Shown piece after piece: positions 1 to 64,000 of a stretch of DNA of 64,000 nt; the stretch's first letter is position 1, and each line of letters opens with the position of its first letter. Both the position numbers and the translations under genes were made by a program. The stretch comes from Candidatus Zhuqueibacterota bacterium (GTDB lineage: Bacteria > Zhuqueibacterota > Zhuqueibacteria > Zhuqueibacterales > Geothermadaptataceae): the NCBI GenBank assembly GCA_030950365.1, contig JAUZRQ010000001.1, positions 86,591-150,590 of the forward strand, written 5' to 3'. The notes beneath the pieces are model-generated. The model was not told the origin of the DNA, did not search any database, and saw nothing but the letters and a program-made list of their open reading frames with translations.

Positions 1-986
1 ACGAAATTGTATCCAAATTTAATACGGAATTTTCTACAGAATATGCCCAAACCATTACTGGTTCCCAGAACAATACGAAAATTTCAAGCGCGGGAGGCGG
101 TGCAATTACAGCGCAGACAGTGTGGGGGGATATCAATACCGGGGGAGATTCAAATAATATAGTTAATGGCGATACTATTTCTTTTAGTGGTACACGCCGG
201 GATGGTGTATCGGTTTCCGGAACCTATACTATCTCTGATAAAGGCACGGATACGGTACAAGGGCTACTGTCGGCCATCGAGAGTGCATTTAACAATGAAG
301 TTTACGCCACCATTGACAGCAGTGGCGCCATTGTGGTTACGGATCGGCAAACGGGGACGAGTCAACTCTCCTTTTCCATTACGGCAAATAATGAGGGGGG
401 CGGATCATTAACCTTTGGCACGACCTCTGTGACCACGACCGGGCGCTATGCTATAGAGATGACGGCCTCCAAAAACACCAGCAACCAGTTGGTGCTTACT
501 CATAAAGCTTATGGCAGTAGCTACGGATTTCAAATTTCGCAAACCGTCAATAACCTGGGAATTACTGATGGCACATACAGCGGAAAAGATGTTGCCGGTA
601 CAATTAATGGAGAAGCTGCTACGGGAAATGGCCAGGTCCTGACAGGAAATAGTGGTGAGGCCAATGTCGATGGCCTGGTTATCAAATACACCGGCACCAG
701 CACCGGCAATGTTGGAACCATTACGCTGACGCTAGGAGTCATGGAACAATTCGACCGCAAACTCTTTGACATTCTGGATGATTTCGAAGGTTATGTCAAA
801 TACAAAATGGACTCATTGTCGGACAATATCGATCGAATTGATGATAAAATTGATCAACTTGAACGTAATTTGGAGCTTAAGCGAGAACGCCTTATTTCAA
901 AATTTCTGGTTATGGAGGAATTGATCGCCAAACTCAATGCGCAGTCCGCATGGCTCGGCGCCCAACTGGGTGGGTTAACGGCATGA
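1..986 (+). CDS. fliD: Flagellar filament capping protein FliD (hook-associated protein 2), C-terminal part; the 5' end lies upstream of the window
   Basis: Frame 3 is open from base 3 with no stop before the listed Met at 120, so the CDS is cut by the window edge. The C-terminal coiled coil ...DNIDRIDDKIDQLERNLELKRERLISKFLVMEELIAKLNAQSAWL is typical of the FliD C-terminal domain. fliS follows directly. Confidence 0.85.
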   Translation, partial: EIVSKFNTEFSTEYAQTITGSQNNTKISSAGGGAITAQTVWGDINTGGDSNNIVNGDTISFSGTRRDGVSVSGTYTISDKGTDTVQGLLSAIESAFNNEVYATIDSSGAIVVTDRQTGTSQLSFSITANNEGGGSLTFGTTSVTTTGRYAIEMTASKNTSNQLVLTHKAYGSSYGFQISQTVNNLGITDGTYSGKDVAGTINGEAATGNGQVLTGNSGEANVDGLVIKYTGTSTGNVGTITLTLGVMEQFDRKLFDILDDFEGYVKYKMDSLSDNIDRIDDKIDQLERNLELKRERLISKFLVMEELIAKLNAQSAWLGAQLGGLTA

Positions 987-1066
987 TTGCGGATAGGGGA
1001 GATATGGGACTCTGGCTTATCGAAGGAAAATAGGAGGACATGAAATAAACATTAAGAGGATTCTTC

Positions 1067-1486
1067 ATGGATGCCAAGCACTTCACCCACTACAAATCCA
1101 CTGAAATATTAACTGCGGATCCGGCGAAGATCATATTAATGCTATATGATGGCGCCATTGCGTATATGCATCAGGCAGCAGATGCGGCTGAAAGTAAAAA
1201 TTATTTGGAACGGGCCAATAAGATTACTCGTGCCAACAATATTTTGTTGGAATTGCTTTCTTCTTTAAATTTTGAAAAAGGCGGCGATATAGCCAGCAAT
1301 TTGCGGGAAATTTACGTTTTTTTGGTGAAAGAGCTTCTGAAAGCAGATAGAGAAAACAATGCTCAGCTTATTCGCGCCTGTTCTGATATCTTGAATACAA
1401 TTCGGGAAGGATGGCAGACCCTGGTTCAGCCAGGCAATTCAGTGGAGCCGGTGGAGTCTCAAACAACTTTTTCGAATATTGCCTGA
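1067..1486 (+). CDS. fliS: Flagellar secretion chaperone FliS
   Basis: 139 aa. The pattern ...YKSTEILTADPAKIILMLYDGAIAYM...NLREIYVFL... matches the FliS helical-bundle family. It lies immediately downstream of fliD. Confidence 0.9.
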   Translation: MDAKHFTHYKSTEILTADPAKIILMLYDGAIAYMHQAADAAESKNYLERANKITRANNILLELLSSLNFEKGGDIASNLREIYVFLVKELLKADRENNAQLIRACSDILNTIREGWQTLVQPGNSVEPVESQTTFSNIA

Positions 1487-1500
1487 ACAATTGGGGTATT

Positions 1501-1884
1501 ATGAAAAACTCAACATTAAACAAGACACCCCATGATGATCAGATTGAACAGCTCCTCAGCGCATTCAACCGAGAATTGGATATTGAATACAATGCGTTGA
1601 AAGACGCCGAGATATCTTTATTGATGACCTCTAAAGCTCGTCAAGGGGAGATACAAAAGAAGCTCGATAGACTGGTTGAAACTGGCCACGGGCTTCAAGC
1701 CTATAAACGGCTGCTTCATCTGATGGAAGAAAAGATCAGTCGAAATTTGACCATGTCAAAAAGGCTACATAAACAATTGCGCAGAGAACTTCGGGAGCTG
1801 GGTAATTTTCGCCGTGTCCGGCGGCAATTATTTCCTCAAAAAAATGAAAATAATACTCCAGTTTTAATCGATATTCGACGATAA
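1501..1884 (+). CDS. Hypothetical helical, charged protein; possible FliT/FlgN-type flagellar export chaperone
   Basis: I take the start at ATG 1501, because the listed ORF from 1411 would overlap fliS. This gives 127 aa, heptad-like and basic at the C-terminus. I recognise no motif. The only functional hint is its position between fliS and flgM. Confidence 0.4.
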   Translation: MKNSTLNKTPHDDQIEQLLSAFNRELDIEYNALKDAEISLLMTSKARQGEIQKKLDRLVETGHGLQAYKRLLHLMEEKISRNLTMSKRLHKQLRRELRELGNFRRVRRQLFPQKNENNTPVLIDIRR

Positions 1885-1997
1885 TTTTAAAGAGATTACG
1901 ATTTCGCTGAATGCGTTTTTGGGGCAGAAGCAGGAAGAAAGTTCTTTGTCAGGAGGAGAAACGCATGTGATTCGATCTCATCACGATAGGCGGGAAG

Positions 1998-2396
1998 ATG
2001 AGCGTAAACGGGACGGATAATCGAAAACAGATCGAGTCGTTGTTGGATGAATTGAATTCACAATATGAAACACTCGAAAAATTGTACAGCTTGTTGCAAA
2101 TCATCAATTATAATCTGGATAAAAAAATTCTTAACTTTTTGCAGCCATTAAATATGGCCAAAGCTACGTTGCTAGAAGAGCTACATGCCCATAAAAAGAG
2201 ATTGGATACCTGGATTCAACAAGGCATTCAAGGACAGGATATTGATCATCAGCGCATTGAACGAGAAGTTCAAAAAATAAAGAGCCTTGCCGAGCAGATC
2301 GAGCAAATGGAAGAGGAAAATTTAGCCAAAATGAGGCTTATTTCAAGTCAGGATTTCTTGAAGCATCAGAAGAGAGGAGCTCTCTATGCGTATTGA
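1998..2396 (+). CDS. Hypothetical coiled-coil protein, FlgN-like
   Basis: 132 aa. The leucine-rich helical pattern (IESLLDELNSQYETLEKLYSLLQ...) resembles FlgN-family chaperones. It overlaps the flgM start by 11 nt, which suggests translational coupling. Confidence 0.45.
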   Translation: MSVNGTDNRKQIESLLDELNSQYETLEKLYSLLQIINYNLDKKILNFLQPLNMAKATLLEELHAHKKRLDTWIQQGIQGQDIDHQRIEREVQKIKSLAEQIEQMEEENLAKMRLISSQDFLKHQKRGALYAY

Positions 2397-2832
2397 AAAA
2401 CCCAATATGAACCAAATCGAGGCTTCGCAAAAGGCATATAAATCGGTCGCTGCTGAAAAAATTGCCGAGCAGAATCGAAAAGCGCAAAACCCCTCTGAAG
2501 TAAAACGGGATATTGTAGAGATTTCTTCTGCAGCAAAAGAGCTACTGGCTAGGGCTACCCAAAATGGTCGGTTGGCCCAGGATTCACCGGATCTGATAAT
2601 TTCCAAAACCCAGATTGCCGTTTCGCTGCAAAAAGCTGGTCTTGTAGATGATACTGAAAAAGCCGATAAGATTTCCGAAAAAGTGTTTCAAAGGCTAAGT
2701 GAGGAAAGTGGTTTGAAAAACGATAAGATTGAGCGTGTAAAAGAGCGCCTCGAGAGTGGATTTTATGATTCACCTCAAGTGATCGAAAAAATCGCTGAAG
2801 GCCTCATGAAAGATATGAAATTCAACCAATGA
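2386..2832 (+). CDS. flgM: Anti-sigma-28 factor FlgM
   Basis: 148 aa. It carries DIVEISSAAKELL and the C-terminal DKIERVKERLESGFYDSPQVIEKIAEGLMKD. These match the FlgM signature (V-x-L-S...; kV..ik.aI..G.Y.vd...iA.kl). Confidence 0.75.
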   Translation: MRIEKPNMNQIEASQKAYKSVAAEKIAEQNRKAQNPSEVKRDIVEISSAAKELLARATQNGRLAQDSPDLIISKTQIAVSLQKAGLVDDTEKADKISEKVFQRLSEESGLKNDKIERVKERLESGFYDSPQVIEKIAEGLMKDMKFNQ

Positions 2833-2914
2833 TACACGATTCCTATTTGGGGGCATCCCTGTTTTTTGTGACCGCTAATTGTTTATGCCAGGGAGGGCGT
2901 AAGCATTGTGGCGA

Positions 2915-3955
2915 TTATTCTGCAAATTTTTCCAATATCTTTTGCACCAGTTTTTGATTGAACAAAGGCTCGGCATGAAATAGGCTAACCACGTCACATT
3001 GTTGCTCCACGAAATAATTTAACGCCTCTTCAAGCCGCTTTAAGTCTTCAGGAGTTGCCTTGGCGGGCAAATCAATTTCCGGTATAACTCTCACCTTTTG
3101 AAGCTGCTTAAACTCACTCATCATGCTCTCGATCCATTGCAGAGAAATGTCAAATTGAAACAAATGGAATTGTGGCGAAATGACTTCCACCAATCCTGAC
3201 CATTGTTTCAGGTATTGCCCCGTACTCCGGCGTAACTTCTCAAGAACTTGTGGCGGCGTTATTGGCGGAATTTGTACAAGCATGTTGCCATTTTTGCCAG
3301 TCTTTTCAAACTCTTCAGCGATCAAAATTGGAATTAAAGTAACATTTTCCGCCCGGAACTGAAACCAGTCGTCGATGGCATCAAGAGGATTGGGTTTTCC
3401 TGAATAATCCAAAAACTGATAGCGACAAAAGTCACAATAGCAATAGTTGGGCAGGGCTGTGCCATCTTTATCAAAGGCCTGAATTTCAGGCAAGTAGGGA
3501 TAGTGCAAAAATTCCAGGCTGACTAATAATGGATCAAAGGTTTTGATGGCATCGCGGATAAGCTGTATCCGATAATTTCGGTAGGGTTCGTTAGATGGGC
3601 AAATGGGCTTATACCAGGAAGAAGGAAACTCGGCTTTGCCTCTTAAATTGACCGGCCGATATTGTGGAATGGTGTCAAATGTATCCGGATCATGAAACAC
3701 CGGAAATTCCGGAATGAAAGCTATGTTGTGATCATGACATTGATGCTGAAATTTGGTCAAATCCCATTCCCCATTCTCGGAACCGCCTTCAACCGGGAAA
3801 AATAGCCGACTTCCTTGAAAAACAGGTACAATAATTGAACGGATGCGAAGTTGTTGGAGATGGTTGAGAATAAGGTTGAAATTGCCAATGAAATGTTTTC
3901 CCCAGATTGTGTTGGGATAAAGTTTCAAGGTAAACAGCATAAAATTATCCTGCAA
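2915..3955 (-). CDS. Hypothetical protein (346 aa), possibly a TIM-barrel/glycoside-hydrolase-like fold with a CYCDFC cysteine cluster
   Basis: Long uninterrupted ORF with coding-like composition. I cannot place it in a family with confidence. It contains NYCYCDFCRYQF and several aromatic-rich segments. Confidence 0.6.
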   Translation of the reverse strand: MQDNFMLFTLKLYPNTIWGKHFIGNFNLILNHLQQLRIRSIIVPVFQGSRLFFPVEGGSENGEWDLTKFQHQCHDHNIAFIPEFPVFHDPDTFDTIPQYRPVNLRGKAEFPSSWYKPICPSNEPYRNYRIQLIRDAIKTFDPLLVSLEFLHYPYLPEIQAFDKDGTALPNYCYCDFCRYQFLDYSGKPNPLDAIDDWFQFRAENVTLIPILIAEEFEKTGKNGNMLVQIPPITPPQVLEKLRRSTGQYLKQWSGLVEVISPQFHLFQFDISLQWIESMMSEFKQLQKVRVIPEIDLPAKATPEDLKRLEEALNYFVEQQCDVVSLFHAEPLFNQKLVQKILEKFAE

Positions 3956-4025
3956 TTAAGAAGTAACAATGATGAATTCAGTTCCAGAAAACTGGACCAG
4001 GCGAGGCATAAAGGTAGGATAAAGA

Positions 4026-4112
4026 TGCCGAGGGCCGGACTCGAACCGGCACGGTCATAAAATGACCGAGGGATTTTAAGTCCCTTGCGTCTGCCAATTT
4101 CGCCACCCCGGC
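4026..4112 (-). tRNA. tRNA-Leu (anticodon TAA)
   Basis: The reverse complement folds as a cloverleaf. It has acceptor GCCGGGG/CCTCGGC, anticodon loop CTTAAAA, a long variable arm and T-arm GGTTCGAGTCC. No CCA is encoded. Confidence 0.9.
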
Positions 4113-4121
4113 AAGTATGAG

Positions 4122-4197
<76 letters not shown>

Positions 4198-4209
4198 TTG
4201 AGAAAAGAG

Positions 4210-4281
4210 AGCGGGAGACGGGATTTGAACCCGCGACCCCCACCTTGGCAAGGTGGTGTTCTACCACTGAACTACTCCCGC
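4210..4281 (-). tRNA. tRNA-Gly (anticodon GCC)
   Basis: The reverse complement GCGGGAGTAGTTCAGTGGTAGAAC...CTTGCCAAG...GGTTCAAATCC...CTCCCGC forms a cloverleaf with anticodon GCC. Confidence 0.9.
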
Positions 4282-4292
4282 AAGCCGCCCTA

Positions 4293-4321
4293 AATATAAA
4301 ATAATTGGTCTGGCAAAGCAA
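4293..4321 (-). promoter_or_regulatory. Sigma-70-type promoter for the Gly-Cys-Leu tRNA operon
   Basis: The minus strand reads TTGCTT-17 nt-TATATT. The -10 element ends about 11 nt upstream of the tRNA-Gly 5' end. Confidence 0.5.
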
Positions 4322-4365
4322 GTTTTTTTTAAAGAGATTTGACCAATCGTCAATTGAGGGAAAAT

Positions 4366-6060
4366 TCAAGAGAGGGCGGCTTTGGCTTGGCGATAGCCTG
4401 TCTTTGGCGATTGTACACATTCAAGAATTTTTTTCATACGCAATGCAAAAGCATGCTTTTCATAAACGGCCCTACGACCTTGTTCAGCAAATCGTCGCGC
4501 CTCTACCGGATGCTTCAAAAAGTATTGAACTTTACGGACCAGCTCATCATCGTTGCGGTAGCATACTAACTCCTTTTCGAGATCAAAAAGCCGCTCGAGC
4601 TCTTCTGAATATTCAGCCAGCAAAAATCCGCCACAAGCGAGTACATCGAAAATGCGAATGGGCACAATGTCACTCTGGTAAAGCCGGTTGATATCCAGAT
4701 TGATTTGAGTGCCAGAGTATATTTTATTGATTTCCTGGTTGCGGCCTGCTGGCCCCATGTAGCGGGCGCCACAGGATTCCAGCACTTTCCAGCCGCGGTC
4801 GCCCCAGAGTTTCAAGCCAAATCGCGCCACGATTCGCAGGTAGTTCAATCGCTTTTCGGACGCAGCGATTTCCGAAATGAGCATGATCGGATCCGGCAGG
4901 TTGTTTTTGCGCGAATATTGAATAAATTCATAGAAATAGTGCGATGCCAATTCTTGAATTAAGAACGACCCAAAATGATCACGCTGAATTTGCAATATCT
5001 CCTCAAGATCGGCCTCGAATTGGTTGCGTTTTTGCTGAGTCGCTTGATATTGCGCGTACTGGGCAAAGAGCAAACGGCGGTATTCCAAGGCTTGCTCTAC
5101 CATACTTGAGCCAACAAATGAAACAGGCGCTTGGTATTTGGATTTTTCTTCCGGTTTTAATGCTACCGGGTGCCGCAAGTTCGTATCCGCCCCCAAGGGC
5201 AGGTAGTAAACATGCTTGAAACCAGCATGTTGAAATTCCTGCACGATGGCCGGCCGATAGCAAAAAATAAAGCATCCATCAGTTGATGCCGTTGGTTTTT
5301 TTAAATGATCCACGAATGGATCAATTTCCCAACAAGCTACCGGTACTTGCATTTGATGCGCCAGTTCGGCCAAACCGGAGATGTAATTTATCACGAACAA
5401 CAATTCAGGTTTGAATTTGAGAATAGCATACTGGATTTCATCCAGTGAAATCCGCTTTAAATCAAGAGAATAAACCGAATAGCCCTGATTGCGAAAAAAA
5501 GAAAACGCTTCAAAAGAATAGAGCGTCTCCGGCGATATCATGACACGTCGGTCGCTCAAGCCATTTTGCAGTAGCGCAAATTCAGCGAAATAGACTTGCT
5601 GCAAAACTGGATGAGCAATTTTTTCGTAATCGTCACCATCGATAAAATCAATGATGTCGATGCCGAGCGCCAATTGCAGCCTTCCGCTGCGAATTTCCGC
5701 AGAGAAATCGGTGTGCATTAGAAGGATACGAAGCAAATATGGATCCCGATCCCAGACCACCAATCTCGAAACAGAGGATTGCTTGAGCAGATGCTTGACC
5801 AGATCAGGACTACCAGCACCAAATAAAAATAGCCTTCCTTCAGGTTTGTTAATTGTTCGCAACAATTCTTCAAGTGGAAGATTGAGGCAGTAGCGGCTTT
5901 GTCCCTGTTTTAGAAGAATACAATTATCACGCATTTCAAGGTGATTATCTAGAACCGGCAGGGCGATGCGACCAGCCAGGGCAGGATTTACCTGTTGTAG
6001 CGCATGGATGTTGTGTTGCAGATGGGAAAGAGACAGGCGATCAATTTCGTCGATTTTCAT
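4366..6060 (-). CDS. Putative glycosyltransferase: Maf-type N-terminal region fused to a DUF3880/CgeB-like (GT1-related) C-terminal domain
   Basis: 564 aa. The N-terminus (LQHNIHALQQVNPALAGRI...LFLFGAGSPDLVKHLL...LVVWDRDPYLL) resembles the N-domain of motility-accessory-factor proteins. The C-terminus (INLDINR...IRIFDVLACGGFLLAEYSEELERLF...ELVCYRNDDELVRKVQYFLKHP) resembles CgeB-type glycosyltransferases. Confidence 0.6.
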   Translation of the reverse strand: MKIDEIDRLSLSHLQHNIHALQQVNPALAGRIALPVLDNHLEMRDNCILLKQGQSRYCLNLPLEELLRTINKPEGRLFLFGAGSPDLVKHLLKQSSVSRLVVWDRDPYLLRILLMHTDFSAEIRSGRLQLALGIDIIDFIDGDDYEKIAHPVLQQVYFAEFALLQNGLSDRRVMISPETLYSFEAFSFFRNQGYSVYSLDLKRISLDEIQYAILKFKPELLFVINYISGLAELAHQMQVPVACWEIDPFVDHLKKPTASTDGCFIFCYRPAIVQEFQHAGFKHVYYLPLGADTNLRHPVALKPEEKSKYQAPVSFVGSSMVEQALEYRRLLFAQYAQYQATQQKRNQFEADLEEILQIQRDHFGSFLIQELASHYFYEFIQYSRKNNLPDPIMLISEIAASEKRLNYLRIVARFGLKLWGDRGWKVLESCGARYMGPAGRNQEINKIYSGTQINLDINRLYQSDIVPIRIFDVLACGGFLLAEYSEELERLFDLEKELVCYRNDDELVRKVQYFLKHPVEARRFAEQGRRAVYEKHAFALRMKKILECVQSPKTGYRQAKAALS

Positions 6061-6115
6061 GATTTGAAGTCGCCGAGCTTTGAGATTCGATTCTTTGGCG
6101 CATTTTCTCTATTAT

Positions 6116-6142
6116 ATCTCGGCGTTTTTTGCGCAAGCTTTG
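6116..6142 (-). promoter_or_regulatory. Sigma-28 (FliA/SigD)-like promoter upstream of the 564-aa Maf-N/CgeB gene
   Basis: The minus strand reads CAAAGCTT-gcgcaaaaaac-GCCGAGAT, against the consensus TAAA-N15-GCCGATAA/T. A TATAAT hexamer overlaps it, but no usable -35 lies at 16-18 nt. Confidence 0.35.
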
Positions 6143-6240
6143 GCTCTTTGCGCGGTTGTAACGTAGCAAATACAAAACCAGAATTAATAGTGCGAAGGTA
6201 ATAAAGATTTTCAGCATTTACTGAACTCCTAAAATAATTC

Positions 6241-6269
6241 TTGCAAACGATTTCGCTCGATTGTATAAT
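6241..6269 (+). promoter_or_regulatory. Near-consensus sigma-70 promoter for the small ORF 6341..6577
   Basis: TTGCAA (6241-6246), a 17-nt spacer, then TATAAT (6264-6269). Confidence 0.6.
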
Positions 6270-6340
6270 CTAACGTACAAGATGTACAGCATTTTGTATT
6301 TGAGGGATTCAAAAGCGCGCATTTTTATTGGAGCGAAACA

Positions 6341-6577
6341 ATGGATCATGTTGATTATACGGAATTGATTATCACCTGTGAAGCTTGTGGCAGCGTAACC
6401 AAATATACATTGAAAGATGAGTCCGAAGCGGACAGAATATTTCAACAATTTGAATGCGAAAATGGTTGCGGCAGGAATTTGTATAGTTTTATTACATTGG
6501 GAACGCTAAAGCGCGAAGGCAAGTCCTCTGGCCATGCCGGCAGCCTAAATCGCTCCAGGGAAGCATCAACAGAGTAA
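6341..6577 (+). CDS. Small hypothetical zinc-ribbon-like protein (78 aa)
   Basis: A stand-alone unit. It has a consensus promoter at 6241-6269, a GGAG RBS about 6 nt before the ATG, and a strong hairpin terminator at 6605-6630. Cysteine pairs CEAC and CENGC suggest a Zn ribbon. I recognise no family. Confidence 0.55.
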   Translation: MDHVDYTELIITCEACGSVTKYTLKDESEADRIFQQFECENGCGRNLYSFITLGTLKREGKSSGHAGSLNRSREASTE

Positions 6578-6597
6578 ATCATCACCAGAGATCGAAA

Positions 6598-6630
6598 ATA
6601 AAAAAGCCTTGCACATGCAAGGCTTTTTTG
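6598..6630. terminator. Bidirectional Rho-independent terminator between the small ORF (+) and tRNA-Ala (-)
   Basis: An 8-bp stem AGCCTTGC/GCAAGGCT with a 4-nt loop. It is flanked by an A-run upstream and T6 downstream. Confidence 0.8.
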
Positions 6631-6703
6631 TGGAGCTGATCGGATTCGAACCGACGACCTCATGACTGCCAGTCATGCGCTCTCCCAACTGAGCTACAGC
6701 CCC
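6631..6703 (-). tRNA. tRNA-Ala (anticodon GGC)
   Basis: The reverse complement GGGGCTGTAGCTCAGTTGGGAGAGC...CTGGCAG...GGTTCGAATCC...CAGCTCCA carries the G3:U70 alanine identity pair. Confidence 0.9.
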
Positions 6704-6715
6704 GATTGCAGTCAT

Positions 6716-6745
6716 ATAATATACACTTCAAAATCGGAAAGTCAA
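6716..6745 (-). promoter_or_regulatory. Sigma-70-type promoter for tRNA-Ala
   Basis: The minus strand reads TTGACT-17 nt-ATATTA (or 18 nt-TATTAT). It ends about 13 nt upstream of the tRNA 5' end. Confidence 0.5.
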
Positions 6746-6804
6746 GATTTTTATCCAACCTTTTAGCTTTTCTGCGATTTCTCTTCTACTTGACTCATCC
6801 CGCC

Positions 6805-6831
6805 TCAAATTCCTGTTTTCCTTGCCGATAT
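6805..6831 (+). promoter_or_regulatory. Sigma-28 (FliA/SigD)-like promoter upstream of ORF 6851..7273
   Basis: TCAAATTC-ctgttttcctt-GCCGATAT. The -10 element is identical to the B. subtilis SigD consensus GCCGATAT. The -35 element is CAAA/TCAA against TAAA, at 14-15 nt. Confidence 0.4.
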
Positions 6832-6850
6832 TTTAGTAAGTGAAGATGCG

Positions 6851-7273
6851 ATGGAGGAACACAGGGAAATTGTTATGGCAACGGCAAATACTTTTCTAAA
6901 ATATTGTAACTGTTGTAAAATAATAACTTTAAAATTAATGTTTTTCTTTGTATTTTCGGCGTTGCACGGGGCTGAAACCAATCCGCAAAATTATCCAAAT
7001 ACGCCTTCGAAACAAAAGTTGAAGTTTTCGCAACAATTTAAAAACCGGATGAAAAGTACCGATTCTGTTAACGTCATAGATTTAGGCAAGATTTTCATTG
7101 CGCCACCAATTGAGGGTAAGGTAAGCAAACTCAAGCATGATTCTCCATATCAGGAATTGCACAAGCTGAATCAGGAGCGGATGGAGATATTGAAAACCCT
7201 CAAACGGCTGGAAGACCGAATGAATAAGCGAAAAAAGCGTAAAAAACGGCCATCGCGAAGGCCGTGTGTGTGA
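6851..7273 (+). CDS. Hypothetical secreted or membrane-anchored protein with a lysine/arginine-rich C-terminus
   Basis: 140 aa from ATG 6851. An alternative start is ATG 6875, which is preceded by AGGGA. It has an N-terminal hydrophobic signal-like segment (LMFFFVFSALHGAE) and the C-terminal tail NKRKKRKKRPSRRP. Confidence 0.5.
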   Translation: MEEHREIVMATANTFLKYCNCCKIITLKLMFFFVFSALHGAETNPQNYPNTPSKQKLKFSQQFKNRMKSTDSVNVIDLGKIFIAPPIEGKVSKLKHDSPYQELHKLNQERMEILKTLKRLEDRMNKRKKRKKRPSRRPCV

Positions 7274-7483
7274 GAAAAAATATCCAGCAAATACCCGGTT
7301 TGAGGGTATTATTGTAAAAAAAATAATTTTGCATTGAAATTTGACAATGTCAGTGAAATAAACTGTCCCACATTATCAGCCTGAAAGATTGCGGGCCAGG
7401 AAGGACGCCAGGCTCATGCCGGTGCGCAGGGAGGCGCAGGGCGGCAGCAATGTTCAGGATGATAATACCTGGGACATAAAAAG

Positions 7484-7518
7484 TGCCCGTACCTGATGCA
7501 AGGTCGGGCATTTTTTTT
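7484..7518. terminator. Bidirectional Rho-independent terminator between convergent genes
   Basis: Stem TGCCCG(t)ACC/GGTCGGGCA, followed by T8 on the plus strand and CTTTTTA on the minus strand. Confidence 0.7.
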
Positions 7519-7678
7519 GTCCCAATCCAGAGGCACGGCTGCCAGCCACAAGTTATAGTTGTTCCATCCAGCTACAATCGTAAATTCGCCTGAATTGACA
7601 CTACTGAAAGTCTTTTGGAGCAAAGCGTGGAATGGCAAATTTGAGCCATGCGCCAAATGTGCCGCCGATATTGGTTAG

Positions 7679-8714
7679 CTAGCCAACTTGCCACGAAGTC
7701 TGCGTGGTAAAGACCGTGCGCTTTTTTCGCAAACGGTAATAGACCTGTAGGGCCTTTTCAAGCGTGGGCTCAAGGTGCAGCAACCTTGCAAGCGCAAAGG
7801 CACTTTCGATGGCCTGGCAAGCGCCCTGATCCAAATTCGGCGTTGTGGCGTGGGCCGAATCGCCGAGCATGGTAACCCGGCCTCGATACCAGCACTTCAG
7901 TGGTTTGAAATCATATAAATTCGTGCGAATAATGCCATTCGGTTCCGTTGTGGCGATCACATCCCGATTGAGGGATGGAAACGCCTGGCCAATCTTCAGC
8001 AAATTCGTGATAATGGATTCTGGTCGATCCTGTTGGCCTGGAGCCGACCTTGACGTGATGTAAAAATATACGGTACCGGGTGCAGCTTACCCCATGCACA
8101 TTCGCAAGCCGTCTTCCCGTCCCCAGATTTCATTCAATCCCTGGAAGCAGCTTTGTGGAAACACGAATGGCACCAAAGCGCGCCAGCAGGTCTGGCCGGA
8201 ATACCGTAGCGGGACATTACCCAAAATGTGTCTGCGCACTATGGAGCGGATTCCATCCGCAGTGAGAATTAGGGCAGCCTCAATTCTCGTGCCGTCCGCA
8301 AATTCGGTAACGGCTTTCTCAGGAAACTGCTGAATCGCCACTCAGTGTTTACCGGTGAAGACCCGGCTTCTATCTACATGTTGATAAAGAATTTGCTGCA
8401 AGGCATTCCGCTTGAGCGCGACTATACCGTGACCGTATCGCTTACGGAGCGACTCCAGGTCATGCCTGAAGAGCAATTGCCTCCGGTAAGTTTCGATGCG
8501 CACTTCTTTATAATGAATCTCCTTATTGATAAATATCTTCTACAATTCCAAGATGTTCGAGAACATTAAGGGCATTCGATGCCATCCAGAGGCCGGCGCC
8601 GACTTGACGAATATCTTCGGCCGCTTCATAAATGGCATAGTCCATACCTTTGAGAGCCAATGCGACCCCCATGGCCAGACCACCAATTCCGCCGCCATTG
8701 ATGGCAAAGCGCAT
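7679..8714 (-). pseudogene. FAD-dependent monooxygenase (UbiH/salicylate-hydroxylase-like) pseudogene
   Basis: The N-terminal Rossmann fragment is MRFAINGGGIGGLAMGVALALKG... (8523-8714). There is a frameshift near 8520-8540, an in-frame TGA at 8342-8344 (GKH*VAIQQF) and an in-frame TAA at 8084-8086 (MCMG*AAPGTVYFY). The conserved ADGIRS and GRVTMLGDSAHATTPNLDQGACQAIE motifs lie in separate fragments. The frame also reads on past the TAG at 7679-7681 for 25 more family-like codons. Confidence 0.8.
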
Positions 8715-8982
8715 AGCCTTCTCTTCGATTGTATCGGTTGCTTGTTATGTTCAGGGCCTAATTTATAGAAGCCATTTTGAAAAAAGCTATTTCAGTCGGT
8801 CCCCGGATATCATCTCCATCGCTGAGTGATTTTCAGCGTTTGCCTCCTTTTTCATTTTCACTGAATGGCTGCTACAGTGGATATTTGGAGAACGGGTAAA
8901 AATACATTCAGGAATGCATTAATGCAATGCAATCTGCTCTGGTTTTATTAAATTACCAAAACCTCAGTTTCTATGCTTGATT

Positions 8983-9011
8983 TTGCACATGAAAATGCTG
9001 ATATTTATATA
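8983..9011 (+). promoter_or_regulatory. Candidate sigma-70 promoter for cobO
   Basis: TTGCAC-17 nt-TATATA, about 50 nt upstream of the cobO ATG. Confidence 0.35.
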
Positions 9012-9062
9012 TCAAAAAGGTGGGCTTTAATTCAAAATAAAAAATAACGACATATTGATACG

Positions 9063-9626
9063 ATGACAGCCAAAAAGACTAGACAAAAACTTCAAATTCG
9101 TAATGGTTTGGTACTGGTATATACCGGTGACGGCAAAGGCAAAACAACAGCCGCTTTGGGAATTGCTGTGCGTGCTGCCGGCTATTGTCTGCGCGTCCTC
9201 ATGATTCAGTTCATGAAAGGGTCGTGGTATTATGGCGAAAAAGACGGTGCTAAGTTGCTGGCCCCTTATTTTGAAATCGAAGAAATGGGTAGGGGCTTTT
9301 ATAAAATTGTAGATGACCGCTTGCCGGAGGAGGAGCACCGCAAAGCAGCGGCCGCGGCTATTAAACGCGCGATCGAAGTTTTGCAAAAGCAAGAATACGA
9401 TATCGTGATCCTGGATGAAATCAATGTAGCCCTGGACACCGGGCTGATATCGCTGGAGGATGTGCTACGAGTGCTAGCCGCCAAACCGAAAAGCTGCCAC
9501 CTGGTGTTGACCGGTCGTAATGCGCATCCTCAGATTATCGAACGCGCCGATTTGGTGACCGAAATGCGGGAGGTGAAGCATCCATATCAAAAGGGAAGTA
9601 TGGCACAAAAAGGGATTGATTTTTAG
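9063..9626 (+). CDS. cobO: Cob(I)yrinic acid a,c-diamide (corrinoid) adenosyltransferase
   Basis: 187 aa. It has the P-loop YTGDGKGKTTAALG and the DIVILDEIN...LVLTGRNA...ADLVTEM pattern of the CobO/BtuR family. Confidence 0.85.
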   Translation: MTAKKTRQKLQIRNGLVLVYTGDGKGKTTAALGIAVRAAGYCLRVLMIQFMKGSWYYGEKDGAKLLAPYFEIEEMGRGFYKIVDDRLPEEEHRKAAAAAIKRAIEVLQKQEYDIVILDEINVALDTGLISLEDVLRVLAAKPKSCHLVLTGRNAHPQIIERADLVTEMREVKHPYQKGSMAQKGIDF

Positions 9627-9652
9627 GACTCGTAACTATAGAGAGGGATACT

Positions 9653-10585
9653 ATGTCGAACGATGTGAACAAGGTGGTGATTATCGGAGCGGGACCTGCT
9701 GGCTACACAGCAGGCATTTACACAGCGAGAGCCGAATTGGATCCGATCGTCTTTGCCGGTCCTGAACCAGGCGGACAACTGACTATGACGACCGAAGTTG
9801 AAAATTTCCCCGGTTTTGCCAATGGTATTCAGGGACCGGAGCTGATGGAGGAGATGCGCAAGCAAGCGGAGCGATTCGGCGCGAAAATCAAATATGAAAC
9901 GGTCAATAAAGTGGATTTTTCCCAGCGTCCATTTCGGATCTGGGCTGATAGCGGTGAATATCAGGCGCATGCGGTAATCATTGCGTCCGGAGCCTCGGCC
10001 AAATTGCTCGGCCTTGAATCCGAGAAAAAGCTCATTGGCCGCGGCGTGTCCACCTGCGCCACCTGCGATGGTTATTTCTTCCGCGGTCAGGAAATCGCCA
10101 TTGTGGGCGGCGGGGATAGCGCCATGGAAGAGGCCCTCTTTCTCACCAAATTTGCCACCAAAGTCACGGTTATTCACCGCCGCGATCAATTGCGTGCTTC
10201 GAAAATTATGCAGGAGCGCGCGTTCAAAAACGAAAAAATTGAATTCAAATGGAACTCAGTGGTCAAAGACGTTAAAGATGTAGAAGCTGGAAAAGTGACC
10301 GGCGTGGTACTGGAAAACGTGAAAACCGGTGAAATCAGCGAATTACCGGTAAGCGGCCTGTTCATCGCCATTGGGCACAAGCCCAATACGGATATTTTAC
10401 GTGGGCAGGTAGAGATGGACGAGGCCGGATACATCATCACCAAAGAGCGCACGCAGACCAGCGTGGAGGGGGTGTTTGCTGCGGGCGATGTGGCCGATCA
10501 CGTGTATCGGCAGGCGATCACGGCGGCCGGTATGGGGTGCCAGGCCGCGCTCGACGCGGAGCGATACCTGAGTTTTCTGGAATAA
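9653..10585 (+). CDS. trxB: Thioredoxin-disulfide reductase
   Basis: 310 aa. It has FAD motif IIGAGPAGYTAG, the redox-active CATCDG and NADPH motif VGGGDSAMEEA. Confidence 0.95.
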   Translation: MSNDVNKVVIIGAGPAGYTAGIYTARAELDPIVFAGPEPGGQLTMTTEVENFPGFANGIQGPELMEEMRKQAERFGAKIKYETVNKVDFSQRPFRIWADSGEYQAHAVIIASGASAKLLGLESEKKLIGRGVSTCATCDGYFFRGQEIAIVGGGDSAMEEALFLTKFATKVTVIHRRDQLRASKIMQERAFKNEKIEFKWNSVVKDVKDVEAGKVTGVVLENVKTGEISELPVSGLFIAIGHKPNTDILRGQVEMDEAGYIITKERTQTSVEGVFAAGDVADHVYRQAITAAGMGCQAALDAERYLSFLE

Positions 10586-10680
10586 CTCAATCTAGGGCGG
10601 GTCGTTGCTGTAGGAGTTTGCAAAAAACGCTTATTACAGTTCCGCAACTTCCCGCCTTTTTCCGTAATAAGGAAAGAGAT

Positions 10681-11520
10681 ATGAAGCTCGGAGCGCACGT
10701 CTCCATTCAGGGCGGGGTGGATACGGCACCGGATCGTGCAAAGGCAATCGGCGGAGAAACGTTTCAGATTTTCACCAAAAGTCAGCGGCAGTGGCAGGCC
10801 AAACCGCTGGTTCAGGAGCAGGTAAGCGCGTTTCGCGAAAAGCTGGGGCATTACAGTTATTATCTGGCGTGTGTTCATGCATCGTACCTGATCAATTTGG
10901 CATCACCGAAAGAGAATACGCTACGGAAATCGCGGGAAGCCATGATTGATGAACTGCTTCGCGCCGAAGAGCTGGCGCTGCCTTATGTGGTGGTGCATAG
11001 CGGTGCTCATATGGGCGAAGGCGTTGAGCAGGGCCTGAAGCAACTCATCCAGTCTATTGAGCATGTGCTGAGCGAGACTGCTGGGCGAACGAATGTAAAA
11101 CTGTTGCTGGAAAATTCGGCCGGACAGGGCACGACGCTGGGTGCGGATTTGGATCAACTCAAAACGGTTCGCGATGCATTTGTCGGTGAAGACCGTCTGG
11201 CTTTTTGTCTGGATACCTGCCATTTGTTTGCAGCCGGGTACGATTTCACAAGCGCCGAAGCCTATCAAAGATTGAAGGCCGAGATCGACCGGCAAATCGG
11301 TAGCCGGAATGTGTATGTGTTGCATTTCAATGATTCCAAAAAAACGCCTGGCTCCCGTCTGGATCAGCATGAGAAAATTGGCCATGGCAAAATCGGAGCC
11401 CAACCATTTTCATTCTGGATTCGGGATCCGGACTGGGACCACACGATTGCGATTCTGGAGACACCGGGTGGGGAGGACAATTATCGACGAGAGTTGCAGC
11501 TTCTGAAAGGATTTCGGTGA
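10681..11520 (+). CDS. nfo: Deoxyribonuclease IV (endonuclease IV)
   Basis: I take the start at ATG 10681 (MKLGAHVSIQGG...). The upstream part of the listed ORF does not match the family. It has the typical HASYLINLAS, VVHSG and LENSAGQG motifs. Confidence 0.9.
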   Translation: MKLGAHVSIQGGVDTAPDRAKAIGGETFQIFTKSQRQWQAKPLVQEQVSAFREKLGHYSYYLACVHASYLINLASPKENTLRKSREAMIDELLRAEELALPYVVVHSGAHMGEGVEQGLKQLIQSIEHVLSETAGRTNVKLLLENSAGQGTTLGADLDQLKTVRDAFVGEDRLAFCLDTCHLFAAGYDFTSAEAYQRLKAEIDRQIGSRNVYVLHFNDSKKTPGSRLDQHEKIGHGKIGAQPFSFWIRDPDWDHTIAILETPGGEDNYRRELQLLKGFR

Positions 11521-11601
11521 GGCGAAGGAGGCTCGCCAATGCAGTGAACGTGGAATGGATTTCGACCGAAAAAACTGGCGCTGATTACAGGAGAGAGGGA
11601 G

Positions 11602-12090
11602 TTGAATTACACCGAAAATCATTTGAAGCACATCAAGAAAATTCTCAGAGGTGAGCAGGGACTGTTCTGGCGGTTGCGGGAAGTGGGACGTTATCTGGTG
11701 GAAACGCATCAATTGGCTTCGATCGGCATTTTCCGCTGTGTCGGCGATGAGCTAGATGATTTCATCTTCATTGCCAATGACGGATCCAATCAACACAATA
11801 TCGACGCGGCTTCCTTTCACCACGATACGCTTCGAACCGGAAGTGCACGGGACGAGGCAGTGAAAATCATTGATAGTCACTTTAAAAAACAAAGACAGCT
11901 CATGGCTTCCTCGTCTGAACAGCAAGAATTGCTTATTCCCATCGAAAACCTGCAGCAAATAGTCGGAGTGATTCATGCTGAAAAGGCTGCGGGCGAGAGA
12001 CTGTCACCGCACGAGATCACGCTTTTGCGAGAGATTGGCGGATTGATCGGACGTCTGTTTGTGCCTGCGGTTGTGCATATTCAGGGATGA
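11602..12090 (+). CDS. GAF-domain-like hypothetical protein
   Basis: 162 aa with a TTG start. The C-terminal pattern LLIPIENLQQIVGVIHAEK...LSPHEITLLREIGGLIG resembles the end of GAF domains. Confidence 0.5.
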   Translation: MNYTENHLKHIKKILRGEQGLFWRLREVGRYLVETHQLASIGIFRCVGDELDDFIFIANDGSNQHNIDAASFHHDTLRTGSARDEAVKIIDSHFKKQRQLMASSSEQQELLIPIENLQQIVGVIHAEKAAGERLSPHEITLLREIGGLIGRLFVPAVVHIQG

Positions 12091-12191
12091 ATGCCCGTCG
12101 ATTGGGCCTGCATTGGTCCTCTGAATAGTCAATTTTGACCTTTTTTCGTCCTCGACCTACCTGCGATGCAAAATTATATTTTACAAAAAGC

Positions 12192-12220
12192 TTGACTTTT
12201 AAGTGTTGCGATATTAAATT
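12192..12220 (+). promoter_or_regulatory. Sigma-70-type promoter upstream of tRNA-Val/thrS
   Basis: TTGACT-17 nt-TAAATT. Confidence 0.45.
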
Positions 12221-12323
12221 TTACGCCGTATTAAATGCAGTAAATTTAAGCCTTTGATGTAACTCCAAAATCGAATCGCTGTTAACGGCCGGTCATTGTA
12301 ATACCGGCCGAAAAAATAGAGTA

Positions 12324-12397
12324 GGGCGGTTAGCTCAGGTGGTTAGAGTGCTTGCTTGACATGCAAGAGGTCACTGGTTCGAGTCCAGTACCGCCCA
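12324..12397 (+). tRNA. tRNA-Val (anticodon GAC)
   Basis: GGGCGGTTAGCTCAGGTGGTTAGAG...anticodon loop TTGACAT...GGTTCGAGTCC...ACCGCCCA. Confidence 0.9.
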
Positions 12398-12438
12398 CTC
12401 TTTTTTTTATTATCAATCACCAGATGAAATGATTAGGA

Positions 12439-14358
12439 ATGGCCAAAGCAGAATTGATCAGCATCACCTTCCCGGACGGAAGTCAGAAACAATATCATAA
12501 AGGGGTAACGCCTGAACAAATAGCGAAAGAAATCAGTCCCGCGCTTCATAAAAAAGCTGTCGCCGCGAAACTGGATGGCAAGCTGGTCGATTTGAACCGA
12601 CCAATCGAATCCGACGCCCGTCTGGAAATTCTCACCTATGAAGATCCGGAGGGCATGCAGGTTTTCTGGCACAGCACCTCCCACATTATGGCGCATGCCA
12701 TAAAAAATTTATTTCCCGAAGCCCAGTTTGGCGTAGGTCCTCCCATTGAGAACGGTTTTTATTATGATATCGATATCAATACGCAATTGAGCGTGGAGGA
12801 TTTGCCCAAAATTGAAGCCGAGATGCAGCGCATCATCGAGGAAGGGCAGGCGTTCCAACGGGAGGATCTGAGCAAGGAAGAGGCGTTGCGGCTGTTCAAA
12901 GAACGGCAGGACAATTATAAGATCGAGCTGCTACAGGACATGGAGGACGATTGCCCGAGCATATACCGCGAGGGCGATTTCGTCGACCTGTGCCGCGGTC
13001 CGCACATCCCGCGCACATCCATGGTGAAGGCATTCAAGTTGCTATCAGTGGCCGGCGCCTATTGGCGCGGGGATGAGAAAAACAAAATGCTGCAGCGGAT
13101 CTACGGCATTTCGTTTCCCAAAAAGTCACAGCTCGAAGAATATTTGCATTTTCTTGAAGAAGCGAAAAAACGTGATCATCGCAAATTAGGTAAAGAACTC
13201 GATCTCTTCAGTTTTCAGGCCGAAGGCCCGGGGTTTGTGTTCTGGCATCCGCAGGGCATGCGCATCTATCATACCATCGAGAATTACCTGCGCGAAAAGC
13301 TGTATGCGTTCGGTTACGAAGAAGTCAAAACCCCGATGATCCTGCACGATTCATTGTGGAAGCGCAGTGGCCATTGGGATAATTACAAAGAAAATATGTA
13401 CTTTGTCAGTATCGATGATGATACATATGCCATCAAACCGATGAACTGTCCGGGCGCATGCCTGATCTATCGCAATTCGCTGCGCAGCTACCGTGAGCTG
13501 CCCATCCGGCTGGCCGAATTCGGTAACGTGCACCGGCACGAGCGATCTGGCGTCCTGAGTGGGCTGTTGCGGGTGCGCCAGTTTACGCAGGACGATGCGC
13601 ATATCTACTGCACCCCCGATCAGATCAAGGATGAGGTGCTCCGCTGTATTCATTTCGTGCGCGAAATTTATGCCGATTTCAAGCTAAATGATTACTATGT
13701 AGAGCTGTCCACGCGGCCGGAGAAGTCTATTGGTAGTGATGAAATCTGGGAGAAGGCCGAGGCGGCGCTGGAAGATGCACTGAAAGCAGCGGAGCTGGAA
13801 TATCAAATCAATCCCGGGGATGGCGCATTTTACGGTCCAAAGATCGATTTTCATGTCCGTGATAGCCTGCGGCGTTCGTGGCAGCTCGGTACCATTCAGC
13901 TCGATTTTTCCATGCCGGAGCGTTTCGATCTGGAATATGTGGGCGCAGATGGCGCCCGGCATCGCCCGGTGATGATCCACCGCGCCATTTTGGGATCCAT
14001 TGAGCGTTTTATCGCCGTGCTCATTGAACATTACGCGGGAAATTTTCCCGTGTGGTTGGCTCCGACACAAGTGGCAGTACTGCCGATTACAGACAAGCAG
14101 TACGAGTATGCCGAACAGGTATATCAGCGATTACGGCAGCAGAATTTGCGTGCGACCCTGGATGATCGGAACGAAAAGATTGGCTACAAGATTCGTGAGG
14201 CGGAGACGAAGAAAATTCCATACATGTTGATAGTCGGACAGAAAGAGGTGGATGAAAGTACCATTTCGGTTCGGCGGCATCAGCAGGGAGACCTGGGAAA
14301 AATGACGGTTGCAGCATTTGTCGATAAAATCCTGGATGACATAAGGAAGAAAGAATAA
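12439..14358 (+). CDS. thrS: Threonine--tRNA ligase
   Basis: 639 aa. It has a TGS domain at the N-terminus, class II core motifs (FRGEDLRK-like region, HRHERSG, QFTQDDAHI) and an anticodon-binding C-terminus. Confidence 0.97.
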   Translation: MAKAELISITFPDGSQKQYHKGVTPEQIAKEISPALHKKAVAAKLDGKLVDLNRPIESDARLEILTYEDPEGMQVFWHSTSHIMAHAIKNLFPEAQFGVGPPIENGFYYDIDINTQLSVEDLPKIEAEMQRIIEEGQAFQREDLSKEEALRLFKERQDNYKIELLQDMEDDCPSIYREGDFVDLCRGPHIPRTSMVKAFKLLSVAGAYWRGDEKNKMLQRIYGISFPKKSQLEEYLHFLEEAKKRDHRKLGKELDLFSFQAEGPGFVFWHPQGMRIYHTIENYLREKLYAFGYEEVKTPMILHDSLWKRSGHWDNYKENMYFVSIDDDTYAIKPMNCPGACLIYRNSLRSYRELPIRLAEFGNVHRHERSGVLSGLLRVRQFTQDDAHIYCTPDQIKDEVLRCIHFVREIYADFKLNDYYVELSTRPEKSIGSDEIWEKAEAALEDALKAAELEYQINPGDGAFYGPKIDFHVRDSLRRSWQLGTIQLDFSMPERFDLEYVGADGARHRPVMIHRAILGSIERFIAVLIEHYAGNFPVWLAPTQVAVLPITDKQYEYAEQVYQRLRQQNLRATLDDRNEKIGYKIREAETKKIPYMLIVGQKEVDESTISVRRHQQGDLGKMTVAAFVDKILDDIRKKE

Positions 14359-14392
14359 GTCAATCTTTAACTAAATCAAGGAGTTATCACCC

Positions 14393-14908
14393 ATTAGTAA
14401 GAAAAACGATCAAACCCGAATCAACGATCAAATACGCAGTTCGACCGTGCGGGTCGTTTCAGAAGATGGACAACAATTGGGCATTATGCCCATTACTCAG
14501 GCGCTGCAGATTGCCGAAAATAAGGGGCTGGATCTGGTAGAGGTGGCGCCAAATGCGAATCCGCCTGTTTGCCGGATCATGGATTACGGCAAGTACAAAT
14601 ATGAGCAAAGCAAAAAGGAAAAATCGCACAAGAAAAAACAGGCAGCCACGCAGGTCAAAGAAATTCGACTTCGCCCAAAAATCGAGGAACATGATTACGA
14701 GTTCAAACTGAAGCATGCGCGCAAGTTTTTGGAAGGAGGGCACAAGGTCAAGGCCACGGTACTGTTTCGTGGCCGTGAAATGGCGCATCAGGAATTTGGC
14801 CATGCGCTGATCAAGCGCTTCATACAGGACCTTGAGGATGTCGCCAAAGTAGCGCGCGAACCGACGATGGAAGGCAGACAGATTGTAGTTTATCTGGTGA
14901 AAAAATAA
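14393..14908 (+). CDS. infC: Translation initiation factor IF-3, initiating at a non-canonical ATT codon
   Basis: The conserved N-terminus [21 protein letters not shown] lies upstream of the first GTG (14447). The frame is open only from 14375 and has no ATG, GTG or TTG before 14447. ATT at 14393 sits 9 nt after AAGGAG (14378-14383). Confidence 0.85.
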
Positions 14909-14925
14909 AATTTGGAGAATACAAC

Positions 14926-15120
14926 ATGCCGAAGATGAAAACCTCACGAGCGGCAGCCAAACGGTTCAAAGTGACCGGTACTGGTAAGCTGAAACGGTGG
15001 AAAGCGTACAAAAGTCACATTTTGACCAAAAAGAATACCAAGCGGAAACGCCATTTGCGACAATCCACCCTAGTGCATCCGAGTGATTTGAAACGAATGA
15101 TCAAACTGTTGAATCTGTAA
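14926..15120 (+). CDS. rpmI: 50S ribosomal protein L35
   Basis: 64 aa. [24 protein letters not shown]... is a canonical L35 sequence. Confidence 0.95.
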
Positions 15121-15138
15121 AGAAGAGGTGAGCAGAGA

Positions 15139-15486
15139 ATGCCAAGAAGTAAATACGCTGTGCCCTCGCATCGGCGGAGAAGGAAAATCATCAAACGAGC
15201 CAAAGGATATTGGGGGCGTAGAAAAAATTTGATCCGGACAGCCAAAGAAGCTGTAGATCGCGCCCTGGCTTATGCATATCGCGACCGGCGCGTCAAAAAG
15301 CGCGAGTTTCGCAAACTCTGGATTACGCGTATCAACGCGGCCGCCCGAATGGCTGGTCTGACTTATTCTTCATTTATTGCCGGTTTAAAACGCAATAATG
15401 TCGATATCGACCGCAAGATGCTGGCCGAACTGGCGGTCAAAGATCCCGAAGCGTTCAAGAAACTCGCTGAAATCGCCAAACAGTAA
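15139..15486 (+). CDS. rplT: 50S ribosomal protein L20
   Basis: 115 aa. It has ...[18 protein letters not shown]...[23 protein letters not shown]. Confidence 0.95.
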
Positions 15487-15503
15487 GCAAATCAGGTCAT
15501 CCA

Positions 15504-16526
15504 GTGCTCGAACAGCTCATCCAAAAACTCGATGCCCTCACACAGGAATTTGAACAAAAAGCGCAGGCCGTAAAAGACGATACATCGTTGCAGGCTCTGC
15601 GCGTGGAATTTCTGGGCAAAAAGGGGCATCTGACGCAGTTTTTTCGGCATCTGGCTGAATTGCCTCCCGAGCAAAAGCCACTTCTTGGGCAGAAAGTCAA
15701 TCAGCTCAAGAATCGATTTCAGGAGCGAATTCAGCAGATTTCCGAACAATTGCAGAGCACCGGAGTTTCTGCCGCCGTCATCGATGTCACGCTTCCTGGC
15801 AATCGGCCGTTCATGGGACGGTTGCATCCGCTCATGCAGATCCTGGATGAAATCAAGGACATTTTCAAAGGCATGGGGTTTACCATTGAAATGGGGCCGG
15901 AAGCGGAGAGCGATTACTACAATTTTGAAGCGTTGAACATTCCTCCGGATCATCCGAGTCGCGATCTGCAGGACACGTTTTATCTGGCACAAAACCAGAT
16001 GCTCCTGAGGACGCATACATCGCCGGTGCAGATTCGCACTATGGAAAGCCGCAAGCCACCGATCCGCATCATTGCGCCGGGGCGCTGTTTTCGCAACGAC
16101 ACGCCCGATGCCACGCATTCGCCCATGTTCCATCAGGTAGAGGGGCTGGTGGTCGATGAAGGCGTATCCTTTGCAGATTTGAAGGGCGTGCTGCTGTCGT
16201 TTATGCAAAAGCTGTTTGGCAAAAATACAAAGATTCGCTTCCGGCCGAGCTTTTTTCCATTTACGGAGCCCAGCGCCGAATATGACGTCTCATGCATCAT
16301 GTGCGGCGGCAAGGGCTGCCGGGTGTGCAAGGACACGGGCTGGCTGGAAATTTCCGGCGCCGGCATGGTGGATCCGGCGGTGTTCGGCTTCGTGGATTAC
16401 GATGCCGAAAAGTACACCGGGTACGCCTTTGGCATGGGGGTGGAACGCATCGCCATGCTGAAGTATCAGATCGGCGATATTCGCCTGTTTTATGAAAATG
16501 ATGTCCGGTTTTTAACGCAATTTTGA
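15504..16526 (+). CDS. pheS: Phenylalanine--tRNA ligase alpha subunit
   Basis: 340 aa with a GTG start. It has class II motifs (HPSRDLQDTFY, RTHTSPVQIR, GRCFRND, FFPFTEPS, GMGVERIAML). Confidence 0.95.
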   Translation: MLEQLIQKLDALTQEFEQKAQAVKDDTSLQALRVEFLGKKGHLTQFFRHLAELPPEQKPLLGQKVNQLKNRFQERIQQISEQLQSTGVSAAVIDVTLPGNRPFMGRLHPLMQILDEIKDIFKGMGFTIEMGPEAESDYYNFEALNIPPDHPSRDLQDTFYLAQNQMLLRTHTSPVQIRTMESRKPPIRIIAPGRCFRNDTPDATHSPMFHQVEGLVVDEGVSFADLKGVLLSFMQKLFGKNTKIRFRPSFFPFTEPSAEYDVSCIMCGGKGCRVCKDTGWLEISGAGMVDPAVFGFVDYDAEKYTGYAFGMGVERIAMLKYQIGDIRLFYENDVRFLTQF

Positions 16527-16538
16527 CGATAAACGACC

Positions 16539-18920
16539 GTGAAAATTACCTATAGCTGGCTGCAGGAACTGACGAACACCACGCTTTCGGTGGAGGAGGT
16601 CCAGGATCGCCTGACCATGCTGGGCCTCGAGGTGGAAGCCGTGTATTCTACGGTACCCGAGGTAGAGGGCGTGGTTATTGGCGAAGTGTTAGAGGTGCAG
16701 CCAATTGAAAATTCCGCGCATCTTAAGTCCTGCAAAGTCAATATCGGCCACGAGCAGGTGCAGGTGGTGTGTGGTGCGCCGAATGTGGCCGCCGGGCAAA
16801 AAGTGCCTTTGGCCATGCCAGGAGCGCTTCTCCCCAATGGCATGAAAATCTCCCGTCGCAAAATTCGGGGCGTTTTATCTCACGGCATGATTTGTTCCGA
16901 AGCCGAACTGCATCTGTCAGACGATGCCGAAGGCATCATGGTTCTGGATGATCAGGCCCCTGTAGGAGAGCCATTCAAAGCCTATCTTGGCAAGCAAGAT
17001 TACGTGTTCGAACTGGGCATTACACCGAACCGGCCGGACTGCCTCGGGGCCATTGGCATTGCACGCGAAATTTGCGTGAGCGAGGGGCGGCCGTTCGAAT
17101 CGCCGCTGAAAACCGTTTCATTGCCGCTCGCCGGCAATGAAACGGTTAGCGTCGATATTCTCGCGTCGGATGCCTGCCCGCGGTACACCGCGCGGTTGAT
17201 TCGCCATGTCAAGATCGGACCTTCGCCGCGCTGGTTGGTGGATCGATTGCGTGCAGTTGGACTGCGCAGCATCAACAATGTTGTGGATGTAACCAACTAT
17301 GTCATGATGGAAACCGGGCAGCCGCTGCATGCGTTCGATTATGATCTGCTGAAGGGCGGGCGCATCGTGGTGCGCACGGCAAAGGACGGCGAAAAATTCG
17401 TCACTCTGGACGGCAAAGAGCACACTCTGAAAGAAGGCAATTTGCTGATTTGCGACGCCGAGCGGGCCGTTGCTCTGGCAGGCATTATGGGCGGCGAGAA
17501 TTCCGAGGTGTCCGACAATACCCGGCACATCCTGCTGGAAAGTGCCTATTTTGCGCCGTTTTCCATTCGCAAAACCACGCGCCAGCTCGGTATTTCCACG
17601 GATTCTTCGCGCCGATTCGAACGCGGTGTGGATCCAAATGGGGCGGATCTGGCCTCCAACCGTGCAACGCAGCTCATCCTTGAAGTGGCAGGGGGGGAGC
17701 TGGCTTCGGATTTGGTGGATGCCTATCCCGGAACCATCGTCCCGGTTGAAATAGAATTTCGTCCACAGCGTAGCAAAAAGGTTCTGGGACTGGAAATTCC
17801 GGAGAACGACATGCAGCGCATCCTGACCCATCTGGGATGCGAAGTGGATGCCAGTCATTCTACCTGGCGGATCAAGGCACCTACGTTCCGGCCAGATCTT
17901 GAGCGAGAAATCGATTTGATCGAGGAAGTGGCGCGGATTTATGGCTACAATGACATCCCTAACAAGACACTGGATACAATTCACCTCGATATGCCGTCGA
18001 ACTGCTTCGATGCTTTCGTTGATCGGGTGCGGCACAAAGCGGCTTCGCTATCGCTGTCGGAGATTGTTACCCTGAGCATGGTGTCGAGAAAGCAGGCGGC
18101 TGGGTTTGTGGATTCCGAAGACGCCCTGCTCAGCCTGGTCAATCCGCTGAGCGAAGATATGGCCGTGATGCGGCCTACGCTGTTTACTTCGATGCTATCC
18201 TCTGTGGTTTACAATCTCAACCGCAAGCAAATTGATTTGCGCTTCTTTGAAGTCGGCAATGTGTTCCGCTACGATCCTGACAGCAAAAAGGTGATTGAGC
18301 GTCGGGCATTTAGCGCCGTGGGCACTGGCCGCAAATTCATGCCTAGCTGGGACGTCAAAGCTGAGACCATCAATTTCTTTGATATGAAAGGGATCGTAAC
18401 GGAATTTTTGCATCAATTGCATTTGCATAATGTGAAGTTCGCTGTAAGTCAATATAAATTTTTTGAATACAGCGCAGATTTACTTGTGGATGAGCAAAAA
18501 ATTGGCTATATTGGAAAATTCAAAAAATCGATTCTTGCGCTGTACGACATCAAGCGAGACGTCTTTGGCTTTGAGCTGTATTTAGAAGATCTGTATCCGC
18601 TCGCGCAGACAGCATTGAAATTTCAGCCGATTTCGGCATTTCCGCCGGTAGAGCGCGATCTGGCGTTGGTAGTGGATAAAGACAGGCCTGCAGCCGAGCT
18701 GGAAGCCGTAATCCGCGAAACGGCCGGACCGCTGTTGCGTGAATTGACCCTGTTTGATCTCTATTCAGGGCCGCAGATACCGGAAGATAAAAAGAGTCTG
18801 GCCTTTTCGCTGGTGTTCCAATCGGATGAACGAACATTGACGGATGAAGAGATCAACACGATTTTGGATGACGTGCTCAAGGCCGTCAATGTGAAACTTG
18901 GCGCAACTTTGAGACAGTAA
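16539..18920 (+). CDS. pheT: Phenylalanine--tRNA ligase beta subunit
   Basis: 793 aa with a GTG start. It has an N-terminal tRNA-binding domain, B3/4 and B5 regions and a FDX-ACB C-terminus. Confidence 0.95.
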   Translation: MKITYSWLQELTNTTLSVEEVQDRLTMLGLEVEAVYSTVPEVEGVVIGEVLEVQPIENSAHLKSCKVNIGHEQVQVVCGAPNVAAGQKVPLAMPGALLPNGMKISRRKIRGVLSHGMICSEAELHLSDDAEGIMVLDDQAPVGEPFKAYLGKQDYVFELGITPNRPDCLGAIGIAREICVSEGRPFESPLKTVSLPLAGNETVSVDILASDACPRYTARLIRHVKIGPSPRWLVDRLRAVGLRSINNVVDVTNYVMMETGQPLHAFDYDLLKGGRIVVRTAKDGEKFVTLDGKEHTLKEGNLLICDAERAVALAGIMGGENSEVSDNTRHILLESAYFAPFSIRKTTRQLGISTDSSRRFERGVDPNGADLASNRATQLILEVAGGELASDLVDAYPGTIVPVEIEFRPQRSKKVLGLEIPENDMQRILTHLGCEVDASHSTWRIKAPTFRPDLEREIDLIEEVARIYGYNDIPNKTLDTIHLDMPSNCFDAFVDRVRHKAASLSLSEIVTLSMVSRKQAAGFVDSEDALLSLVNPLSEDMAVMRPTLFTSMLSSVVYNLNRKQIDLRFFEVGNVFRYDPDSKKVIERRAFSAVGTGRKFMPSWDVKAETINFFDMKGIVTEFLHQLHLHNVKFAVSQYKFFEYSADLLVDEQKIGYIGKFKKSILALYDIKRDVFGFELYLEDLYPLAQTALKFQPISAFPPVERDLALVVDKDRPAAELEAVIRETAGPLLRELTLFDLYSGPQIPEDKKSLAFSLVFQSDERTLTDEEINTILDDVLKAVNVKLGATLRQ

Positions 18921-18946
18921 TTTGGCGTTTTACCGAGACAGAGCCA

Positions 18947-19228
18947 ATGGATAGTCCATCCTATTCAATTTTAGAAACCAAGATTTTGCAGGCGGTCAAC
19001 TTAATTCATGAGCTACGACGCGAAAACGAAAAACTCAAACACGAATTGGAACTGTTAAGGCTTGAATTAAACGAGAAAAAACGTGAAATTTCAAATTTAA
19101 AGCAAGCTTTGGATCAACAGCCTTCACCCGATTTGACCTTGCAGCAGTATCAGGAGAGAGAAGCCCAAATTCGCAGCAAAATTGAGAAGATGCTGGCGAA
19201 ATTGGAAGCGTTGGATATACCGATTTGA
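18947..19228 (+). CDS. Coiled-coil protein, ZapB-like (putative cell-division factor)
   Basis: 93 aa of continuous heptad coiled coil (ELRRENEKLKHELELLRLELNEKKREISNLK). It lies immediately upstream of zapA. Confidence 0.45.
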   Translation: MDSPSYSILETKILQAVNLIHELRRENEKLKHELELLRLELNEKKREISNLKQALDQQPSPDLTLQQYQEREAQIRSKIEKMLAKLEALDIPI

Positions 19229-19287
19229 ATCTGCCGTTTGTTTCATGCTTGGACGATTGACAGCTAAATTGATGAAAACCATACCCA

Positions 19288-19605
19288 ATGAATCAACAAG
19301 GCAACATTATTAAAGTCACTATATATGGCACCGAGTATCCGATTCGAGGAGAAACGGATGCCGAATACATTAAAAAAGTTGCCGCGTATGTTGATCAGAA
19401 AATGTACGAAGTCGAGCGAAGTTCTTCTGCAAAATCCACGGTGAAGGTGGCCATTTTAGCAGCTCTGAACATTGCAGATGAATTATTTCGTGAGAGGGAA
19501 GAAAAACAGAAGTTGGTCAAGCAGTTTGAAGAAAAAATATTTAAGCTGTCAAATCTGTTGAATGTACAAAACCAAGGCGAGGCTGAAACAACGTTAACTG
19601 AATAA
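19288..19605 (+). CDS. zapA: Cell division protein ZapA
   Basis: 105 aa. VTIYGTEYPIRGETDAEYIKKVAAYVDQKM...VKVAILAALNIADELF matches the ZapA fold pattern. Confidence 0.8.
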   Translation: MNQQGNIIKVTIYGTEYPIRGETDAEYIKKVAAYVDQKMYEVERSSSAKSTVKVAILAALNIADELFREREEKQKLVKQFEEKIFKLSNLLNVQNQGEAETTLTE

Positions 19606-19630
19606 AATTCAAGGCAGTTCACCAGTAAAG

Positions 19631-19747
19631 AATCCCTGATTGCTGCATTCTTTTCCCTCGCCGGATTAGTCCAAGCATGAACACAAAAACCTTTATGTTG
19701 TTCTATGGTCTTGGACGCCGGCGAAACGGAGGCAGCAGTCAGGGATT
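19631..19747 (+). ncRNA. Unclassified structured RNA element: rod-like nested hairpin followed by a U-run, in the zapA-rny spacer
   Basis: Nested helices: 19631-19646/19732-19747 (16 bp with one G.U), 19658-19664/19718-19724 (7 bp), 19669-19675/19710-19716 (7 bp) and 19676-19683/19699-19707 (8 bp with one bulge), plus apical pairs. TTTCTTTT follows, then the rny RBS GGAGG (19756-19760). Confidence 0.5.
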
Positions 19748-19764
19748 TTTCTTTTGGAGGATCA

Positions 19765-21333
19765 ATGTCAGTAGTTTGGATTATGGTTATTCTGGTAGTA
19801 GCTGCGGCCGCATTCTATCTTGGTTGGATGCTGCGCTCTCGCATGGGCCAGGATAAAATAGCCAGGGCTGAAAAATATGCCGAACAGGTGCTTCAGGAGG
19901 CGCAGAAAGAGGCGGAAAATCTAAAAAAGGAAAAAATACTCGAAGCCAATGAGTATTTTTTTCAGCAGCGGCAGCGTCTTGAACGTGAAGAGCGGCAGCG
20001 TCAGGAGCATATGAAACGCCTGGAGCGGCAGCTCAGTATTAAAGAAAGCAACCTGGATCGCAAAGTTGATATATTAAATAAAAAAGAAAAAGAGCTGCAG
20101 CAACAAGAGCAAAATTTTCGGTCCCGCGAAAAGCAAATTAAGCTTAAAGAAGAACAATTGGAACAGCTCCTTGAAGAGCAAAACCGGAAACTGGAACAAA
20201 TCTCCGGCCTGAGTAGCGAAGAAGCCAAGAGGATTCAGCTCGAAAACATCCTGGAAGCGGCGCGTCAGGAAGCGGAAACTCATATCCGCGAAATCGAGGA
20301 TAAAGCGCGCGCCACCGCTGATCAAAGGGCCAAGGAAATTATCGTGCAGGCCATTCAGCGCACCGGGGTGAGCCATATTGTGGAAACCACGGTGAGCATT
20401 ATCAAGCTGCCCAATGATGACATGAAGGGCCGCATTATCGGCCGCGAAGGCCGAAACATCCGCACCTTTGAGGCGGAAACCGGTATTGAGGTACTGATCG
20501 ACGACACGCCGGAAGTGGTAATGCTGAGCGGCTTCAATCCGATCCGGCGTGAGGTGGCCCGGCTGGCGCTGGAAAAGCTAATCCTCGATGGTCGTATTCA
20601 TCCAGGGCGGATTGAAGAGGTGGTGGCCAAAACCCGTGAGGAAATTGATGAAAAAATTTTTGAATATGGAGAACAGGCCATCCTTGAACTGGGGCTGCAT
20701 GGAATCCATCATGAGCTGGTGAAACTGCTCGGAAAACTCAAATTTTACACCAATGTCGGCCAGAATGTGCTGCAGCATTCCATTGAAGTCGCCTTACTGG
20801 CTGGACAAATGGCCGCCGAGCTGGAGCTGGATACCAATCACGCAAGACGGGCTGGTTTGCTTCACGAAGTCGGTATGGCGGTGGAAAATTACACCGATTG
20901 TTCGACCGCTGAGTTATCGGCCGAACTGGTGCGAAAATATGGCGAGCCGGAAGTCGTGCAAAATGCCATTCTCACCGCCAACAATCCGGATTGCGTGAAA
21001 GAAATTCTGACGCCCATTTCCATCATTGTGGCCATTGCCAACGAGATCAGCATTCGGCGTCCCGGTGCGCAAAAGGAAATGTTGGAGAGCTATTTCAAAC
21101 GCCTCAATCAGATGGAAGAAATCGCCAATTCGTTCATGGGCGTCAAGCGGTCCTATGCCCTGCAGGCCGGTCGCGAAATTCGCGTCATGGTCGAGTATAG
21201 CAAAGTGGATGATCCCGGCGCAGAGCATCTGGCCGCCGAAATCGCCCAAAAAATTCGCGAAAACATTGCCTTTCCAGGCCAGATCAAGGTCACGGTGATC
21301 CGCGAATACCGCACCTCGGACGTGGCGAAGTAA
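19765..21333 (+). CDS. rny: Ribonuclease Y
   Basis: I take the start at ATG 19765, preceded by GGAGG. It has an N-terminal TM helix (VVWIMVILVVAAAAFYLGW), a coiled coil, a KH domain (GRIIGREGRNIR) and an HD domain. The listed 19705 start would lie inside the structured spacer. Confidence 0.93.
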   Translation: MSVVWIMVILVVAAAAFYLGWMLRSRMGQDKIARAEKYAEQVLQEAQKEAENLKKEKILEANEYFFQQRQRLEREERQRQEHMKRLERQLSIKESNLDRKVDILNKKEKELQQQEQNFRSREKQIKLKEEQLEQLLEEQNRKLEQISGLSSEEAKRIQLENILEAARQEAETHIREIEDKARATADQRAKEIIVQAIQRTGVSHIVETTVSIIKLPNDDMKGRIIGREGRNIRTFEAETGIEVLIDDTPEVVMLSGFNPIRREVARLALEKLILDGRIHPGRIEEVVAKTREEIDEKIFEYGEQAILELGLHGIHHELVKLLGKLKFYTNVGQNVLQHSIEVALLAGQMAAELELDTNHARRAGLLHEVGMAVENYTDCSTAELSAELVRKYGEPEVVQNAILTANNPDCVKEILTPISIIVAIANEISIRRPGAQKEMLESYFKRLNQMEEIANSFMGVKRSYALQAGREIRVMVEYSKVDDPGAEHLAAEIAQKIRENIAFPGQIKVTVIREYRTSDVAK

Positions 21334-21416
21334 GACCGAAAAAAGGAATTGCATTTTAGGTCGGCGCATTTTATTTTTATTGGCTTTGGAAAGCGTAGGT
21401 AAACAGGGCTACCAAT

Positions 21417-22214
21417 ATGTCCAGTAATCATTTATTGACTGTTTTGTTTGTTGCCGATGTCGTCGGACAGCCCGGCTGCGAAATTCTTTCGCGGCTGCTG
21501 CCTACGCTGAAAAAGCAATACCGGGCGGATTTTGTGATCGCTAACGGCGAGAATGCCAACAACAACGGCAAAGGCATCACCGATAAAATCGCCCGGCGGT
21601 TTTTCGACCTCGGCGTTGACGTCATTACCGGCGGCAATCATACGTGGGAAAACCGGAAAATAAATGAGCTATTCAAAGAAGAACCGCGGGTATTGCGGCC
21701 GGCGAATTATCCAGACGAAAATCCCGGCAAGGGCGTGTATATTGCGCGACTGCTGGACGATACCCGCATTGCGGTGATCAATTTGCAGGGCCGCACGTTC
21801 ATGTATCCGATTCGCTGTCCCTTTCGCATGGCCGATGCTTTGATCAAACAAGTCAAGCAGGAAACGCATTTGATCATCGTCGATTTTCATGCAGAAGCCA
21901 CAGCAGAAAAAATTGCTCTCGGCTGGTATCTGGACGGCAAGGCCAGCGCCATTATTGGCACGCATACGCACGTGCAAACCGCTGATGAGCGTATTTTGCC
22001 AAAGGGAACGGCCTATATTACCGATGCCGGCATGACCGGAGCGCATGATTCGGTTATCGGGATGAAAATACCAAATGCGCTGCATCGTTTTTTGAATCAA
22101 ACACCGTCCCGTTTCGATGTAGCCAACGAAAACTTACGTTTTTCAGGTGTATTGATCACCATAGAACGAGATACGGGCAAAGCTCAGAGCATTCAACGCA
22201 TTTCATTACCCTGA
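21417..22214 (+). CDS. ymdB: YmdB-family metallophosphoesterase (2',3'-cyclic-nucleotide 2'-phosphodiesterase)
   Basis: 265 aa. It has LFVADVVGQPG, ANGENA, GGNHTWE, VDFHAEATAEK and GTHTHVQTADE. The rny-ymdB pairing is the same as in B. subtilis. Confidence 0.9.
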   Translation: MSSNHLLTVLFVADVVGQPGCEILSRLLPTLKKQYRADFVIANGENANNNGKGITDKIARRFFDLGVDVITGGNHTWENRKINELFKEEPRVLRPANYPDENPGKGVYIARLLDDTRIAVINLQGRTFMYPIRCPFRMADALIKQVKQETHLIIVDFHAEATAEKIALGWYLDGKASAIIGTHTHVQTADERILPKGTAYITDAGMTGAHDSVIGMKIPNALHRFLNQTPSRFDVANENLRFSGVLITIERDTGKAQSIQRISLP

Positions 22215-22218
22215 GACC

Positions 22219-23109
22219 ATGTCAGCAGAGATCATTGACGGCAAAAAAATTGCCGAGCAAATTTATTCGGAACTTTCGGAAGATATTGAAGCGCTAAAGG
22301 AAAAGGATATTATTCCGAAACTTACGGTTATACTTGTGGGCAATGATCAGGCGTCGGCTGTGTATGTTCGTATGAAAGGCAATGCCTGCAAGCGGGTCGG
22401 TATTGTTTCGGAAACATTGACCTTTGATGCCGATATTTCCGAAGAAGAACTGCTTGCCATCATCGATCGGCTGAATCAGGATGCGAGCTGCCATGGCATT
22501 CTGGTGCAGATGCCGTTGCCGGATCACATTGATGAGAACAAAGTTATCGAAAGAATTTGGCCTGAAAAGGATGTGGACGGATTTCATCCGGTGAATAAGG
22601 GACGGCTGCAGGCCGGGTTGCCGTGCTTTGTGCCATGTACGCCGGCTGGAGTGCAAGAAATACTGGTCCGCAGCGGCTATTCGCCGGAAGGCAAACACGT
22701 TGTGGTCATTGGGCGCAGCCAGATCGTGGGCATGCCTCTGGCCATTTTGCTGGCGAAGAAGCAAAAAGGCGCCAATGCCACGGTAACAATTTGCCATTCT
22801 CGTACACAAAATGTTGATTTTTTCACGAAAAATGCAGATATTATAGTAGCTGCGATGGGACGGCCCCAAACCATCACAGCGGAGATGTTGAATCCAGACG
22901 CTGTGGTGATCGATGTGGGAGTGAATAGGGTGGAGGATCCACAAAGCGAAAAAGGCTACCGTCTAGTGGGCGATGTGGATTTCGATGCGGCAGTTGAGCA
23001 TGTTAAAGCCATCACACCAGTGCCGGGCGGCGTAGGGCCGTTGACCATCGCCATGTTGATGAAAAATACGGTGTTGGCCGCTGAGAAATCCCTATTTCGG
23101 CGGCAATGA
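22219..23109 (+). CDS. folD: Bifunctional methylenetetrahydrofolate dehydrogenase/methenyltetrahydrofolate cyclohydrolase
   Basis: 296 aa. It has ILVG.DQASAVYVRMK, ILVQMPLP, KDVDGFHP, VIGRSQIVGMP and PVPGGVGPLT. Confidence 0.95.
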   Translation: MSAEIIDGKKIAEQIYSELSEDIEALKEKDIIPKLTVILVGNDQASAVYVRMKGNACKRVGIVSETLTFDADISEEELLAIIDRLNQDASCHGILVQMPLPDHIDENKVIERIWPEKDVDGFHPVNKGRLQAGLPCFVPCTPAGVQEILVRSGYSPEGKHVVVIGRSQIVGMPLAILLAKKQKGANATVTICHSRTQNVDFFTKNADIIVAAMGRPQTITAEMLNPDAVVIDVGVNRVEDPQSEKGYRLVGDVDFDAAVEHVKAITPVPGGVGPLTIAMLMKNTVLAAEKSLFRRQ

Positions 23110-23114
23110 GAAAT

Positions 23115-23188
<74 letters not shown>

Positions 23189-23255
23189 CTATTTTTTTGT
23201 TCAAATGACAAACACAAGTTCTATGGGGCCCTGCTGAAAAGGATTTTAGGCGTCA

Positions 23256-24659
23256 ATGGCAACCGCAAAAAAGCTGATCACTGCACAGTTAGATCTTTCT
23301 GCTGTACAGGAGTTTAAAGGGGATCTAACCGAAGCTCTAACCAAATTCAACTCTCCTGAACAAATTCAAAATTATCTCAGTGAGCGCTACAGTAGCAATG
23401 ACATCGGTGAACTTTCCATCCACTTAAATGACCATATCGCGTCGTTTAAGTGGATTTTGCCTAACGTTGATTTAAATGCAGAAAAATTGCATCAGCAGGC
23501 TCTGGAAAAGGCACGAGAGAAGCAATACAATGAGGCCATTACCTTTTGGATTAAGGCCATTTCCCTGAACGCGAAAGACCCGGATTATTATTTCAATACT
23601 GGCATCGCCTATTTTGAAGAAAAAAATTACCAGGAATCTATCGAGAATCTGGAACAGACCCTGAAAATCTGTCCGATTTACCATAAAGCTCGTCTGATTC
23701 TTGGTACTGTTTATCTAAAACTACGCAAATTCGATAAAGCTGAATATCATTTGAAAGAAAGTATTTATTTTAATCCCCAAAATCCATTGGCGATTCTGAA
23801 CCTGGGAGCGGTGTTCAGTATTCAGAAGCGCTATGAAGAGGGGGTATTTGCTTTTCAACGTGTTATTGAACTGGTCCCGAGCGAACCTCGCGCATATTTT
23901 GGTCTTGGTAAAATATACAGCCTTCAGGGAAAGATTAAGCAGGCAAATGAGTGTTTTCATAAGACCATTGAGCTAGATAAGAAAGGCCTTTTGACCCAGC
24001 ACGCCAAACGGGCCATTGTGGCCGAGGAAACCGCCATTTCGCTGAATTTGAAGAACGGCGATACCAGTGCCGCTGCAAAAGAGCGCCTGGATGAGAAACA
24101 GCTCGAGGCCGCCTTTGCTGAGGCCTATAAGGCGTATTTGTTCGGTGATTATCAGCTTGCAATTGAGCTCTATCGCAAATATCTGGAACACAAACCCAAA
24201 GACGATTACGTTTGGTTTGCACTTGGCGAAAGCTTTTTGCGCAAAGGCCAGCCCAAAGAAGCAGCGGCTGCTTTCAAACAAGCGATTAAGGTCAGCCCCA
24301 ATAAAGCGTTATATCACAAACAACTGGCTGTAGCTTACGATTATCTCGAACTTCCAGAAAAAGCCATTGAATGTGCTGAACAGGCGCTTCGCTTCGGTAA
24401 GAAGGATACAGTTGTCTATACCATTTTAGGCAAAAACCTGCTTAAACAAAACATAATTCTTGATGCAATTGAAAAACTGGAAGCGGCTTTGAAACTCAAT
24501 AAAACCAATTTAAACGCCGAGTATCATCTGGCGTTGGCATACATGCGTAATCAGGATTTCGATTCCGCCATTGATCATCTGCACTGGATCATGAATGCCA
24601 AGATTAAAACGCCGTTGAAAATGCAAGCTGAGGCCTTGCTGCAGAAGATTAATGCTTGA
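23256..24659 (+). CDS. Tetratricopeptide-repeat protein
   Basis: 467 aa with multiple 34-residue TPR units (e.g. AITFWIKAISLNAKDPDYYFNTGIAYFEEKNY). Confidence 0.8.
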   Translation: MATAKKLITAQLDLSAVQEFKGDLTEALTKFNSPEQIQNYLSERYSSNDIGELSIHLNDHIASFKWILPNVDLNAEKLHQQALEKAREKQYNEAITFWIKAISLNAKDPDYYFNTGIAYFEEKNYQESIENLEQTLKICPIYHKARLILGTVYLKLRKFDKAEYHLKESIYFNPQNPLAILNLGAVFSIQKRYEEGVFAFQRVIELVPSEPRAYFGLGKIYSLQGKIKQANECFHKTIELDKKGLLTQHAKRAIVAEETAISLNLKNGDTSAAAKERLDEKQLEAAFAEAYKAYLFGDYQLAIELYRKYLEHKPKDDYVWFALGESFLRKGQPKEAAAAFKQAIKVSPNKALYHKQLAVAYDYLELPEKAIECAEQALRFGKKDTVVYTILGKNLLKQNIILDAIEKLEAALKLNKTNLNAEYHLALAYMRNQDFDSAIDHLHWIMNAKIKTPLKMQAEALLQKINA

Positions 24660-25058
24660 GTTTTTTTTATTTACATTTGGCTGCTAATAATACATGTTAT
24701 GTAAACTTGAAAATCATCGACATTTCCCTTTTCAATTTTGATTGCGGTTGAATAATTACAAGAAGGCTCTTGTTTCGGTTTTTGGCAGGATTAACAATAT
24801 AAGCGTGAAAAATATTTTGTAAAAACGATTATCAGGCTTTGAATGCGCTTTATAGCCAGATAACCGCTGCATTTAAGCATAAGCGACTCAAGCCTATCCG
24901 GTTGATCGTGTTGATCCTGTCGAGGAACTGCCCATATAAAACAACATGGAACCTACAAAAGACACCAATAGACTCAGATCAATTTTGGCAGGAAATTGAG
25001 TTGTTATTATTGATTCAGTGGATAATTCGGATGGATCACATTCGGAAAGAAAAAAAAG

Positions 25059-25133
25059 TCGGGGCGCCCGGATTTGAACCGGGGACCTCATGCTCCCGAA
25101 GCATGCGCGCTAACCGGACTGCGCTACGCCCCG
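25059..25133 (-). tRNA. tRNA-Pro (anticodon CGG)
   Basis: The reverse complement CGGGGCGTAGCGCAGTCCGGTTAGCGC...loop TTCGGGA...GGTTCAAATCC...GCCCCG forms a cloverleaf. Confidence 0.9.
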
Positions 25134-25145
25134 AACTTGTAGCAA

Positions 25146-25820
25146 TCAATGCGTCGCAAATTTAATAAAAATAAATCCCCCAATCAACAAAATTGTGAAA
25201 ATTATTGATAAAATATTAAAATATTTATCTATAAAAGATTTAATTTGAGGGCCGAAAATAGCAATCAATCCCGCTACAGCAAAAAATCGAATTGATCGGC
25301 CGATCACCGAAGCCAGCAAGAATTCGCCGAAGTGAAATGTAAATACACCCGATGCGATGGTGAAAATTTTGTACGGGATCGGCGTGATAGCCGCAATCAG
25401 GATGCCCCAGAATCCATATTGCGTGTACCACATGGAAATGCGATCCATCACCGGCTGGCCATTATAAGCGTCCACAATGGGCTTGCCAATGGCCTCGTAA
25501 GCGCCATAGCCGATATAATAGCCGGCAATGCCACCGATGACGGACGCCAGCGTGCAAATCGCTGCGAATTTTAACGATTTTTTGGGTGCTCCTATCGCCA
25601 AAGCAATCAATAAAACATCTGGGGGCACAGGAAAAAAGCTGGATTCGGCAAAAGCCAGAATGGCAAGGGCATAAATGCCGTATGGCGTTTCCGCCCAACC
25701 AAGCATCCAGTCGTATATGCGGCGGACCCAGTTTCGACTTTTGGTTTGAATGTCAGAGCTTGTCTCGATGATAGGTCCCTGATGCAATACGGCCTCCTTC
25801 CGCAATGCGTTCCTGATCAA
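25146..25820 (-). CDS. YqaA/DedA-superfamily membrane protein
   Basis: 224 aa and polytopic. It has the AFAESSFFPVPPDVLLIAL motif typical of YqaA-type DedA proteins. Confidence 0.75.
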   Translation of the reverse strand: MIRNALRKEAVLHQGPIIETSSDIQTKSRNWVRRIYDWMLGWAETPYGIYALAILAFAESSFFPVPPDVLLIALAIGAPKKSLKFAAICTLASVIGGIAGYYIGYGAYEAIGKPIVDAYNGQPVMDRISMWYTQYGFWGILIAAITPIPYKIFTIASGVFTFHFGEFLLASVIGRSIRFFAVAGLIAIFGPQIKSFIDKYFNILSIIFTILLIGGFIFIKFATH

Positions 25821-26488
25821 GTCTTTAAGTACACTTTTATAAATCGCGCCACATCCCGCAGTGGCCGGATATGGCTTCTTTCGTTGGAATATCGAGTCCC
25901 AATCGGCACTTCATAGAAAGTTACCGACATCCCTCCTGCTTTGAGCAAAAACTCACTTTCGAATTCATATCCGTTGCTCGCAAGCTCCGGCATTGCTTCG
26001 ATGATCGTGCGCTTTATCACCCGCATACCGCTTTGGGAATCATGAACGCGCTGGCCGATTTTATGGCTGATCAGCAACGAAGTGATGCGATTGCTCAAAA
26101 TCCGCGGTATTGGCATGAGTCCAGGCCGAAAATCGCGGCGCCCGATGAGAAAATCGCCTTTGTTCGCTTTGGCGGTCAACACCAGCTTTTTTAAATCGGC
26201 CGGCGCATGCTGGCCATCGGCATCCATGAAAGCATACCATTCGGGCGTGATTTGCGTCCGAACGAACCGGATTCCGGTCTTCAGAGCTGCGCCTTTGCCA
26301 AGATTGGTCGTATGCGATAATAGCTGCACGTGCGCAAACTGCCGGACGATTGCGGCCGTCCTGTCTGTCGATCCATCATCCACGACAACCACTGCTGCCT
26401 GCGGAAGATTTTCCTTTAATTGCCGCAAGATCCTGGCAATGGCATCTTCCACATTATATGCAGGCAAAATGACAGCAAGTTCCGGCAT
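25817..26488 (-). CDS. Family 2 glycosyltransferase (polyprenol-phosphate sugar transferase-like)
   Basis: 223 aa. It has VILPAYNVEDAI, VVVDDGSTDRT and FMDADGQH (the DxD region). Its end overlaps the start of the YqaA gene by 4 nt. Confidence 0.85.
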   Translation of the reverse strand: MPELAVILPAYNVEDAIARILRQLKENLPQAAVVVVDDGSTDRTAAIVRQFAHVQLLSHTTNLGKGAALKTGIRFVRTQITPEWYAFMDADGQHAPADLKKLVLTAKANKGDFLIGRRDFRPGLMPIPRILSNRITSLLISHKIGQRVHDSQSGMRVIKRTIIEAMPELASNGYEFESEFLLKAGGMSVTFYEVPIGTRYSNERSHIRPLRDVARFIKVYLKT

Positions 26489-26553
26489 GCATTAATTTAC
26501 AATTTGAAGCGCGATGAGCAAATGAAATTCCAGTAGCAATTTTCCCAGAAACA

Positions 26554-26588
26554 CAAAAAAGGCTATAGCGATGGGCTATAGCCTTTTT
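26554..26588 (-). terminator. Rho-independent terminator downstream of tRNA-Pro(GGG)
   Basis: A perfect 10-bp stem AGGCTATAGC/GCTATAGCCT with a 5-nt loop. On the minus strand a T6 run follows. Confidence 0.8.
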
Positions 26589-26596
26589 ATTGCCAT

Positions 26597-26673
<77 letters not shown>

Positions 26674-26683
26674 AACAAATTAT

Positions 26684-26712
26684 ATTATAGCGAAAATATT
26701 CCTAATTTGCAA
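26684..26712 (-). promoter_or_regulatory. Near-consensus sigma-70 promoter for tRNA-Pro(GGG)
   Basis: The minus strand reads TTGCAA-17 nt-TATAAT. The -10 element ends 10 nt upstream of the tRNA 5' end. Confidence 0.6.
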
Positions 26713-26792
26713 GCTATTTCTAAAACGAAAATGCTGTGGATTTGTTGATAATAACCAAATAACGTTTATTGAAGTGTTTAATCGATGTTATA

Positions 26793-27782
26793 CTATTTGC
26801 TCAATTTATCCGGATCATCCCAGGCGTCGGTGGGGTCTACCGGTGGCGCTGTGGATTCCTCGTTGGCTTGATCGGCAATCTGTTCGTCCGGCCGCGCAAT
26901 ATCTGCATTTTCATCTGTCAGGTTTTCATCATTTTGAATAGCTGCTGCTGCGCTTTCCGGCGGTTCAGTTGCATCTTGAAACAACTCATCTGACGTTTCG
27001 GAATGATTCAATCTATCATCGGACTGTACAGCGGCATCCGCCTCAACTCCATCGATATGATTGGAATTATCGCGGTTCAGTGGCTCGGTTCCGTTTTCAT
27101 CCATTTTTGGAGCGGAAGAATGTAGTAATTCAGACTGTTTGGCGGCGGTGTCCTGCGAATCGCTTTGTGAATCGCCTTTTAGCGTTTGTGTGTCGCTTGC
27201 AGGTTTTTCAGTATCAAATGCCAGAGTGAAATTAGCCGCAGGCTGGCTAGAAGCGCCGGTTTCGGCTTCCTGTTTTTGCGAAAGCATAAACAGGTCCGGA
27301 CTATCGATTTCCGGCTTCATCTTCGCGGCACGCTTTTCCTGTGATTCCGTTTTGCTTACCGGGATGCGCATCTGTTCCGCAGATGCGCCGGTCTCCCCTA
27401 TTTCCGTTTCCAGCAACACTGATTCGTTACTATCGAGAAAATTCAGCAAATCACGCAGGTCTTTGCGGATTTCGTGCAGCATATCCTCGCGGCGCAATTC
27501 CTCGAATGAAAGCTCAAGCTGGGGATCTTTTTGCTTTTTCAGCTCTTTGAGGCGTTTTTTGGCGCCTTCTATGGTGTATTTGTCCTGATAAAGCAGCTTT
27601 TTGATGAGAAAAATGGTGCGAATATCATTCAGCCGATAAATGCGGTTGCCAGCGCGATTCTTTCCAGGGCGAAGGTCAGGAAATTCCGTTTCCCAGTAGC
27701 GCAAAATATACTTTTTCAGGCCGGTGATCTGGCTGACTTCGCTGATCGAGTAATACAGTTTTTTAATTTTTTTCTCTTCCAT
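26793..27782 (-). CDS. MerR-family HTH protein with a long acidic, low-complexity C-terminal tail
   Basis: The N-terminal HTH is YYSISEVSQITGLKKYILRYWETEFPDL...NRIYRLNDI. The remaining roughly 230 aa are rich in D/E/S/Q/A/T. I chose the start at MEEKK (27782). An upstream Met at 27815 is also possible. Confidence 0.75.
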   Translation of the reverse strand: MEEKKIKKLYYSISEVSQITGLKKYILRYWETEFPDLRPGKNRAGNRIYRLNDIRTIFLIKKLLYQDKYTIEGAKKRLKELKKQKDPQLELSFEELRREDMLHEIRKDLRDLLNFLDSNESVLLETEIGETGASAEQMRIPVSKTESQEKRAAKMKPEIDSPDLFMLSQKQEAETGASSQPAANFTLAFDTEKPASDTQTLKGDSQSDSQDTAAKQSELLHSSAPKMDENGTEPLNRDNSNHIDGVEADAAVQSDDRLNHSETSDELFQDATEPPESAAAAIQNDENLTDENADIARPDEQIADQANEESTAPPVDPTDAWDDPDKLSK

Positions 27783-28584
27783 AAGAACCGAGCTTTTTCC
27801 AGATGATGGTGCCATTCGAGAAAAAACTGATTAGTTGCTGATAAAGAAGCACCCAGCCTGGCCGTTGTAAGAAACTATGAATTTTGCGGCCAAACATGGA
27901 AAGCGGCTCAAACGAATACACACCGATTCGCGGCAGTGCCATTATCCCGCATTGAGTGGCTGCCGTCGGTGCCATGCCCAGCGAAACCCCGACCGAAAAC
28001 CCTACGGCGCGGGCGATTTCGCAAATCTTTTTATTGGTTCGTCCGAATGGATAAGAAATGGAAGCAATCTCGATCTGAAATAGTTGCTGCAAGGTCCGTT
28101 TTGAATTGGCAAGTTCTCGTTTTAAGGCTTGTTCGCAGAGTGCAGGCAAATAAGAATGGACCGCCGAATGTGAACCGATCTCCCACCCTGATTGGAGCAA
28201 CTGCTGCAGAACGGATTCGCCAGCATGACGCCATTTGCGCACGCCAAAACGATAATCCCAGGCGTTATCCCGACCGATGAATTCGCTGATCACAAAACAG
28301 GTGCCGACAAAGCCGTGCTGCTGCATCATTTCAGCCGCATCCTCGATGCAGGTATATGTATCGTCAAACGTAAGCGCAATTAATTTACGTGATTTCGTTG
28401 CTTCAGGAGGCAATTGCAACAAATCCTTAATACGAACTGTCTCGAATCCCTGATCCGCAAGCCAGTGCATTTGCTCGGCAAATTGCTTCCTATTGACCCT
28501 CGCGAAGCCAAGGTCCAGCCGGTCGGTGATCAGGTGATACGCTAAGATTGGAATGGCTGCTGCAATGCCTCCTGAATGCGTCAT
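27763..28584 (-). CDS. Polysaccharide deacetylase (NodB homology domain) family protein
   Basis: 273 aa. It has LTFDDTY, GSHSAVH and ISYPFG motifs. Confidence 0.8.
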   Translation of the reverse strand: MTHSGGIAAAIPILAYHLITDRLDLGFARVNRKQFAEQMHWLADQGFETVRIKDLLQLPPEATKSRKLIALTFDDTYTCIEDAAEMMQQHGFVGTCFVISEFIGRDNAWDYRFGVRKWRHAGESVLQQLLQSGWEIGSHSAVHSYLPALCEQALKRELANSKRTLQQLFQIEIASISYPFGRTNKKICEIARAVGFSVGVSLGMAPTAATQCGIMALPRIGVYSFEPLSMFGRKIHSFLQRPGWVLLYQQLISFFSNGTIIWKKLGSYGREKN

Positions 28585-28594
28585 GCGCCTCGAA

Positions 28595-29707
28595 TTAAAT
28601 TACCATAGAAAGCGGTGTGTAGTCGAGCGAAAACGCTTCGGCCACATTTTTATATGTGATATGTCCTTTGACGATATTGGCGCCCTTGGCAATGGCCGGA
28701 TATTTGGTGAAGCAATCCGGATAGCCGGTATCGGCGATTTGCATGACGTACTGCAAGGTCGCATTGGTTAGAGCCACCGTGGAGGTTTTGGGCACGGCTC
28801 CCGGCATGTTGGCCACCCCGTAGTGCACCACACCGTCGATTTCATATACCGGATCATCATGTGTGGTCGGATGAATCGTTTCCACGCAGCCGCCCTGATC
28901 CACGGCCACATCGACAATGACAGCGCCTTTTTTCATCAATTTCAGCATATCGCGCGTCACCAGTCGCGGGGCTTTGGCGCCCGGAATCAGCACGGCGCCG
29001 ATGACCAGATCGGCTGTCTGAATGGCCTTACGGATGTTTTCCGGATTGGACATCACCGTGATGACGTTTTTCGGCATCACATCGTCAAGGTAGCGCAGCC
29101 GATCCAGGTTGATGTCCATAATCCACACGCGGGCACCCAGGCCGGCAGCGATTTTCGCCGCATTGGTGCCCACGTGCCCGCCACCGATAATAACCACATT
29201 GGCAGGCTCCACGCCAGGAACGCCACCAAGCAGTACGCCGATGCCGCCGTGCAGCCGCTCCAGATAGCGCGCTCCCTCCTGGATGGACATGCGTCCGGCA
29301 ACTTCGCTCATGGGAATGAGCAGCGGCAGAGAGCCATCGTCGGCTTCCACGGTCTCATAGGCAATGGCCACACATTTGGAGCGAATGATGGCCTCGGTCA
29401 ATTCCCTTGAGGCGGCAAAATGAAAATAGGTAAAAACAATCTGTCCTTCACAAATCAAAGGATACTCTTCCGGCAGCGGCTCCTTGACTTTGACAATCAT
29501 GTCCGCACGCTCGAAAATTTCCTTTGGTGTATTCACGATTTCAGCTCCGGCGCCCTTGTAGTGCTCATCGCTGAATCCGCTGCCCAGCCCGGCGCCTTTT
29601 TGCACCAGGACTTTATGTCCCCTTTGAACCAACATTTCGACACCTGCAGGCACTACCGCTACACGTTCTTCATTCGTCTTTATTTCTTTGGGAACACCAA
29701 TAATCAT
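28595..29707 (-). CDS. ald: Alanine dehydrogenase
   Basis: I take the start at MIIGVPKEIKTNEERVA (29707). It has the NAD motif VIIGGGHVGTNAA and the C-terminal HYGVANMPGAVP. Confidence 0.92.
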   Translation of the reverse strand: MIIGVPKEIKTNEERVAVVPAGVEMLVQRGHKVLVQKGAGLGSGFSDEHYKGAGAEIVNTPKEIFERADMIVKVKEPLPEEYPLICEGQIVFTYFHFAASRELTEAIIRSKCVAIAYETVEADDGSLPLLIPMSEVAGRMSIQEGARYLERLHGGIGVLLGGVPGVEPANVVIIGGGHVGTNAAKIAAGLGARVWIMDINLDRLRYLDDVMPKNVITVMSNPENIRKAIQTADLVIGAVLIPGAKAPRLVTRDMLKLMKKGAVIVDVAVDQGGCVETIHPTTHDDPVYEIDGVVHYGVANMPGAVPKTSTVALTNATLQYVMQIADTGYPDCFTKYPAIAKGANIVKGHITYKNVAEAFSLDYTPLSMVI

Positions 29708-29738
29708 TCCTACCTCCTTCACGCTTCAAATCCACTCA

Positions 29739-31016
29739 TCACTCTGGCCGGATAATCGTCGTGGTTAATTCATCAGAATTTAATAAAATTTGACTTAACT
29801 CCCAAACAGATTCACACGTAACTGCATCGATGCCCTGGATAATTTCATCAAGGCTAAATTGCTGCTGCAAATAAATCTCCATTTTGGCTAGCCGACTCAT
29901 ACGATTGGCCGTGCTCTCCAATCCCAGGAGCAAATTTCCTTTGAGTTGAGATTTAGTGCGCTCCAGTTCATCGGGAGCAATGGTTTTTGTTCTTAACTCC
30001 TCGAGTTCACGATCAATTAGCTCCAGGGTAAAATCCAGCTTATCTTTGTCCATGCTGGCATAGATGCAAAAAACACCAGTATCGTACAAAAAGTCAAGAT
30101 AAGAATATATGCTGTAACAAATGCCATATTTTTCACGGATGTTCTGAAACAGTCGTGAACTCATACCACTGCCAAGCAGTGTGTTAAGCACAAGTGCCGA
30201 ATAGCGGCGCGAGTCTTTATAGGCCAGGGCCCGGCTTCCCATACAAAGGTGGGCCTGTACGGCGTCTTCGGTTTTGATATCTACGTGCTTCTGCGGTCTG
30301 GGCAATTCTGGAAAATTGCGTTCGGTTGCCTTCGGCCAGGTGGCAAATTTGCCCTTCACTATTCCGACTAGCACGTCGTGATCCACATTGCCAGAAGCAG
30401 AGATGACCAATCGGTTGCAACTATACTGATCACGCATGTATTGCAGTGCTTTTTCGCGATTGAACCGACTGACCGTTTCCTTAGTGCCCAAGGTGGGCAG
30501 CGCCAGTGGATGGGCATCAAACAGGTTTTTATAGAAATAGTCGTGAATGCGATCCTCCGGCACTTCATCCGCAGAGCGGATTTCATCGAGAATGACATCG
30601 ATTTCCTTTTTCACTTCCGTCGGTTCAAACAGCGCGTCGGTCAGCATATCGGAAATGACGTCCACGGCCAGAGGCAGGTCTTTTTCCAGAACCTGAGCGT
30701 AATAGCAGGTCAGGTCTTTGCTGGTGTAGGCATTTAGGGTTCCCCCCACGTCCTCAATACTGCGGGCAATTTCAATAGCTGAACGCCGTGACGTGCCTTT
30801 GAAAAGCATGTGTTCGATGAAATGGGAAATGCCATTGAGATCAGGTGGTTCGTCACGGGTACCTACTTCGAGCCAAAAACCGAGAGACACGGAACGGACG
30901 TGTGGAATCCGTTCCGTGATGACCCGGACTCCTTCGCTAAGGATGGTTTTCTGGAAGGCAAAATCCGAGACTTTTTCAGCAGGCTGGCTCGATATCTTCG
31001 TATGCTGTTTTTTCAC
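29739..31016 (-). CDS. M16-family (pitrilysin/insulinase-like) zinc peptidase
   Basis: 425 aa with the inverted zinc motif HFIEHMLFKGT. Confidence 0.88.
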   Translation of the reverse strand: MKKQHTKISSQPAEKVSDFAFQKTILSEGVRVITERIPHVRSVSLGFWLEVGTRDEPPDLNGISHFIEHMLFKGTSRRSAIEIARSIEDVGGTLNAYTSKDLTCYYAQVLEKDLPLAVDVISDMLTDALFEPTEVKKEIDVILDEIRSADEVPEDRIHDYFYKNLFDAHPLALPTLGTKETVSRFNREKALQYMRDQYSCNRLVISASGNVDHDVLVGIVKGKFATWPKATERNFPELPRPQKHVDIKTEDAVQAHLCMGSRALAYKDSRRYSALVLNTLLGSGMSSRLFQNIREKYGICYSIYSYLDFLYDTGVFCIYASMDKDKLDFTLELIDRELEELRTKTIAPDELERTKSQLKGNLLLGLESTANRMSRLAKMEIYLQQQFSLDEIIQGIDAVTCESVWELSQILLNSDELTTTIIRPE

Positions 31017-33136
31017 CGTCTTCTTGAATCCGATTTGTGTCTGGCTAGCGATGGTTTTTCCGAGTCGTACATAGCAGCCTTGCGGCTAAGGTTCAATTTG
31101 CCGGAGTCATCAATGCGAATCAACTTAACCAGTACCTCATCACCTACGTTGAGTACGTCTTCCACGCGATTGATGCGGAATGGCTCGATCTCGGAGATGT
31201 GCAACAAACCCTCCTTGCCAGGCAAGATTTCCACAAAAGCCCCAAAATTAGTGATTTTCTTGACTTTTCCTTTATACACCTTACCGATCTCCGGTGCCTC
31301 AGCCAGTTCTTCGATGATGTTTTTTGCCATCAGTCCAGCACGCGGCTCCACTGATGCGATCTTTACGGTACCATCATCAGAAATATCAATGGTAGCTCCG
31401 GTCTTATCAACAATATCGCGGATAATTTTGCCGCCAGGGCCAATGATGGCGCCGATGTATTCCGGATTGATTTTGAACGAAATAATCCGCGGAGCATATT
31501 TCGAAAGTTCATGACGCGGTTCGTGGAGGGTGCGGTTCATCACATCAAGAATCTTCAGCCGGGCCTGCCGCGCTTTCTCAAGGGCCTCCTGCATGATCTG
31601 CATTTTCATTCCCTTGATTTTGATGTCCATCTGAAAGGCAGTAATGCCGTTTTTGGTACCGGCGACTTTGAAATCCATATCCCCGAGATGATCCTCATCA
31701 CCAAGGATGTCGGTCAGGATTTTGTAATTGTCGCCATCGGTAACCAGACCCATGGCAATGCCAGCAACCTGATCTTTGGTCGGCACGCCGGCATCCATCA
31801 GCGCCAGCGAACCGGCGCAAACGGTGGCCATCGATGACGAACCGTTGGATTCAAGGATATCCGACACAATGCGGATGGTGTATGGAAAGATTTCCTCGGC
31901 CGGTATCACGGGTTTCAGTGCGCGCTCTGCCAGAAAACCGTGTCCGATTTCGCGGCGTCCAGGACCGCGCAAAGGCCGGATTTCGCCAACGCTGAACGGC
32001 GGAAAATTGTAATGCAGCATATAAGACTTGAAAAACTCGCCTTCCAGTTCATCCATCTTTTGCTCATCTATTTTGGTACCGAGTGTGATCACCGCAAGCG
32101 CCTGAGTCTGTCCACGCGTAAACAGGCAGGAGCCATGAGTGCGCGGCAGTAGCCCCACCTCGCAGGTGATATCACGAATATCGTCCATACCACGGCCATC
32201 GAGTCGACGCGATTCGTCGAGAATCATCTTGCGCGTGAGCTCTTTTTCAATTTTATGCAGCACTTCTTTGATATCCGCCTCGGATTCCGGATACGTTTCC
32301 TGCAGCGACTCGACCACCTGCGCATAGTGTTCTTTCAACTGCGTGCGGCGATCCTTTTTTTCTGTGATGTTGAGCAGCTCGCGAATTTTGTCCGTGGCCA
32401 TGGAACGCACTTTGTCTTCCAGGCCTTCGGGCAGCTCTGGCACCGCCACCTGCAGCTTCTCCTTGCCGATTTCCTGCTGCAGCTCCTTCTGCATCTGAAT
32501 CAGCGGCTGCGCCTGCTGATGCCCGAATTCCAGCGCCGCCAGCATGTCCGCTTCGGAGATTTCCCAGGATTCGCCCTCGACCATGATGATGGATTCTTCG
32601 TTGGCTGTAATCACCAAATCGAGGTCACTGACTTCAAGCTGGTCGTAGGTAGGATTGGCAATAAATTTACCATTCACCCGCCCTACACGGATGCCAGCAA
32701 CCGGGCCGTCCCACGGAATATCGGAAATGGTCAATGCCGCCGATGCCCCGGTGATACCCAGCACATCGGGATCGTTCTCTTTGTCTGCGGAAAGCACGGT
32801 GACCATGACTTGCACCTCATTGCGGTAGCCTTCCGGGAAAAGCGGACGCAAACTGCGGTCGATGAGCCTCGAGCTCAGGATCTCATTTTCGCTGGGGCGC
32901 CCTTCGCGTTTGAAAAAGCCACCGGGGATTTTGCCAGCTGCATAGGCTTTTTCACGATAATCCACGCTGAGTGGAAAGAAATCCTGCGCGGATGGCTCAT
33001 CTGAACCGACCACGGTGGCCAGCACCACCGTATCTCCGAAACGTACCAACACGGCTCCGCTGGCCTGTTTGGCTACCCGTCCATGTTCAAGGCTATACGT
33101 GAATTCGTTGAGCTTAATCTCTTTGGTGATAATCAT
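31013..33136 (-). CDS. pnp: Polyribonucleotide nucleotidyltransferase (PNPase)
   Basis: 707 aa. It has two RNase PH domains, KH (GPGGKIIRDI) and S1 (GKVYKGKVKKITNFGAFVEILPGKEGLLHISE). Confidence 0.97.
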   Translation of the reverse strand: MIITKEIKLNEFTYSLEHGRVAKQASGAVLVRFGDTVVLATVVGSDEPSAQDFFPLSVDYREKAYAAGKIPGGFFKREGRPSENEILSSRLIDRSLRPLFPEGYRNEVQVMVTVLSADKENDPDVLGITGASAALTISDIPWDGPVAGIRVGRVNGKFIANPTYDQLEVSDLDLVITANEESIIMVEGESWEISEADMLAALEFGHQQAQPLIQMQKELQQEIGKEKLQVAVPELPEGLEDKVRSMATDKIRELLNITEKKDRRTQLKEHYAQVVESLQETYPESEADIKEVLHKIEKELTRKMILDESRRLDGRGMDDIRDITCEVGLLPRTHGSCLFTRGQTQALAVITLGTKIDEQKMDELEGEFFKSYMLHYNFPPFSVGEIRPLRGPGRREIGHGFLAERALKPVIPAEEIFPYTIRIVSDILESNGSSSMATVCAGSLALMDAGVPTKDQVAGIAMGLVTDGDNYKILTDILGDEDHLGDMDFKVAGTKNGITAFQMDIKIKGMKMQIMQEALEKARQARLKILDVMNRTLHEPRHELSKYAPRIISFKINPEYIGAIIGPGGKIIRDIVDKTGATIDISDDGTVKIASVEPRAGLMAKNIIEELAEAPEIGKVYKGKVKKITNFGAFVEILPGKEGLLHISEIEPFRINRVEDVLNVGDEVLVKLIRIDDSGKLNLSRKAAMYDSEKPSLARHKSDSRRR

Positions 33137-33144
33137 TACGAATC

Positions 33145-34494
33145 TTACTCCTCTTCAGATGTTTTTTCCAGAATGTCGTTTAGCGAGATGTTGAATTTCT
33201 CGACGTCTTCCTTCTTAACCAGGACCACTGCCGGGGTCAAATTCCCTACGGCGTAGTAGTGGTCGCCTTTTTGCTTGCCAATTTTGATATTTGCGACTTC
33301 TTTACCTTCTTTTTTACAAATGAATTGATATAGTGGCTTATCCAACCCATATCTTTTTAATGATTCCGGCTTCTCGTCAACCATTTTCTGCATTTTCAGA
33401 CCGCTGATGGTGCTGGCCAAACTGCTGACTTTCCAGTTCTTCGCCTTGCCGTGCACCGGTTCCACAATCTGCCAATTGCTGGCGGTATCTTTTTCGCAGA
33501 TATAGGTTGTATCGGGAAGATGAAGTTCAATATAATCGATCTGGTAAGAGTAGAAGTCGGCCAACCGCTTTTCGCGCAAATCCCATTCGCTGGCATTCAG
33601 CTTGTGTACAGCACTCGAATCGATGGTAAAAATGGGATCCCGCGAAACGTCCCTGGCATAGTAGGCGCTTCCCGTCGCTTTCCCGATGATCAGCTTTTTC
33701 AGGCCCCCGTCCTCCGTGACCTGCAATTCCAGTTCATAGGCTGGATGCGTCAAACCATACTTCGAAAGATGTTCCGGTGTTTCCTCCACAAATTGTTTGG
33801 CCTTTGCGTTGCGTATGCCGTTTAAAATCTGTTCGACTTTGTATTCATCCGCAAGAATTTTTTGATCTTTGCCTTTAAAAATGTACCACTTTTCCCCCTC
33901 TTTTCGCAATGCAATTTTTCGTTTTGGCGTTTTTATTGTGGCCCGTCCCACTTTATCGGTTTCAAAGGCTAACACCGTTTTATCGCGAAAATCGAACAGA
34001 TCTTTTTCCGCATTGGTCAACAGCAACGTTTGTGTGGCATAAACTGTGCTATCTGAATTGATGCGTGCAAACACATAGGTTCCGGTCGGTGTTTTGTCTC
34101 CCAAATACACCGTGTCGTTTTTGCTGTCATGAGTAACAATGATTTCGTATTTCGCCGGATCGAGGCCATAATCAGCCAGCGATGTCGGCGAAGTGGTAAT
34201 TGTGCGTTCTTTTTTGGCATCAGAAAGGCTGTTCACCAACCCGTTGATAACCCAGTTTTCAGTTTTGGATCGAATGGGCTCGACAATGCGCCATTCCGCA
34301 CTCTCTTTCTGAAATTTAATACCGGTTGGCTTTAAATACAGTGTTTTCAATGAATCCTTCTCAAATACCAAAAGCTGGCTTTCCAGCTCTTTCGCCTTTT
34401 CGGCTTTCTCTTTGCCCTTGATTTCAATGAAGTACACATAAGCCAGCAGGGCCAGAAAAAGGACCAGCAGAAAGCCTGTGCTTTTGAACCTCAT
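33145..34494 (-). CDS. DUF4340-like protein (N-terminal membrane anchor, repeated beta-rich modules)
   Basis: 449 aa. It has an N-terminal TM segment (FLLVLFLALLAYVYF). It lies downstream of a GldG-like gene, which is the usual partner arrangement for DUF4340. Confidence 0.65.
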   Translation of the reverse strand: MRFKSTGFLLVLFLALLAYVYFIEIKGKEKAEKAKELESQLLVFEKDSLKTLYLKPTGIKFQKESAEWRIVEPIRSKTENWVINGLVNSLSDAKKERTITTSPTSLADYGLDPAKYEIIVTHDSKNDTVYLGDKTPTGTYVFARINSDSTVYATQTLLLTNAEKDLFDFRDKTVLAFETDKVGRATIKTPKRKIALRKEGEKWYIFKGKDQKILADEYKVEQILNGIRNAKAKQFVEETPEHLSKYGLTHPAYELELQVTEDGGLKKLIIGKATGSAYYARDVSRDPIFTIDSSAVHKLNASEWDLREKRLADFYSYQIDYIELHLPDTTYICEKDTASNWQIVEPVHGKAKNWKVSSLASTISGLKMQKMVDEKPESLKRYGLDKPLYQFICKKEGKEVANIKIGKQKGDHYYAVGNLTPAVVLVKKEDVEKFNISLNDILEKTSEEE

Positions 34495-34661
34495 GTCCTC
34501 CTTCTCCGCAAGTGTTCTACGTGCTCCATCATTTTATGTAGCAAAACACAGCGGTTTTTTTCTATAATTACTATCTTCGTAAAGCTTTACTTCCATTACT
34601 ACGGTGTTGTACAGAGCAAAGCTCGCCCTAAAAGACCTAACTGACTGTTTTGCATTTAATC

Positions 34662-36230
34662 TTATTGGCGGCGGCGCTGCACCACGACCGCCATGGCTAA
34701 AACCGCCATTGGTACAAGAATCACGCCGAGCAGCAGCATGATACGCGATTGCTTCTGGGTCAGGTTGATGCGCCGGTCTTCCGGACTCTTCGGCCGGATG
34801 GATACCAGATCTTCCTCTTCGGCCAACCAGCTTAGCGTGTTCATGAATAGATCGCCGTTGGCCTGGAAATTGAAAAACGCATTAGAGGCAAAATCCGAAT
34901 CGCCAACAATGGCGAGTTTGGCGGTGGTTTCTTTGCTGTTGCCATCCGATTCGCCGTTAGCGCTGGCGGAATCGGCTTCACTCACCTCGATGGTTTTGGT
35001 GGCCACAGCGGCAATGGTCACCGGTCCCAACAGGTCCTCATCCGGGTTGAGCTCGGCCTTGCCGTTGCTCAAATTGGTTTCTCCCCAGCTTCGCTCTGTG
35101 GTTTTGGCCAGCCAGTCCACGTCCACATCAGCCGGCGGTTCATCCATTGGCGTTACGCTGCGGGCCAGCGGAAAAGCCGTCATGAAATTGCCGAATTTTT
35201 CAGTGATCGGATGCGTGTCGTTGTACTGTGCGGCCACTGGCATGTTGGCGCCGGCTCCAAACAGCATACCGATTCCGGATACATCGACCACCACATCATT
35301 GCCCACCTTGAGCCCCCATTTCGCGGCCAGGTCTTCAAATCCCGGGCTTGGCGCCGGATCCAACAGCAAATACACCGCACCGCCCTGATTGAGATAGTTT
35401 TCCACCATTTCCAGCTCATTGGGCAGGAAGGGTTTGGTCGGTCCGGCAATCACCAGCACATCGCAGTCGTCCGGCACCTGACCTTTTTCCACCAATAGCA
35501 CCGATTCGACCAGATAATTCTTTTCTTCGATGACCGACTTCGCGCCGCTCATGCCGTTGCGCTCATCCTCAATATCGATGTTTTTCTCGCCGTGACCGGT
35601 GGTAAAATAAATTTTCTTCTGCTTTTCGCGCGTCACCTTGATAATCGCGTTGGTTAAATCTTGCTCAGTGGATGTGGTGATGCGCTCATCACGGCCACGG
35701 TATTCAATCACCGTGGTACCGTAACTGGTAATCCCGTATTGCCGAGCTATGGCCGGCTTTTTATCGGGATCGATGAATTCGTATTTGACTTTGGGCGAAA
35801 TGTTGGCATACTCTTTCAGCAAGTCTTGCATTTCCTGCTGATCTTCGGCTTTGTAAAACGCCGTGATGTTCAAATCATCGTTTAAATTTTTGAGCACTTT
35901 GATGGTCTGATCGGACAGGCTGAACTGCTTGGCGGCCGTGGTGTCCAGACGCCAGTTATGTTCAGAGGCGATAAAGTTAATCAATCCCAGAATGCCCAGC
36001 ACCACTACCGCACTGGTCACGGCATTGGCCGTGTATTTTGTGGACCGACGAAACATCAAATCGCGAATTTCGGCCATATGCGTGACCACAAAGAAGACCA
36101 CTCCCGCCAGCCCTGCGATGAGCAGAGCCGTTTCAAACCAATCCAGCGTGGCCGAAACGTAATAACTTCCCAGTGCAACCAGTATTAGAATCAGGCCGAC
36201 ACCGCCTGCGTATTTTCCGTAGTCTTTCAT
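34662..36230 (-). CDS. GldG-family ABC-transporter auxiliary protein
   Basis: 522 aa. It has TM segments at both ends and a large extracytoplasmic domain (IYFTTGHGE...VLVIAGP...LAIVGDSDFASN), as in GldG-type proteins. Confidence 0.75.
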   Translation of the reverse strand: MKDYGKYAGGVGLILILVALGSYYVSATLDWFETALLIAGLAGVVFFVVTHMAEIRDLMFRRSTKYTANAVTSAVVVLGILGLINFIASEHNWRLDTTAAKQFSLSDQTIKVLKNLNDDLNITAFYKAEDQQEMQDLLKEYANISPKVKYEFIDPDKKPAIARQYGITSYGTTVIEYRGRDERITTSTEQDLTNAIIKVTREKQKKIYFTTGHGEKNIDIEDERNGMSGAKSVIEEKNYLVESVLLVEKGQVPDDCDVLVIAGPTKPFLPNELEMVENYLNQGGAVYLLLDPAPSPGFEDLAAKWGLKVGNDVVVDVSGIGMLFGAGANMPVAAQYNDTHPITEKFGNFMTAFPLARSVTPMDEPPADVDVDWLAKTTERSWGETNLSNGKAELNPDEDLLGPVTIAAVATKTIEVSEADSASANGESDGNSKETTAKLAIVGDSDFASNAFFNFQANGDLFMNTLSWLAEEEDLVSIRPKSPEDRRINLTQKQSRIMLLLGVILVPMAVLAMAVVVQRRRQ

Positions 36231-37015
36231 CGGCTACCCCTCCATCGTGCAGATTCCACCGACATAAAGCTCAGGAAAATGCCCATAAAGATAAAGGATA
36301 CATAAAACACGATATGCTTGGTATCGATCACGCCCTTGGCAAAATCGTCGAAATGGCCGATGGGATCGATATTGGCGAAGATTTTGCCCAGGGTGGCACC
36401 GGCAAAATTGGATAGCCAACCCAACGATAGCAGCACCAGATTGGCCCCCAGCGCACTGATGAAGGCCACGATCTGGTTTTCCGTGAGCGTGGAAAACCAC
36501 ATGCCGATGGCAATAAACGCGCCCCCCACGAGAAACATGCCCAGATAGCCGGAAAGAATCTGGCCAACCTCTGGATTACCAAAGAAAAACAGCATGCCCA
36601 CCAGGATGCCGGTGAGCGCCAGGGTGATGCCCCATAAAATCCAGGCGGCGGTGAATTTGGCCAGAGTCAATTGCCAGTTGGTGATGGGAGATGTTTCCAG
36701 CAGTTCCAGAGTGCCCTGGCGTTTTTCCTCGGCAAAAAGCCGCATGGTAAAACCAGGAAGCAGAAACAATGCGATAATGGTCAGATTGTGAAAAAACGGG
36801 CGCAGCGCCATCATGTTCACGTTAATGGGCTGCGGCGGCATGCGATACATCTGCGCATAGGCCATGCTCTGCATGCTGATGCGATCGAACCATGCCATGA
36901 TGTTGTAAAAGAAAAATCCGGCAATGGTGAGAAACAGCCCAATAAATACGTAGGCAATTGGCGAAGAAAAGACGATTTTCAACTCTTTTTCAAGCAAGGC
37001 CAGAAACGCTTTCAT
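36227..37015 (-). CDS. ABC-2-type transporter permease (GldF-like)
   Basis: Polytopic membrane protein. I chose the start at ATG 37015 (MKAFLALLEKE), which is preceded by GGAGGAGAGG. An alternative GTG at 37036 overlaps the ATPase stop. Confidence 0.8.
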   Translation of the reverse strand: MKAFLALLEKELKIVFSSPIAYVFIGLFLTIAGFFFYNIMAWFDRISMQSMAYAQMYRMPPQPINVNMMALRPFFHNLTIIALFLLPGFTMRLFAEEKRQGTLELLETSPITNWQLTLAKFTAAWILWGITLALTGILVGMLFFFGNPEVGQILSGYLGMFLVGGAFIAIGMWFSTLTENQIVAFISALGANLVLLSLGWLSNFAGATLGKIFANIDPIGHFDDFAKGVIDTKHIVFYVSFIFMGIFLSFMSVESARWRGSR

Positions 37016-37032
37016 GATTCCTCTCCTCCGCC

Positions 37033-37962
37033 TCACTCTTTCGTGGTTAATCTCAAGAACACCTCTTCCAGACTCACATCCATCGGACGCAGTTCCAACA
37101 GGCCCCAGCCCTGGCTGACCACGGTGTTGGCCAGGTCCTTGCGGATATCTTTGTCCAGTTCGCTATCTATAACAAAGCGTGCCGTCCCGTTGGCATTTTC
37201 AAGTGAAACGTTTTTCACACCGGGCACCGAGGTCAGCTTCTGTTTTACTTCGTCCTGTGGCCCTTCCACTTCCACCAGAATACGCTCGGTGCTTTTAACC
37301 TTGGCCGATAGATTTTCCGGCGTGTCTTCGGCCACCACTCTGCCCTTGTCGATGATCACCACGCGCTGGCAGGTCATGCTGACCTCGGGTAGGATGTGTG
37401 TGCTCAAAATCACAGTGTGCCGGCCGGCCAGGCTCTTGATCAGCTCGCGAACCTCGATGATCTGCTTCGGATCCAGTCCCACGGTGGGCTCATCCAGAAT
37501 CAGGACTTCGGGATCATGCACTAAAGCTTGAGCCAATCCCACGCGCTGTTTGAATCCCTTGGACAGCTTGCGGATGGTGCGGTTGCGCACATCCTGCAGG
37601 CCAACGCGGTCGATGACGTCGTCGATGGCTTTTTTGCGCTCCTGCGCCGGCACACCCTTGATTTTAGCGACAAAATCCAGATAGGTATCCACGGTCAGGT
37701 CAGGATAGAGAGGCGGATGTTCAGGCAAATAGCCGATTCGCTTTCTCACCTCCATGCTTTGTTCAAACACATCGAAACCAGCTACCGTGGCTTTGCCACT
37801 TGTGGCCGGCATGTAACAGGTTAAAATGCGCATCGTGGTGGACTTCCCTGCTCCGTTTGGGCCGAGAAACCCCAGAATTTCCCCTTTATCCACGTCAAAG
37901 GTGACATCTTCGATAGCAGGGAAATTCCCATAGTACCGAGTCAGGTTTTCTACCCTAATCAC
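37033..37962 (-). CDS. ABC transporter ATP-binding protein (GldA-like)
   Basis: 309 aa with a GTG start. It has Walker A GPNGAGKST, signature LSKGFKQR and Walker B ILILDEP. Confidence 0.9.
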   Translation of the reverse strand: MIRVENLTRYYGNFPAIEDVTFDVDKGEILGFLGPNGAGKSTTMRILTCYMPATSGKATVAGFDVFEQSMEVRKRIGYLPEHPPLYPDLTVDTYLDFVAKIKGVPAQERKKAIDDVIDRVGLQDVRNRTIRKLSKGFKQRVGLAQALVHDPEVLILDEPTVGLDPKQIIEVRELIKSLAGRHTVILSTHILPEVSMTCQRVVIIDKGRVVAEDTPENLSAKVKSTERILVEVEGPQDEVKQKLTSVPGVKNVSLENANGTARFVIDSELDKDIRKDLANTVVSQGWGLLELRPMDVSLEEVFLRLTTKE

Positions 37963-38016
37963 CTTTACCTCTCCTCCTTCAATTAAACCGAAACCGTTTG
38001 TAGCAGGCGCCGAGAG

Positions 38017-38286
38017 CTAGCGGCGAATGCCCAATTCTTTGATAATCTGACGATAGCGGTTAATGTCTTTTTTCATCAGATATTTCAGCAAACGCCGACG
38101 TTTGCCCACCATTTTCAGCAGGCCAAGGCGAGAGTGAAAATCTTTTTTGTTCTCCTGGAAATGCTTGGTCAGTTCGTTAATGCGTTCGGTTAGTAGTGCA
38201 ATTTGCACTTCCGCCTTGCCCGTATCATTGGGGCTATCGCCGTACTTTTCAACGATTTCGCGCTTTTTTTCTTTCGTCAACGGCAT
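38017..38286 (-). CDS. rpsO: 30S ribosomal protein S15
   Basis: The 89-aa version starts [12 protein letters not shown]... and is preceded by AGGAGG. The longer listed ORF is an artefactual N-terminal extension. Confidence 0.95.
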
Positions 38287-38344
38287 CAGGAAATTCCTCC
38301 TTAACAAATGACCAGAAATGTTCGTTTTCCGTGATGTTTTTTTA

Positions 38345-39292
38345 TCAAACTCCAATGGGATTTTTCGCAAAAAATGCCAGAGTTGCTTCGCGATCCTGCA
38401 ACAGCTGCTGTTTGAGCGCATCCAGACTTTCAAATTTTTTCTCCGCCCGAATCCGCACGTAAAAACTCATGTCTATCCGTTGGCCATAAATATCTGAATC
38501 GAAATCCAGAATGTGCACTTCCACCGACCGATGTTGGCCGTTGAACGTCGGCCGAAAGCCGATGTTGGCCATGCCGGCATAGGTGCCAGTGGACAACTTC
38601 ACGCTCACCACATACACGCCATCAGCCGGCAGCAACTGATGCGGATTTTCAAGCTCGATGTTTGCCGTTGGAAAGCCCAGTTGCCGGCCTCTGCCTTCCC
38701 CGCGAATCACCGTTCCACGGATGGTGTAGGCATAATCCAGGCAGCGGTTCGCTTTTTCGACTTCACCGGCGGCGATTTTCTGGCGAATGAGCGTCGAGCT
38801 GATGATCTGCCCCTGAATTTCCAATGGCGGAAGTTGCTCGACTTTGAATCCCTTCAGCCCGGCAATGGCCTTCAGGGTCTCGATGCTGCCTTTGCGATCC
38901 CGTCCAAAGGCATGATCATACCCTATGACGATACCCTTCAGCCCGATGGTGCCATACAGAATGTTTTGCACGTAATCATCCGAAGACATGCGCGAGAATT
39001 CCCGCGTGAACGGGATCACGATCGTCTTTTCGATGCCCAACTCCTCGAGCAGTGCCAGCTTTTGTTCGGTGGTTGTGAGAATATGAATGCGAGGGCGATT
39101 TTTCCCTGCTAGCACGATCTGTGGATGGGGATCAAAGGTCACTATTGTTGGTTTTCCATTCCAGATGTCAGCAAACCGCTTCAATTCTTGAATGATGAAG
39201 CGGTGACCTCGGTGAACGCCATCAAAGGTGCCAACGCTTATGACATTATCGGGATCATGCCGAATATCGCCTAAAGCCCTGATTATTTCCAT
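38345..39292 (-). CDS. ribF: Bifunctional riboflavin kinase / FMN adenylyltransferase
   Basis: I take the start at MEIIRAL (39292). It has [11 protein letters not shown], and the riboflavin kinase C-terminus [10 protein letters not shown]...VEVHILDF. Confidence 0.92.
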
Positions 39293-39293
39293 G

Positions 39294-39998
39294 CTATCGT
39301 TGCAAACGTTTCGATTTGATTTCCTGGACCAGTGCCGGGAGTTCCCAGGCGTCCTCAAGACGGTATTCGCCGATACGCGTACGCACCAGCGACTTCAAAT
39401 GCCCCCCGCATCCCAGATCGTGTCCGATGTCGCGCGCCAGAGCGCGAATATACGTACCGCGTGAGCATACCACGCGGATATCGATTTCGTCGTGATCAAA
39501 GCGCATCAGCTCAAGCTCGTAGATGTGCACCCGGCGCGGTTCGCGCTCCACAATTTCGCCGCGCCGTGCGAGCTTGTACAGCCGCTGCCCCTGCTTTTTA
39601 ATGGCCGAATACATCGGTGGTATTTGTTCGATTTCACCGGTATATTTTTGCAAGACTTCGCGCAGCTCTTCTTCGCTGATTTCCGGAACCTCCTGTGTCG
39701 CCACGGGTTTGCCGCTCACGTCATCGGTATCCATTTCCACGCCCAGCTTGACCGTGGCCATATATTCCTTCTCCAGATTCATCAGTTCCGGTACCCTCTT
39801 CGTCGCTCGTGCGAAACAGACCAACAAAAGTCCAGTGGCGAAAGGGTCCAGGGTGCCTGCGTGTCCCACCTTTTTGACTCTGGATGCATAGCGGAGTTTG
39901 TTCACCACATCGAAGCTGGTCCAATCTGGCGGTTTGTTCACAGGCAAAATTTTCTCGCCATGCAATTCGTCGATCGTAAACGCAACCGAATTTTTCAT
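39294..39998 (-). CDS. truB: tRNA pseudouridine(55) synthase
   Basis: 234 aa. It has KVGHAGTLDPFATGLL with the catalytic Asp, and IPPMYSAIK. Confidence 0.93.
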   Translation of the reverse strand: MKNSVAFTIDELHGEKILPVNKPPDWTSFDVVNKLRYASRVKKVGHAGTLDPFATGLLLVCFARATKRVPELMNLEKEYMATVKLGVEMDTDDVSGKPVATQEVPEISEEELREVLQKYTGEIEQIPPMYSAIKKQGQRLYKLARRGEIVEREPRRVHIYELELMRFDHDEIDIRVVCSRGTYIRALARDIGHDLGCGGHLKSLVRTRIGEYRLEDAWELPALVQEIKSKRLQR

Positions 39999-40000
39999 GC

Positions 40001-40342
40001 CTATTTTTTCAAAGAGCGAAGAATATGATTGATTTTTTCCATGTAATCGAGCGTATCGTCATAAATGAACTCGATTTGGGGAACGTACTTTAAATCCGAT
40101 TGGGCACCGATTTCATGTCGGATGAAACCTCTGGCTTGTTTCAGGGCCGACATCGTAGCCTTGCGCTGTTCTTCGTCACCAGTCACCGTAACATAGATTT
40201 TTACATGGCGCAAGTTTTCTGATACTTCCACTTTTTGAATGTTGGCCCGGCTCGCCTCCACATTGCGCATTTTGGTCATCAGGGTTTCGCCCACGATCTG
40301 ATGAACAAGACGCGATACCCTGATGTTGCGTTTAATCGCCAT
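40001..40342 (-). CDS. rbfA: Ribosome-binding factor A
   Basis: It has RVSRLVHQIVGETL...VEVSENLRHVKIYV...PQIEFIYD. The start is probably MAIKRN (40342). Confidence 0.9.
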   Translation of the reverse strand: MAIKRNIRVSRLVHQIVGETLMTKMRNVEASRANIQKVEVSENLRHVKIYVTVTGDEEQRKATMSALKQARGFIRHEIGAQSDLKYVPQIEFIYDDTLDYMEKINHILRSLKK

Positions 40343-40365
40343 GATATGCTCTGTCTTCATTAAAA

Positions 40366-40647
40366 TTAGTAGATTTCGAACGTATGTCTAATTACATGCG
40401 ATCGTCCGTCGCTTTCGATTAAACTTAATACCTTGGAAAAGGCCTTATCTAGCAGCTTACGTTCGTTGGCCACCATCGATAAACCCAGAACAGCGGTTTG
40501 CCATTTATCGGCGCCATCCACTTCTGCTACGGAGACATTAAATTTCTGTCTGATGCGAGTTTTCAGGCTTTGCAGAACCAGGCGCTTCTCTTTCAAAGAG
40601 CTGCTTCCGGGCAGATACAGCTCGATCTGACAGACAGCAACAAGCAT
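40366..40647 (-). CDS. DUF503 (YlxP-like) protein
   Basis: MLVAVCQIELYLPGSSSLKEKR...VAEVD...W matches DUF503. Its position between infB and rbfA is the same as in Bacillus. Confidence 0.8.
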   Translation of the reverse strand: MLVAVCQIELYLPGSSSLKEKRLVLQSLKTRIRQKFNVSVAEVDGADKWQTAVLGLSMVANERKLLDKAFSKVLSLIESDGRSHVIRHTFEIY

Positions 40648-40682
40648 TCTGTCCCTCGTGTGGCTGAAATAGCGCTCACTTT

Positions 40683-43385
40683 TTAATCCAGCGACCGCTT
40701 GATTTCGGTCACCTGGAAGCATTCCACCACGTCGCCGACGTGAATATCGTCAAAACCTTCAATCGAAAGACCGCATTCGAAACCGGCCTGCACTTCGCGC
40801 ACATCGTCTTTGAAACGTTTGAGCGAGCCAAGTTTTCCCTCGTAAATCAGTTTATCTTCACGATACAGCCGTACGTTGTCGGCACGACGAAGTTTCCCAG
40901 AAAGCACGTAACATCCAGCCACCTTACCGACCTTCGGTACTTTGAACACCTGACGGATTTCAGCGGTTCCCGTGATCTCTTCCTGGAGTTCGGGCCTGAG
41001 CAAGCCCTCGAGAGCTGCCTTTATATCTTCAATAGCGTCATAGATCACGCGATACACACGGATATCCACATCTTCTTTTTCTGCCAGCTCTCGCGCCTGC
41101 AGAGTGACTCGCACATTGAAGCCAAGAATAATGGCATCCGAAGCGGCTGCCAGATTCACGTCGGTTTCGGTAATACCCCCCACGCCTTTGTGGATCACAT
41201 CCACGGCCACCTCATCGGTGGAGAGCTTCAGCAGGGCATCGGAAATCGCCTCGACCGATCCATCCACATCGCCTTTAACGATGACCCGCAGCTCGCGGAT
41301 TTCACCTTCCTGAATCTGTTTGGAAATCTGATCCAGTGTGCGCATTTTGACCTTGCGCATCTCCTGTTCGCGGTAGATCTGCTGTCGTTTGATGCTGATT
41401 TCGCGCGCTTCTTTTTCCGATTTCATCACGATAAAGCGATCGCCTGCTTGGGGAACCGCCGAAAAGCCGATCACCCGCACCGGCGTCGATGGTGGCGCCT
41501 CTTTCACCGGCTTACCGCGCTCGTCAAGCATGGCGCGCACTTTGCCGAAAGTCAGGCCGGCCACAAATGGATCGCCAACGCGCATCGTGCCAGTTTGTAC
41601 CAGCACCGTGCCCACCGGACCCTTGCCGCGATCCAATTCAGCTTCAATGACCGTCCCCCGCGCCAATTTGTTCGGGTTGGCTTTCAGCTCCAGCACTTCT
41701 GCTTCCAACAGGATGGCATCAAGTAATTTATCTACATTGACGCCTTTTTTTGCTGAGATTTCCACACACTGATATTTGCCACCCCAGTCCTCAACCAAAA
41801 TGCCGTGTTGCGATAGTTGCTGTTTGACCATGTCCGGATTGGCCTCCGGCCGGTCGATTTTGTTGATGGCCACGATGATCGGCACGCCGGCAGCCTTGGC
41901 GTGGTTGATGGCCTCCACGGTTTGCTGTTGCACGCCATCGTCGGCGGCAACAATCAGCACCACGATGTCGGTTACCTGCGCGCCGCGGGCACGCATGGCT
42001 GTAAACGCCTCGTGGCCTGGGGTGTCAAGGAAGGTGATTTGTTTGCCATCCACCGACACTTCATAGGCACCGATGTGTTGAGTGATGCCTCCAGCTTCAC
42101 CGGCGATGATGTTACTACGACGGATGTAATCGAGCAGTGAGGTCTTGCCGTGATCGACATGGCCCATGATGGTCACCACCGGCGGACGCGGCTTCAGGTC
42201 TTCTTCACGATCCTCCTCGTCTTCTTCCAGCAGATCGGCCGCAAATTCCTCTTCTTGCTCCACCTCGAAGCCAAACTCGTCGGCCACCATGATGATGGTG
42301 TCCATATCCAGCCGCTGGTTGATGGTCACCATCAGGCCGAGCTCTAGGCATTTCTTGAGCACCTCGGTGGGTTCCGCGTCCATCAGCTCGGCGAGGTCGG
42401 CCACGGAAATGAATTCCGTCACTTTGATCACATTGCTTTCTTCAACCTCGACCTCACCTTCTTCGGTTTTCACTTTCTTGCGTCGGCGACGCGGTTTGCC
42501 CGCGCCTTCAATGCTTCGCAGCGTCGCCTTAATCGAAGCTTCGATTTCCTCTTCACTGATCTTCTTCTTTTTCTTCTTGCGACGTTTTTTCTTCTTTTTC
42601 TCTTTTTCTTTTTCTGCCTCAAGCGGCTGTTTTTCTTCTACGATTTCTAGGCCTTTTTCTTTCTTTTTCTTGCGCTTTTCGGCTTCCTCGGCCTTTTTGC
42701 GCCTGGGCTTGGCTTTGGCCTTTTCATCTTTCTTGCCTTCGGCCGCTTCCTCAGCCGGACGCGCTGTCGCCGCCGGTGGTGGCGGCGCTTCGGTCACGCC
42801 TTCAGTCGGCGTGGGCACACCCTTTGCTTCGATGCTCTCAACCGGATGCTTGTCATTGCTGGAAATGGCTTCGTGCACTTCGGCCGGTGCCGCCGGCTCT
42901 TGCACGGCTTCGCGCATGCGGGCTTCGGCGGCAACGGCTTCGGCCCGGGCCACAACTTCGGTGGCTTTTTCGGGATGTTCCTTGGCCGCTTTGCGCTGAC
43001 GACGCAGCTCGGCCTGCGCTTCCATTTTGGCCTGTTCTTCGGCGATTTTCAGCACTTCCTCTTTGGAAGGTTCGCGCTTTTTCGGCGCCTGCTTCACAGG
43101 CTCTTTGGAAACGCGAAGGCGCTCCTCGATGCTCAGCATCTTTTGTTCGAGCTGTTTTTGCTCTTCGAGCTTGCGCTCTTTCCATTTCTTGAGAAAAGCA
43201 TGCTCGCTATCCGCGCCTTTGACTTCGCGATCGAACTTTTCCTGGATTGCCGCATAAACTTCATCGTCGATCGGGCTGTTGGGCGTGACATTCAAATTCA
43301 TTTTCCGAAGAAACGCCACCAATTGCCCGACCGAGATGTTGTATTCTTTGGCAACCTGATGAACAATTTTTTTCTTAACAGCCAA
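40683..43385 (-). CDS. infB: Translation initiation factor IF-2
   Basis: 900 aa. It has the GTPase domain [25 protein letters not shown] and NKID. The N-terminal region is K/E/A-rich and low-complexity. Confidence 0.97.
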
Positions 43386-43409
43386 GTGTACCCACCCTCT
43401 TTAGAATGA

Positions 43410-44639
43410 CTAAGATACTAAATCCCAGATTTTTTCTGCCGTTTTGGGCCCGATACCAGGAATCTCAAGAAGCCCATCTTTGCCGCGTTCACGGATATCC
43501 CGCACGGTAAAGATGCCATGTTCTTCGAGCTTTTTGATGATATTGGGCTTCAGGCCGTCCAATTGCTCGAGCGTCATTTCTTTTTCTTTGGCGCTCTGCA
43601 CCATGTCGCGGTACTCGGATTCGCGCAGAATTTCCACATTGTAGCCGGTCAACCGGCTCGTCAGCTTGCGATTCACTCCGCCCTTACCAATGGCAATGGA
43701 AATTTGAGAATCAGGCACCACAGCAACGGCACTTTTTTTATCTTCATCCACCAGAACCCGGACCGGCTTGGCCGGACTCAGTGCCCGGGTGATGAACACC
43801 GCAGGTTCATTGCTGTACGGAATGATGTCAATTTTTTCGTTATTCAACTCTTTGCTCACGCCCTGAATGCGCATACCCTTCATGCCCACGCACGCACCCA
43901 CGGCATCGATGCGCTTATCATTGGACAGCACAGCGATTTTTGCCCGCTCTCCAGGCTCACGCACAATGCCCTTGATTTCAATGATGCCGTCGTATATTTC
44001 CGGCACCTCATTTTCGAACAGCTTGTACAGCATTTGCGGATCGGCGCGCGAGACAATAATTTCCGGCCCCTTGGGCGTGCGGCGGACTTCCTTTACAATC
44101 GCCCGAATCGTTTCGCCGCGGCGGTAACGCTCGGTTGGTATCTGTTCGCTGCGCGGCAGTTTTACTTCAATCTTATCGATGTTGATGAAGACATCACCAT
44201 GGTTGATTTGTCGAATATCGCCAATGACAATTTCGCCGACTTTTTTGCTGTATTCTTCGTAAATATGCTCTTTTTCAACATCGCGGATGCGTTGATTCAA
44301 ATTCTGTTTGGCTGAAATGATCAGACGGCGGCCAAAACTCGCCGGATCGATGATCTCCAAATAGGGGTCGCCAATCTCCAGCGATGGTTCGACTTTGCGG
44401 GCGGATTCCAGATCGATTTCTTTCACAGGATCCGTGACCGTTTCCACTACGGTTTTGTTCTGGTAAATTTCAATCTCGCCCTTGTCCAGATTGACAAAAA
44501 TATCAAAATTGTCCGCATGCCCATATTTCTTTTTGATCATCGAAAGCATGATACTTTCAATGATCTCTTCCAAAATTTCCTTTTCGATGTTTTTTTCTTT
44601 GACAATTTGGGCGAAAGCTTCGGCAATTTCGGTCTTCAT
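43410..44639 (-). CDS. nusA: Transcription termination/antitermination factor NusA
   Basis: 409 aa with an N-terminal domain, S1, two KH domains and a C-terminal HhH-like repeat. Confidence 0.95.
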   Translation of the reverse strand: MKTEIAEAFAQIVKEKNIEKEILEEIIESIMLSMIKKKYGHADNFDIFVNLDKGEIEIYQNKTVVETVTDPVKEIDLESARKVEPSLEIGDPYLEIIDPASFGRRLIISAKQNLNQRIRDVEKEHIYEEYSKKVGEIVIGDIRQINHGDVFINIDKIEVKLPRSEQIPTERYRRGETIRAIVKEVRRTPKGPEIIVSRADPQMLYKLFENEVPEIYDGIIEIKGIVREPGERAKIAVLSNDKRIDAVGACVGMKGMRIQGVSKELNNEKIDIIPYSNEPAVFITRALSPAKPVRVLVDEDKKSAVAVVPDSQISIAIGKGGVNRKLTSRLTGYNVEILRESEYRDMVQSAKEKEMTLEQLDGLKPNIIKKLEEHGIFTVRDIRERGKDGLLEIPGIGPKTAEKIWDLVS

Positions 44640-44694
44640 TGCTTCCTAAAGCCTCCTAAGGATGATAACCATCCCTCGATTTTCAAACTTTTTA

Positions 44695-45150
44695 TTACCA
44701 TTTTATTTGAATTAATGCCTTATGAATGGCGCTGATCGGAAATTCGACAATATCGCCGTCTTCCTGCTGGATTTTCACATGATCTTTTTCGGCTGACAGG
44801 ATATCGCCGCGAACCTTTTGCAGTTTGTCTTCTTTCAGAATTTGAATTTCCACCAGCCGGCCGATATTCCTTTGAAAATCGCGCTCAGTTTTCAATGGAC
44901 GATCGATACCCGGTGATGAAACTTCGAGTCGGTACGGACCGGGAATCAGGTTTTCCATTTCGATGGCGTCTTCAAATTCGCGGCTCAACCGCACACATTC
45001 GTTAATGCTGATGCCTCCCGGTACATCAACAAAAACGCGCAACAGCAGGTTTCTCTTGCTGCCCCGAACCTCGAGGTCCACCAGATCGACCGCATTTTCT
45101 TCCAGAATCGGCTCAATGATCTGCCGCAGCTTGGTGAGTAACGCATCCAT
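44695..45150 (-). CDS. rimP: Ribosome maturation factor RimP
   Basis: I take the start at MDALLTKLRQIIEPIL (45150). It has the LVDLEVRG...LRVFVD pattern. The listed GTG at 45198 lies inside the leader hairpin. Confidence 0.88.
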   Translation of the reverse strand: MDALLTKLRQIIEPILEENAVDLVDLEVRGSKRNLLLRVFVDVPGGISINECVRLSREFEDAIEMENLIPGPYRLEVSSPGIDRPLKTERDFQRNIGRLVEIQILKEDKLQKVRGDILSAEKDHVKIQQEDGDIVEFPISAIHKALIQIKW

Positions 45151-45170
45151 AGTTTTCCGTTGATGGTGAC

Positions 45171-45200
45171 AATAAAAAAGTGGGCTTTTTAGGCCCACTT
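45171..45200 (-). terminator. Intrinsic terminator/attenuator inside the rimP-nusA-infB leader
   Basis: On the minus strand an 8-bp stem AAGTGGGC/GCCCACTT (45178-45185/45193-45200) with a 7-nt loop is followed by TTTTATT, which with the stem's terminal TT reads as a TTTTTTATT U-tract. The tract ends about 20 nt before the rimP ATG. Confidence 0.65.
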
Positions 45201-45208
45201 CAGCATAA

Positions 45209-45237
45209 AATATATATATTTAATTTTTGAATTGCAA
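45209..45237 (-). promoter_or_regulatory. Sigma-70-type promoter of the rimP-nusA-infB operon
   Basis: The minus strand reads TTGCAA-17 nt-TATATT. The predicted TSS is only a few nt upstream of the leader hairpin. Confidence 0.5.
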
Positions 45238-45327
45238 GCTTTTTATTCCGCAATTAATCACATAAATAATCAAGATATTAGCGCAATTTGTGCTTCAAAT
45301 TCGCGACCGCAGCCTGCAATTTCTGCC

Positions 45328-45999
45328 TCAGCGCAGCTCCGCCAGGTATATTTTTGCATCGTTGACGACCTGGCTTTTTTCGTAATTTTTCACCAGTTCT
45401 TCAAACACGCGGCGGGCATCGGCCGTATTGCCAGCCATTTTATAGCAGCGTCCGGCCGCCAATAGCAATTCCGGTGCTTTGAACGAATTCTTGTATTTTC
45501 GCGCGGCCTCCTTATACAACTCCGCTGCGCGGGCGTAGTCACCGCGCTGGTCATAGGTGGCGGCCATGCCTTCCGCTGCCGCCAGCGACAAAATCGGATC
45601 GTCGTCGTAATCTTCCAGATATTTTCGAAAATAGGTTTCCGCTTGTTCGTATTCCTTTTTAGCGAAATAGGCTCTGGCCAGAAAGATCGTACCCACACCG
45701 GCCGAGCGGGTCGAGCTGAAGTTTTCGGTCAGCGCGGTCAGGATGTCGATGGCCACGTCGTAGTTCTCGTTGGAGTAAGCGGCCTTGGCGCGTGCCAGCT
45801 CCACCGCGGCCTTTTGCTCGGCCGCCTTTTTACTATTGACGATATAAAATCCCAGCACAAAAATCGCCACCAGGCCAATGAGACCGTAATGCACCTCTTT
45901 TTTATATTGATTGTAGAAATCAAGTGTCTTGAAATAATAAGTGACAAACTTGTCCTGTTTGATTTCCTTCTTTTTAATTTTGCGTTTGGCTTTTAACAT
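45328..45999 (-). CDS. Membrane-anchored TPR protein (YfgM-like architecture)
   Basis: 223 aa. It has a basic N-terminus, one TM helix (GLIGLVAIFVLGFYIV) and then TPR-like repeats. Confidence 0.65.
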   Translation of the reverse strand: MLKAKRKIKKKEIKQDKFVTYYFKTLDFYNQYKKEVHYGLIGLVAIFVLGFYIVNSKKAAEQKAAVELARAKAAYSNENYDVAIDILTALTENFSSTRSAGVGTIFLARAYFAKKEYEQAETYFRKYLEDYDDDPILSLAAAEGMAATYDQRGDYARAAELYKEAARKYKNSFKAPELLLAAGRCYKMAGNTADARRVFEELVKNYEKSQVVNDAKIYLAELR

Positions 46000-46159
46000 C
46001 GCTTTTTCCTTGTGATTGTTTCCATCTTCGGAGACATTTTTAGAGTCAATAATTATAACTTTTTAGCGCATCCAAATCAAGGATTTTTTCAATTGTTTTG
46101 TTTCGTGGTTCATTTTGAGGTTAAGGAGCAGCTTTTTACAGCAATCTGTCGGCGCACAT

Positions 46160-47245
46160 TTATCGATGAATTCGAAAGCTGCCGCCTTTGAACAGATGCA
46201 TGACCTCGTCCACGGTGACCATGCTCGTGTCGCCGCGGGTGCTCTGCACAAGCGCGCCATGGGCGGCGCCAAAATTAACGGCGGCCTGATGATCAAATCC
46301 AGTGAGCAGCGCATAAATCAGCCCGCTACAAAAGCCATCACCGCCGCCAACCCGATCCACGATCTCGAGATCGCGATACTGGCGTGATTCATAGAATTGG
46401 CCGTCGATATACAGAATGGCAGACCAGTGGTTGCGGCCTGGTGATATCACCTCTCGCAAAGTGGTGGCCACCGCCTGCAAATTGGGAAACGTCTGCATCA
46501 CTTTTTTGACCATGGCCCTGTACGATGCCACCGAAAGCCCGGTGAAATCCTCGGTTGTTCCTTCGATCTCGAAACCCAGCACTTTTTGAAAATCTTCCTC
46601 GTTGCCAATCAGCACATCCACCAATGGCATCAGTGGCCGGGTAGCGGCGATGGCTGCTTCTGAAGTCCACAATTTAGAGCGATAGTTGAGGTCATATGAA
46701 ACGGCAGCGCCGCTATTTTTTGCCGCCTGCATGGCTTCTTTAACCACGGCTGCGCATTCGGTGGATAGCGCGGTAAAAATCCCGCCGGTATGAAACCAGC
46801 GCACGCCGCGCTGCTGAAAAATGCGCGTCCAATTAACTTCGTCGGGCCTCATGGCTGAAGCGGCCGAATGCCCGCGATCATACAGACTCCTGGCCGGTCG
46901 CGCACCTGCGCCAACCTCCACAAAATTCAGCGCGAGCCGGTTCTGCCGGCCAAGGCCATCATATTCCACCATGATGACTTCGGACAGGTCCATCCCGGAG
47001 GCTCGCGCATGATTCAAGATGATGCTTGCCAGCGGGTGTTTCGGCAGGCGCGACACCCATCCCGCTCGCAGTCCGAACCGGGCCAGTGCATACGCCACGT
47101 TGTATTCTGCCCCGCCGATGTAAACCTGCAATTGCTGCGCAAATTCCAGCCGTTCGAAACCGGGTGGCGACAGCCGCAGCATGCATTCGCCGAGCGATAA
47201 AAAATCCAATTCGCACTGGTCTTCTGGTTTGAATTGCAGCGCCAT
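46160..47245 (-). CDS. PfkB-family sugar kinase (2-dehydro-3-deoxygluconokinase-like)
   Basis: 361 aa. It has GGAEYNVAYALARFG and the C-terminal DRVGGGDGFCSGLIY (PfkB signature 2). Confidence 0.8.
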   Translation of the reverse strand: MALQFKPEDQCELDFLSLGECMLRLSPPGFERLEFAQQLQVYIGGAEYNVAYALARFGLRAGWVSRLPKHPLASIILNHARASGMDLSEVIMVEYDGLGRQNRLALNFVEVGAGARPARSLYDRGHSAASAMRPDEVNWTRIFQQRGVRWFHTGGIFTALSTECAAVVKEAMQAAKNSGAAVSYDLNYRSKLWTSEAAIAATRPLMPLVDVLIGNEEDFQKVLGFEIEGTTEDFTGLSVASYRAMVKKVMQTFPNLQAVATTLREVISPGRNHWSAILYIDGQFYESRQYRDLEIVDRVGGGDGFCSGLIYALLTGFDHQAAVNFGAAHGALVQSTRGDTSMVTVDEVMHLFKGGSFRIHR

Positions 47246-47266
47246 GGTTTCTTCTCCGGCTTTCGT

Positions 47267-48823
47267 TCAGGGCGTTGCCCAGGCGGGAAGCTCGCCAAGG
47301 CGGATATCAAACGCCCATTTGATTAGAAAATAGCCGATAAAGGTTAAAATCACGGTAAACGTCAAATTCAGCACGGCGCCGGCACGGGCCATCTGTTTAA
47401 TCGAAATCACGCCGCTGCCATATACAATAGCATTGGGAGGCGTGGCTACCGGCAACATGAACGCGCAACTGGCTGCCAGCACCGCCGGAATGCCCAGTAG
47501 TAACGGATTCTGATGCATCCCCACCGCCACAGACGCAATAATAGGTAGAAAAGCAGCGGCTGTGGCCGTGTTGCTGGTGAGCTCGGTCAGCAAAATGATC
47601 ATAACGGTGGTCAATAGCACCAGCATGATGATGGGAAAATGCTGCAGTGCGCCCAGATGCCCGCCGATCCAATGCGCCAGTCCGGTGCGCTGCACTGCGG
47701 CCGCCAGCGAAAGCCCTCCGCCGAACAAAGTCAAAACCCCCCAGGGCAGCTTTTCCGCCGTACGCCAGTCAAGCACAAACAGGCCCGATTTAAAATCCAC
47801 GGGCAGCAAGAACAAAAGCACCGCTCCGAAGATGGCAATACCGGCATCGGACAGGCCGGACATGATTTTTCCAAGCAACGGACGGGTGATCCATAATAGC
47901 GCGACCAATGCAAAAACCGATGCCACCAGTTTTTCGCCGCGGCTCCATGGCCCCAATCGCTGCAACTCGTCGCGAATAAACTCGCCGCCTCCTGGCAGGG
48001 TACGCATGCGGATCGGAAAGACCAGCCGTGTGAGGATGAAATGCGTCACGGGAAGGCCTATGATGACCAGTGGCAGCCCCACCAATAGCCACTGAGCAAA
48101 ACTTAGATCATACCCGTACGTCTCGCTTAAAAAGCCAGCGAGCACCACATTGGTGGGGGTGCCAATCAGCGTGCCCATGCCGCCGATGCTGCAGGCATAA
48201 GCAATGCCCAGCATGAGCGCCACTGCAAAATGATGCGCATCAACGCCGGCTTCCTTTTGCTGCGAGGCTTGCGCCAGGGCAATGACCGACAGCCCGATCG
48301 GCAGCATCATCATGGTGGTAGCGGTATTGCTCACCCACATGCTCAAGAAGGCCGATGCCACCATGAACCCACCAATAATGGCCACCGGCCGTGTGCCCAC
48401 CGCATGAATGATCTTCAGCGCTATTCGCACATGCAAATGCCATTTTTGCATGGCCATGGAGATCATGAAACCGCCCATGAATAAAAAAATGAGCGGACTT
48501 GCATACGGCTGCGCCGCATCACGGATGGTTCCCACGCCAAGAACGGGAAACAATACAAGCGGTAGCAAGGATGTCACCGGTATGGGCAGCGCCTCGGTCA
48601 TCCACCAGATGGCCATGAGCAGACCAATAGCCGCCGTGTACCAGCCTGCAGCGGAAAGGCCTTCAGGCGCGGGTAACCAGAGCATAAGGATAAACAGCAC
48701 CGGGGCGCTCCACAATCCAAAGATTTGCAACCCTCCCAATTCATTGACCACATCGTTTTGCTGTTTCACCAGCAATCGCGTCAATTTCGAATCCGGCTCA
48801 CGGTTGAACGTCTGTTTTGCCAT
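47267..48823 (-). CDS. SLC13/DASS-family anion:sodium symporter
   Basis: 518 aa and polytopic, with duplicated hairpin motifs (SNTATTMMMLP and SNTATAAAFLP). Confidence 0.85.
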   Translation of the reverse strand: MAKQTFNREPDSKLTRLLVKQQNDVVNELGGLQIFGLWSAPVLFILMLWLPAPEGLSAAGWYTAAIGLLMAIWWMTEALPIPVTSLLPLVLFPVLGVGTIRDAAQPYASPLIFLFMGGFMISMAMQKWHLHVRIALKIIHAVGTRPVAIIGGFMVASAFLSMWVSNTATTMMMLPIGLSVIALAQASQQKEAGVDAHHFAVALMLGIAYACSIGGMGTLIGTPTNVVLAGFLSETYGYDLSFAQWLLVGLPLVIIGLPVTHFILTRLVFPIRMRTLPGGGEFIRDELQRLGPWSRGEKLVASVFALVALLWITRPLLGKIMSGLSDAGIAIFGAVLLFLLPVDFKSGLFVLDWRTAEKLPWGVLTLFGGGLSLAAAVQRTGLAHWIGGHLGALQHFPIIMLVLLTTVMIILLTELTSNTATAAAFLPIIASVAVGMHQNPLLLGIPAVLAASCAFMLPVATPPNAIVYGSGVISIKQMARAGAVLNLTFTVILTFIGYFLIKWAFDIRLGELPAWATP

Positions 48824-49128
48824 CTCTTTTCCCTGCTCTGCAACATTTTATCATTTCGGCGCAATTTAATTCCTGCTATGGAAAAGTGCAAAGAAATTGC
48901 GCTGAATGCGGTTCATCAGCAGCAATTGGAAGTGAGTGATTCAATTGAACGTCGGAATTCCCAACAGTCTATTTATTTAAAAAATAAACTGTTAGTTCAG
49001 TGAGACAAATTTATGTTGGTATTTCCAACAAAAACAGGCAACTAAACGCAATTGCAAAGATGATTTCATTTTTTGTAAACCAATTAAAATTAATATGATA
49101 GTTCGAAATGATGATTGGTGAAAAATAT

Positions 49129-49144
49129 TGGCATGGTATATGCC
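49129..49144 (+). promoter_or_regulatory. Sigma-54-type (-24/-12) promoter candidate upstream of the PEP-CTERM gene
   Basis: TGGCATGGTATATGCC has GG (49130-49131) and GC (49142-49143) at the canonical 12-nt offset. It lies about 60 nt before the start codon. The site is also a TGGCAT/ATGCCA inverted repeat. Confidence 0.4.
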
Positions 49145-49204
49145 ATAGGTTAAGACAAAAAGCACAATCATGATCAATCAGCTATTTATAGAAGGAGGTG
49201 GACA

Positions 49205-49750
49205 TTGAAAGTTCGAATTCTGGCGATTCTTGCGATGGCGGGAGTGCTCTTCGCAGCGACGGATTCCCAGGCGTTTTTAAGCGTCAGCGTAAGCTCGAAT
49301 CCATTTGTGACACCGGGATATGACATCAATGCAACGACTTCCGGAGTGGTAGAATATTATATTGTCAATAATAGTTCAAGCACCAGCATTCTTGATCAAT
49401 TTTATTTGTCTTTTGAAAGCGATGTGTTTGCGAGCTTTTCCACTTCAACGCCGGGCTTCTCTGTAAGTGGTGTGCAAATTGTTGCAACAGGTTTGAATCT
49501 TAATCCCGGTGAATCCATTACACTCACGGTAAACTATACCCTTTTTGGACCGGCATCGACTTTGGATTGGGATGAAGGCAGTCCATGGGAGCAAGGTTGG
49601 GTCGCTATTGGCAAAGATCCGAGCTACTTTACTGGCGGCTCAACGAATCTCACTCCCGAGCCCAACACCTTGCTGCTCCTTGGTGCCGGATTGTTTGGTC
49701 TCGGAGCCCGGGCCCGCAGACGCAAGAAACATCGCCAAAAAGCCAGCTAA
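49205..49750 (+). CDS. PEP-CTERM sorting-domain protein
   Basis: 181 aa with a TTG start after GGAGGTGG. It has a signal peptide (ILAMAGVLFAATDSQA). The C-terminus TPEPNTLLLLGAGLFGLGARARRRKK gives PEP, a TM helix and a basic cluster. Confidence 0.85.
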   Translation: MKVRILAILAMAGVLFAATDSQAFLSVSVSSNPFVTPGYDINATTSGVVEYYIVNNSSSTSILDQFYLSFESDVFASFSTSTPGFSVSGVQIVATGLNLNPGESITLTVNYTLFGPASTLDWDEGSPWEQGWVAIGKDPSYFTGGSTNLTPEPNTLLLLGAGLFGLGARARRRKKHRQKAS

Positions 49751-49798
49751 TTTCCCGCTTCCAATTCGACCTTTTGGGGTTAAAGGGCCATATCAAGG

Positions 49799-49835
49799 AG
49801 CCAATCGCTGTGTTGAGCGGCGATTGGCTTTTTTG
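49799..49835 (+). terminator. Rho-independent terminator of the PEP-CTERM gene
   Basis: A 10-bp stem AGCCAATCGC/GCGATTGGCT with an 11-nt loop, followed by TTTTT. Confidence 0.8.
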
Positions 49836-49842
49836 TACCCGG

Positions 49843-50142
49843 CTATAAAAGCACACCTTGAAGCCATATAAAGCCCAGAGCAATTCCCGCAAAATTCGCC
49901 AGCAAATCTTTCCAACTGAAACCATCCCCGCCCCAAAAGCCCGCTTTCTCATAAGGCAAGAGCGCATCTTTGATCTCCCAAAGGATACCGATAAGGATCA
50001 ATGCCGGGATGGTTTTGTCAAACTGAAGGAGCGTGCCGATGCTTGTGAGGCTCAGATAAGTCAGAAAGTGTTCTAATTTGTCGTAGGTCAGAATGAGTCC
50101 CCCTCGGGATAGCCAGGAATCTCTGGCCCAACGCCATTGCAT
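49843..50142 (-). CDS. Small membrane protein, possibly VanZ-like
   Basis: 99 aa. It has DKLEHFLTY and two or three hydrophobic segments. The assignment is weak. Confidence 0.35.
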   Translation of the reverse strand: MQWRWARDSWLSRGGLILTYDKLEHFLTYLSLTSIGTLLQFDKTIPALILIGILWEIKDALLPYEKAGFWGGDGFSWKDLLANFAGIALGFIWLQGVLL

Positions 50143-50173
50143 GTTGCCTCTCCGGTTGCGATTTAGTAGAAAA

Positions 50174-50896
50174 TTAAACCTCTCCCCAATGCAAAGCCAC
50201 CGTGCCCAGATTGAGTTTTTTATACTGCACGTTGCGCAGTCTGGCGGCTTCCATCCGCTGCTTGAGTTCGTCGGCTGGAATAAAGACCTCCACCGATTGC
50301 GGCAGATAGGTATATGCCTCGCGATCCCCAGCGATGATTCCCCCCAGAAAGGGCACGATTTTCTGGAAATATAAATGAAAACCGCGTTTCATTAGCGAGC
50401 TTTTCAGTGGCGTGATTTCCAGAATAACTACCTTCCCCCCGGGGCGCACCACGCGCGCCATTTCTCGGATAAATCGATCCACATCCACGACGTTTCGCAT
50501 GCTAAAGCCGGTGACCACCGCGTCGAACACGTCATCACGAAACGGCATTTGCAGCCCATCCGCAGCGATAAACCGGATGGCTTTATGCGGATTGGCCTTT
50601 TGGCGACCCAGGCGGATCATGTTCAGACTGAAATCTGCCGCCACAACCAGCGTGGGCTTGCATCGCATGGCCTCAATGGCCAGGTCCCCCGTACCGCAGG
50701 CGATATCCAGCAACGCGCCGTTTTCCGGCAATGCCGCCAAATCGATAGCCAACCGCCGCCAGCGCACATCCTGACCAAAGGTCATGATGCGGTTCATCAG
50801 ATCGTATTTCGGAGAAATACGATCGAACATATTGCGCACAAAATGGGCTTTTTCTTCGGCGCTGTTAAACTTTACCAGATTCGCTTTCGTCGTCAT
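50174..50896 (-). CDS. ubiE: Demethylmenaquinone/ubiquinone C-methyltransferase (UbiE/MenG)
   Basis: 240 aa. It has FDRISPKYDLMNRIMTFGQDVRWRR and the SAM motif LDIACGTGD. Confidence 0.88.
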   Translation of the reverse strand: MTTKANLVKFNSAEEKAHFVRNMFDRISPKYDLMNRIMTFGQDVRWRRLAIDLAALPENGALLDIACGTGDLAIEAMRCKPTLVVAADFSLNMIRLGRQKANPHKAIRFIAADGLQMPFRDDVFDAVVTGFSMRNVVDVDRFIREMARVVRPGGKVVILEITPLKSSLMKRGFHLYFQKIVPFLGGIIAGDREAYTYLPQSVEVFIPADELKQRMEAARLRNVQYKKLNLGTVALHWGEV

Positions 50897-50926
50897 CCCT
50901 CCTTCCGCCTTCGTATGATATGGTCA

Positions 50927-53900
50927 TTAGTCATTTTGTTTCGCTGAGGTGAGCTGCGACAACTGGCGGTCGATCTCGCGGATTTTTTCCTGCGCCGATT
51001 TGCCAAAAATGCTGCCGGCCCCCTCCATGCGTACAACCCATTCAAACAGCTTGCGCGCCCGTGGATATTGTCGCAAGCGCATGTAACAAATTCCGGCTTT
51101 GTACACCGCCGTTGTGCGCCACGGAAACTTGGTTTTGATGCGCGTGTACTTCAATCGAAGATATTCCACAATGGCCTTTTCGAACTGGCCGCTTTCGAAA
51201 TAAGTCTCGCCGATGTAAAACTGTATTTCCGCAGCGGCGTCACCATCGGCCAGCGGCAATAGGCGGCGATACTGCTGTACGGCCTCCTGGAACTGACCGA
51301 GTCTGCGCAAAAAGCCACCGATTTTTATTTTCAAATTGAAGCTGTAATCATCATTGGGAAATTGTTGCAAATACTCGCGCGTGTACTTCAGAGCAATGTC
51401 CACATAGCCCTGCCGCTCATACAGATTGATCAGTGATCGCATGGCAATTTTGGCATGGCGATCGTAAATAGAATCTTCCAGCACCTTTTTGAAAGCGCCG
51501 ATGGCGTTGGCCCACTGCTGCTGCGCCTGATAGAAATCGCCCAGGTTCAAGTACACCACACGCAAAAATGGATGTTCTGGAAACTTTTTCGGAATATCCG
51601 TGAGCACATCCAGCGCATCGTCGGTTTTGTTCTGAATCAGGTAGGCCTTACCAAGGCCAAAATCGCCGCGGATGGCATACGGTGTATTCTTGAATTTTTT
51701 GCGCAATGACTTGAAAATATCCTCGGCCTTTTTGAAATTTTTCCGCCGCAAATGCAGATCGCCAAGCTCAAACTGAATCTCCGCCAGGGTTTCCTGATCA
51801 TCCGGAAACCGGGTTTCATAGTTTTTCAACTCGCTCATCACAGCGCTGATTTGGCCCAGGCGCAGGCCGGAAATAATCGCCAGACGAGCGCCCCGTCGCA
51901 TTTTTTCCGGATCATCCTTAGACGTGCGAAACACTTCCAGCGCCAGCATCCGCGCCAGTTTGAAATTGTTCTGCTCGAATTCCAGTTCGGCCAGCAAAAA
52001 TTTGACCTCTGGCGTCAGCGGATGATCGGCGTAATTCTGCAAAATTTCCTGATAGTATTTGCGCGCCAGATGGGGCGTATTCAATTGCTTCGCCAGATCG
52101 GCCAGCGCCATCAGCGCCTCTGGAGCCTGGGGATTCGGCCCAGGCATGCGGTTCAGGTAATCCAGATAGGCCTGTGAGGCTTTCAGGTTGTCATTAAGCG
52201 CTTTCAGCGCTCCGGCATAAATCAGTTGCAAATCTGGCGATAGCGGTACATCGGTGGCATCCGCTTGCCAGCGTCGGCGTTCGCGCCATTTTCCAAGATA
52301 ATGCAGGACTTTTTTCGGCCGGCCGAATTCGTTCGCCAAACGAATTAGCAGCACCCAGGCGCTGTCCGCCTCAGGACTGTAATCATATTGCTCCGCGATC
52401 AGCCGGAGTCGCTTTTCGGCCTCGGCTGGTTGATGCGCCGAGGCAAGCAGTCGGCTCAAAACAAATTGCACGCGGATCCATTCGGCGGTTTTGGGCAACG
52501 AATCGGTGTCCTGCAAAACAGCGATCGCAGATGCCGTGTCATGCTGCATGAGATGAAACCTGGCCAGCAATAAAGCCGCTTTCGCTGGATGCTGCTTTGC
52601 ATTTTGCCGCCAGAAATTTAGCTCATCCCGGAATTGCACCAATTGCAGGGAATCCGCTCCTGCTAGCGCGGGCAGCCTGCCTTCCAGGACATGCAAATGG
52701 ACCTCTTCGAAACCCAGAGATCGCGGATAGGCATTGGCCAGCGAATCGAGAAAGGCCGCGCTGGTCGAATCCGGCGTGGACAAATGGATTCGCGCCAGCG
52801 CCATATCCACGCGCTGCAGTTGACCATCGTTCAGGTTTTTTTTGCGCAGGAAATGATACAACACCCTCGCCGAATCGAACCAGGAGACCGCCGAGGGTTT
52901 TTGCCGCAGCCAATGCTTTTCTCCCAACGCGAAGTAGCTGTCCGCGAGGTTCAGGAAAGCCTGATTGCGCACCCCGGGATCATTATTTTCGGCCACAAGC
53001 TGCTTCAGCAAGGCGACCGCCTTCTCGTATTCGCGAAAGCGCATGTAAATTTGCGCGGAAATGAGCCTGGCCGGGCGCTCCGGATCGTCCCGCATGTGCG
53101 CCGGCAGGGAAGCCAGCTCTGCGGCGGCTTCGGATAAATCCGGCCGGACATAGCGGCGGATGAGCCGCACATGCCTGGCAGCCGTATCAGCCCAATTGCT
53201 GGCCGGATAGGCCTGTTTGAGCTTTTGCCATTCGGCGGCGGCCACGGACCATTCGCCGAGGCGTTCATAAGCGGTGGCCAGCCCGGCACGCGCATCATCC
53301 ACAAAAGGGGAATCGGGGTATATTTCGGTATAACGCTCATAAAGCCGAATGGCTCGAGCAAAGTCATGCGTGATGTCCGCCTCATACTGCGCCTGCAAAT
53401 ACAACAGCGCTGCGGCCTGAGTCGGCGAAGATGGCTTTAGTTTGGACAATCGCTCCAGGATGTCCTGCAGAACCGCCTCATCGCGCAACAAAAAGGCCAC
53501 CCGAGCGGCTCGCAGCAGATATGTCATACGAAGCGAGTCCGCCGATTCCATAACGCGCTCGGCAGCCTGGCGGTAGGCTTGCAGCGCATCCATCCAGTTT
53601 TGCAATTGAGCATTCGCGCGCGCCAACAATGCCCAGTATTGCGGATTTTCCGATAGAATACTCGCATTGCCTTTGAGCAGATCCACGGCACGCGCCGGCT
53701 GCTGATTTTTGAGGTGCAAATCAGCAGCCTGCAACATAGCGAGCGTCCGTACCGAGTCTCCACTATTAAACAGCGATTGCAAGCGTTCGAATGCCTGTTG
53801 CCGGTCACCCAGCCGGAACTGCATATCGGCGCTTTCCAGTACGGCCTCGGCATAAAACAGGGTACCAGCATATTTTTGTACCACGTATTCGTATGCCTCC

Positions 53901-54619
53901 AGTGCCTCGCGATAGTGCTTCAGCACTCGGTGGATGCGCGCCTTGATTAGCCAGACTTCGGCATTGGCCAGCACGTCGGAAAACCGGGCAAGGAACGCCT
54001 CGGCGGCCCGAAAGGCACGATCGTATTCGCCCATCTCCACAAAATTCCTCAGCAAAAGCAACTGTGCGCGCGCTTTGATGGATTCATTTTGCGGATACTG
54101 CCCCGGGATGTCGAACAGAATGCGCCGGGCGCGCTGCACCTGGCCGGTTTTGATATACAGCTCGCCGGCGCGGAGCAGCGCGGTCGGGGCGAGCTCGCCG
54201 GTGGGATTGAACCGGGCGAAGCGCTCGAAGGTCAGCGCTGCGGCCTGCAAGCTGTCCATACGTACCAGGCAAACAGCAATACGAAACAGGGCGTCCTGGG
54301 ATTCCGGCCGTGCCGGGTAGCGCAATAATAATTTTTCAAAAGCACTACGGGCCCTGGCGAAGTCTTGCATCTGAAATTTGCCTTCGGCGATCTCTCGCAA
54401 GGCCTGCGGTACACGCTTTTCCTGCGGATATTTTTGAATAAACAGCTCAAATTGCTGGATGGCCAGATCGAGATAGCCATCCTTTTTGAGTTGCATGGCG
54501 TACACGAAATCGCTATCCGGGCCGGGCTGGGCCGACACCTGGGCCCGGATGCCACCTATCCATCCCAGCACGAGCAATGCCAGTACACTGATGATTCTAT
54601 AAAATCTCAATGGTTGCAT
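50927..54619 (-). CDS. Large tetratricopeptide-repeat protein with signal peptide
   Basis: 1230 aa. It has an N-terminal signal-like segment, then TPR-like helical repeats throughout. Confidence 0.8.
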   Translation of the reverse strand: MQPLRFYRIISVLALLVLGWIGGIRAQVSAQPGPDSDFVYAMQLKKDGYLDLAIQQFELFIQKYPQEKRVPQALREIAEGKFQMQDFARARSAFEKLLLRYPARPESQDALFRIAVCLVRMDSLQAAALTFERFARFNPTGELAPTALLRAGELYIKTGQVQRARRILFDIPGQYPQNESIKARAQLLLLRNFVEMGEYDRAFRAAEAFLARFSDVLANAEVWLIKARIHRVLKHYREALEAYEYVVQKYAGTLFYAEAVLESADMQFRLGDRQQAFERLQSLFNSGDSVRTLAMLQAADLHLKNQQPARAVDLLKGNASILSENPQYWALLARANAQLQNWMDALQAYRQAAERVMESADSLRMTYLLRAARVAFLLRDEAVLQDILERLSKLKPSSPTQAAALLYLQAQYEADITHDFARAIRLYERYTEIYPDSPFVDDARAGLATAYERLGEWSVAAAEWQKLKQAYPASNWADTAARHVRLIRRYVRPDLSEAAAELASLPAHMRDDPERPARLISAQIYMRFREYEKAVALLKQLVAENNDPGVRNQAFLNLADSYFALGEKHWLRQKPSAVSWFDSARVLYHFLRKKNLNDGQLQRVDMALARIHLSTPDSTSAAFLDSLANAYPRSLGFEEVHLHVLEGRLPALAGADSLQLVQFRDELNFWRQNAKQHPAKAALLLARFHLMQHDTASAIAVLQDTDSLPKTAEWIRVQFVLSRLLASAHQPAEAEKRLRLIAEQYDYSPEADSAWVLLIRLANEFGRPKKVLHYLGKWRERRRWQADATDVPLSPDLQLIYAGALKALNDNLKASQAYLDYLNRMPGPNPQAPEALMALADLAKQLNTPHLARKYYQEILQNYADHPLTPEVKFLLAELEFEQNNFKLARMLALEVFRTSKDDPEKMRRGARLAIISGLRLGQISAVMSELKNYETRFPDDQETLAEIQFELGDLHLRRKNFKKAEDIFKSLRKKFKNTPYAIRGDFGLGKAYLIQNKTDDALDVLTDIPKKFPEHPFLRVVYLNLGDFYQAQQQWANAIGAFKKVLEDSIYDRHAKIAMRSLINLYERQGYVDIALKYTREYLQQFPNDDYSFNLKIKIGGFLRRLGQFQEAVQQYRRLLPLADGDAAAEIQFYIGETYFESGQFEKAIVEYLRLKYTRIKTKFPWRTTAVYKAGICYMRLRQYPRARKLFEWVVRMEGAGSIFGKSAQEKIREIDRQLSQLTSAKQND

Positions 54620-56825
54620 ATTTCACCATGATTTTTCGAATTCGTCCGTCACCAAATGCCACAACGATCTTCATGTTCTCACCATGACCTTCAATGGCCT
54701 CCACCCGGCCCGCCCCAAAATGCGAGTGCCGTATGCGCATGCCTTTTCTGAATAGCACCTGCTCCTGAGAAAAATTCTCATAATCGGGCATTGCCTGCGG
54801 TTCCGGTTCCGGCCGCGGCGCGCGATGGCGATGCGCCGACCCGGATGATGGCCTTGACCGTGAGTAATAGGCCGGCCGGGTCTGGAAGAGTTCCACCACT
54901 GCCGGATCCAATTCATTCAAAAAGCGAGAAGGCATACCATTGCGCTGAAATTCGCCGAAACGCGATCGCGTGCGCGCATAGGTGAGATACAACTTTTCCC
55001 TTGCCCGCGTGGCCCCAACGTAAAACAGTCTCCGCTCTTCCTCCAGTTCATCCTGAGAATCCATGTTTCGCGATAGTGGGAACAGCCCCTCTTCCAACCC
55101 GGAAATAAACACCACTGGAAATTCCAGGCCCTTTGCGCTGTGCAGAGTCATCAGACTCACGGCATTGCTGCGGTCATCCCAGGTGTCGATATCGGTGATG
55201 AGCGACACCTGCTCCAGAAAGCCCTCCAACGACGGATTTTCGACGTTTCTGGCATACTCGGAAATTGCATTCAGCAACTCGCGAATGTTTTCCATCCGGG
55301 TGAGCGCGTCCGGTGTCCCCTCGGCCTTGAAGTTTTGCAAAATGCCGGTCTCTTCGACCATGGAATTGGCCAGCTCTGTGACAGAAATTTTGTCCTTGAG
55401 CGAGATATATTTGGCAATAAACTGATAAAATGCCTTGATCGTGTGCCGCAACCGCGGACTCAGGTTTTCGATTTCGTCGGTATGCTTCATGGCTTCGAGC
55501 AGGGTGATCCGGTGCTGCAGGGCATAATTCTGAATTTTACGCACCGTGGCCTCACCAATGCCCCGCAGCGGATAATTGATGATCCGCCGCAGACTGATGG
55601 AATCCAGTGGATTGGCCACGACCTTGAGATAGGCCAGCACATCCTTGATTTCTTTGCGTTCATAAAAGCGGATGCCGCCGACGATGATGTAGGCGATGCC
55701 ATGGCGGCGCAGGGCATCTTCAATGGCGCGGCTCTGCGCATTGGTGCGGTATAAAATGACAAAATCTCGTAAGGTGCGCTTGTTGCTTAAAAATTCTTCG
55801 TTAATTTTTTGAACAATGACTTCTGCTTCCTCCCGCTCCGATGCCGCTTCGATGATGTGTACTTTTTCCCCGGCTTCTTTTTGCGTCCACAGCCGCTTCT
55901 CATGGCGGCCCTGATTTTTCACGATCACCGAATGGGCGGCATCGAGAATATTCTGCGTCGAGCGGTAATTCTGCTCCAGCCGAAACACCTGGCAATCGGG
56001 ATAGTCGCGACCGAAATCGAGAATGTTGCGTAAATCGGCGCCGCGCCAGCGGTAAATGGACTGGTCGTCATCCCCCACCACGAAAAGATTGCGGTGCTTT
56101 TGGGCCAGCAGTTGCAGCAAATGGTACTGCGTGCGGTTGGTGTCCTGATATTCATCCACCAGGATGTAGCGAAATTTTTCTTGATAATATTCGAGGATGT
56201 TTGGATGATTGCGGAAGAGCACGACCGGCAGCAGGAGCAGGTCATCAAAATCAACGGCATTGTTTGCCCGCAGCATTTGCACGTATCGGGGATAGACTTC
56301 GGCCGCCATTTGCATTTTATCGTTTTCCACCATGGTTTTGAATTGCTGCGGATCGACAAAGGCATTTTTGGCCTGGCTGATGTAATGCGCGGCCAGGCGC
56401 GGCGGCATGCGCTCGCCGGGAATGTCCAGCTCATCGAGAATGAGCTTGACGCAATTGAGGCTGTCGTCTTGATCGTAAATATTGAAGGTGGATTCCAGGC
56501 CCAGGTGCACGGCTTCACGGCGCAGAATGCGCGCGCCCAGGCTGTGAAACGTGCCAATCCAGCCGTGATGCAAATGCGTGTGTCCCAGGCGCTCGAGGCG
56601 CTCCTTCATTTCGCCAGCGGCTTTGTTGGTGAAGGTCACGGCCATGATTTCGTCCGCACTGGCCCGCCCCGTGGCGATCAGATACGCAATGCGCTGGATG
56701 AGCACGCGGGTTTTGCCGCTGCCGGCGCCGGCAAGCACCAGCACCGGACCGTCGCCGCATTCTACCGCGCGCCGCTGTTCCGGATTCAGCCCTTCGAGAA
56801 GATGATTTACGTTCGGTTGATCCAC
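54597..56825 (-). CDS. pcrA: ATP-dependent DNA helicase, UvrD/PcrA family
   Basis: 742 aa. It has GAGSGKT, TFTNKAA, LVDEYQDTN, VGDDDQSIYRWRGA and the C-terminal VTLMTLHSAKGLEF. Confidence 0.93.
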   Translation of the reverse strand: MDQPNVNHLLEGLNPEQRRAVECGDGPVLVLAGAGSGKTRVLIQRIAYLIATGRASADEIMAVTFTNKAAGEMKERLERLGHTHLHHGWIGTFHSLGARILRREAVHLGLESTFNIYDQDDSLNCVKLILDELDIPGERMPPRLAAHYISQAKNAFVDPQQFKTMVENDKMQMAAEVYPRYVQMLRANNAVDFDDLLLLPVVLFRNHPNILEYYQEKFRYILVDEYQDTNRTQYHLLQLLAQKHRNLFVVGDDDQSIYRWRGADLRNILDFGRDYPDCQVFRLEQNYRSTQNILDAAHSVIVKNQGRHEKRLWTQKEAGEKVHIIEAASEREEAEVIVQKINEEFLSNKRTLRDFVILYRTNAQSRAIEDALRRHGIAYIIVGGIRFYERKEIKDVLAYLKVVANPLDSISLRRIINYPLRGIGEATVRKIQNYALQHRITLLEAMKHTDEIENLSPRLRHTIKAFYQFIAKYISLKDKISVTELANSMVEETGILQNFKAEGTPDALTRMENIRELLNAISEYARNVENPSLEGFLEQVSLITDIDTWDDRSNAVSLMTLHSAKGLEFPVVFISGLEEGLFPLSRNMDSQDELEEERRLFYVGATRAREKLYLTYARTRSRFGEFQRNGMPSRFLNELDPAVVELFQTRPAYYSRSRPSSGSAHRHRAPRPEPEPQAMPDYENFSQEQVLFRKGMRIRHSHFGAGRVEAIEGHGENMKIVVAFGDGRIRKIMVKYATIEIL

Positions 56826-57851
56826 CTATTTTCCCTTGCGTTGCAGCCTTTTCTGTCGTGCTACCTGTCTGCGAATACGATCGAAAGCGCGCTTAGCACG
56901 GAGATGTTGTGCATATGTAGTACTGAAAATGTGCGAACCATCGCCACGCGCGACAAAATACAAATAAGGTACATCGGCCGGATACAGCGCCGCCACAATG
57001 GATTTACGCCCGGGATTGTTAATGGGGCCGGGCGGCAGGCCGCGATATTTGTAAGTGTTATACGGCGAATCGATCTGCAAATCCCGTTTCAGCAGCCGCC
57101 GCGGGCCATCCGGAATGATATATTGGATCGTCGGATCAGCCTGCAGCAAAATGCCGCGCTTCAGGCGATTGTGATACACCGCCGAAATGATCGTCCGCTC
57201 GCTATCCACCACGGCCTCCCCCTCGATGATCGATGCCAGAGTAATGATTTCGTGCAGGGTGAATCCCAGCTCCTGAGCGCGCTGTTCGGCCGAATCGGGA
57301 AGCTGTGCAAAAAACTGCCGTACCATGATACGCGTGACTTCTTTTGGTGCAATGCCCCAGAATAGCCGGTAGGTGTCCGGGAACAGATAGCCTTCCAGGG
57401 AATTCGCCGGCACACCCAATTGATGCGCCCAGGCGCTGTCGTTGACCACGGTCATGAACGCCGTGGAGTCTATGTTCACCTTTCGGGATAGAATCGTGGC
57501 GATTCGGCGGGCGGTCACGCCTTCCGGAATGGTGACCAGCTCTTCAAATGGCCGCCCCTGAACGAGTATTTTCAGAATGTCGAAATTGTTGGCCTGTGAG
57601 GGGATGAGGTATTTTCCGGCTTTGAGCTTTTTCTCGTATCCCAGCAATCGGGCCGCAATGCGGAACGTTGGCGGCTGTTTCACGATCCCCTCTTTCTGCA
57701 GCAGCTTGGCGATATGGATAATACCCACCCCGCGCGGGATAATCACGGTTTTTTCCTGAGGTCCATTTTGGGGCGCAAGAAAAACGCTGTATCCGCCAAT
57801 CGTCACCGCCACGACCAACACCACCAGTCCTGAGGTTAACCAAGGGCGCAA
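56826..57851 (-). CDS. mltG: Endolytic murein transglycosylase MltG (YceG-like)
   Basis: 341 aa. It has an N-terminal TM segment, EGYLFPDTY, ASIIEGEA and DSPYNTYKYRGLPPGPI. Confidence 0.92.
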   Translation of the reverse strand: MRPWLTSGLVVLVVAVTIGGYSVFLAPQNGPQEKTVIIPRGVGIIHIAKLLQKEGIVKQPPTFRIAARLLGYEKKLKAGKYLIPSQANNFDILKILVQGRPFEELVTIPEGVTARRIATILSRKVNIDSTAFMTVVNDSAWAHQLGVPANSLEGYLFPDTYRLFWGIAPKEVTRIMVRQFFAQLPDSAEQRAQELGFTLHEIITLASIIEGEAVVDSERTIISAVYHNRLKRGILLQADPTIQYIIPDGPRRLLKRDLQIDSPYNTYKYRGLPPGPINNPGRKSIVAALYPADVPYLYFVARGDGSHIFSTTYAQHLRAKRAFDRIRRQVARQKRLQRKGK

Positions 57852-57860
57852 ATTCCACTC

Positions 57861-58745
57861 CTATTGTTGCGTATCCAACATGTATTTTTTGGCCAATTCC
57901 GCATCCTCCGGAATGCGTCGATTCAATCGAATAAAATTAGCACTCCAGCGCTTTTTTTCCAAATCAAAAATCGCCATTCCCAGATATTCTCCATTATCGC
58001 CGGGATTCGCCACCCAGCGGCCGGCAACGCGCTGAAGGCCATCGCGTTCCGGGGCGAACCTGCGGTGCCAGTGACCACGGATGATCAGGCTGGTCTCCGG
58101 CAGCAGGTTCAGTATCTCGTGAGAAACCTCGCCAAATTGATGAAATATCGCAATCAACATTTCGCGGCGATCGACCGCGCTGCGAACAAGCCGTCGCAAT
58201 CGTGCGCGAATATCCGCAAAAGCGTGATTGGAAGCTTCGGCGGATTTTCGCCGCGCCAGCTCCGGCTCGAGGAAAGCGACCACGCGCACGCCCCAACGGC
58301 CGCGTCTCAAAACGATCTGATTGCGGATCACGGAATCAATGTGCGCGTTCGTCAGCACCAGCGGCAGCCCGATCTTGCGGTAACCGCTGCGCAAATACGG
58401 TTTGAATCCCGGCCACTCGTACTCGCCCACCGCCAGGGCATCGTATTGCAACCGCTTCACAATGGCCAGTGCCTGACGATCCTGCTCGGAATTGGCATAC
58501 GAGCTTAGCCAATCGCCGCTGTCGATGAAAACCGCGTCAGGATATTGCCTTCGCAGGCTATCCACGGCCGTGGCCAGGCGCAACAGGCCGCCAGCCGGAT
58601 CCGGGCCACAGCCACAATCGCTGATCTGAGCTGTGTTGTTGCCGGTGAACAACACAACCAGCGGCGCAGACGGCTGTGCGACGGCCATGTCGCGCATCAG
58701 TACAATGACGAGCCAGATCTGCAACCATGGCCAGAGTCTATTCAT
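57861..58745 (-). CDS. Secreted metallophosphoesterase/5'-nucleotidase-like protein (degenerate active site)
   Basis: I take the start at MNRLWPWLQ (58745), just after the NUDIX stop. It has a signal peptide, FIDSGDW and IIRGHWH (GHxH-like). The first DxH motif is replaced by FTGNN...DCGCGP. Confidence 0.5.
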
Positions 58746-59217
58746 CCTGAAATCCTGCCATCTCTCGCCACTGGATGTAGTCACGAATGATGTCTGCATG
58801 ATCGAAGGCCAGCGGTTCCGGGAGCGAACGAATCGGAAACCATTTTGCATCGGCTGCGTCGTCGCCGGCCTGGATGTCGCCCGTGGCCCTGGCCACGAAC
58901 ACGGTAGAAATAGTATGAAAACGCTCGTCGCGGTCCGGTCGCGAATACACACCAAGCAAGTGAATCAGCTCGACTTCGAGGCCGGTCTCTTCTATGGCCT
59001 CGCGAATGGCGGCGGCTTCCACGGTTTCGCCGTAGTCCACGAACCCACCCGGCAGCGCCCACCCCGGCGGTGGATTTTTGCGCCGAATCAGCACGATTTC
59101 CGGCTGTGACGCCGCTTTGGACCACCGCTCGATAATCACATCCACGGTTGGCAGCGGATTTTTAAACGTTTCCCAGCGGTAGCCACAGTTGGGACACTGG
59201 ATCATCTGCTTGCTCAT
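58738..59217 (-). CDS. NUDIX hydrolase with N-terminal CxxC zinc-ribbon-like motif
   Basis: I take the start at [12 protein letters not shown] (59217), which forms an ATGA overlap with the upstream CPBP gene. It has the Nudix box [24 protein letters not shown]. Confidence 0.85.
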
Positions 59218-59921
59218 ATGGCGTTCAAAATGTACAGAATATCGTAAAAGGCATGCGTGTACACCGTCACGGCCAGTCCGCGATAGATGAACAGCAGACC
59301 GAGCAGCCAGCCGGCGATCAGCCGGAACATGAATGAATCCCATGTTACCGCCACAATGCCGGGGTAATGAAAGATGGCAAAAATCGAAGCTGCGATGGCC
59401 GAGGCCACCGCCGCATGAATGATCGGTTTGGTCGGCCATATTTTGCGAAAAATGAACAGGATCGAACCCAGCAGAATCAGCCGAAACAGGATTTCTTCAT
59501 ACACCCCGGCGGCGATGGCCAGCAAAATTTCATGAAAAATGGCCGGTTCGCCATAGTCAGCCGCGGCCTGCAAAGATAGCACAATTTGCGTTAAATAGCG
59601 TGTTCCGACGCCAAAAAAGGTCGCATAAAACAGGCTTTCGATGACGAGTCCCCCCCAATAAGCCGGCCGCGGAAACTGAAATTGCTTTTTGTGCATACTA
59701 TAAAAAACAATGACCAGCGTGATGGCCAGATAAACCAGGGCCAACTGCCAGAGAAAAATCAGGCCGGTTTGCGCTAACGCATCTTTGATGAGCTTTTCTG
59801 CGGCATTGCGAATGGCCGTTCCGTTGAAATTGACAATGAAAAGTTCATAGAAAAGAATCAGTGGTGCGATAGCAATCAGACTGAACGCTAAACTTCGAGT
59901 TTGTTCGAGATACGCTTTCAC
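59214..59921 (-). CDS. CPBP-family intramembrane glutamic endopeptidase (CAAX protease-like)
   Basis: 235 aa and polytopic. It has the motifs YEEILFR, FAIFHY and HAFYD. Confidence 0.85.
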
Positions 59922-59989
59922 ACGAAATCGGTTTTCGGCTGCAAGATTTGGAGTTCACCAGTAGCCTATTTGCAAGAAAAAGTGAGGTT

Positions 59990-60018
59990 AATATATCCAA
60001 ATGTGTAGGCAATGTCAA
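59990..60018 (-). promoter_or_regulatory. Near-consensus sigma-70 promoter for the CPBP-NUDIX-phosphoesterase-mltG gene string
   Basis: The minus strand reads TTGACA-17 nt-TATATT, about 70 nt upstream of the CPBP start. Confidence 0.55.
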
Positions 60019-60238
60019 CAGGCAAATCAATCGAGCAAACTAGCCAAAATAGGGATTTGCTATGCGCAGGATCAGAACGCGGGCGCTACTGTGTTTTCAC
60101 GCAAGGTGTGGTAATGTGGGCTGATGCATTCAAGAAAAAATCAGGATAAAATCTGGTGAAAACGCTCCTGTAGCAGGTCTGATAGCCAAATGGACGAAGG
60201 CAGGATGCTCAAGCCTGCCCGAAAACTCGATTTTTCAC

Positions 60239-60266
60239 TTGCTTATTTTCCAGTTTTTGGTAAATT
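60239..60266 (+). promoter_or_regulatory. Candidate sigma-70 promoter for the DUF77 gene
   Basis: TTGCTT-16 nt-TAAATT, about 95 nt upstream of ATG 60361. Confidence 0.35.
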
Positions 60267-60360
60267 TTAGAACGCGTTTTGCCGACCCTGGCGTCGCCAT
60301 TCCGAAGCGCGGCAATGCTACTGAATTGGACCGAGGTGAAGCAATTAAGAAGGGAGACCC

Positions 60361-60678
60361 ATGTTAGCGGAAATTCAATTTATCCCTATCGGAACGGGTG
60401 AGGAAACCAAAGAATTGATTGCCAAAACCGTTGATCTGATCGAAAAAAGCGATCTCGACTATCAGCTCACGTCGATGGGCACCATTGTGGAAGGGGAATG
60501 GGATGAAATCATGACGCTAGTACGCAAATGCCACGAAAAGCTGTTTGAAGACGCCAGCCGCGTGGTTACCAATATCGTAATCGATGATCGCAAGGATGCC
60601 AAAAATCGCCTGAAAGGCAACGTGCTTGACATCGAATATGCGCTGGGCAGGGGCCTGAAAACAGGCGGCCTGACCTGA
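60361..60678 (+). CDS. MTH1187/YkoF-like (DUF77) thiamine-binding-fold protein
   Basis: 105 aa. MLAEIQFIPIGTGEE...DYQLTSMGTIVEGEWDEIM...RVVTNIVIDDRKD matches the DUF77 pattern. It is preceded by the RBS AAGGGAG. Confidence 0.8.
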   Translation: MLAEIQFIPIGTGEETKELIAKTVDLIEKSDLDYQLTSMGTIVEGEWDEIMTLVRKCHEKLFEDASRVVTNIVIDDRKDAKNRLKGNVLDIEYALGRGLKTGGLT

Positions 60679-61007
60679 TACAGCCGGGATGACGTTTTTT
60701 CCGGGCTAAAACCTACGTTCACTCTAGCCAGCTTGCAGCCTGCTGATTTCGTATGTGTTGACAGAGCGATTCTTACCGATTGTTGTCTTCATGGCCATCT
60801 CGAATCATTGAACATGAATCCGTTTTTTTTCAGCGATACGATTCACCTCCTGCCTGTGAATCGTGTCGCTGGCACGGGAAATAATGGTTTCAAACCGGTT
60901 GTTGCAAATAAAACAGCATTGAGCGAAGCCGTTTGGCGCAATAGCACCAGCGCATTTGCGGCAACGTTCAATCCTGAAGACGTTGATTCAATCTATGGAG
61001 GTGCACC

Positions 61008-61451
61008 ATGAAGACCATCGGTGAAATGGTCAAGGGACGCGAATTGTACTCCGTGGGTCCCAATGCCACGGTTCTGGATGCAGCGCGGCTTATGTCAGAA
61101 AAGGGCATCGGGGCCGTGCTGGTGGTTGATGAAGGCAAGCTACAGGGGATTTTTTCCGAGCGTGACCTGGTGACCCGGGTGATAGCGCCGAATCTCAATC
61201 CGGCCGAAGTGGAAGTGCGCGATGTCATGACCCGCAATCTAATCGTGGCCGGTCCGGAGGATACCTACCAGGATTGCCTGAACAAGATGAAAAAGGCCCG
61301 CATTCGCCATCTGCCCATTGTTGCCGAGAATCGCGTTATCGGCATGCTATCCGTCCGCGATCTCATTAGCTATGAACTGGAAAGCAAAGATTTCGAAATC
61401 CAACAATTAAATCACTTTATCCATTACGTGCCACCGAAAGTGACGGCCTGA
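61008..61451 (+). CDS. CBS-domain pair protein
   Basis: 147 aa with two CBS motifs (...GIGAVLVVDEGKLQGIFSERDL... and ...IRHLPIVAENRVIGMLSVRDL...). It is preceded by GGAGG. Confidence 0.85.
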   Translation: MKTIGEMVKGRELYSVGPNATVLDAARLMSEKGIGAVLVVDEGKLQGIFSERDLVTRVIAPNLNPAEVEVRDVMTRNLIVAGPEDTYQDCLNKMKKARIRHLPIVAENRVIGMLSVRDLISYELESKDFEIQQLNHFIHYVPPKVTA

Positions 61452-61467
61452 TCGCGGCTGCTGCTGC

Positions 61468-62454
61468 TCAGAAAAACAGATTGCGCTTCGGGAACAGGCC
61501 GAAAATGCCGCCGGTGTGCAGAAAGATGATGTTTTGCCCTTGTTTGAAATGGCCTTGGGCGATCAGATCTTTCAGGCCATACATGGCCTTGCCGGTGTAA
61601 ACGGGATCCAGGATGATGCCTTCCAGCTCGGCCACTTGCTTGATGGTGACGATCTCTTCCTGCCGACTCAGACCGTAGCCTTTGCCAACATATCCATCGA
61701 TGATTTGGATCGGCTCCGACTCGAGCTGCTCTGGTAGCGAGAAACGCCGGCGCGCTTCGTGCACGATTTCCCGGATGCGCTGCTGGAAGAATTCCGCATT
61801 GTCGCAAATATTGATACCAATAATATCCACCGGTACATCGTACAGCGCCCTGCCAATGACGAGGCCGGCCTGGGTCCCACCGGAGCCGACCGCCAGCACG
61901 ACCGCGTCGAATTTTTTCTTGCTCTCCCTGATTTGGGTAGCCAGCTCCTGCATGGCCATCACATAGCCCATGGCGCCCAGCCCATTGGAGCCGCCTTCCG
62001 GTACGACATAGGCCTTGATGCCCTCGGCCGCGTATTTCCCGGCGATGTCTTCCATAATCGCATCCACGCGTTCGTATTCTTCGTGGGAGACGAAGGTGAT
62101 CTCGGCCCCCACCATCCGATCGAGGAACAGGTTACCGTCCAGCGCTTTGCCGCCGTTATTGCGCAGAACCAGATGGGCTTTCATGCCAAGCTGGCGCGCA
62201 GCAATGGCCGTGGTGCGCGCATGATTCGATTGCACCCCGCCGCAGGTGATCACCATTTCCGCTTTTTGCGCCTGCGCTTCCGCGAGCAGGAATTCGATTT
62301 TCCGGATTTTATTGCCGGTCAACGTGACTCCGGTCAGGTCATCGCGCTTGATGTAGATAGTCGGGCCTCCGAACGCTTCGCTAAGCCGCGGGGTCGGCAC
62401 CAGCGGCGTTGGATAGATTCCGAGTTGAACCCGAGGTGGAACCTGAAAATCCAT
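61468..62454 (-). CDS. PLP-dependent D-cysteine desulfhydrase / ACC deaminase family protein
   Basis: It has IKRDDLTGVTLTGNKIRKIEFLL (the PLP lysine region) and GGVQSNHARTTA. I chose the start at the second Met of MKMDF (62454), which has a 7-nt spacing from AGGAG. Confidence 0.85.
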   Translation of the reverse strand: MDFQVPPRVQLGIYPTPLVPTPRLSEAFGGPTIYIKRDDLTGVTLTGNKIRKIEFLLAEAQAQKAEMVITCGGVQSNHARTTAIAARQLGMKAHLVLRNNGGKALDGNLFLDRMVGAEITFVSHEEYERVDAIMEDIAGKYAAEGIKAYVVPEGGSNGLGAMGYVMAMQELATQIRESKKKFDAVVLAVGSGGTQAGLVIGRALYDVPVDIIGINICDNAEFFQQRIREIVHEARRRFSLPEQLESEPIQIIDGYVGKGYGLSRQEEIVTIKQVAELEGIILDPVYTGKAMYGLKDLIAQGHFKQGQNIIFLHTGGIFGLFPKRNLFF

Positions 62455-62640
62455 TTTCATCTCTCCTGAAACTCTCCAGGACTCCTGCGAATCCGGCAAG
62501 AGTTTTGCTTTTTAATTTCCGTCCAGAACACGAGCCAGGGCTCCGAGCCCTGCCCGGATGGTCGGAAAAGCACAAATGCCGTCACTCCAGCCCAAGGGGG
62601 AGTCTGCAAAGGCATGTGCGCTAAACCATTCCAGTTCAGC

Positions 62641-63864
62641 TCAAATCAATTCGTGGCGGTTGTCATAAATTTTTTCAATGGCGCGCACGATATCCCGCAT
62701 GTCTTCAACACTACCCAATAACACGCGCTGTGGTAGCCAGATGGCCTCTTCAAAGCAGGCTTTTTCGGTGTTGGGCAGGTTTACGTTTTCGTACCGGGCT
62801 TTTTCACGCAGAATTTTCGTAAACGGGCCATATGACTGATTCCGGAATATCGGCTGCTTATACAGGGGCAGCGAGTAGCCACCGCTGCAAGGAATGCCCT
62901 CGGCTTGCAGTGCCGATACAAAGCCCTCCTTGCTAAGCATATCAAAAGCTTCGGCATTATAGCGAAAAATATAAATATGCCCGGCATGCCGGGTGATTCG
63001 GGCATCGCCGGTGAGCGGCTGCACGCCTTCCAGCGCCTGCAGGGCATTATCGAGCAGGGCCATGTTTTGCTGGCGATGCTCAAGCTGCTGATCATAGCGG
63101 GATAGCTGGCCGCTCAATACGGCTGCCTGAAATTCGGTCATACGGTAATTGCTACCAAGGTGGTAATGCGCATACCAGATAGCACCTTCTACCCGGCCGC
63201 AATTCATATAGCTACTGGCCATGCGTGCAAGTTCTTCATCGTTTGTCAGGATTATGCCGCCTTCGCCCGATGAAATGTTTTTGGACGATTGGAAGCTAAA
63301 ACAGCCAAAATCGCCGAAGGTGCCCACCCCCTGTCCGCGCCACTGCGCACCCCAGCCCTGAGCCGCATCTTCAATGATGTATAGATTGTGGTCGCGCGCA
63401 AACTGTTCGATTTCGTCCATATTGGCCGGGCGACCGGCAAAATGCACTGGCATGATGGCACGTGTGCTGGGCGTGAGCGCCTGCTCCAGCGATGTTGTTG
63501 ACATATTGTACGTTTCCAGATCGATGTCAACAAACACCGGAATAGCCGCATTGACCAGAACAGCCGTGGCCGTGGCCACAAACGTATAGGCCGGGATCAG
63601 AACCTCATCGTACGCCTCGATCCCCACCGCCCGCAATGAGACTTCCAGTGCGGCTGAACCGCTGGTAACCGCAATGCCGAATTCGGCTCCCTGATACTTC
63701 GCGAACTCCCTTTCAAACTGCCTCACCTCCTGTCCTTGCAAACTCCCCCATTTTCCACTCTCCAGGACGCGGTTCAGGCCCCTGCGTTCCGTATCGTTCC
63801 AAATTGGCCAGTCGGGAAATGGTCGCTTACGTACCGGTTCTCCTCCTCTGATTGCCAGTTTCAC
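62641..63864 (-). CDS. DegT/DnrJ/EryC1/StrS-family aminotransferase
   Basis: 407 aa with a GTG start. It has AVTSGSAALEV, IIEDAAQGWGA and FSFQSSKNISSGEGG (the PLP lysine). Confidence 0.9.
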   Translation of the reverse strand: MKLAIRGGEPVRKRPFPDWPIWNDTERRGLNRVLESGKWGSLQGQEVRQFEREFAKYQGAEFGIAVTSGSAALEVSLRAVGIEAYDEVLIPAYTFVATATAVLVNAAIPVFVDIDLETYNMSTTSLEQALTPSTRAIMPVHFAGRPANMDEIEQFARDHNLYIIEDAAQGWGAQWRGQGVGTFGDFGCFSFQSSKNISSGEGGIILTNDEELARMASSYMNCGRVEGAIWYAHYHLGSNYRMTEFQAAVLSGQLSRYDQQLEHRQQNMALLDNALQALEGVQPLTGDARITRHAGHIYIFRYNAEAFDMLSKEGFVSALQAEGIPCSGGYSLPLYKQPIFRNQSYGPFTKILREKARYENVNLPNTEKACFEEAIWLPQRVLLGSVEDMRDIVRAIEKIYDNRHELI

Positions 63865-63869
63865 GTCTA

Positions 63870-64000
63870 TTATCCTTTCACGATGGTTGCAATTGCCTGT
63901 ATCAACAAATCGACTTCGTTCTCTGAGTTATGGATGTGCAGAGACACCCGCGTCGCATGAATACCGTGTTCGCCCACGTTTCGTACTCGCATTTTGTACC
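63870..64000 (-). CDS. Class V aminotransferase/cysteine-desulfurase-like protein, C-terminal fragment (the gene continues beyond the window)
   Basis: The minus frame reads ...VGEHGIHATRVSLHIHNSENEVDLLIQAIATIVKG*. This resembles the C-terminal RASLyfYNt.eEid.l motif of class V PLP enzymes. Confidence 0.55.
   Translation of the reverse strand, partial: YKMRVRNVGEHGIHATRVSLHIHNSENEVDLLIQAIATIVKG

Follow-up and report, generated by a model that had tools for sequence, protein, structure and literature searches.

Between zapA and rny, the gene for RNase Y, a stretch of 64,000 nucleotides from a Candidatus Zhuqueibacterota bacterium (hereafter the window) can fold into one long hairpin of 117-123 nt with four helices, as RNA of the + strand. 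This raises the question of whether the element serves the gene upstream of it, the gene downstream of it or neither. In the initial annotation it was read as a leader or attenuator that controls RNase Y, as a small stable RNA of the 6S type released from the zapA transcript, or as a foldback repeat of the MITE/REP type.

The zapA-rny spacer and its hairpin

Upstream of the hairpin, a zapB-like coiled-coil ORF of 93 aa (18947-19228, + strand) is followed by zapA (19288-19605, + strand, 105 aa; Pfam ZapA, 81 bits), the product of which is 100% identical to the NCBI-named ZapA of candidate division KSB1 bacterium. The ZapB Pfam score of the zapB-like ORF (29.4 bits) is slightly below the cut-off; its orthologues are annotated as PF06005. 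Downstream, rny (19765-21333, + strand, 522 aa) encodes an RNase_Y_N domain (181 bits) together with KH and HD domains, followed by ymdB (21417-22214; Pfam YmdB, 363 bits) and folD (22219-23109; FolD domains in Pfam). Just 22 nt separate the zapA stop codon from the start of the hairpin, which therefore has no promoter of its own. On the other side, the end of the U-run is only 9 nt away from the rny ATG (19765-19767, + strand), and since 5 of these are taken by the Shine-Dalgarno (SD) sequence GGAGG (19756-19760), there is no room for a promoter between the U-run and rny, in agreement with what had been annotated. The GGAGG is kept in nearly all orthologous zapA-rny spacers. Scanning 18800-20200 for consensus promoters and terminators gave no + strand promoter and no terminator, a result of little weight, as promoter rules may differ in KSB1. 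The best explanation for the hairpin is that it forms the border between a (pheT-)zapB-zapA transcription unit and rny.

The minimum free energy structure of the whole spacer (19606-19764) was a nested rod at -66.8 kcal/mol, which reproduced the fold drawn initially; all coordinates given for P1, P2, P3, P4, the U-run, GGAGG and ATG were correct upon re-reading of the sequence. Dinucleotide shuffles of the spacer gave -39.4 +/- 3.8 kcal/mol (z = -7.2), and none out of 200 folded as well. When the rod was folded alone (19628-19755), the + strand reached -60.6 kcal/mol and the - strand -53.9 kcal/mol, a difference of 6.7 kcal/mol in favour of the + strand.

The closing stem P1 has a core of 16 bp (19631-19646 with 19732-19747) with a single G.U pair (T19640.G19738). 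A-U and G.U pairing lengthens this core to 19 bp (5′ arm 19628-19646, 3′ arm 19732-19750) by drawing in the leading U's of the U-run (TTTTTCTTTT / UUUUUCUUUU, 19746-19755), which has 9 U's within 10 nt directly after the GC-rich stem base, the first 5 of them pairing with a complementary A-rich run upstream. The internal loop above P1, described before as 11 x 7 nt, is present but not open throughout: UUCC (19653-19656) on its 5′ side (19647-19657) pairs with GGAG (19728-19731), and these 4 bp, here called P1b, partly close what is the largest loop of the rod (6-11 x 3-7 nt). P2 is formed by UCGCCGG (19658-19664) and a 3′ arm at 19718-19724, the latter being followed up to position 19731 by the 3′ side of the loop with the second strand of P1b. 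A conserved bulge of 4 nt (AUUA, 19665-19668) leads from P2 to P3, the junction of which measures 4 x 0-1 nt. The head consists of P3 (19669-19675 with 19710-19716) and P4 (19676-19683 with 19699-19707, with one bulge). Its 5′ strand carries an invariant motif, box A′ (GUCCAAGCAUGAA, 19669-19681, + strand), that has two possible pairing partners, the local 3′ arm and a box A further upstream. The local arm (box A″, 19699-19716) repeats box A imperfectly (UUCUAUGGUCUUGGAC compared to UUCAUGCUUGGAC). The apex (19684-19698) is variable and not conserved even among relatives with 91-93% ZapA identity.

When the whole window was searched with the 4227 families of Rfam at gathering score, only tRNAs and chance matches to microRNA and lncRNA families were found, and on the element (19400-19950) no family, including 6S (RF00013) and the known leaders, matched beyond chance at E <= 10. 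By eye the head motif resembles SRP RNA domain IV, RNase P P4 and 16S 785-805; these resemblances found no support in Rfam and were dropped. A coding role of the motif was discarded as well, as both an ATG at 19677 and a minus-strand 'MLGL.RR' show non-synonymous, frame-breaking variation across lineages.

Conservation of the rod and predicted pairing of its head with the zapA 5′ UTR

The orthologous zapA-rny spacers of KSB1 relatives retain the rod. In an alignment of 13 lineages (ZapA identity 63-93%), 91% of the P1 cells were paired compared to 38-57% in slid registers, and 9 of the 16 pairs were altered on both sides, a score that was reached by none of 500 shuffles. P1 is uninterrupted over 19 bp here and has 15-22 bp in the relatives, where P1b recurs as a covarying helix of 4-8 bp (UA/GU/AU/GC and CG/UA/AU). 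The GCCGG/CCGG of P2 is invariant in the 8 sequences in which that part aligns. Relative to L094 and L095, one-sided changes in P1 lead to G.U pairs, and such pairs in the stem point to selection at the RNA level, on the + strand. The comparison of these spacers shows the rod to be real and conserved in KSB1 relatives, with a closing stem (P1, P1b) that is upheld by compensatory and G.U changes. The sister lineages L002, L003, L036 and L067 have only hairpins of 30-80 nt, or nothing, in this slot; in L067, rny follows a spacer of 14 nt without a rod, and in L006 it has a different upstream context.

Besides the window itself, box A′ is conserved in L094, L095, L106, L108, L111 and L122, and variants are present in L105, L113 and L115. 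Elsewhere in the 64 kb, the head motif has only one match with at most one mismatch, namely box A (UUCAUGCUUGGAC, 19242-19254, + strand); a regulon search for this motif through the window gave nothing else. Box A is located in the zapB-zapA spacer, 13 nt after the end of the zapB-like stop codon and 34-46 nt before the ATG of zapA. All of its 13 nt are complementary to box A′ (19669-19681), which is about 420 nt away. The A:A′ duplex was calculated at -22.5 to -23.2 kcal/mol, compared to -13.7 kcal/mol for the local head hairpin, and with A′ occupied, P1, P1b and P2 remain intact at -46.7 kcal/mol. A nested partition function gives P(A:A′) = 0; the duplex is a pseudoknot with P1/P2 and as such lies outside nested models.

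Box A is conserved or co-varies in exactly those lineages that have box A′, and is absent where A′ is absent. In L105 a G-C pair is replaced by C-G and a bulge is added, in L115 an A-U pair is replaced by G-C and the helix is shifted to UCGGACAAC/GUUGUCCGA (9 bp), and in L095 the duplex is extended to 15 bp. For L094, L095 and L111, none of 200 shuffles matched the observed length of complementarity. Two properties of a UTR interaction were thus found, complementarity of at least 10 bp above chance (13 bp predicted) and its compensatory maintenance (L105, L115 and L095), the latter among only about six independent lineages with both boxes.

Boxes of this kind, with unrelated sequences, were also observed in other loci. 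In L036/L045, L049 and L061, a box in the 5′ UTR complements the 5′ arm of the downstream hairpin, which in the short-hairpin lineages L036, L049 and L061 is the base of the terminator stem, and in loci that harbour a 6S RNA such boxes complement the 5′ arm of 6S or the 3′ flank of zapA. In E. coli zapA-ssrS, the complementarity between 5′ UTR and 6S was not above chance (z = -0.4 to -1.0; RNAduplex gives unrealistic multi-loop duplexes on long stretches and z-scores were used for ranking only), and therefore a bracket of the A/A′ type is not universal. Being complementary to the zapA 5′ UTR, the conserved head motif links the element with the zapA mRNA no less than with rny.

Two bacterial mRNAs offer a comparison. 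In hbs of B. subtilis, a 14-bp duplex between the 5′ and 3′ UTR modulates cleavage by RNase Y (Braun, Durand and Condon 2017, PMC5737220), and in icaR of S. aureus, 3′UTR-5′UTR pairing covers the start site (reviewed in PMC7821165). The pairing predicted here is likewise a long-range 5′/3′-UTR duplex of 10-15 bp on one short cistron, and the nuclease whose cleavage is modulated in hbs is encoded by the next downstream gene at our locus. In contrast to both systems, the 3′ partner belongs to the head of a rod that is large and terminator-like, where it rivals a local helix, which results in a pseudoknot, and unlike in icaR the start site is left uncovered at this distance of box A from the AUG. 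Moreover, the interactions of hbs and icaR are poorly conserved between species (PMC7821165), whereas A/A′ shows co-variation between lineages, and other phyla have analogues of it. The bracketing of zapA by A/A′ would be among very few evolutionarily conserved bacterial 5′/3′-UTR interactions, and the predicted pairing adjoins the gene of the nuclease known to be antagonised by interactions of this type.

A probable boundary hairpin between zapA and rny

With moderate confidence, we regard the element as a terminator- or attenuator-like boundary hairpin combined with a 5′/3′-UTR clamp on the zapA mRNA. The rod would have descended from, or replaced, an ancestral ssrS, and would have kept the closing stem and the U-run, which are what the flanking genes need. 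With about 55 nt gone, among them the central bubble, it probably would no longer trap RNA polymerase. P1 and the U-run would act as an intrinsic terminator or attenuator that ends the zapBA mRNA and protects its 3′ end, and rny would be carried by read-through transcripts only, which would set the ratio of zapA to rny. Boxes A′ and A would form a pseudoknot-like clamp of 13 bp between the 5′ and 3′ UTR, in competition with the local head hairpin, which is weaker. If B. subtilis hbs is taken as an analogue, this clamp could bear on the access of endonucleases to the zapA cistron, on its stability or on its translation, and it may also influence the folding of the rod during transcription. Any effect of A:A′ on termination would here be indirect, because the duplex leaves P1 undisrupted.

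Like intrinsic terminators, the element has a GC-rich stem base followed by a U-tract (CCCUG/CAGGG, then A and UUUUUCUUUU) where a gene cluster ends and ahead of the next gene, and in 13 of 13 lineages this ending abuts the rny SD. The bona fide 6S rods of relatives end in the same way, so that a long rod with a U-run recurs at this locus. However, intrinsic terminators are compact hairpins with a stem of about 5-15 bp and a loop of 3-8 nt, whereas this stem-loop spans 117-123 nt and four helices, and its interior carries an invariant motif that no terminator needs. The dependence of rny, which encodes a major enzyme, on read-through of a hairpin of -60 kcal/mol is awkward. A promoter of rny inside zapA that is unlike the known consensus may be conceived, and the U-run could instead, or also, act as a U-rich translational enhancer for rny.

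Alternatively, the rod might primarily be a cis-regulatory 5′ leader of rny that serves as an entry site for processing or decay, so that RNase levels feed back on the rny mRNA, for example by cuts of RNase III in a P1 of 19-23 bp or of RNase Y in the loops. We consider this unlikely. With only 9 nt between U-run and ATG, all rny transcripts contain the rod or start inside it, and the uninterrupted 19 bp of P1 (15-22 bp in relatives) are comparable to the duplex size class of RNase III substrates. E. coli RNase E autoregulates through the structured 5′ UTR of rne, and for RNase Y itself there is a precedent in B. subtilis, where it autoregulates via cleavages in its own 5′ UTR (PMC10303841). 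As in these two leaders, a structured RNA is positioned directly upstream of the gene for a major decay-initiating endoribonuclease, but it has no similarity to them in sequence or structure and is shared with the 3′ end of the upstream gene. Neither rne5 (RF00040) nor rne-II nor any other Rfam leader matched at gathering score or at E <= 10. The leader or attenuator function that had been annotated is plausible, given the position of the stem base and U-run in all 13 lineages; sequestration of the SD is not supported. Pairing of GUUCACCAG in the 5′ flank with UUGGAGGAU was rejected as a specific feature, since in 12 lineages (fractions 0.05-0.57) the unpaired probability of the SD was not below that with shuffled flanks. 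In addition, sister rny genes do without a rod (the 14-nt spacer of L067 and the other upstream context of L006), and the conserved head motif points toward zapA rather than rny.

Relation to 6S RNA and the remaining alternatives

In at least 19 more distant loci, a 6S RNA (RF00013) at gathering score is encoded between zapA and rny. With a local 6S model made of 20 6S RNAs from zapA-rny spacers, the slot of one further locus, L063, reached 160 bits. These 6S RNAs and the KSB1 rod share stem ends (AAAUYCCCUG...CRGGGAUUUUU), the U-run and a short distance to the rny SD, the likeness of the stem ends extending over ~12 nt at each end. Moreover, both are rods on the same strand directly downstream of zapA, as is also the case in E. 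coli (zapA-ssrS-fau), a context that is typical of 6S and lends support without defining the family, and in both the next gene starts within 10-35 nt and must therefore be co-transcribed. On the other hand, the KSB1 rod is about 55-60 nt shorter (123 compared to about 180 nt), which bears out an earlier remark on its size, and it lacks a promoter of its own, a conserved central bubble and the GGGAGC...CACCCACC core. The local 6S model aligned with its stem ends only and scored 10.9 bits, compared to 6.9 bits for a generic terminator-like site, and RF00013, with a family threshold of 46.4 bits, gave no match on 19400-19950 at E <= 10. Neither model found 6S in the KSB1-type relatives, and across the rod family no bubble such as that of 6S (about 13-16 nt per strand), which separates the closing from the terminal stem and mimics an open promoter, is conserved unpaired. 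The 6S-like reading of the initial annotation holds for the slot, but the RNA in it failed in the Rfam and bubble tests and fitted the local model at its stem ends only. From its position and stem ends, the rod is a positional and probably degenerate heir to ssrS, and cannot be demonstrated to be a 6S RNA; the resemblance of the stem ends could also be convergent.

We regard it as distinctly improbable that the rod is a functional, miniaturised 6S RNA, in which case ~125 nt would be released from the zapA transcript, bind the housekeeping RNA polymerase holoenzyme and template pRNA, and KSB1 would have a novel short class of 6S. Such an RNA would occupy the exact slot of ssrS with the common closing-stem ends and U-run, and on the 5′ side P2 ends 33-39 nt from the stem base, which is similar to the 42 nt before the central bubble of RF00013. 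Canonical 6S was not found at gathering score within the 64-kb window, the 6S RNAs of the FCB group are known to be very divergent (6S-Flavo, PMC2864571), and in vitro the 6S cycle still runs to completion with B. subtilis 6S-1 cut to 78 nt (PMC8876501). Against it speak the results with both 6S models and the lack of a conserved large bubble, as the P1/P2 loop is shut by the covarying P1b and the P2/P3 junction is narrow. Judging by the short or empty slots of L002, L003, L036 and L067, the wider clade can do without 6S function at this locus, and the most conserved motif of the rod is accounted for by pairing with the zapA 5′ UTR instead.

Just as improbable, in our estimate, is a 6S remnant that was exapted as a long-range riboregulator, an attenuator that senses RNase Y and depends on the history of the transcript. 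Here, the folding of the rod behind the polymerase would depend on whether box A remains free and attached, and this folding would set how much transcription or translation reaches rny. The state of box A could follow ribosomes that stop at zapB or start at zapA, or could alternatively be set by co-transcriptional cleavage by RNase Y. Going by the pairing of their boxes with the terminator stem, L036, L049 and L061 would suit such an attenuator best, with a box like that of a classical antiterminator acting over about 400 nt.

Coming back to the boundary hairpin, in the widespread order zapA-ssrS-rny the closing stem and U-run of 6S form the junction to the RNase Y gene, which in several phyla couples a global transcription regulator to a global RNA-decay enzyme. 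In KSB1/Calditrichota-like lineages the slot shrinks stepwise from ~180 to 123, 80, 40 and 0 nt and provides a natural deletion series of a 6S locus, raising the question whether 6S is retained in these phyla and, if so, at which place.

At the DNA level, the inverted repeats (the rod arms and boxes A/A′) might be protein-binding, cruciform or recombination sites that flank zapA, which we consider very improbable. As A and A′ are reverse complements, a protein that binds double-stranded DNA would be offered two copies of one 10-bp site, and their co-variation would be expected in this case too. However, the rod tolerates G.U pairs, which are A.C on the other strand, and folds better as the + strand. 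Complementarity is moreover preserved via shifted nucleotides in L115 and via a bulge in L105, so that pairing is kept and not the identity of a site, and no recombinase or regulator gene was found nearby. Finally, a foldback repeat of the MITE/REP type that landed in the spacer by chance is rejected with near certainty, for although the element has the shape of a long near-perfect foldback and the relative L016/L015 has GC-rich REP-like palindromes on both sides of zapA, it is single-copy in the window (the sole other match being its own opposite arm), has covarying orthologues in lineages whose ZapA identity is 63-93%, and was found by its own covariance model (97 sources, 388 kb) exactly once per locus, always in the zapA-rny slot.

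Structure and conservation of the rod

The sequence from 19200 to 19900 was re-read and every pair listed in the initial annotation was checked. All coordinates held: P1 (19631-19646 with 19732-19747, + strand, 16 bp with one G.U), P2, P3 and P4, the U-run UUUUUCUUUU (19746-19755, +) into which the 3′ arm leads straight, the rny Shine-Dalgarno (SD) sequence GGAGG (19756-19760, +) and the rny ATG (19765, +). P1 was lengthened by three pairs, between the A-rich run and the start of the U-run, to 19628-19646 with 19732-19750. RNAfold returned the same unbranched nested rod for 19606-19764 at -66.8 kcal/mol; dinucleotide shuffles gave -39.4 ± 3.8 (z = -7.2) and 0 of 200 were equally stable. The internal loop described as 11 x 7 nt was found in its place, but it is partly closed by UUCC (19653-19656) pairing with GGAG (19728-19731). 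The assumed flanking genes were also borne out, with ZapA (81 bits) encoded upstream and RNase Y (RNase_Y_N 181 bits, plus KH and HD) downstream; a ZapB-like ORF precedes zapA, and ymdB and folD follow rny. The ZapA of the window matches at 100% a protein that NCBI assigns to a candidate division KSB1 bacterium, and the nearest locus in a genome belongs to a KSB1 MAG whose RNase Y is 93% identical. The window has an in-frame ATG for rny at 19705, and the rod 3′ arm (19705-19764) is open in the rny frame. Because this arm is open, gene callers over-extended rny in the related loci L106 (962-1010) and L113 (1929-1964), where the calls reach 10-22 codons into the hairpin (544 and 532 aa vs 522).

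Related zapA-rny loci (L-numbers) were gathered by RNase Y in genomes, by ZapA in metagenomes and from contigs encoding ZapA homologues. Lineages with 63-93% ZapA identity (L094; L095/L001/L014/L098; L105; L106; L108; L111; L113/L122; L115; L018; L023) carry rods of 99-132 nt that share their ends and are followed by U-run, SD and rny ATG, and L116 has an 85-nt version. When the P1 arms of 13 lineages were aligned without gaps, starting at the invariant AUCCC and GGGAU anchors, the 16 basal pairs were 91% paired, compared to 38-57% when the partner was slid by 1-3 columns. Both sides had changed in 9 of these 16 pairs, and the covariation score was reached by 0 of 500 column shuffles. In a model-based alignment P1b covaries too (UA/GU/AU/GC and CG/UA/AU), and P2 (GCCGG/CCGG) shows no variation. 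Comparison of the window with the 91-93% relatives shows a nearly constant 5′ arm and a 3′ arm that drifts by G.U-compatible substitutions. In stability, the + strand rod exceeds its complement by 6.7 kcal/mol. By this drift and strand advantage, the object under selection is an RNA transcribed from the + strand.

L107 (1797-1907; 72% ZapA identity) departs from the terminator-like design: its hairpin GAUUCCUCUUCGCG...CGCGAUGAGGGAU has neither a U-run nor the zapA 5′-UTR box described below. In L006 (Caldithrix MAG) the spacer is 572 nt long (2428-3001), with neither hairpin nor U-run ahead of rny, and holds an additional small ORF, which may resemble a four-helix-bundle (23S rRNA intervening-sequence) protein.

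Complementarity between the rod head and the zapA 5′ UTR

The most conserved region of the family is not the stem. It lies just after P2, where a 4-nt linker (AUUA/AUCA/GUCA) is followed by GUCCAAGCAU, paired in the window clade and ~40-60% unpaired in L106, L108 and L111. When the window was searched with this head motif, only one further near-match came up, at 19245-19255 on the other strand. Here box A, UUCAUGCUUGGAC (19242-19254), which lies between zapB and zapA and 34-46 nt ahead of the zapA ATG, is a perfect 13-nt complement of box A′, GUCCAAGCAUGAA (19669-19681), ~420 nt downstream. Box A is present in all lineages with box A′ and absent where A′ is lacking (L116, L018, L023, L107, L002, L003). 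The A:A′ helix has 15 bp in L095, 12 bp in L111 and 10 bp in L106 and L108. A G-C pair has become C-G in L105, together with a bulged C, an A-U pair has become G-C in L115, where the helix is shifted to UCGGACAAC/GUUGUCCGA, and L113 has one G.U pair. As judged from these alignments, A:A′ changes between lineages as an RNA helix does. The observed length was reached by 0 of 200 shuffles in L094, L095 and L111.

In the window A:A′ (-22.5 kcal/mol) is more stable than the local head hairpin (-13.7), leaves P1 unbroken and, with A′ blocked, still lets P1+P1b+P2 form (-46.7 kcal/mol). Bound and unbound states are therefore predicted to be energetically close once the loop penalty is added. Nested folding gives A:A′ zero probability because it forms a pseudoknot with P1/P2. 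A canonical TTGACA hexamer, which may or may not be a promoter element, stands 2-6 nt after box A in the window (19257-19262) and likewise in L095, L105, L111 and L113; no acceptable -10 was found 16-18 nt past it in any of these. L113 and L122 also have a second complementarity of 10-11 nt, ACUAAACUAGA with UCUAGUUUAGU, between the zapB 3′ end and the opening 25-35 nt of the zapA-rny spacer, which may be fortuitous or form another long-range helix.

Proposed role of the rod

The element is a conserved + strand RNA rod with a covarying closing stem, an invariant GC base and U-run directly against the rny SD, a position equivalent to that of 6S RNA in other lineages, and co-varying A:A′ complementarity. 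By kind, it is a terminator/attenuator-like boundary hairpin combined with a 5′/3′-UTR interaction, both previously known, and its site has the look of a 6S gene remnant. Our confidence is evenly balanced on the proposal that it acts as terminator/attenuator and as clamp of the zapA 5′ UTR. P1 and the U-run would serve as intrinsic terminator/attenuator and would protect the 3′ end of the (pheT-)zapB-zapA transcript, although the hairpin length is atypical for a terminator. The rny spacer is too short for a promoter of its own, and rny would be expressed via read-through transcripts with the rod as their leader; a promoter inside zapA is possible. The head motif would clamp the zapA 5′ UTR and might tune zapA stability or translation, perhaps also the folding pathway of the rod, by analogy with hbs, where a 14-bp 5′/3′-UTR duplex modulates RNase Y cleavage (PMC5737220), and with the 5′/3′-UTR pairing of icaR (PMC7821165).

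A processing or autoregulatory leader centred on rny itself is a less likely explanation. The 19-bp uninterrupted duplex is compatible with it and the RNase Y gene is autoregulated in B. subtilis (PMC10303841), but specific support was lacking and its sole testable prediction, sequestration of the SD, failed.

The zapA-rny spacer as a 6S RNA slot

The synteny of zapA and rny is widespread, and the 6S model of Rfam (RF00013, threshold 46.4 bits) scored 55-88 bits precisely between the two genes in 18 loci, including an Acidobacteriota MAG (L009). A nineteenth locus, L071, reached 49.9 bits; L070 and L055 scored slightly under the threshold. A covariance model of 20 6S RNAs from zapA-rny spacers (R2) added L063 at 160 bits and, at 22-29 bits, the divergent L029, L026, L022 and L025, and by eye only we judged L004 (Chlorobiaceae MAG) to hold a 6S-like rod. 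The 6S RNAs of this slot start with AAAUUCCCU(A/G)CC and end with GG(U/C)GGGGAAUUUUUUU, ~10 nt ahead of the rny SD, and their junction with rny is the AAAGAAUCCCUG...CAGGGAUUUUUCUUUUGGAGG junction of the window. A U-run ~10 nt before the SD ends the gathering-score 6S RNA in L009, L031, L032, L035, L038, L039, L041, L044, L048, L053, L054, L060, L063, L068, L069, L071, L072, L077, L080 and L082. The zapA-ssrS-rny order implies that 6S RNA would be co-transcribed with RNase Y. A limited literature search found no description of this arrangement. Its occurrence across phyla and the conserved helix bracketing zapA are more general than the hairpin alone, and we rate them above it.

From lineage to lineage, what fills the slot makes up a size series: 6S RNAs (~180-210 nt), KSB1 rods (99-132 nt), hairpins of ~70-85 nt (L036, L049, L061, L116) or ~30-40 nt (L002, L003; Calditrichaeota and KSB1-type MAG labels), and a mere 14-nt spacer (L067). 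RNase Y identity to the window is 57-93% in rod loci, 50-61% in short-hairpin loci and at most 49% in 6S-bearing loci. This is good positional evidence, not proof of homology, that the rod took the place of an ancestral 6S gene. The initial annotation had considered a 6S-like RNA. Slot, stem ends and U-run are as in 6S loci, but with filters off R2 aligned only the ends, AAAGAAUCCCUG[101 nt skipped]CAGGGAUUUUUCUUUU, at 10.9 bits, and a nearby generic A-run/hairpin/U-run site received 6.9 bits.

That the rod works as a mini-6S RNA is quite improbable, even though it occupies the ssrS slot, shares the stem ends and comes from genomes with no known 6S RNA. The rod lacks the open-promoter mimic that defines 6S RNA: between P1 and P2 it is interrupted by a small, variable loop, which relatives shut with a covarying helix, and the P2/P3 junction of the window is 4 x 0-1 nt. 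RNAalifold of eight lineages kept no consensus beyond P1, P1b and P2, and the heads differed in topology. In sister lineages the slot is almost empty. Small size alone cannot exclude 6S function because B. subtilis 6S-1 truncated to 78 nt still cycles in vitro (PMC8876501). The 6S RNAs of the FCB group, including 6S-Flavo, are very divergent (PMC2864571), but the bubble is preserved in such RNAs, in contrast to the rod. By model score and predicted structure, the rod does not pass as a 6S RNA.

Long-range complementarity around zapA was also found in lineages without the KSB1 rod. The zapA 5′ UTR of L036/L045 has 13 nt complementary to a downstream terminator-like hairpin, and they match its 5′ arm more perfectly than its own 3′ arm does; in L049 (7+8 nt) and L061 (9+3 nt) the complementarity falls on the base of the 5′ arm. 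In the 6S-bearing loci L032, L034, L037-L040, L044, L054, L060, L063 and L068, complementarity of 20-30 bp, split over several segments, links the zapA 5′ UTR (-60 to -10) to the 40 nt past the zapA stop, upstream of 6S (z-scores -3 to -5 vs shuffles), with co-varying sequences (CGUCGCCAAG/CUUGGCGACG vs GCCGCCGGAAU/AUUCCGGCGGC). In L090, L083, L057, L072, L080, L053 and L086 a 5′-UTR box, GCAGGGAAUUCACG, complements CGUGAGUUCCCUGC, the 5′ arm of the stem that closes 6S RNA. The box, which resembles the 3′ arm of 6S RNA, could compete with formation of that stem in transcripts from upstream of zapA. No comparable 5′-UTR complementarity was found for E. coli zapA. Since the same pairing logic recurs with unrelated sequences, a bracketing helix around the zapA cistron seems an old trait of the neighbourhood, and its 3′ strand seems to have been absorbed into the head of the KSB1 rod.

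A function at the DNA level is highly improbable, being disfavoured by the G.U pattern and the shifted helix. At gathering scores, Rfam 15 matched only eight tRNAs in the whole window (three clustered on the - strand at 4026-4281; 6631-6703, 12324-12397, 23115-23188, 25059-25133 and 26599-26673), of which the one at 23115 comes immediately after folD, as in L001, L002, L003 and L006. At E <= 10 the rod gave only chance microRNA-precursor matches, with 6S, 6S-Flavo and rne leaders absent, so neither the 6S nor the leader families that the initial annotation pointed to were recovered. By these searches, the rod is outside every described family. The rod 5′ arm matched only its own partner arm in the 64-kb window, and a covariance model of the rod (R1) found a single copy in each locus across 97 sources (388 kb), each time between zapA and rny. 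The foldback MITE/REP repeat suggested earlier was therefore rejected and, given this single-copy synteny, has next to no probability. GC-rich REP-like palindromes (GCAGAGCGCAGAGGGCAUGGCGCAAAG...) do flank zapA on both sides in L016 (2794-2902) and L015, where a near-perfect 25-bp hairpin replaces the rod in the zapA-rny spacer.
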